A stretch of DNA of 32,000 nucleotides from Longivirga aurantiaca (lineage in GTDB: Bacteria; Actinomycetota; Actinomycetes; S36-B12; CAIYMF01), in assembly GCF_042660085.1 (NCBI RefSeq), contig NZ_JBHSTI010000002.1, forward strand, positions 450,001-482,000. The letters run 5' to 3'. The notes under the pieces are model-generated. The model was not told the DNA's origin and did not search any database. It was given only the letters and a program-made list of their open reading frames with translations. The position numbers were made by a program, and so were the translations under genes. Positions 1-32,000 of this stretch are shown in pieces. Each line of letters begins with the position of its first letter. Positions within the stretch are counted from its first letter, which is position 1.

Positions 1-1
1 G

Positions 2-1276
2 CTGCACTACGCCGTGCTGCCGTCCATGGCCGTCGGCCCGGACGACCTCGTCTCCTCGATCTCGCTGTCGTCGATGGCCGAGGGGCTCGCGCTGTTCGCC
101 GGCCCGATCCTCGCCGGCGTGGGCACCCAGGCGCTCGGCACCTGGTCGGTGGTCGCGTCCTGCACCGTCGCAGCGGCGCTCGCCACCGTGCTCGTGCTGG
201 GGCTCGGGCTCGCGTCGTCCGCGCCGCCGCACCACGGCGGCGACGACGAGAGCCCGCTGCGCGAGGCGTTCGCGGGCTTCGCCGCGCTGCGAGGCGACCG
301 GGGCGCGATCGCGCTCATGGTGGTGCTGACGACGTTCTTCGTCTTCATCGGCGCGATGGACGTGCTCGGCGTCGCCTACTCCGAGGACGTGCTGGGCCTC
401 GGCCACTCCGGCTCGGGCCTGCTCATCGGCGCGGCCGGGATCGGCGCCTTCGTCGGGGCCGCGATCGCCGCGTCGTTCGTGCGCCGTCGCGAGCTGACGC
501 CGGTCATCCTGGTCAGCGGCGTGCTCCTCGGGGCGGGGCTCGGCGCCGTGGCCCTGTTCACCGCGCTGCCCCCGGCGATGGCGGTGCTCGCCATCGGCGG
601 CCTCGCCGGCCAGCTGCTGATGGTCGCGGGGCGCACGCTGCTGCAGCGCTCGACGGACGACTCGGTCATCGCACGCGTCTTCGCCGTCCAGGAGAGCACC
701 TCGCTGCTCGGGCTGGCGCTCGGCTCCGCTCTCGCGCCGGTGCTGGTCGCCCTCATCTCCGCCCGTGGCGCGTTCATCCCGCTCGGCATCGGCATCGTCG
801 CGTGCGCCTTCGTGTGCGCAGCGTTCATCCGCTCGCTCGACGCGCGCGCGGTCTACCGCCCGGTCGAGATGGAGCTGCTGCGCTCGGTGCCGTTCCTCGG
901 CGTGCTGCCGCCGTACGAGCTCGAGCGGCTCGCGAAGACGGTCACCTGGCGCGAGGTGCCCGAGGGCACGGTCGTGGTCACCGAGGGCGAGCCCGGTCGG
1001 GACTTCTTCATCGTGGACGAGGGCTCGCTCGCCGTGCAGGTCGGCGGCGTCACCAGCCCCGAGCCGCTGACGGCTCCGGGGTGGTTCGGCGAGATCGCGC
1101 TGCTGCAGGACGTGCCGCGCACGGCCACGATCACGGCGCTCACGCCCGTGCGACTGCTGCGCATCCAGGCCGAGGACTTCCTCGCCGCCGTCACCGGCAG
1201 CCCGGACGGCCGGGCGCTCGCATCGGAGATCTCGGCGGGGCACCTCGCCCGCGACGCCGCCCGGCGAGCCACCTAG
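2..1276 (+). CDS. MFS-type transporter, C-terminal half (5' end cut by window edge), fused to a C-terminal cyclic-nucleotide-binding (CAP effector-type) domain
   Basis: The frame is open from base 2 (LHYAVLPSM...). About six hydrophobic helices are followed by ...RDFFIVDEGSLAV...GWFGEIALLQDVPRTATITALTPVRLLRI..., a typical cNMP-binding beta-barrel. Stop at 1274-1276. Confidence 0.8.
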   Translation: MHYAVLPSMAVGPDDLVSSISLSSMAEGLALFAGPILAGVGTQALGTWSVVASCTVAAALATVLVLGLGLASSAPPHHGGDDESPLREAFAGFAALRGDRGAIALMVVLTTFFVFIGAMDVLGVAYSEDVLGLGHSGSGLLIGAAGIGAFVGAAIAASFVRRRELTPVILVSGVLLGAGLGAVALFTALPPAMAVLAIGGLAGQLLMVAGRTLLQRSTDDSVIARVFAVQESTSLLGLALGSALAPVLVALISARGAFIPLGIGIVACAFVCAAFIRSLDARAVYRPVEMELLRSVPFLGVLPPYELERLAKTVTWREVPEGTVVVTEGEPGRDFFIVDEGSLAVQVGGVTSPEPLTAPGWFGEIALLQDVPRTATITALTPVRLLRIQAEDFLAAVTGSPDGRALASEISAGHLARDAARRAT

Positions 1277-1293
1277 CCGCGCACAGCGGGGAG

Positions 1294-1312
1294 GCCTGAG
1301 CGCCTCTCAGGC
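1294..1312. terminator. Hairpin between convergent genes
   Basis: GCCTGAG-cgcct-CTCAGGC forms a 7-bp stem in the 50-bp gap between the MFS gene and the cyclo-ligase gene. No U-tract. Confidence 0.35.
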
Positions 1313-1326
1313 GGCCTGGGGCACCT

Positions 1327-2010
1327 TCATCCGGAGAAGCGCCGGTAGGTGGTCGGCGTGAGGACGGCGTCGACGGGACGGTCGTGGGGCTCGTGCGGGA
1401 CGGAGTCGAGCACCTCGTCGTCGTGGACGACGGCGACGAGCAGCGGGCCGCCGTCCAGGTGCTCGGGCACGTCGGCGAGGAGCCGGTCGTAGAAGCCGCC
1501 GCCCTGGCCGAGCCGGCAGCCGTCGTGACCGACCGCCAGCGCGGGCACCAGCACCACCGAGCATCCCGACGCGGCGAGGCCGGCGGCGCCCGTGCCGAGC
1601 GCGGGGTCGGCAGCAGGCTCGGGGATCGCGAGCCTGTGCGCACGCGGCACGAGGTCGTCGGAGTCCCAGCCCCAGTCGAGGCGGCCGTCGTCGCGGATCA
1701 CGGGCAGCAGCACCCGTACGCCGGACAGAGCGAGGAGCGCCCGCAGCGCGCCGGTGCCCGGCTCGTCGCCGAGCGAGGCGTACGCCGCCACCACGCCACC
1801 ACCCGCGGCGACCAGCGCCGTCACCTCGGGGACCGTCCCGACCCGGACTGCCAGGCCGGACGCCACCTGCTCGCGGTCCGTCGCCGACCGCGCCGCCCGG
1901 GCCGTGCGCAGCCGTCGGCGCAGGACCTTCTTGGCGTCCGCGTCGTACGCCGCCCGGCCGCCGGCGGGGTCGGGGGCGGAGGTCGGCGAGGGGTCTCCCG
2001 GCAACGTCAC
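1327..2010 (-). CDS. 5-formyltetrahydrofolate cyclo-ligase
   Basis: Only the last ~227 codons of the 965-aa track ORF look real. KKVLRRRLRTARAA, VLLPVIRDDGRLDW and AVGHDGCRLGQGGGFYDRLL fit the 5-FCL family. Start placed at GTG 2010 with AGAGGGGA about 11 nt upstream; the start is uncertain. Confidence 0.75.
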   Translation of the reverse strand: MTLPGDPSPTSAPDPAGGRAAYDADAKKVLRRRLRTARAARSATDREQVASGLAVRVGTVPEVTALVAAGGGVVAAYASLGDEPGTGALRALLALSGVRVLLPVIRDDGRLDWGWDSDDLVPRAHRLAIPEPAADPALGTGAAGLAASGCSVVLVPALAVGHDGCRLGQGGGFYDRLLADVPEHLDGGPLLVAVVHDDEVLDSVPHEPHDRPVDAVLTPTTYRRFSG

Positions 2011-2034
2011 GAGGTCATGATCCCCTCTGCGCCG

Positions 2035-2040
2035 TAGGGT
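2035..2040 (+). promoter_or_regulatory. -10-like TAGGGT 6 nt before the GTG of moeA (candidate leaderless promoter)
   Basis: TAGGGT-cggggg-GTG. No purine-rich RBS fits between the hexamer and the start. Confidence 0.4.
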
Positions 2041-2046
2041 CGGGGG

Positions 2047-3264
2047 GTGCGCAGCGTCGAAGAGCATCTCCAGCGGGTCCTGGCAGGGGTCGTGCCCCTG
2101 TCCCCGTTGGACCACACCCTGCTCGACGCGCGCGGCTGCGTGCTCGCCGAGGACGTCACCGCGCCCTGGCCGCTGCCGCCGTTCGACAACTCCGCGATGG
2201 ACGGCTACGCCGTGCGCGTCGAGGACGTCAAGGCCGCGAGCGACGGCAAGCCCGTCGTGCTGCGCGTCGTCGACGACGTCCCGGCCGGCTACCGCGCGAG
2301 CGTGCCCGTCACCGAGGGCACCGCGATCCGGATCATGACCGGTGCCCCGATGCCCGAGGGCGCCGAGGCCGTCGTCCCGGTCGAGTGGACCGACGGCGGC
2401 ATGCCCGAGGTCACGATCATGCGCGACGTGGCGCACGGGGCGCACGTGCGCTCGCGCGGCGACGACGTCTCGCTCGGCGATGTCGTGGCGACGTCCGGCA
2501 CCGTGCTCGGCCCGCGCGAGATCGCGCTGCTCGCCGCCGTCGGCCGCGGCCGCGTCTCGGTGCACCCGGCGCCGCGCGTGGTGATCCTGTCGACGGGCAG
2601 CGAGCTGGTCGAGCCGGGCACCCCGCTGCAGCCCGGCCTCATCACCGACTCGAACGGCTACACGATCGCCGCCGCCGTGCAGGAGGCCGGTGCCATCGCC
2701 TACCGCGTCGGCCCGGTGCCCGACGACGCGCCGCTGCTGCTGTCGACCATCGAGGACCAGCTCGTCCGCGCGGACATGATCGTGACGACGGGCGGCGTGA
2801 GCGCCGGCGCGTACGACACGGTGAAGGCCGTGCTCTCGCGCCTCGGCACGGTCGAGTTCACCAAGGTCGCGATGCAGCCCGGCATGCCGCAGGGCCACGG
2901 CTTCCTCGGCCCCGAGCAGACCCCGATCTTCACGCTGCCCGGCAACCCGGTGTCGGCGTACGTCTCCTTCGAGGTGTTCGTGCGGCCGGTGCTGCGCCGC
3001 ATGCTCGGCCACCAGCGCATCTACCGGCCGGTCGTCCGCGCGGTGCTCACGGAGACCCTGATGTCGCCGCAGGGCAAGCGCCAGTTCGCCCGTGGCCACC
3101 TGTCGGTCGAGGAGGGCCGCTACGTCGTGCGCCCCGCCGGCGGTCAGGGCTCGCACATGCTCGGTGCCATGGCGCAGGCCAACTGCCTCGTCGTCGTCCC
3201 CGAGGACGTCACCGAGGTGAAGCCGGGCACCGCGCTCGCCGTCCTGCGCCTCGACGAGGCCTGA
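2047..3264 (+). CDS. moeA: Molybdopterin molybdenumtransferase MoeA (gephyrin E-domain-like; Glp-type position in locus)
   Basis: 405 aa. The N-terminus ...EEHLQRVL...PLPPFDNSAMDGYAVR... and the TGGVSAGAYD and LPGNPVSAYVSFEVFVRP motifs are classic MoeA. Confidence 0.92.
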   Translation: MRSVEEHLQRVLAGVVPLSPLDHTLLDARGCVLAEDVTAPWPLPPFDNSAMDGYAVRVEDVKAASDGKPVVLRVVDDVPAGYRASVPVTEGTAIRIMTGAPMPEGAEAVVPVEWTDGGMPEVTIMRDVAHGAHVRSRGDDVSLGDVVATSGTVLGPREIALLAAVGRGRVSVHPAPRVVILSTGSELVEPGTPLQPGLITDSNGYTIAAAVQEAGAIAYRVGPVPDDAPLLLSTIEDQLVRADMIVTTGGVSAGAYDTVKAVLSRLGTVEFTKVAMQPGMPQGHGFLGPEQTPIFTLPGNPVSAYVSFEVFVRPVLRRMLGHQRIYRPVVRAVLTETLMSPQGKRQFARGHLSVEEGRYVVRPAGGQGSHMLGAMAQANCLVVVPEDVTEVKPGTALAVLRLDEA

Positions 3265-3265
3265 C

Positions 3266-3757
3266 ATGACTGCCGACCACGGACTGACGCACGTCGACGA
3301 GACCGGTGCCGCGCGCATGGTCGACGTCAGCGGCAAGGCGGTGAGCGTCCGCTCCGCCGTCGCCACCGGCCGCGTGCTGGTGTCCGACGACGTCGTCCGC
3401 GCCCTGCGCGACAGCACCGTGCCCAAGGGCGACGCGCTCGGTGTCGCGCGCATCGCCGGCATCCAGGCGGCCAAGCGCACCCCCGACCTCGTGCCGCTGT
3501 GCCACCCGATCGCGATCCACGGGGTCGTCGTCGACCTCGACGTGCACGACGACCACGTCGCCATCCGCGCCGAGGTCCGCACCGCCGACCGCACGGGGGT
3601 GGAGATGGAGGCGCTCACCTGCGTATCCGTCGCGGCGCTCGCCCTCGTCGACATGGTCAAGGCGCTCGACCCGTCGGCGACGATCACCGACATCCGCGTC
3701 GAGGAGAAGCTCGGCGGCAAGACCGGGGTCTGGCGCCGCGAGGGGCTCGAGGCCTGA
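3266..3757 (+). CDS. moaC: Cyclic pyranopterin monophosphate synthase MoaC
   Basis: 163 aa: LTHVDETGAARMVDVSGK...KGDALGVARIAGIQAAKRTPDLVPLCHP...TGVEMEALT. ATG lies 1 nt after the moeA stop. Confidence 0.92.
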   Translation: MTADHGLTHVDETGAARMVDVSGKAVSVRSAVATGRVLVSDDVVRALRDSTVPKGDALGVARIAGIQAAKRTPDLVPLCHPIAIHGVVVDLDVHDDHVAIRAEVRTADRTGVEMEALTCVSVAALALVDMVKALDPSATITDIRVEEKLGGKTGVWRREGLEA

Positions 3758-4251
3758 TGCGCGCGCTCGTCATCACGATCTCGACCCGCGCCGCAGCCGG
3801 CGTCTACGAGGACGTGTCCGGCCCGGTGCTGGTCGCGGGGCTCGAGGCGCTCGGGTTCGACGTCGCCGGCCCGACCGTGGTGCCCGACGGCCCGGAGATC
3901 GAGAGCGTGCTCCTCGGCGCCGTGCACGACCGCTTCGACGTGGTCCTCACCACCGGCGGCACCGGGCTGACGCCGAACGACGTCACGCCCGAGCACACCG
4001 CCCGCGTCATCACGCGCGAGGCCCCGGGCATCGCCGAGGCCATCCGCGCTGCCGGCGTCGCCAAGGGCGTGCCCACTGCGGCGCTGTCCCGCGGCCGGGC
4101 CGGCCTCGCCGGGGAGACCCTCATCGTCAACCTGCCCGGCTCGAAGGGTGGCGTGAAGGACGGCATGGCCGTCCTGTCGGAGCTGCTCGTGCACGCCGTG
4201 GAGCAGATCCGGGGTGGCGACCACCCCCGGACGGACGACGGCGCGGCATGA
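3757..4251 (+). CDS. moaB: MoaB/MogA-family molybdenum cofactor biosynthesis protein
   Basis: MRALVITISTRAA...VVLTTGGTGLTPNDVTPE...LSRGRAGLAGETLIVNLPGS. The ATG shares its A with the moaC TGA (TGATG). Only the in-frame C-terminal part of track ORF 3499..4251 is used. Confidence 0.88.
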   Translation: MRALVITISTRAAAGVYEDVSGPVLVAGLEALGFDVAGPTVVPDGPEIESVLLGAVHDRFDVVLTTGGTGLTPNDVTPEHTARVITREAPGIAEAIRAAGVAKGVPTAALSRGRAGLAGETLIVNLPGSKGGVKDGMAVLSELLVHAVEQIRGGDHPRTDDGAA

Positions 4252-4847
4252 CCGTCGGCTGGCCCGTCGTCCTGCGGGATGGCGACGTCGTGCTGCGGCC
4301 GCTGCGCCTGCGGGACGCCCGCGAGTGGCGCGAGGTGCGCGCCCGCAACGCCGAGTGGCTGCGGCCGTGGGAGGCCACGAGCCCGGACCCGGTGTCGGAG
4401 GCGCCCCCGACGTACGGCGCGATGGTGCGGCGCCTGCAGACCGAGGCCCGTCAGGGCCGGTCGATGCCGTTCGTCGTCGAGTTCGGGGGCGCGCTCGTCG
4501 GCCAGCTCACCGTCGGGGGCATCGCCTGGGGCTCGCTGCGCGGCGCCCACATCGGCTACTGGGTCGACCAGAGGGTCGCGGGCCGCGGGATCATGCCGAC
4601 CGCCGTCGCGATGGCGAGCGACCATTGCTTCGCGATCGGCCTGCACCGCGTCGAGATCAACATCCGACCGGAGAACGTCGCCTCGCGCCGCGTCGTGGAG
4701 AAGCTGGGGTTCCGGCCGGAGGGGCTGCGTCCGGCGTACCTCCACATCGACGGCGACTGGCGCGACCACCTGTCGTTCTCCCTGACGGCAGAAGAGGTTC
4801 CGGAGGGTCTGCTCGCGCGCTGGAAGGCTGCGAACGGCTGGGCCTGA
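4248..4847 (+). CDS. GNAT N-acetyltransferase, RimJ/RimL-like
   Basis: MTVGWPVVLRDGDVVLRPLRLRDAREW...GYWVDQRVAGRGIMPTAV...HRVEINIRPENVASRRVVEKLGFRPEG. ATGA overlap with the moaB stop. Same position as rimJ in the conserved actinobacterial moeA locus. Confidence 0.85.
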   Translation: MTVGWPVVLRDGDVVLRPLRLRDAREWREVRARNAEWLRPWEATSPDPVSEAPPTYGAMVRRLQTEARQGRSMPFVVEFGGALVGQLTVGGIAWGSLRGAHIGYWVDQRVAGRGIMPTAVAMASDHCFAIGLHRVEINIRPENVASRRVVEKLGFRPEGLRPAYLHIDGDWRDHLSFSLTAEEVPEGLLARWKAANGWA

Positions 4848-4946
4848 CGCACATCGTCATCCGTGTGGCCGCTCACCGCTCAGCGGTGTCCGCGACACGC
4901 ACCCTCAGTGACGCGTGTGATCCACGGGGTTACCGTGCCGTGACCG

Positions 4947-4952
4947 TAGCCT
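4947..4952 (+). promoter_or_regulatory. -10-like TAGCCT 7 nt before the GTG of the GlpR/SepX-like gene (candidate leaderless promoter)
   Basis: TAGCCT-cgggttc-GTG. Confidence 0.35.
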
Positions 4953-4959
4953 CGGGTTC

Positions 4960-5985
4960 GTGCAGAGCGGATCCGGCGTCCTCGGTGGATCGTGGATCTA
5001 TCTCGTCATCGCCGGCATGTGGGCCCTGGTGCTCGTGCCGATGTGGCTGAAGCAGCACGACGCGAGCCGGGAGTCGAAGTCGGCCGACCGGTTCGCCCGG
5101 GCCATGGGCACCCTGCGCCGCTCGCGCGGTGAGGCCGACGCCGCGCCCGCGCAGCGCGAGGTCCTCATGCCCGGCCGCTCGGCCAAGGTGCGGGAGACCC
5201 AGGTGGTCGTCACCGGGCCGCGCGCCGAGCAGAGCGCGTCCAGCCAGGCCGCCTCGCGCCGGCGCCGGACGCTGTACGTCCTCCTCGGTCTGCTGACCGT
5301 CACGCTGCTCCTCGGCGCCTTCGGTCTGATCCCGCTCGTCGCGGCCGCCGCGCCGCTCGTGCTCGTCCTGGGCTTCCTCGTCGTCGCCCGTCGGCAGGTG
5401 ACGCACGCGGCCGAGATGCGCGCGCGCCGCGAGCGCCGCGCGGCCCTCGCCGAGGCGGCCCGTGCCGCTGACGCCCACTACGCCACCGGCAGCACCGCGG
5501 CGCGTCGGGGCGGACGCGCGATGGACCCGGCCCCCATGTCGGACCGTCGCGGCGAGCTCGTCGCCGACTCCGCGTACGACGCCGTGGCCGCCACCGGCAC
5601 CGACGACGCGTGGCACGCCGTCCCCACCACGCTGCCGACGTACGTCACCGCCCCCCGCGCCACGAAGATGCCGCGCGTCATCGACCTCACCCACCCCGGC
5701 GCCTGGACCGGTGCCGCGATGGTCGAGCAGGCGCGCAGCACCCTCGCCGCCGAGCCGGTCGGCGACGGCGAGATGCGCGTGGAGACCTTCGAGATCACCA
5801 AGCCGCGCGAGGGCCAGCTCGAGCAGCCCGCGCGCGAGCCTGCGGCGTACGCCGACCGCTACGTGCACGACGACGACACGTTCGAGCAGCTGGCGTCGCA
5901 GGAGGACCTCGACGCGCTGCTCGAGGACCCGCGCACCGGCGTCGACCTGCCGGGCGACGGCTACCGCCGCGCCGCCAACGGCTGA
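4960..5985 (+). CDS. Membrane protein, GlpR/SepX-like (candidate divisome receptor of gephyrin-like MoeA)
   Basis: 341 aa. N-terminal TM helix (WIYLVIAGMWALVLVPMWL), two further helices around residues 105-145, then a long acidic cytoplasmic tail. It lies directly after moeA...rimJ-like, as Rv0996, GlpR and SepX do. The assignment rests on architecture and synteny only. Confidence 0.65.
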   Translation: MQSGSGVLGGSWIYLVIAGMWALVLVPMWLKQHDASRESKSADRFARAMGTLRRSRGEADAAPAQREVLMPGRSAKVRETQVVVTGPRAEQSASSQAASRRRRTLYVLLGLLTVTLLLGAFGLIPLVAAAAPLVLVLGFLVVARRQVTHAAEMRARRERRAALAEAARAADAHYATGSTAARRGGRAMDPAPMSDRRGELVADSAYDAVAATGTDDAWHAVPTTLPTYVTAPRATKMPRVIDLTHPGAWTGAAMVEQARSTLAAEPVGDGEMRVETFEITKPREGQLEQPAREPAAYADRYVHDDDTFEQLASQEDLDALLEDPRTGVDLPGDGYRRAANG

Positions 5986-6133
5986 CGCGCGCTTCCTGAG
6001 AACGGCCGCCTGCCCGGCAGAGGGGTCTCTCAGCGTCGTCCCAGGGTGACGGGGGTGCCTCTCACAGGTCGGGTCGGGAACGTAGGGGACGTCGAGGGCG
6101 ACGAGCCCTCCCGACCTCAGGAGAACGACTCAC

Positions 6134-6835
6134 ATGAACAAGAAGCTGACGCTCGTCCTTGCCTCCACCGCCGTCGCCGGCGGTATCGCCCTCGGAGCCA
6201 GCGCCCTCCCGGCCATGGCCTCCACCACGTCGCCGAGCCCGAGCGCCTCGAGCTCCGCCGGCTCCTCCACACCGTCGGTCGACGGCAGCACCGACGCCGA
6301 CCGCACCGCCGACATCCAGGCGCGGATCGCGTCCGAGCTCGCCGGCCTCGTCTCGGACGGCACCATCACCCAGGAGCAGGCCGACAAGGTCGCCGAGACC
6401 CTGGCCTCGAAGATGCCCGCCGGGGGCGGGCACGGGGGCCGCGGTGGTCACGGCGGCGGCTTCGGCGGCCTGACCGCTGCTGCGACCGCGATCGGGATCA
6501 CCGAGGACGAGCTGCGCACCGAGCTCGAGGCGGGCAAGTCCGTCGCGGCCGTCGCCGAGGCCAACGGCGTCTCGGAGCAGACCGTCATCGACGCGATCAT
6601 CGCCGAGGCCAAGGCCCACTTCGCCGAGGAGGTCGCCGCCGGCGAGCACACGCAGGCCGAGGTGGACGCCAAGCTGGCCGACCTGCAGACCCGCGTGACG
6701 ACCATGGTCGAGACCGAGGGCCTGCCCGAGCGCGGCGGCCGCGGCGGTCACGGCCCCGACGGCGACGGCGGTTCCAGCACCCTCACGCCGAACAGCACCA
6801 CCTCGTCGTCGGCCACGGCCAGCTCGGCCGCCTGA
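6134..6835 (+). CDS. Secreted protein, Ser/Thr-rich ends, helical core, Gly/His-rich segments
   Basis: AGGAGAA RBS 8 nt upstream. Signal peptide MNKKLTLVLASTAVAGGIALGASALPAMA. GGGHGGRGGHGGGFGG and GGRGGHGPDGDGG blocks flank helical ...ITQEQADKVAETL.../...ITEDELRTELEAGK... segments. Confidence 0.8.
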   Translation: MNKKLTLVLASTAVAGGIALGASALPAMASTTSPSPSASSSAGSSTPSVDGSTDADRTADIQARIASELAGLVSDGTITQEQADKVAETLASKMPAGGGHGGRGGHGGGFGGLTAAATAIGITEDELRTELEAGKSVAAVAEANGVSEQTVIDAIIAEAKAHFAEEVAAGEHTQAEVDAKLADLQTRVTTMVETEGLPERGGRGGHGPDGDGGSSTLTPNSTTSSSATASSAA

Positions 6836-6900
6836 CGCACGCCCGCTCGACCCGCCTCGTCCCCTGACGTGGTCCTCTCCCGCCCGCTCTCCCCGGGCAC

Positions 6901-6937
6901 CGACGGCCGGCCTGCCTCCCCAGCAGGTCGGCCGTCG
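6901..6937 (+). terminator. GC-rich hairpin downstream of the secreted-protein gene
   Basis: CGACGGCCGGCCTGC-ctcccca-GCAGGTCGGCCGTCG: 15-bp stem with one G.U pair and a 7-nt loop. No U-tract. Confidence 0.5.
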
Positions 6938-6944
6938 CCGATTC

Positions 6945-6984
6945 GGTAGTGGAATCTCGTCACCTGCGCCGAGATTCCACTACC
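6945..6984. repeat. Perfect 15-bp inverted repeat, AT-richer than its surroundings
   Basis: GGTAGTGGAATCTCG-tcacctgcgc-CGAGATTCCACTACC. Arms extend to 20 bp (GATTC.../...CAATC) with one mismatch. Confidence 0.7.
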
Positions 6985-7012
6985 CAATCGGTGGGTCCCC
7001 TCAGCTGAGAAG

Positions 7013-7055
7013 GGATCAGGCTCCGACCCGACGAGCGTGGGACGGAGCCTGATCC
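7013..7055 (-). terminator. Hairpin immediately 3' of tRNA-Ala
   Basis: GGATCAGGCTCCG...(17 nt)...CGGAGCCTGATCC, a 13-bp stem ending 1 nt from the tRNA 3' end. Confidence 0.5.
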
Positions 7056-7056
7056 A

Positions 7057-7132
7057 TGGTGGAGCTGAGGGGACTCGAACCCCTGACCCCCTCGATGCGA
7101 ACGAGGTGCGCTACCAGCTGCGCTACAGCCCC
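7057..7132 (-). tRNA. tRNA-Ala (anticodon CGC)
   Basis: The reverse complement is GGGGCTGTAGCGCAGCTGGTAGCGCACCTCGTTCGCATCGAGGGGGTCAGGGGTTCGAGTCCCCTCAGCTCCACCA. It has a 7-bp acceptor stem with G3:U70, anticodon loop TTCGCAT, a GGTTCGAGTCC T-arm and an encoded CCA. Confidence 0.95.
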
Positions 7133-7303
7133 TTGCGGTGAGGAGAGGGTAGCAAGGCACCGGCAGGCTGCCCAAACCGGATCGATCTGCCGCCGAGCAG
7201 CTGTCGCCGGCGCGACTCCGGCGTACGGCGGGAGCAGGCTGGAGGTGGGACGGGAGCATCCGGGACGCCGGACGCACGGACCCGCCTCGCGAGGAGGTGC
7301 GTC

Positions 7304-7816
7304 ATGAGCACCGTCAGCTCCGGTCCGGTCCTCCACCACCCCCACCCGGCCGTGCGGGTCATCGGCCACGTCGCGGCGGTGGTCGGCGGGGGCCTCGTGC
7401 TCCTCAACGTCGCCTTCGCGGCGTACGCAGCCCTGTTCCAGGTCGTGCGTCGTGTCGGGGCCGTACTGGTGGGTGGAGGCACTCCCACCGAGACGGCGCT
7501 GCTGACCGCGAACGTCGTCGTCCTGGCAGCCTGGCTCATCGCGGTCCGCTGGGTGACGGTCTGGTCGCTGCGGCGCTGGCCGACAGGGCTCGCAACCGCT
7601 GCCTGGCTGGCGGTGCCGACGGCGAGCGTGCTGCTGCCCATCGGGATCGCGCTCGTCGACTACCCGGTCGCCGTCACGCTCACCCTGTGCGGGGTCCTGG
7701 TCGTCGGGGTGCTCTGGCTGATGGCGCGCACCCACCAGCCGTGGGAGCAGCTGCTGTCCGTCGCGTGGGTCGCCGGCGCCCTGGCTGCGATCGTGCTCCT
7801 GGGCATCGACATCTGA
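7304..7816 (+). CDS. Integral membrane protein, unknown function
   Basis: 170 aa with GAGGAGG RBS 6 nt upstream. Five or so hydrophobic helices and no recognisable motif. Confidence 0.75.
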   Translation: MSTVSSGPVLHHPHPAVRVIGHVAAVVGGGLVLLNVAFAAYAALFQVVRRVGAVLVGGGTPTETALLTANVVVLAAWLIAVRWVTVWSLRRWPTGLATAAWLAVPTASVLLPIGIALVDYPVAVTLTLCGVLVVGVLWLMARTHQPWEQLLSVAWVAGALAAIVLLGIDI

Positions 7817-7829
7817 CCCGTGCGTCCGC

Positions 7830-8663
7830 GTGACCGCGGCACCCGCGATGATGCGTGCCGTGGACGGGCTGAGCATCGACGTCGTCGGCGAGGGCGCGCC
7901 CGTGGTCCTGCTGCACGGCGCCCTGGGCTGGGGGGCGCAGACCTTCGCCGAGCAGTATGTGCTCGCCGACACCTATCGCCTGCATGTCGTCGACCGTCGC
8001 GGGTACGGCGCCTCTCCGCATCAGGGCGCGGTCGGGTGGCCCGTCGACGTACCGGACCTGCTCGCGCTTCTCGAGCAGCTCGGCGGTGCGCACGTGCTCG
8101 GGCACTCGTACGGCGGCGTGGTCGCGCTGATGGCCGCAGGGCAGCGGCCCGACCTCGTGCGGTCGCTCGTCGTCGTCGAGCCGCCGATGTACGGGATCAG
8201 CGACCATCCCGAGGCCCAGTCGCTCACCGCCGACCTCTGGGGCCTCGCCGAGCGGGCGCCGCACCAGGACGGCGCGGAGTTCTTCGCCGACTGGGCCGAC
8301 CTCGTCCTCGGCCTGCACCCGCGCCTGGTGTCGATCACGGTCAACGGCTGGAGCGACCTCGACCGCATCGCCGCCGAGGCAACGCGGGTCGAGGCGATGC
8401 CGCTCGACCCCCCGGTCGACTGGGACGGCGTACGACGGGTGAGCGGCCCCACTGTCGTGGCGTCCGGTGCCTGGCCGCCCGAGAACGCCCGCGCCGCAAC
8501 CGATCCCAAGCGGCTGCGCGCCGCGGCTGCCTTCCGGGAGACCGCGCGCGAGGTGGCCGAGCGGCTCGGCGTGCCGATCACGCAGTTCGACGCGTCCGGC
8601 CACAACCCGCAGCTCACCGAGGCGGCGGCGTTCAACTCGCTGCTCCGGCGTACCTGGGGCTGA
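7830..8663 (+). CDS. Alpha/beta-fold hydrolase
   Basis: PVVLLHGALGWG oxyanion region, VLGHSYGGVVAL nucleophile elbow, C-terminal SGHNPQL (His). The start is ambiguous: GTG 7830, or ATG 7848 giving MMRAVDG. Confidence 0.8.
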   Translation: MTAAPAMMRAVDGLSIDVVGEGAPVVLLHGALGWGAQTFAEQYVLADTYRLHVVDRRGYGASPHQGAVGWPVDVPDLLALLEQLGGAHVLGHSYGGVVALMAAGQRPDLVRSLVVVEPPMYGISDHPEAQSLTADLWGLAERAPHQDGAEFFADWADLVLGLHPRLVSITVNGWSDLDRIAAEATRVEAMPLDPPVDWDGVRRVSGPTVVASGAWPPENARAATDPKRLRAAAAFRETAREVAERLGVPITQFDASGHNPQLTEAAAFNSLLRRTWG

Positions 8664-8680
8664 CGCCTCACGCACCGATG

Positions 8681-8708
8681 TGCCAGAAACCGCAAGGGTT
8701 TTCTGGCA
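8681..8708. terminator. Bidirectional hairpin between convergent genes
   Basis: TGCCAGAAACC-gcaa-GGGTTTTCTGGCA, an A/T-containing stem with one bulge, in the 55-bp gap between the hydrolase and the molybdoenzyme gene. Confidence 0.55.
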
Positions 8709-8718
8709 GTTCGGTGGG

Positions 8719-10275
8719 TCAGGCGGGGCCGCCGACCTCGACGGTGATCTCGTGCAGGCCGGCTGACGCGCCCGGGAAGATGGGACGCTCCGCTTCGGTC
8801 TGCCAGGTGCCGTCGCTGCTCCGCGCGCGGCACTCGAGGGTGTGCGGGCCCGGGGTCGCGGGCCACTGCCACGACCACAGCCGCCACGAGTCGTCGCCGA
8901 CGTCGGAGGCGAGGACGGCGTCCTCCCACGCACCGCCGTCGACGCGCACCTGAACGGCCTCGATCCCGCGGTGCTGGTGCCAGGCCCGACCGCCGACCGC
9001 GACCGTGCCGCCCGTGATCAGCGTGCGGTTGCGAGGCACGTCGATCCGCGACGACAGCTCGATCGTCCCGTCGGCCGACCAGCCACGAGCCAGCCAGAAG
9101 GGCACCGTCTCCTGCAGCGTCGTCAGCCGGATAGCGCTGAGCCACTTGGTCGCCGAGACGTAGCCGTAGAGCCCGGGGACGACGAGCCGCGCGGGGAACC
9201 CGTGCTTCACGGGCAGCGGCTCGCCGTTCATGGCGTAGGCGATCATCGCGTCGCGGCCGTCGTCGAGGACCGACAGCGGGAAGCCGGCGGTGAATCCGTC
9301 GACCGACTCGCCCACGAGCGCGTCGGCGTCGGGCCGCACGCCCACCGTGGCGAGGACGTCGCTGAGCCGCACGCCCTGCCACCTCGCGTTGCCGACGAGG
9401 TCACCGCCGACCTCGTTGCTGACGCAGGTGAGAGTCACGTGCCGCTCGATGCTCGGCAGCGCGAGCAGGTCGGCGTACGACAGCGTGAGGGGCGTGGCGA
9501 CGCGCCCGTCGACGGTGAGCGACCAGCTCTCGACGTCCACCGCGGGCGTCACGAGCGCGGTGTCGATCTGGTAGAAATCCGCGTTCGGTGTGACGGCGGG
9601 TGCGAGGCCGGGCACCGCCGGGTCGACGCCGGCAGGCAGCGGCTTCGCGGGATCGGTGGGCTTCGGCAGCCCGATCGCGGCGCGCACGGTGTCGACCGCC
9701 GCCGCGCTCCCTCGCCGCGCTGCCGCTGCTATGCCGACGCCGACGGCGCCAGCAGCCGCCAGCACGGCGGCGAGCTGCAGGAACGCGCGGCGGTCGAGCG
9801 CTCCCGCAGGAGTGGATCGCATCGTGGGGCGGGTCGGGCTCAGCACGAGGCGTGTCCAGGCGAGGGCGCCGACCCCCACGCCGACGGCGAGGGCGATCGC
9901 GAGGGTGACGGCGTCCTGCACATTGCCTGTGAAGCAGAGCAGCCACGTGACGAGCCCGCCGGCGGCGAAGACCCACGGCACCCGCTCCGGCTTCGCGAAC
10001 CAGCCGACGAGCGCGCCCACGATCACGACACCGAGGACGATGCCGAGCACGAGCAGCGGCTTGTCGGCCGTGCCGACCGCGCCGATAAGCGTCTCGCGCA
10101 GGCCGTCGGGCGTGTTCTCGATGATGCGGTCGGCGAACGCCGCCGTGGGGCTGGGAGCGCCCGGCAGGATCAGCCCGGCCACCTCGGCGGCGCCGAGACC
10201 GGCGAGCGCGGAGGCGCCGCCCGCCAGCGTGAGCCGCGCCGGGTCGCGCCTGGCCTCGGCCTGGACCTCGCTCAT
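8719..10275 (-). CDS. Polytopic membrane-anchored molybdopterin-dependent oxidoreductase (sulfite-oxidase family) with internal twin-arginine motif
   Basis: Start at ATG 10275 (MSEVQAEARR...) with GGAGGGG upstream. About four N-terminal hydrophobic helices, then ALDRRAFLQLAAVLAAAGAVG. Moco domain: HVTLTCVSNEVGG, NGEPLPVKHGFPARLVVPGLYGYVSATKWL. C-terminal Ig-like domain. The upstream part of track ORF 8719..10596 is rejected because it overlaps ccdA. Confidence 0.88.
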   Translation of the reverse strand: MSEVQAEARRDPARLTLAGGASALAGLGAAEVAGLILPGAPSPTAAFADRIIENTPDGLRETLIGAVGTADKPLLVLGIVLGVVIVGALVGWFAKPERVPWVFAAGGLVTWLLCFTGNVQDAVTLAIALAVGVGVGALAWTRLVLSPTRPTMRSTPAGALDRRAFLQLAAVLAAAGAVGVGIAAAARRGSAAAVDTVRAAIGLPKPTDPAKPLPAGVDPAVPGLAPAVTPNADFYQIDTALVTPAVDVESWSLTVDGRVATPLTLSYADLLALPSIERHVTLTCVSNEVGGDLVGNARWQGVRLSDVLATVGVRPDADALVGESVDGFTAGFPLSVLDDGRDAMIAYAMNGEPLPVKHGFPARLVVPGLYGYVSATKWLSAIRLTTLQETVPFWLARGWSADGTIELSSRIDVPRNRTLITGGTVAVGGRAWHQHRGIEAVQVRVDGGAWEDAVLASDVGDDSWRLWSWQWPATPGPHTLECRARSSDGTWQTEAERPIFPGASAGLHEITVEVGGPA

Positions 10276-11060
10276 GCGGACCCCTCCGGGAGGAAGCCGG
10301 AGTCGAGGTTCCACGGCTGGATGGGGGAGTGCTCGAGGATCCAGGCCTGCAGGTCGCGGTCCCAGCCGAGTGCGACGGCGACCCCGACGAGGATGAAGAC
10401 CAGCCCGAGCCCGCGCCGGAACCTGCCGTGCGGGTCGGCCGCCCAGCCGAGCCTGGCGATGACCCGCTGGCCCGCGAGGGCGACGACCAGAAGCGTGCCC
10501 GCGAGGCCGACGACGTAGATCGTCAGCAGCACGAGGCCGTCGACGGGCGAGGCGGGCAGGACCGTGACGAGGACGTACGCGTAGAGCGGCGAGCACGACG
10601 TGAAGACCGGACCGAGTGCCGCACCCGTGAGGACGGCGCCTGCGGTGCCGTCACGATCGGCGGCCGCGGCGAGGCGCGCGGTGCTGCGCCCCTGGAGCCC
10701 GAGCCGACCGGACACCCTGTCCCAGGCCGTGGGGAACAGCATGGCCGCGCCGAGGGCGACGAGGATGCCGCCCGAGAGCCAGGACCACACCTCGGGCGGG
10801 ATGCCCAGCAGTGCGGTCGTCGCGCGCAGCAGCAGGGTGAACGCCAGCACCGACACGGCGAGCGATCCGGCCACCACCAGCGCGCGCCGTGTGCCCGGGG
10901 AGACGCGTTGCCTCACAGCGACAGATCCCGCGGCGTGATCCGCACCGGTCGTCGGAGCGACCGAGCCGCCCACGATGACGGGCAGCAGGGGGAGCACGCA
11001 CGGGGCGAGGGTCGTGAGGACGCCTGCCGCGAGCGCCCCCAGGAGGACGACAGGATCCAC
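10272..11060 (-). CDS. ccdA: Cytochrome c biogenesis / thiol-disulfide electron transporter CcdA (DsbD-core family)
   Basis: GTG 11060: VDPVVLLGALAAGVLTTLAPCVLPLLP... plus a second Cys motif, GPVFTSCSPLY. Six hydrophobic helices. The stop overlaps the molybdoenzyme start (ATGA). Confidence 0.85.
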   Translation of the reverse strand: MDPVVLLGALAAGVLTTLAPCVLPLLPVIVGGSVAPTTGADHAAGSVAVRQRVSPGTRRALVVAGSLAVSVLAFTLLLRATTALLGIPPEVWSWLSGGILVALGAAMLFPTAWDRVSGRLGLQGRSTARLAAAADRDGTAGAVLTGAALGPVFTSCSPLYAYVLVTVLPASPVDGLVLLTIYVVGLAGTLLVVALAGQRVIARLGWAADPHGRFRRGLGLVFILVGVAVALGWDRDLQAWILEHSPIQPWNLDSGFLPEGSA

Positions 11061-11062
11061 GG

Positions 11063-11566
11063 TCAGGCGACCTTCCCGGCGATCTCGCCGCCGGTGTAGG
11101 TGCCCGTCCAGGCGCCGATCTTCGCGCCGGAGGCGTCGACCTGGACGAAGGTGTGCTGCACGGTCACGCCGTACTGCTGGCGCAGTGCCGTCTCGCTGTC
11201 GAAGTCGAGCTTCACCACGGTGAGCCCGTCCGGCAGCGACGCGGGATCGGCCGTGAGGTTGGAGTCGGTCTCGCGGCACTTGGGGCACCAGTCGGCGTGG
11301 AAGAACAGCACCACCGGTCCGGAGGAGAACGCCTCCTTGTCGGCCGTGTAGTCGGCGTACGTCACGTAGCCGTCGCGAGCCTCGGCCGCGGGCGTCGTGG
11401 CCGACGCCGACGGTGAGCCGGACGTCGCCGGAGCGGTGGAGGAGGAGGCCGAACCGGCTGTCGACGCCGGTGCCGCCGAGCCCCCGGAGGTGGTCGTGCC
11501 GCAGGCGCCGAGCAGCAGCCCGACGGCGATCAGAGCGGGCAGGGCTCGTGCGGTGTGCGAAGTCAT
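11063..11566 (-). CDS. Extracytoplasmic thioredoxin-fold lipoprotein (WCPKC)
   Basis: ATG 11566 with GAGGAGAA RBS. Signal and lipobox ALIAVGLLLGAC, a Ser/Thr/Ala linker, then VVLFFHADWCPKCRE. The stop lies 2 nt before the ccdA start. Confidence 0.85.
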   Translation of the reverse strand: MTSHTARALPALIAVGLLLGACGTTTSGGSAAPASTAGSASSSTAPATSGSPSASATTPAAEARDGYVTYADYTADKEAFSSGPVVLFFHADWCPKCRETDSNLTADPASLPDGLTVVKLDFDSETALRQQYGVTVQHTFVQVDASGAKIGAWTGTYTGGEIAGKVA

Positions 11567-11688
11567 CGGCTTCTCCTCGGTCGAAGTGTTACCAGTGGAA
11601 CTCATCCGCGCACCCGGGAGGTCCCTCGAGCGCTTACGGACCGATGACGTCGTGCTCCGGGCCGCTGTCGCGGCGCATCCGCGGTCCG

Positions 11689-11694
11689 TACGCT
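11689..11694 (+). promoter_or_regulatory. -10-like TACGCT 6 nt before the GTG of the response regulator (candidate leaderless promoter)
   Basis: TACGCT-gcgcag-GTG. It overlaps the right arm of the TACGGACCG/CGGTCCGTA inverted repeat. Confidence 0.35.
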
Positions 11695-11700
11695 GCGCAG

Positions 11701-12438
11701 GTGCCTCGCGTCCTTGTCGTCGACGACGACCTCACCGTGGCCGAGGTCGTCCTCGGCTACCTCCGACGCGACGGGTTCGAGGCCGCGCACGCGGCAGATG
11801 GCCTCGCCGCTCTCGCGATCGCCGAGCAGGCACCGCCCGACCTCGTCGTGCTCGACCTCATGCTGCCCGGGATCGACGGGCTCGAGGTGTGCCGCAGGCT
11901 GCGTGCGGCGAACCCCTCCCTCCCGGTGGTCATGCTCACCGCGCGCGGCGAGGAGGAGGACCGCATCGCGGGCCTCGAGGTGGGCGCGGACGACTACGTG
12001 GTGAAGCCGTTCAGCCCGCGCGAGCTCGCCCTGCGCGTGCGCTCGGTGCTGCGCCGCACGGAGCCGCGGACTGCGGCCGAGGCCGATCCGGTGCTCGTGG
12101 ACGGCGATCTGCGCGTCGACACCGCCGCACGCGCCGCCACCCAGGGCGGCGCACCGCTCGCGCTCACGACGCGCGAGTTCGACCTGCTGTCGCACCTGCT
12201 CGCGAACCCCGGCCGGGCGATGTCGCGCGAGGACCTGCTGCGCGACGTGTGGGGCTGGGACTTCGGCGACCTCTCGACCGTGACCGTGCACGTGCGCCGG
12301 CTGCGCGAGAAGGTCGAGGCTGATCCCGCGACGCCGACCCGCCTCGTCACGGTGTGGGGCGTCGGCTACCGCTGGGACCCTGCTGCGTCCTCCGCCGGTG
12401 AGGCGCTCGCGCAGACCTACGGGGGCCCGGAGGAGTGA
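11701..12438 (+). CDS. OmpR/PhoB-family response regulator
   Basis: [10 protein letters not shown]...[21 protein letters not shown]...[13 protein letters not shown] receiver domain plus a winged-helix C-terminus ([12 protein letters not shown]...VWGVGYRW). An alternative ATG at 11644 is less likely. Confidence 0.88.
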
Positions 12439-13448
12439 CGCTCGACTTCGCGCTGGCCGCGCAGGCTGCGCTCGCCGCTGCCGTCGTGGGAGTGCTGGGC
12501 GTGCTGGGGGTTCTCCTGCTCGCCCGTCGGTCGCCCCGCTGGGCGGCGGTGCTGACACCCGTGATCGTGGTGCTCGCGGTCGCGGCGGGCGTGCTGGCGG
12601 GCGCGCGCTCGATGGTGCTCGAGGGCGCAGACCTCGCGGTCGTCTGGACCGTCCTGCTCGCGGTCGTGCCGGTCGCGCTCGTGGTCGGCGTGGTGCTCGC
12701 GCGGCGCACGATGGGCCTGCAGCGCGAGATCGAGCGCGAGGCCGCCGCGCGGGCGATGGAGGCCGAGGTCGAGGCGCGTCGGCGCGAGATGGTCGCGTGG
12801 GTCTCGCACGACCTCCGCACGCCGCTGGCCGGCATCCGCGCGATGACCGAGGCGCTCGAGGACGGCGTGGCGCCCGATCCGTCGGCGTACCACCGGAGGA
12901 TCCGCGAGGAGGTCGACCGGCTCGCGGCGATGGTCGACGACCTGCTCGCGCTGTCGCGGCTGCAGTCGGGCCAGCTCGAGCTGTCGCGGTCGCTGCTGCC
13001 GCTGCGCGACCTGGTGTCGGACACGCTGGCCGGTGCCGAGCCTCTGGCCCGCGAGCGCGGCGTGGCCGTGTCCGGCACGTGCGACGACGCGGTGACGGCG
13101 TACGTCGACGAGGCGGCGCTCTCGCGCGCGCTGACCAACCTCGTGGTGAACGCCGTGCGCTACACGCCGTCGGGCGGTTCGGTGCGGATCGAGGCGGCGT
13201 CGGACGGCGCGGTCACGGCGCTGCGCGTCGTCGACACGTGCGGCGGCATCCCCGCGGACGACCTGCCGCGTGTGTTCGAGGCCGGGTGGCGCGGCACGGT
13301 CGCGCGCACCCCGGGGGCCACGAGCGGCGCGGGGCTCGGGCTCGCCGTCGTACGAGGCCTGGCCGACGCCCTCGACGGCTCCGTCACCGCCGCCAACACC
13401 CCCACCGGCTGCGTCTTCACCCTCACCGTCCCGGCCACCGCCCCCTGA
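12435..13448 (+). CDS. Sensor histidine kinase (three N-terminal TM helices, no obvious extracytoplasmic or HAMP domain)
   Basis: GTGA overlap with the regulator stop. H-box [13 protein letters not shown]. ATPase motifs [30 protein letters not shown]. Confidence 0.88.
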
Positions 13449-13505
13449 CCGCGCTCGGGTGACCCCTCGGGTCGATGGTGGAGGGCGCGGGGAACGTGCT
13501 GCGGG

Positions 13506-14378
13506 TCAGGCGGCGGGAGCGTCCGCCAGGTCGAGGCGGATGCGTGCGGCGGCGAGGTGCGGGTTGGTGCGCCGTGCCTCGGGCACCGCGAGCAGCGCAG
13601 TACGCAGCGCCCGCGCGGTGAGCGACGCCGACAGATCGGTGGTCGGCAGGCCGGGCAGCGCGAACATCCGGCGCGACCAGCGCGGCATGAGGCCGAACCC
13701 GGTGAGCGCGAGCGTCGTCCACGCCGGGCGGGCCGGGGTCAGCAGCTGCACGCGCGGCGCCATCGGCGGCCAGATCAGGTCGCGCACCGACTCGCGCGTC
13801 TCCGGCGTCACCTCGAGCTGCGGCTTCATCCGCTCGAAGTACGCCGACAGCTCGGCGACCGAGGCCGGCACGGTGTCGAGGTCGCAGCCGACGAGGCGCG
13901 CGGCCTCGACCTGCTCGAGCACGTACTGGTCGGCCTCTGCGTCGGTCAAGGGTGCGCCGGAGCGACGGTGACCCACGAGCCAGGAGTCGACCGCGCCGCA
14001 GTGCACCCACAGCAGCCAGTCGGGCCGGTCGAGACCCAGCTTGCGGTGGACGAAACGCACGCGGGTGGCGGTCTTCTCGGCCTCGGCCCGGGTGCCGTAC
14101 GTGATGGCGTTGACGTAGGCGCCGGTCCGCGCGAGCCGGCCCCAGGGGTCCTCGCGGGTGGAGGTGATGTCGTGGAACGAGCGCATGACGTCCGGGTGCA
14201 GCGCCTGCAGGATCAGCGCCCGGATGCCGCCGACGACGTTCGCGGGGTCGTGGTGCACGCGCCAGGAGACGCTGTCGGGGCCGAAGAAGCCCGGGTCCGG
14301 CGTCGCCTGGTCGAGCGACTCCATCGGGGTGAAGCCGCTGCGGATCCCGGTGCGGGGGCGCTCGAAGGTCTCGGACAT
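13506..14378 (-). CDS. MpaB/DUF2236-family oxygenase
   Basis: ATG 14378 (MSETFERPRTG...) with GGGAG upstream. GPDSVSWRVHHDP...GGIRALILQALHP...RVRFVHRKL are typical of this family. The N-terminal 111 codons of the track ORF are rejected. Confidence 0.75.
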   Translation of the reverse strand: MSETFERPRTGIRSGFTPMESLDQATPDPGFFGPDSVSWRVHHDPANVVGGIRALILQALHPDVMRSFHDITSTREDPWGRLARTGAYVNAITYGTRAEAEKTATRVRFVHRKLGLDRPDWLLWVHCGAVDSWLVGHRRSGAPLTDAEADQYVLEQVEAARLVGCDLDTVPASVAELSAYFERMKPQLEVTPETRESVRDLIWPPMAPRVQLLTPARPAWTTLALTGFGLMPRWSRRMFALPGLPTTDLSASLTARALRTALLAVPEARRTNPHLAAARIRLDLADAPAA

Positions 14379-14564
14379 GGTGCTCCCAGGGTGCCCCTTC
14401 CCCGCGCCGGGCGCACGGCGGACGGGCTCGACGCCGCGTCGATGGGGGAGCCCGGTTGCCCCGCCGTGGGCCGGGGGCAGCCGTATCCGGCACGTACGGG
14501 GAGTGGCGGGCGAGACATCGGGGCGTGAGCGGTGGTGGTCCGGCTGGCGGGCTCGGGCCGATAG

Positions 14565-16010
<1,446 letters not shown>

Positions 16011-16029
16011 TCGCGGCACACTCGTACGC

Positions 16030-16524
16030 ATGACGGGGCCGTCGCAGCGTGCCGCGGAGCGCCAGGCGGCGCGCCGCGGGGCTGCGACGTCCCCGTCCGC
16101 ACGAGGTCGCGTCCGGTCGGTCGCGACCGCCGTGCGCGACCGCCCGACCCTCACCGGGCGCGCCGTCGTCCTCGCCGCCATCCTCGGCATGCTCGTGCTC
16201 ACCCTCGCCGTGCCGCTGCGCGAGCTCGTCGCCCAGCGCGCGGAGATCAACGCGCTGCGCGCCGCGAACCAGGCTGCGTCGGCCCGCGTGGCCGAGCTCG
16301 TCCTGCGCGAGGAGCGGCTGAAGGACCCGGCGTACGTCACCTCGCTCATCCGCGAGCGGCTGCACTACGTGCTCCCCGGCGAGGTCGGCTACGTCGTCCT
16401 CGACCCCGAGGAGGCGCCGGCGCCGGCGAAGGCGGGCGCGAAGGCCCCCGCGAACCCGTGGTACGCCACGCTGTGGTCGTCGGTGCAGTCCGCCGACCAG
16501 GCAGCCGGTGCCGCGTCGCGCTGA
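16030..16524 (+). CDS. ftsB: Septum formation initiator FtsB/DivIC-family protein
   Basis: A basic N-terminus, one TM helix (AVVLAAILGMLVLTLAV), then a coiled coil and LKDPAYVTSLIRERLHYVLPGE. Position after eno matches Rv1024. Confidence 0.8.
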   Translation: MTGPSQRAAERQAARRGAATSPSARGRVRSVATAVRDRPTLTGRAVVLAAILGMLVLTLAVPLRELVAQRAEINALRAANQAASARVAELVLREERLKDPAYVTSLIRERLHYVLPGEVGYVVLDPEEAPAPAKAGAKAPANPWYATLWSSVQSADQAAGAASR

Positions 16525-16570
16525 CGCGCCCGTCACTGCCGCCTGCTCGCGGCTCTGGAAGGCTTGCCCC

Positions 16571-17074
16571 ATGACCGACGCGCCGTCCCCCGACGACCTC
16601 GCCGCCATCGCCCGCCAGCTCGGGCGCGAGCCGCGCGGCGTGCGCCGGGTGGCCCACCGCTGCTCGTGCGGCGACCCGGACGTGGTGGAGACCGAGCCGC
16701 GGCTGCCCGACGGCACCCCGTTCCCGACGATGTACTACCTCACCTGCCCGCGCGCGGCCGGCCTGATCGGCACCCTCGAGGCCGGCGGCACGATGCGCGC
16801 GATGCAGGACCGCCTCGCCGACGACCCCGGCCTCGCGGCTGCGTACTCCGCGGCGCACGAGGCCTACCTCGCGGCCCGCGAGGAGATCGCGCACGTCGAG
16901 GAGATCGCGGGCATCACCGCCGGCGGCATGCCGTCCCGGGTGAAGTGCCTGCACGTGCTGGTGGGCCACTCCCTCGCCGCCGGGCCCGGCGTGAACCCCT
17001 TCGGCGACGAGGCCCTCGCCCTCCTGCCCGACTGGGGTGCGTCCGGCCCGTGCACGCGGGACGAGACCGCGTGA
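16571..17074 (+). CDS. DUF501-family protein
   Basis: RCSCGDPDVVETEPRLPDGTPFPTMYYLTCP...GGMPSRVKCLHVLVGHSLA. Position matches Rv1025. Confidence 0.8.
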   Translation: MTDAPSPDDLAAIARQLGREPRGVRRVAHRCSCGDPDVVETEPRLPDGTPFPTMYYLTCPRAAGLIGTLEAGGTMRAMQDRLADDPGLAAAYSAAHEAYLAAREEIAHVEEIAGITAGGMPSRVKCLHVLVGHSLAAGPGVNPFGDEALALLPDWGASGPCTRDETA

Positions 17075-18006
17075 GCGCGGTGCGCGTCGCCGCGATCGAC
17101 TGCGGCACCAACGCCATCCGGCTGCTCGTCGCCGACGTCGACCTCGAGGCGGGAACGCTCGTCGATGTCGACCGCCGCATGGAGATCGTGCGGCTCGGCG
17201 AAGGGGTCGACGCCACCGGTCGACTGTCCGAGGGAGCGCTCGCGCGCACGTTCGCGGCGTGCGAGACCTACGGGGCCCTGATCACGTCGTACGGCGCGAT
17301 CCGCGTGCGGTTCGTGGCCACGTCGGCCTCGCGCGACGCGAGCAACCGCGCGGACTTCGTCGCCGGCGTGCTCGCGCGGATCGGCGTCGAGCCCGAGGTG
17401 ATCTCGGGCGACGAGGAGGCTGCGCTGTCGTTCACCGGCGCGACGCGCGGGCTGGTCGGCGCGGAGCCGCCGTACCTCGTGGTCGACATCGGCGGCGGCT
17501 CGACCGAGTTCGTCCTCGGCACGAGCGTGCCGGTGGCGGCGCGCAGCGTCGACATCGGATGCGTGCGGATGACCGAGCGCCACGTGCGGCACGATCCGCC
17601 GACCCCTGCCGAGGTGGCCGGTATCGTCGCCGACGTCGATGCGGCGATATCCTTTGCAGCAGAGGCGGTTCCGCTCTCCGAGGTGCGCACGCTGGTCGGG
17701 CTCGCAGGCTCGGTCACCACCGCCGCCGGCATCGCGCTCGACCTTCCCGAGTACGACTCGGCGCTCATCCACGGATCGCGGATCAGCGCGGCGGACGTGG
17801 ACGCCGTGTCGGAGCGGCTGCTCGCGCTCGGCCACGACGAGCGCTCGGCGATCGGCGTCATGCACCCCGGCCGCGTCGATGTCATCAACGCCGGCGTCCT
17901 CGTGCTGCGCCGGATCATGCACCGCACCGGAGTGCCCGAGGTGCTCGTCTCCGAGCACGACATCCTCGACGGCATCGCCTGGGCGCTGGCCGAGCCCGGG
18001 GCATGA
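17071..18006 (+). CDS. Ppx/GppA-family exopolyphosphatase / pppGpp phosphohydrolase
   Basis: GTGA overlap with the DUF501 stop. VRVAAIDCGTNAIRLLVADV...VVDIGGGSTEFVLG... Confidence 0.88.
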   Translation: MSAVRVAAIDCGTNAIRLLVADVDLEAGTLVDVDRRMEIVRLGEGVDATGRLSEGALARTFAACETYGALITSYGAIRVRFVATSASRDASNRADFVAGVLARIGVEPEVISGDEEAALSFTGATRGLVGAEPPYLVVDIGGGSTEFVLGTSVPVAARSVDIGCVRMTERHVRHDPPTPAEVAGIVADVDAAISFAAEAVPLSEVRTLVGLAGSVTTAAGIALDLPEYDSALIHGSRISAADVDAVSERLLALGHDERSAIGVMHPGRVDVINAGVLVLRRIMHRTGVPEVLVSEHDILDGIAWALAEPGA

Positions 18007-24958: not shown

Positions 24959-25684
24959 CTAGCGGTTGGCGATCGACAGGAAGCGCAGCAGCTCCATGTA
25001 GAGCCAGACGATCGAGGACGCCAGCGACATGCCGAGCGACCACGACCAGTTGCGCGGCGCACCGCCCTGGATGGCCTGGTCGGCACGGCCGATGTCGATG
25101 AGCAGGGACCACGCGGCGAGCGCCACGCCGAGGGCGCAGAGCACGAGGCCGATCCCGCTCACGCCGTAGAAGCCCCAGCCGCCGCCGACGCCGAAGAGCA
25201 CGGCGACGATGTTGGCGAGGCCGAGCACGAGGTAGCCGATCGCGAGGCCCGCGAAGAGCTTGTAGGCGCGCGAGGCCTTCTTGCCCCACGAGGTGGAGTA
25301 CACGGCGAGCATGCCGATGACGCCGGCGAAGGTGCCGATGATCGCCTGGGTGATGAGCGCGACGTTGCCGCCCTGGCCCACGGCCATGTGCGAGAAGGCG
25401 CCCATCATGAGGCCGAGCGCGGCGCTGTAGACCAGCGCCAGCGGCGCGCTGACCGGCGAGCGGCGCGCGACGTAGATGCCGAAGAACATCAGGCCGATGA
25501 TCAGGGCGAGGTACAGCGCGAAGCTGCCGGACAGGTAGATCCAGCCCGGGACGGCGGCGACCACGGCGATACCGAGGCAGGCGGCGGTCGTGACGAGGAC
25601 GTCGGGGAGGGCGAGGCGCTCCTCGGCCTGCGGGGTGGTGTCCTGCAGCGCCTTCTGGACCTCGGCGAGCATCTGGTTGGCCAC
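24959..25684 (-). CDS. Bax inhibitor-1/YccA-family membrane protein
   Basis: 241 aa with seven hydrophobic helices and a family-typical C-terminus ...VWLYMELLRFLSIANR. GGAG lies 5 nt upstream of GTG 25684. Confidence 0.85.
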   Translation of the reverse strand: MANQMLAEVQKALQDTTPQAEERLALPDVLVTTAACLGIAVVAAVPGWIYLSGSFALYLALIIGLMFFGIYVARRSPVSAPLALVYSAALGLMMGAFSHMAVGQGGNVALITQAIIGTFAGVIGMLAVYSTSWGKKASRAYKLFAGLAIGYLVLGLANIVAVLFGVGGGWGFYGVSGIGLVLCALGVALAAWSLLIDIGRADQAIQGGAPRNWSWSLGMSLASSIVWLYMELLRFLSIANR

Positions 25685-25909
25685 GTCAACTCCATCTGTG
25701 GGGGCCGGTGCAGCCGGGGTCGTGCACCCCGTCTGGGTCAGATCGTAGCCGCTCAGGCCTCAAAGGAAGAAGTCGAGATCGGGTGTTCGGACCCCACGGG
25801 AGGGAGATTCCGCTCAGAGCCGACCGCCGCTTCCGCTCAGGTGCGGGGAGCGCCGACCGATCGGGAAGCCGACCAGCACGACTCTGCCGCCTGCTCACGT
25901 ACCCCGGGC

Positions 25910-26209
25910 GTGGACCTTGCATCATCGACTTCCTGCGTCGCTGCCCCCATCCGCTCGCGGCTCATCGCGCTCGGCACGCTCGCCGAGGTCGCCTCGTCCG
26001 TCGCGTCAGCCGACGTCGCCGCCGCCGCGGTCGAGGAGCAGACGCGGAGCGCCACGCGCGAGCGCGCGGTCCTGGCCTCGACCCTCGAGGGCCTTGTCGG
26101 CGGCCTGCGCCACCGACCACGGCAGCGGCTCCCGGCGCGTCTGCGCGCCGGGAACCGCTGCTGCGGGCCGACGGTCGTACGGTCGGGGGAGCCACCAGCC
26201 CGACCGTGA
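25910..26209 (+). CDS. Possible small hypothetical protein (weak call)
   Basis: In the + frame shared with track ORF 24536..26209, 73 of 82 hand-counted codons from 25961 to the stop end in G or C. The peptide (...LIALGTLAEVASSVASADVAAAAVEEQTRS...) is more protein-like than the antisense frame. The TGA sits inside the GAGGA RBS of the next gene. The start (GTG 25910 or 25841) is unsupported. Confidence 0.3.
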   Translation: MDLASSTSCVAAPIRSRLIALGTLAEVASSVASADVAAAAVEEQTRSATRERAVLASTLEGLVGGLRHRPRQRLPARLRAGNRCCGPTVVRSGEPPARP

Positions 26210-26218
26210 GGACGCGCC

Positions 26219-27913
26219 GTGACCCACCACGCAGACCTCGTCCTGCGCGCTGCACGCGTGCTGACCATGGACGAGCGCAACACTCCCGGCACAGCCGTGG
26301 CGGTGACGGACGGCGTGATCTCCGCGGTCGGCGGTGACGCCGATGTGGCGCCGCTGATCGGGCCCCGGACCCGCGTCCTCGACCTCCCTGGCGCGACGGT
26401 CCTCCCCGGCATCAACGACGCGCACTGCCATGCCCTCGCGTTCGGGCTCGACCGGCCGCCCTTCAACCTCGATCTGTCGTACCCCACCGTTCGGTCGATC
26501 GCCGACGTCGCCGAGGCCGTCCGCGAGGCGGCCCGGTCCCGTCTGCCGGGCGAGTGGATCGTGGGCAGCGGCTGGGACCCGGGTTTCCTCGCCGAGTGCG
26601 TGGCCGAGCCGGGCCGGCTGCCGAGCAGGCACGATCTCGACAGGGTCAGCCCGCAGAACCCCGTGTACCTGCAGGACTTCTCGTACCACACGGCGTGGGT
26701 CAACAGCCGCGCGCTCGGGCTCGCCGGCTACGGCCCCTCGACCGTCGCGCCCACGGGCGCCACGATCGCGCGGGACCCCGACGGGTCGCCGAGCGGCTAC
26801 CTGACCGAGGGCGCCCGCTACGCGATCCGCGACCTGCTGCCGACGCCGACCCACCAGATGAGACGCGACGCGGTGCGTTCGGCGGTCGCGACCATGAACG
26901 CGCTGGGGATCACGAGCCTGACCGAGCCGGGCATCGGGCCGGGCGACGCCGGTGGCGGCATGGCCGAGGGCGGGCTGGAGGTGTATCGCGACCTCGAGGC
27001 GGACGGCCAGCTCGATGCGCGCGTCACCGTGCTGATCCTCGCGGTGAAGATGTCGCGCTCCGTCGAGGAGTTCACCGAGAACCTGAGCACCCTCCAGCTC
27101 CCGGCGTACCGCGATCCGCGGATGGTGAACGTCGTCGGCGTGAAGGTGATGGCCGACGGGATCCCGCCCAACCGGACGTCGTGGATGCACGAGCCCTTCG
27201 TGGGCGGCGGATGCGGAGGGCTCACCGTCGGCGGCGAGTCGGACGAGGAGCGCGAGGAGACGCTGCGCGCGATGATCGTGCACGCCCACTCGCTCGGTTA
27301 CCAGCTGGGCGTGCACATCACCGGCGACCGCGGGATCGACGCCGTGGTGGACGCGTTCGCCGAGGCGGCCCGCCGCCACCCGCGGCCGGACCCTCGCCAC
27401 TACGTCATCCACGGCGACTTCATGACGCCGCACAGCCTGCGGGTGAGCCGCGAGCACGGGTTCGGCGTCAACATGAATCCCACCATCAAGTGGACGATCG
27501 CCGACCTCGAGGAAGAGTTCGTCGGGCCCGAGCGCGCGGCGTACGAGTTCCCCTACCGGACCGCGCTCGATGCCGGCGTCACCGTCACCAGCGGCTCCGA
27601 CGCTCCGGTGACGTTCCCCGACTGGCGGCAGGGCGTCTCGACCATGGTCCTGCGCGAGTCCAAGGCCAGCGGTCGGGTCAGCGGCCCTGACGAGCGCATC
27701 GGCGTCCTCGAGGCTCTGCGCACGTACACCGCAGCTCCGGCCTGGCAGGACTTCGCGGAGAGCTGGAAGGGGTCGCTCGAGGTGGGCAAGGTCGCCGACA
27801 TCTGCGTGGTCGCCGGCGACCTGCTCACGATGGACCCGCACGACATCCCGACGGTGCCCGTCCTGCTGACCCTGCTGGGCGGGCGCGCCGTGCACGACGC
27901 CACCGCCGGCTGA
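26219..27913 (+). CDS. Amidohydrolase-family metal-dependent hydrolase (YtcJ-like)
   Basis: 564 aa with GAGGA RBS. ADLVLRAARVLTMD...VLPGINDAHCHA (HxH metal site)...GVHITGDRGID...HYVIHGDF...VTVTSGSDAPV. Confidence 0.88.
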   Translation: MTHHADLVLRAARVLTMDERNTPGTAVAVTDGVISAVGGDADVAPLIGPRTRVLDLPGATVLPGINDAHCHALAFGLDRPPFNLDLSYPTVRSIADVAEAVREAARSRLPGEWIVGSGWDPGFLAECVAEPGRLPSRHDLDRVSPQNPVYLQDFSYHTAWVNSRALGLAGYGPSTVAPTGATIARDPDGSPSGYLTEGARYAIRDLLPTPTHQMRRDAVRSAVATMNALGITSLTEPGIGPGDAGGGMAEGGLEVYRDLEADGQLDARVTVLILAVKMSRSVEEFTENLSTLQLPAYRDPRMVNVVGVKVMADGIPPNRTSWMHEPFVGGGCGGLTVGGESDEEREETLRAMIVHAHSLGYQLGVHITGDRGIDAVVDAFAEAARRHPRPDPRHYVIHGDFMTPHSLRVSREHGFGVNMNPTIKWTIADLEEEFVGPERAAYEFPYRTALDAGVTVTSGSDAPVTFPDWRQGVSTMVLRESKASGRVSGPDERIGVLEALRTYTAAPAWQDFAESWKGSLEVGKVADICVVAGDLLTMDPHDIPTVPVLLTLLGGRAVHDATAG

Positions 27914-27937
27914 GTTCGCTCCCTCACTGCACGAGAA

Positions 27938-27961
27938 CCCCGCACCGTCGTCGGTGCGGGG
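27938..27961. terminator. Bidirectional hairpin
   Basis: CCCCGCACCG-tcgt-CGGTGCGGGG, a 10-bp perfect stem between the convergent amidohydrolase and DUF4287 genes. Confidence 0.65.
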
Positions 27962-27984
27962 CTCTCGTCGTGTCGGGGCTGCTC

Positions 27985-28212
27985 TCAGCCGAGCTTGCGG
28001 TGCGCCCGGACCATGTCGGCCTCGTGGACGATCGCCGTCGCGAAGCCGTGGGACAGGCCGTGCTCGTCGCGGAGCCAGTTGACCTTCTCCTCGAACCGGG
28101 AGAACGCAGGCCCGTCCTCGAGCGAGCGCATCCAGTCCTTGACGTCACGGCCGGTCGCGGAGGGGAGGCGCTGGACGAGCTGCTGGTGGGTCTCCTCGGA
28201 GTGACGGATCAT
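27985..28212 (-). CDS. DUF4287-family small protein
   Basis: 75 aa with GAAGGAGA RBS: ...THQQLVQRLPSATGRDVKDWMRSLEDGP...KVNWLRDEHGLSHGFATAIVHE... Confidence 0.8.
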   Translation of the reverse strand: MIRHSEETHQQLVQRLPSATGRDVKDWMRSLEDGPAFSRFEEKVNWLRDEHGLSHGFATAIVHEADMVRAHRKLG

Positions 28213-28330
28213 GGCGCGTCTCCTTCGCCTCAGGGCTTCGTCTGGGCTTCACCGTAGACCTGGTCACCACCTCCGACGCAAGACTTCCGCGCGATTGGGG
28301 GCGTGGTCCGGGCCACGCCTGGGCCCGGCC

Positions 28331-28336
28331 TAGGCT
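28331..28336 (+). promoter_or_regulatory. -10-like TAGGCT 6 nt before GTG 28343 (candidate leaderless promoter)
   Basis: TAGGCT-cgacgc-GTG. Confidence 0.35.
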
Positions 28337-28342
28337 CGACGC

Positions 28343-28702
28343 GTGGCGCACCCTGGACCGGGCGGGACCGACCCCGTCGCCGACACCCCTGCGGACCGCT
28401 TCGCCGACCAGCTCGCGCGCACGGTCGACCGGCTGCGCTCGCTCTCCCTCGCCCGGCTCGGGGCTCCGTTCGAGCCCGAGGCGACCCGGGCCGACGCCGC
28501 CCGCGCGACGGCCCAGAGGCTCGCCGACATCGCCGCCGAGCTCGAGGGCGGACCCGCGCGGACGCTGCCCCGGATGGCCGACGCCGCGGTCGGCGACCAG
28601 GTCGCGGTGTGCGGACGGGACGTCCTGGCCGCAGCCTCGGGGGACGCGTCGCTCCTCGCCGGCCTGGCGGACGACCTGCTGGACCTGCGCCGCCGGCTCT
28701 GA
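28343..28702 (+). CDS. Hypothetical protein (Ala/Leu/Asp/Arg-rich, helical)
   Basis: 119 aa with a protein-like composition. The competing frames are Arg/Pro or Ser-rich junk. Start supported by the TANNNT-N6 pattern. Confidence 0.6.
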   Translation: MAHPGPGGTDPVADTPADRFADQLARTVDRLRSLSLARLGAPFEPEATRADAARATAQRLADIAAELEGGPARTLPRMADAAVGDQVAVCGRDVLAAASGDASLLAGLADDLLDLRRRL

Positions 28703-28708
28703 CGCCTG

Positions 28709-29596
28709 TCAGCTGGTCGGGGCCGCCGGCAGGGCGGGGAGGCCGCCGTCCTCCTGGGACAGCAGGCCGACGGCGCGCAGCACCTCGGGCAGCATCGCCT
28801 CGGCGCAGGCCTGGTAGCCGAGGGCCGAGGGGTGGAACCGGTCGGCGGAGAAGTAGATCTCGGGGGCGTGGTCGAACAGCGTCCCGAGCAGCTCGCCGAG
28901 CGGCACCGGGCGTCCGCCCTCCTGCCGGACCACGATCTTCTGGGCGGCGGCGAGCTCGCGGCTCGTGCGCCGCGCGTACCGCCGCAGGAGCGCGCCGAGG
29001 GGCCGGACGGTCCCGAGGTCGGGGCAGGTGCCCACGACGACCTCGGTGCCTGCCTCGCGCAGGCGCCGGACGGCGTCGGCCAGCAGCCGCGCAGAGCGCT
29101 GCGGCCGCACCGAGTGCGTGACGTCGTTCGCGCCGATCATGATCACCGCGACGTGCGGGCGCACCGCGAGGACACGGTCGACCTGGGCGGCGAGGTCGGC
29201 GCTGCGGGCGCCGACGACCGCGACGTTCGTGAGCAGCACGGCCCGCCCCGAGGCGGCGGCGAGATCGCTGGCGAGGGCGCCGCCGGGCGTGGTCGCGGCG
29301 TCGTCGGCACCGAGGCCGGCCGCCCCCGAGTCGCCGAGGACGGCGAAGCGCAGCGAGGTGCCGCGGGCGACCTCCTCGCCGGGCGGCAGGTAGCGGCCGT
29401 CGGCGTACGGCGGGACGGTGGTGCGGGGGCCGATCTCCCTCCGGGCCCGCCGCGCCTGCAGCACGAGCGCACCGATGCCCGCTCCGGCGAGGGCCGTGCC
29501 GACCCCGAGGAGCCCGCCGCCGCCCTTCGCCGCGGCGACCGCGATCCGCCGCACCCGCTCATCGCGGATCGGCAGGGAGGGGACGCCACGGGCCAT
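28709..29596 (-). CDS. SGNH/GDSL-family hydrolase with N-terminal membrane anchor
   Basis: ATG 29596 (MARGVPSLP...). TM helix LLGVGTALAGAGIGALVL. Block I FAVLGDSGAAG, block III IMIGANDV, block V DRFHPS. Only the last 295 codons of the 1086-aa track ORF are used. Confidence 0.82.
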   Translation of the reverse strand: MARGVPSLPIRDERVRRIAVAAAKGGGGLLGVGTALAGAGIGALVLQARRARREIGPRTTVPPYADGRYLPPGEEVARGTSLRFAVLGDSGAAGLGADDAATTPGGALASDLAAASGRAVLLTNVAVVGARSADLAAQVDRVLAVRPHVAVIMIGANDVTHSVRPQRSARLLADAVRRLREAGTEVVVGTCPDLGTVRPLGALLRRYARRTSRELAAAQKIVVRQEGGRPVPLGELLGTLFDHAPEIYFSADRFHPSALGYQACAEAMLPEVLRAVGLLSQEDGGLPALPAAPTS

Positions 29597-29650
29597 GCAC
29601 CCATGATCGCCCACGGGTCCGACAGGTGGGACCACGTATCGCGTCACAGT

Positions 29651-29656
29651 TAGGGT
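29651..29656 (+). promoter_or_regulatory. -10-like TAGGGT 6 nt before the ATG of cystathionine beta-synthase (candidate leaderless promoter)
   Basis: TAGGGT-cggccc-ATG with no RBS. Confidence 0.4.
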
Positions 29657-29662
29657 CGGCCC

Positions 29663-31036
29663 ATGCAGTACTCCGACAGCGTCGTCGACCTCATCGGCAA
29701 CACGCCCCTCGTGCGGCTCCGCTCCGTCACCGCCCACCTCGGCCCGGACGCGCCCCTGGTGCTGGCCAAGGTGGAGTACCTCAACCCCGGCGGCTCGGTG
29801 AAGGACCGCATCGCGACCCGGATGATCGAGGCCGCCGAGCAGAGCGGCGAGCTCCGCCCCGGCGGGACGATCGTGGAGCCCACCAGCGGCAACACCGGCG
29901 TCGGGCTCGCGCTGGTGGCGCAGACCAAGGGCTACCGGTGCGTGTTCGTGTGCCCCGACAAGGTGAGCCAGGACAAGCAGAACGTGCTCAAGGCGTACGG
30001 CGCGGAGGTCGTCGTCTGCCCGACCGCGGTCGACCCGGAGGACCCGCGCTCCTACTACTCGGTGTCCGACCGGCTCGTGCGCGAGATCCCCGGCGCCTGG
30101 AAGCCCGACCAGTACTCCAACCCGAACAACCCGCGCTCGCACTACGAGACGACCGGCCCCGAGCTCTGGGCGCAGACCGACGGCCGCATCACGCACTTCG
30201 TCGCGGGCGTCGGCACCGGGGGCACCATCAGCGGCACGGGCCGCTACCTCAAGGAGGTCAGCGGGGGCACGGTGAAGGTGATCGGCGCCGACCCCGTCGG
30301 CTCGGTCTACTCCGGCGGCACCGGGCGCCCCTACCTCGTCGAGGGCGTGGGCGAGGACTTCTGGCCCACGGCGTACGACCAGGACGTCTGCGACGAGATC
30401 GTGGCGGTGTCCGACCGTGACTCGTTCCTCGTCACGCGCCGCCTCGCCCGCGAGGAGGGCCTGCTCGTGGGCGGCTCCTGCGGCATGGCGGTGCAGGCCG
30501 CGCTCGAGGTGGCCGAGCGGTCGGGCAAGGACGACGTCATCGTCGTGCTGCTGCCCGACGGCGGCCGCGGCTACCTGTCCAAGGTGTTCAACGACGAGTG
30601 GATGGCCGACTACGGCTTCCTGTCGACCTCGACCGACCGCAGCGTCGGCGACGTCCTGCACTCCAAGAGCGCCGAGCTCCCGCAGCTCGTGCACACGCAC
30701 CCGCAGGAGACTGTGCGCGAGGCCATCGACATCCTGCGCCACTACGCCGTGTCGCAGATGCCGGTCGTTCGCGCCGAGCCGCCGGTCAAGGCCGCCGAGG
30801 TCGTCGGCTCCGTCGTCGAGCGCGACCTGCTCGACGCGCTGTTCGCGGGCCGCGCCGAGCTCGCCGACCCCGTCGAGAAGCACATGAGCGCCTCGCTGCC
30901 GATGATCGGCGCCGGCGAGCCCGTCGCCGCGGCCATCGCTGCGCTGGAGTCGGCGGACGCCGCGATCGTGGTCGAGGACGGCCTCCCCGCGGGTGTCGTC
31001 ACGCGCCAGGACCTGCTCGGCTACCTGTCCCGCTGA
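29663..31036 (+). CDS. Cystathionine beta-synthase (PLP domain plus tandem CBS domains)
   Basis: 457 aa. LIGNTPLVRL...NPGGSVKDRIA...EPTSGNTGVGLA...GVGTGGTISG, then two CBS repeats. Equivalent in position to Rv1077 next to a GDSL hydrolase. Confidence 0.9.
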   Translation: MQYSDSVVDLIGNTPLVRLRSVTAHLGPDAPLVLAKVEYLNPGGSVKDRIATRMIEAAEQSGELRPGGTIVEPTSGNTGVGLALVAQTKGYRCVFVCPDKVSQDKQNVLKAYGAEVVVCPTAVDPEDPRSYYSVSDRLVREIPGAWKPDQYSNPNNPRSHYETTGPELWAQTDGRITHFVAGVGTGGTISGTGRYLKEVSGGTVKVIGADPVGSVYSGGTGRPYLVEGVGEDFWPTAYDQDVCDEIVAVSDRDSFLVTRRLAREEGLLVGGSCGMAVQAALEVAERSGKDDVIVVLLPDGGRGYLSKVFNDEWMADYGFLSTSTDRSVGDVLHSKSAELPQLVHTHPQETVREAIDILRHYAVSQMPVVRAEPPVKAAEVVGSVVERDLLDALFAGRAELADPVEKHMSASLPMIGAGEPVAAAIAALESADAAIVVEDGLPAGVVTRQDLLGYLSR

Positions 31037-31258
31037 CCGCGACCGACGGCGGCACCGGCGACGCAGCGTCACCGCCGTCCGGGCGACCTCGTCGCCGCTG
31101 CCGCCCGGCTGCTCCGAACGGGTGGTCGTCACGCTCGTCCGCGCACGGCGGCGGCGGCGCGCGTCCCCCGGTCCGCCCATCAAGACCGCCTCCACCAGGG
31201 TCGACCCTCCCTCATGACACTCGTGGACGGCACGGGTCGTACTGGGCCGGAGGCCTTG

Positions 31259-32000
31259 ATGGCACTCGAGAGCGGGATGCGGCGCGTCCGCATGGTCGGT
31301 GCTGAGCACTGGACCGAGACACCCGAGCGCGAGCTCCCCACGATCGTTGCGGGCGGCGACACCTACGCCGTGCACGAGCGCATCTGCATCGACTCGGCGC
31401 GCGTGCGCCTGGTGCTCGCCGACGGCGAGGACGTCGCCGCGGCGCTGCGCGAGGTGTACGGCGAAGCCGTGCGCGACTTGCGCGTGTTCCGGCTGGTCGA
31501 GGGCGGCGGCGACGTCGTCGAGGGCCTCCCCGAGTGGCGCCTGACCCTGCCATTGTCCGACGACGCGGCGCACGATCCGCTTCCGGGAATGATCTCCCGG
31601 CTCGCCGGGGTCGTCGCGGAGCCGCAGCCGGTCGCGCAGGAGGACGTCGCGGTCGAGCCCGTCCTCGCGGAGGCGGCCCTCCTCGAGCCGCCCGCCGACG
31701 CCGTCCCGGTGCTCGAGCCCGCCGACGCCGTCCCCACGCTGGAGCCGGAGCCCGAGCAGGAGCCGGCGGCGTTCGACCTCCCCGAGGGCCTGGTCATGCC
31801 GGAGCTCGCCGCTCCGGACGCCGTCGCCGAGGAGGCCGCCCCGGTCGACGTGCCCGACGAGCAGGCCGAGCCGGAGCAGCTGGCCGACGCCGAGCTCCTC
31901 GCCGCTGCCGCTGCCGCGGCCGCAGCTGTGGCCGACGAGCCCGCCGCCCAGGACGAGCCCGTTCCGCACGACGACCCGTTCGCGATGCCGGCCGAGACGG
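31259..32000 (+). CDS. Hypothetical protein with acidic Pro/Ala/Glu-rich tail (3' end runs off window)
   Basis: The frame is open from the cbs stop to base 32000 and is absent from the track because it has no stop. GGAGG lies 5 nt before ATG 31259 (MALESGMRRV...); ATG 31214 is an alternative. Third codon positions are almost all G or C. Confidence 0.7.
   Translation, partial: MALESGMRRVRMVGAEHWTETPERELPTIVAGGDTYAVHERICIDSARVRLVLADGEDVAAALREVYGEAVRDLRVFRLVEGGGDVVEGLPEWRLTLPLSDDAAHDPLPGMISRLAGVVAEPQPVAQEDVAVEPVLAEAALLEPPADAVPVLEPADAVPTLEPEPEQEPAAFDLPEGLVMPELAAPDAVAEEAAPVDVPDEQAEPEQLADAELLAAAAAAAAAVADEPAAQDEPVPHDDPFAMPAET

Follow-up and report, generated by a model that had tools for sequence, protein, structure and literature searches.

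A compact locus of Longivirga aurantiaca, in which a two-component system lies divergent from genes for an exported thioredoxin, a CcdA-type transporter and a molybdoenzyme, raises the question of whether the first two proteins feed electrons to the third in place of an MsrQ-like partner, as an earlier note drawn from the sequence had claimed, or whether the sensor pair governs effectors that can act separately. The window analyzed here is the whole stretch of 32,000 nucleotides, with a G+C content of approximately 72-76%, and the five genes of that description are all present:

8719..10275, minus strand: polytopic sulfite-oxidase-fold molybdoenzyme, 518 aa (Pfam Oxidored_molyb PF00174, E 4.5e-45)
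10272..11060, minus strand: CcdA-type thiol-disulfide membrane transporter, 262 aa (DsbD_2 24.2 bits, DsbD_TM 22.1 bits)
11063..11566, minus strand: exported lipoprotein thioredoxin, 167 aa (PF00085; lipobox LLGAC22; W-C94-PK-C97)
11701..12438, plus strand: OmpR/MtrA-like response regulator, 245 aa (Response_reg and Trans_reg_C)
12435..13448, plus strand: histidine kinase, 337 aa (HisKA and HATPase_c; phospho-acceptor His125)

The three minus-strand genes form one tightly coupled operon, and its geometry is as first read: the thioredoxin and CcdA genes are 2 nt apart, the CcdA stop codon overlaps the start codon of the molybdoenzyme gene in an ATGA, and a divergent spacer of 134 bp separates the operon from the regulator gene, which the kinase gene in turn overlaps by 4 nt. 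A GAGGAG ribosome-binding site precedes the thioredoxin start (ATG 11566), which the orthologue alignment also supports. The profile searches that the earlier note had proposed recovered Oxidored_molyb, PF00085 and HisKA, with DsbD_2 and DsbD_TM both slightly below their Pfam cut-offs; close homologues of the CcdA protein carry PF02683/PF13386, and the protein itself weakly matches Thermus CcdA (5vkv) over a span that includes the PCVLP motif. The cysteine motifs of CcdA (LAPC21VLP and FTSC156SPL, i.e., Cys21 and Cys156) and the lipobox and WCPKC active site of the thioredoxin are likewise where they had been placed, and the lipobox and the WCPxC pattern are kept in all 11 thioredoxin orthologues. 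Molybdenum cofactor genes also lie in the window, as had been stated, namely moeA (2038-3264), moaC (3266-3757) and a moaB-like gene ending at 4251; they belong to a conserved housekeeping synteny and have no specific link to the operon.

The regulator has MtrA as its top NCBIfam match (232.7 bits, under the 300-bit cut-off). In the kinase, for which full-length orthologues were found in 17 loci, the three N-terminal hydrophobic or membrane helices and the lack of a sensing domain were correctly described, and the profile search detected neither a HAMP nor a sensor domain. Under the positive-inside rule, the sole predicted extracytoplasmic loop, of approximately 10 residues, lies between membrane helices 2 and 3 and contains a single residue of particular interest:

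12612..12614, plus strand: Met60 of the kinase

This methionine is invariant in 18/18 aligned kinases, reaching down to about 36-50% identity, and can be likened to the periplasmic-loop methionines of HprS, where Met residues in an outward-facing segment are a proposed redox switch (bioRxiv 10.1101/2021.09.09.459708). The resemblance extends to gene order, given that Escherichia coli HprSR (YedVW) is likewise a two-component system with an OmpR-type regulator, whose genes diverge from the operon (hiuH-msrP-msrQ) of an exported molybdoenzyme of the sulfite-oxidase family. However, the two pairs are not orthologous: the regulator is 36% identical to HprR, the kinase aligns with HprS over the catalytic core alone (27% identity), and HprS has a periplasmic domain that the window kinase lacks. 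Moreover, the enzyme of the HprSR system is MsrP, whereas that of the window is SorA-like, with two domains and a polytopic anchor, scores only 42 bits with the NCBIfam MsrP model, whose cut-off is 207, and has no MsrQ or heme partner.

The spacer between the divergent genes contains a candidate operator, assigned from conservation and OmpR-like geometry:

11633..11649, minus strand: candidate response-regulator operator CGTCATCGGTCCGTAAG, a 17-bp direct repeat

The consensus, CGTSA-N4-YYSGTAAG, comprises two CGTnA half-sites 11 bp apart, and the site precedes the thioredoxin gene by 66 nt and the regulator gene by 51 nt. The pattern matches once in the window and once in each of 19 related loci, including loci not used in deriving it, always upstream of the thioredoxin or the molybdoenzyme operon; a position-weight matrix applied to held-out loci gave 6 matches against 0.65 in shuffled sequences. 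All sensor-pair loci except one (L174, where the regulator gene alone is preceded by a weaker site) have the 17-bp site upstream of the target operon, and this is so even in L173, whose thioredoxin gene does not diverge from the sensor pair. A site also precedes the molybdoenzyme gene in Micromonospora, Nocardia and metagenome-assembled genomes that have no adjacent sensor pair, in reversed orientation relative to that gene. Since several divergent genomes share the gene arrangement and, with it, this conserved cis element, it is more than a chance juxtaposition. The conserved divergent synteny and the shared site in the spacer bear out the proposal of a dedicated two-component system, and the sensor-regulator pair very probably switches on the neighboring operon.

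The gene content of relatives bears directly on how the effectors relate to each other. In the 176 related loci compared, this sensor pair adjoins the molybdoenzyme alone (most relatives; L002, L081-L087, L103), the thioredoxin-CcdA pair alone (L169/L170, L173, L174), or both (the window, L001, L165, L167, L168, L171/L172). L169/L170 are nearly syntenic with the window, having kept thioredoxin-CcdA and lost the molybdoenzyme, and L173 and L174 belong to other genera. Only the subclade of the window (at least 74% identity) and one lineage at approximately 65% identity (L171/L172) carry the full set, and in unbiased scans the full set or a nearby CcdA gene was found at only 1 of 164 loci; the outcome is mixed for the four-gene association, which the earlier note had expected to extend beyond very close relatives. 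In the phylogeny, a single molybdoenzyme clade bears the sensor pair; a subclade acquired thioredoxin-CcdA, which L081 and L166 subsequently lost. As judged at these loci, where unlinked thioredoxin-CcdA or molybdoenzyme copies elsewhere in a genome could hide an obligate partnership, the comparison shows that the two are exchangeable modules and do not form a single fixed chain of electron transfer.

The molybdoenzyme carries its own membrane domain, as had been recognized, with four Sec-type helices, a Tat-type fifth helix, the cofactor domain and an Ig-like C-terminal domain. In the AF2 model (pLDDT 87.7, pTM 0.81) the helices span residues 12-36, 57-93, 96-114, 119-145 and 162-200. Two features of the protein are invariant, the first of them in 77/77 sequences of the family alignment:

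9787..9792, minus strand: internal twin-arginine (Tat) motif, R162-R163 in DRRAFL, directly before the fifth membrane helix
9424..9426, minus strand: Cys284, predicted molybdenum ligand (TLTCVSN), aligned to SorA Cys104 and MsrP Cys102

The dual Sec/Tat heme-Moco protein Sco3746 of Streptomyces coelicolor, likewise polytopic (Tooke et al., 2017, PMC5449189), shares the five membrane helices, the conserved twin-arginine directly before the fifth and an extracytoplasmic cofactor domain of the same superfamily. In Sco3746, however, conserved histidines in helices 2-4 are the predicted ligands of two b hemes, and the Tat motif lies near residue 250 (PMC5449189), whereas the family studied here has a different N-terminal domain, with the Tat motif at residue 162 and no conserved His or Cys detected in the family alignment, all N-terminal columns being at most 14% His. 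It follows that the enzyme is not of the heme-binding Sco3746 or MsrQ type. L045 encodes, next to a family member, a protein that fits the published Sco3746 description, with His-containing helices, a Tat motif near residue 253 and an MsrP-like CVEGWS motif. Across the family loci no recurrent cytochrome or other redox-partner neighbor was found, and the claimed absence of an MsrQ-like heme partner is upheld on both counts.

The predicted fold is that of SorA and the sulfite oxidases, with key arginines of the sulfite pocket replaced. The top Foldseek matches are SorA (2blf, E 9e-26) and chicken sulfite oxidase, with MsrP reaching only E 1e-10; the nearest solved structures (SorAB, SorT and the animal and plant enzymes; 24-30% identity, Foldseek E 1e-20 to 1e-26) share the Moco and Ig-like domains, the molybdenum-ligand cysteine and an HGFPxRxVVPG motif. 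In the pocket, the Arg five residues after the ligand cysteine (SorA R109, chicken R190) is a near-invariant Val289; in the phmmer alignment Gln236 takes the place of SorA R55 (chicken R138), a replacement also present in 2a9b, the structure of the R138Q chicken enzyme, and an invariant Trp399 takes that of SorA Y236; the loop bearing the pocket residues is shortened. Because the domain is nearer to sulfite dehydrogenases than to MsrP in both sequence and fold, a reductase role has to be argued from context and not from the catalytic site.

Three other readings have to be weighed against this background. The enzyme might be an ordinary membrane-anchored sulfite dehydrogenase or oxidase, with sulfite as the signal and thioredoxin-CcdA repairing sulfite-damaged thiols; its sequence and fold, which come closest to SorA, SorT, a Thermus enzyme and the sulfite oxidases of chicken and plants, favor this, as does the two-domain architecture with an Ig-like dimerization-type domain, and plant sulfite oxidase also functions without heme. 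We nevertheless regard it as quite unlikely, in view of the pocket substitutions and shortened loop, the lack of a SorB-like cytochrome gene in the neighbor survey, and NCBIfam scores far below the curated cut-offs (in bits, SorA 121/600, SoxC 110/420, SorT 68/570). The original proposal, in which CcdA and the lipoprotein thioredoxin are dedicated donors and the heme-less enzyme is a thiol-driven extracytoplasmic sulfoxide reductase replacing MsrQ, draws on the ATGA overlap, which implies translational coupling and is kept in L165, L167, L168 and L171, on the occurrence of the full set in two separate lineages, on the enzyme having neither heme ligands nor a recurrent redox-partner gene, and on the existence of CcdA-Trx-MsrAB systems (PMC13488963). 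Against it stand the reciprocal losses in close relatives (L081 with the molybdoenzyme only, L169/L170 with thioredoxin-CcdA only), the single CcdA-linked locus in the unbiased scans, and the thioredoxin-linked orthologues P0006 and P0008, whose sole cysteine is the molybdenum ligand, so that no disulfide or sulfenate is available for a thioredoxin to reduce. Furthermore, we know of no sulfite-oxidase-family enzyme that accepts electrons from a dithiol. An obligate donor role for the thioredoxin is not supported, and the dedicated-donor reading as a whole appears rather unlikely.

The remaining possibility, that thioredoxin-CcdA only matures or maintains cysteines of the molybdoenzyme or is a mobile cassette, neutrally inserted and functionally unrelated, accords with the wide distribution of this cassette in actinobacteria and with its insertion into a pre-existing sensor-pair/molybdoenzyme locus. 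However, the molybdenum ligand is the only conserved cysteine of the family and the cofactor enters the protein before its export by Tat, which leaves nothing to be maintained; and since the same sensor pair and 17-bp site occur at thioredoxin-CcdA loci that have no molybdoenzyme, the cassette appears to be a genuine regulon member and not a passenger. We consider both versions very improbable.

The favored reading, a regulon of separable effectors, resembles other systems in its logic, and the analogy drawn earlier with HprSR-MsrPQ and CcdA-Etrx-MsrAB2 is apt at that level. Streptococcus pneumoniae TCS09 (YesMN) induces ccdA1-etrx1-msrAB2 (PMC11034029), an operon that, like that of the window, sets a terminal enzyme, there one of oxidized-sulfur repair, beside CcdA and a thioredoxin lipoprotein of the cell surface; across species, that sensor pair is found together with ccdA and etrx (PMC11034029; PMC13488963). 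In contrast to the single-Cys molybdoenzyme, the terminal enzyme is the thiol-based MsrAB, reduced by thioredoxin through known chemistry; the regulators are of different families, and the window's two modules separate freely among relatives.

The surroundings of related loci offer further parallels. The thioredoxin-CcdA cassette occurs in many contexts, among them L175/L176, where it adjoins an ECF sigma/RskA-like anti-sigma pair and a DipZ-like gene; this recalls the mycobacterial mpt83-dipZ-mpt70 triad under SigK-RskA, which ties an actinobacterial CcdA-family/thioredoxin module to envelope signaling and fasciclin lipoproteins, although no molybdoenzyme is reported there and regulation is by sigma and anti-sigma factors, not a two-component system (PMC9861118). 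Fasciclin lipoprotein genes lie directly downstream of the molybdoenzyme gene in 13 loci, in branches of the family other than that of the window, several with Met-rich repeats of the (DDDAM)n type. In Azospira suillum, an exported sulfite-oxidase-family enzyme encoded beside a Met-rich exported protein (MrpX-YedY1) reportedly serves hypochlorite scavenging under dedicated envelope signaling, with an ECF sigma factor instead of a two-component system; the window operon differs in that it has no Met-rich protein and its enzyme is not a YedY/MsrP orthologue. Serinicoccus has furA-katG between thioredoxin-CcdA and the sensor pair, and in Streptomyces a bcp peroxiredoxin gene and a Sco3746-type enzyme adjoin a family member.

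Taking together the observed gene content, architecture, synteny and shared cis element, we propose that the locus is a two-component-controlled regulon for envelope redox or oxidative damage with modular effectors, a reading that we believe has about an even chance of being correct. The oxidative-stress and methionine context (furA-katG, bcp, the fasciclin Met-rich repeats and the invariant kinase methionine) is counted in its favor; the signal, regulator binding, substrate and direction of catalysis are what we infer. The small kinase would sense an envelope oxidant via its membrane helices or its short outer loop, oxidation of Met60 being a possible sensing event, and would phosphorylate the regulator, which is predicted to bind the site in the spacer and activate the operon as one transcript. 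By the established functions of their families, CcdA would draw reducing equivalents from thioredoxin in the cytoplasm and hand them to the lipoprotein thioredoxin for the reduction of oxidized thiols of exported proteins. The molybdoenzyme, its first four helices presumably inserted by Sec and its fifth helix and folded cofactor domain by Tat, may treat a second kind of extracellular oxidized sulfur, for which protein methionine sulfoxide is, judging from context, the likeliest candidate. The molybdoenzyme and the thiol arm would then be parallel, separable effectors of one stress response that have been joined into a single operon in the lineage of the window, where the molybdenum enzyme represents an uncharacterized membrane-anchored type.

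The locus constitutes a genuine and conserved regulatory module, and in keeping with the suggestion in the earlier note that this gene combination had not been characterised, we found no paper describing it; a literature search likewise returned nothing on its sensor pair (an OmpR/MtrA-like regulator and a three-helix kinase) or on the heme-less family of its sulfite-oxidase-fold molybdoenzyme (hereafter the Mo enzyme). The relevant genes are the following.

2038-4251: moeA, moaC and a moaB-like gene
8719-10275, minus strand: Mo enzyme, 518 aa (single Pfam match, Oxidored_molyb, E 4.5e-45)
10272-11060, minus strand: CcdA-like protein, 262 aa (DsbD_TM/DsbD_2 scores, Cys motifs and homologue annotation)
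11063-11566, minus strand: thioredoxin (Trx), 167 aa (PF00085, 34.4 bits)
11701-12438, plus strand: OmpR-type regulator (receiver and winged-helix domains)
12435-13448, plus strand: kinase, 337 aa (HisKA and HATPase_c), overlapping the regulator gene by 4 nt

Pfam matches and open reading frame coordinates agree in placing the five genes of the module where they had first been read, and the reported spacing is reproduced from these coordinates: the Trx and CcdA genes are separated by 2 nt, the start codon of the Mo enzyme shares bases with the CcdA stop in an ATGA, and the regulator gene lies 134 bp from the Trx start on the opposite strand. The domain composition of the sensor pair, a receiver and winged-helix regulator with a HisKA and HATPase_c kinase, is that of an OmpR-family two-component system. 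The molybdenum cofactor (Moco) biosynthesis genes moeA, moaC and moaB are present nearby as noted earlier; they were ruled out as part of the module, being kept in some relatives several genes away with unrelated genes between. Scans of 8500-13700 detected no sigma-70 promoters or intrinsic terminators, as expected for a high-G+C actinobacterium (~72-76% in the window). A TACGCT/TAGGCT hexamer located some 7 nt ahead of the start codon of the regulator (11680-11701) is conserved at equivalent positions in related loci, which suggests that the regulator transcript is leaderless or nearly so. [quoted passage not shown]

The neighborhoods of 176 related loci (L001-L176) were compared, comprising 80 from species-representative genomes and 80 from metagenome contigs, for which the Mo enzyme served as anchor, and 16 retrieved by exact look-up of close homologues of the Mo enzyme or CcdA. 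In the distance tree, one clade of Mo enzymes (~53-90% identity to that of the window; L001, L002, L081, L082, L084-L087, L103, L167 and L168, with L004 as sister) is preceded by the divergent sensor pair in every locus whose upstream sequence is available, the kinases being 71-89% and the regulators 79-94% identical to those of the window. The Trx-CcdA gene pair, however, is inserted between the spacer and the Mo-enzyme gene only in a subclade of at least 74% identity (window, L001, L165, L167, L168), and even within this subclade L081, which is syntenic from eno to moeA in full, is without Trx-CcdA, and L166 has neither Trx-CcdA nor the sensor pair. The CcdA profile detected no further CcdA among 164 scanned loci. 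Thus, the proposed association of these genes beyond very close relatives stands in part: the full five-gene set recurs in a different synteny in L171/L172 (CcdA 69% identical, Mo enzyme ~65%) and is otherwise confined to the subclade. Conversely, L169/L170 are syntenic with the window and retain the sensor pair and Trx-CcdA in the absence of the Mo enzyme, and in L173 and L174, where the Mo enzyme is likewise absent, Trx-CcdA lies near a sensor pair that is orthologous, the kinases being alignable along their entire length (45-50% identity). In L174 (5385-11301), furA and katG come after Trx-CcdA, and the kinase and regulator genes come next, on the opposite strand, which puts a catalase-peroxidase within the module. 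The census therefore indicates that the three modules combine freely, the sensor pair occurring with the Mo enzyme, with Trx-CcdA or with both, so that interchangeable effectors appear to be placed under one sensor pair.

A shared cis element is consistent with this arrangement. When the divergent spacers were aligned, a single block stood out as conserved, CCGTCA-N4-TCCGTAAG, in which CGTnA half-sites lie 11 bp apart, the geometry expected for tandem binding by OmpR-family regulators. The corresponding 17-bp pattern, CGTSANNNNYYSGTAAG, has a single match in the window, at 11633-11649 (chance expectation in the window with at most one mismatch, 0.29), and occurs once per locus in 19 of 177 loci (1.95 Mb), in each case a short distance ahead of the Trx or Mo-enzyme operon. 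Loci outside the derivation of the pattern also match, namely L167, L168, L169/L170, which have no Mo enzyme, L171/L172, the Micromonospora loci L007 and L009, and L173, in which the site precedes Trx even though Trx and the sensor pair are not arranged divergently. A position weight matrix yielded six more strong sites in untrained loci (L012, L021, L027, L038, L064, L065), all shortly upstream of the Mo-enzyme gene in the opposite orientation, against a mean of 0.65 in shuffled controls; L173 and L174 have weaker sites ahead of the regulator gene. In the Micromonospora loci L007 (5046-7317), L009 and L021, the Mo-enzyme gene directly follows groES-groEL, and the site, in reverse orientation, occupies the spacer between groEL and the Mo-enzyme gene with no sensor pair within 8 kb. 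We read the 17-bp site as a candidate operator of the regulator, and its sharing, a matter of conservation, would place Trx-CcdA and the Mo enzyme in one regulon.

With respect to the signal, domain searches and hydrophobicity bear out the earlier description of a kinase with three transmembrane helices and no visible sensing domain: three N-terminal hydrophobic helices are followed by the catalytic core, with no HAMP and no sensor domain. By the positive-inside rule, the N-terminus is outside, a cytoplasmic ARRSPR turn joins helices 1 and 2, and only about 10 residues face outward; Met60 of this outer loop is invariant in 18 of 18 aligned kinases, including those only 36-50% identical. In E. 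coli, HprS depends on methionine residues in its periplasmic loop to sense HOCl, and its signal is subject to feedback by MsrP (bioRxiv 10.1101/2021.09.09.459708). HprS, however, has a periplasmic domain that the window kinase lacks, only the catalytic cores align, and the window regulator scores 145 bits against the HprR model NF008567 (cut-off 353); the two sensor pairs are analogous, not orthologous.

The Mo enzyme combines a Moco domain (PF00174, 153.7 bits against a cut-off of 24) and an Ig-like, dimerisation-type domain (relatives match Big_7 and Mo-co_dimer) with a fused heme-less membrane domain, as indicated by the AlphaFold2 model (pLDDT 87.7, pTM 0.81), Foldseek and the family alignment. 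Its closest solved structures are SorA, chicken and plant sulfite oxidase, SorT, the Thermus enzyme and SoxC (phmmer 88 bits; Foldseek E ~1e-20 to 1e-26, with 320-350 columns aligned to SorA and chicken sulfite oxidase). In alignments of 20 and of 77 homologues, the predicted Mo ligand Cys284 (TLTCVSN), which aligns with SorA C104 and MsrP C102, and the internal R162-R163 (DRRAFL) are invariant, and a motif, PSPxxxxADRxIxxxPDGxRExLIGAVGTxDKP, is conserved between helices 1 and 2. In the model, four membrane helices are followed by a disordered loop, a long helix (162-200) that starts at the twin arginines, the Moco domain and the Ig-like domain; together with the alignment, this puts a twin-arginine motif immediately in front of the final membrane helix and the C-terminal cofactor domain outside. 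[quoted passage not shown] Membership in the Sco3746 family proper was ruled out: no N-terminal column of the family alignment shows conservation of the heme-ligand type, His reaching at most 14% and Cys at most 25%. In Streptomyces kronopolitis (L045, 5246-9455), a protein that fits the published account of Sco3746 (helices containing His, a Tat motif around residue 253 and a CVEGWS motif like that of MsrP) is encoded two genes upstream of a heme-less family member, with a bcp peroxiredoxin gene between them.

Every curated NCBIfam equivalog is missed by a wide margin. For MsrP (NF003767), the score is 42.1 bits against a cut-off of 207, and hhalign spans 149 columns, confined to the Moco domain; moreover, MsrP is a single-domain soluble enzyme that works with the heme-b protein MsrQ, whereas the Mo enzyme has two domains and a fused membrane domain. 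The Mo enzyme represents a so far uncharacterised branch within the sulfite-oxidase fold, and the heme-less family is widespread and probably Sec- and Tat-inserted. A word-indexed search with the N-terminal domain (residues 1-200) gave one weak match, hydrophobic words swamping the index; an exhaustive phmmer search (157 matches, mostly short contig fragments) showed no evident other fusions and no functional clue. A 2.1-kb metagenome contig (Ga0073899_10109228; L094, 2-490) encodes the final 163 Mo-enzyme residues at 99% identity and probably derives from the same population as the window or a sister one, and tandem duplicates of polytopic Mo-enzyme genes occur in L059 (8001-11792) and L064 (6331-9419). 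Cultured carriers of the Mo enzyme include Micromonospora and Kribbella.

The Trx of the window has a lipobox (LLGAC22) and a WC94PKC97 active site, both conserved (lipobox Cys22, WCPxC) in 11 orthologues, and thus joins a thioredoxin fold with a CxxC site to an export or lipidation signal as in Etrx/ResA/TlpA-like thioredoxins. Its CcdA partner scores just below the profile cut-offs (DsbD_TM 22.1 bits against 27.1; DsbD_2 24.2 against 24.9), and homologues at 60-97% identity match PF02683/PF13386 and are named CcdA in their sources; the membrane-embedded cysteine pair is present (LAPC21VLP and FTSC156SPL), the Cys21 motif aligning with Thermus CcdA (5vkv). A role in cytochrome c maturation was ruled out, no ResB/ResC gene being adjacent in the window or the CcdA-bearing loci. 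The Trx linkers of some relatives carry Met-containing repeats, Met/Asp-rich (DMASEDMDD)n in Serinicoccus kebangsaanensis (L174, 5385-5999) and AMEKE/AMAKD in L175/L176 (5445-5972); the linker in the window consists of Ser, Ala, Thr and Pro, without Met.

As for what the Mo enzyme does and what reduces it, the earlier note had allowed for a plain sulfite dehydrogenase, a reading that the active site disfavors. The near-invariant Val289 replaces the arginine five residues past the ligand Cys (SorA R109, chicken R190), in a register that is secure because there is no gap between Cys284 and this position. SorA R55 (chicken R138) corresponds in the phmmer alignment to Gln236, in a register that depends on a one-residue gap; many more distant relatives have Arg here. 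SorA H57 and Y236 correspond to the invariant Asp238 and Trp399, and the pocket loop is ~10-15 residues shorter. The arginine-lined sulfite pocket (SorA R55, R109, Y236) is accordingly not recovered, and the NCBIfam scores are far below the cut-offs (SorA 120.7/600, SorT 67.7/570, SoxC 110.1/420 bits), so that a classical sulfite dehydrogenase is unlikely on these alignments. No SorB/SoxD-type cytochrome c partner gene was found in the window, none recurs across 103 family loci, and no other recurrent redox-partner gene was found beside the Mo enzyme; in L084 (9571-12594), and only there, the Mo-enzyme gene is closely followed by two multiheme (Paired_CXXCH) cytochrome genes on the opposite strand. 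An MsrQ-like neighbor was likewise not found in the window or the scan of family-locus neighborhoods, which, with the low N-terminal His content, upholds the earlier view that there is no such heme partner.

This lack of a heme or partner, the conserved ATGA coupling and the occurrence of the full five-gene set in two lineages all speak for direct electron donation from a CcdA-Trx relay to the Mo enzyme. Near relatives, however, show reciprocal losses of Trx-CcdA or the Mo enzyme, the combination is rare, and the Trx-linked enzymes of L167 and L168 have a single Cys, the Mo ligand, which leaves nothing for Trx to reduce or to maintain as a disulfide. We therefore consider the electron shuttle envisaged in the earlier note quite improbable, and the same single-Cys enzymes speak against its alternative, maintenance of the cysteines of the exported enzyme by Trx-CcdA. 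An extra cysteine considered as a Trx contact, Cys482, was ruled out, as it is Val in L167, L168 and L171. The fuller scheme, in which the relay would reduce the heme-less Mo enzyme in place of MsrPQ in monoderm Actinobacteria and the kinase would read oxidation of its outer-loop Met, is a shade less probable again; if the donor reading were true, this would be the first extracytoplasmic molybdoenzyme driven by a thiol-disulfide shuttle.

Additional hints come from family members outside the sensor-pair clade, 13 of which are directly followed by a gene for a fasciclin lipoprotein (PF02469); none is found in the window or the clade. These MPT70/MPT83-like genes (L026, L033, L035, L039, L046, L059, L060, L062, L064, L075, L076, L092/L093) lie on the Mo-enzyme strand, e.g., at 9517-10275 in L060 and 7502-9409 in L093, and some products carry Met-rich acidic repeats: (DDDAM)x7 in L093, EEAMEEEAMEEDGMEEDGMEED in L062 and DDMAEEDMAEE in L060. 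These repeats recall MrpX, a Met-rich scavenger that is reportedly recycled by YedY1; alternatively, the Met-rich motifs may bind Cu(I). Taken together, the fasciclin repeats, the Met-rich Trx linkers and the furA-katG and bcp neighbors are indicative of oxidative damage in the envelope, and more precisely of methionine and cysteine chemistry. The Met-rich repeats and the invariant Met60 of the kinase are hints from context that the Mo enzyme may reduce protein-bound methionine sulfoxide. The mycobacterial CcdA-family gene dipZ is flanked by fasciclin antigens, with SigK-RskA as the controlling pair (PMC9861118), an arrangement that L175/L176 (3521-8193) resemble: their Trx-CcdA is bordered on one side by a DipZ-like DsbD_TM-redoxin fusion and on the other by an ECF sigma factor with an anti-sigma factor of the RskA type.

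In its logic, the module is best described as an actinobacterial equivalent of HprSR-MsrPQ and of the pneumococcal TCS09-CcdA1-Etrx1-MsrAB2 system (PMC11034029); the likeness first drawn thus holds, with parts that are non-orthologous and effectors that are interchangeable. We propose a candidate actinobacterial regulon composed of a small kinase that would sense through its outer loop, an MtrA-like regulator and a candidate operator of 17 bp, in which the Mo enzyme is linked modularly to Trx-CcdA and, elsewhere in its family, to fasciclin (MPT70/83-like) lipoproteins, some of them Met-rich. How oxidised extracytoplasmic proteins are repaired is well documented for Proteobacteria, with MsrPQ under HprSR, and for Firmicutes, with CcdA-Etrx-MsrAB; we found no description of an actinobacterial equivalent in the literature. 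If confirmed, the regulon would provide a function for a large orphan enzyme family and might illuminate the still obscure mpt83-dipZ-mpt70 triad of mycobacteria.
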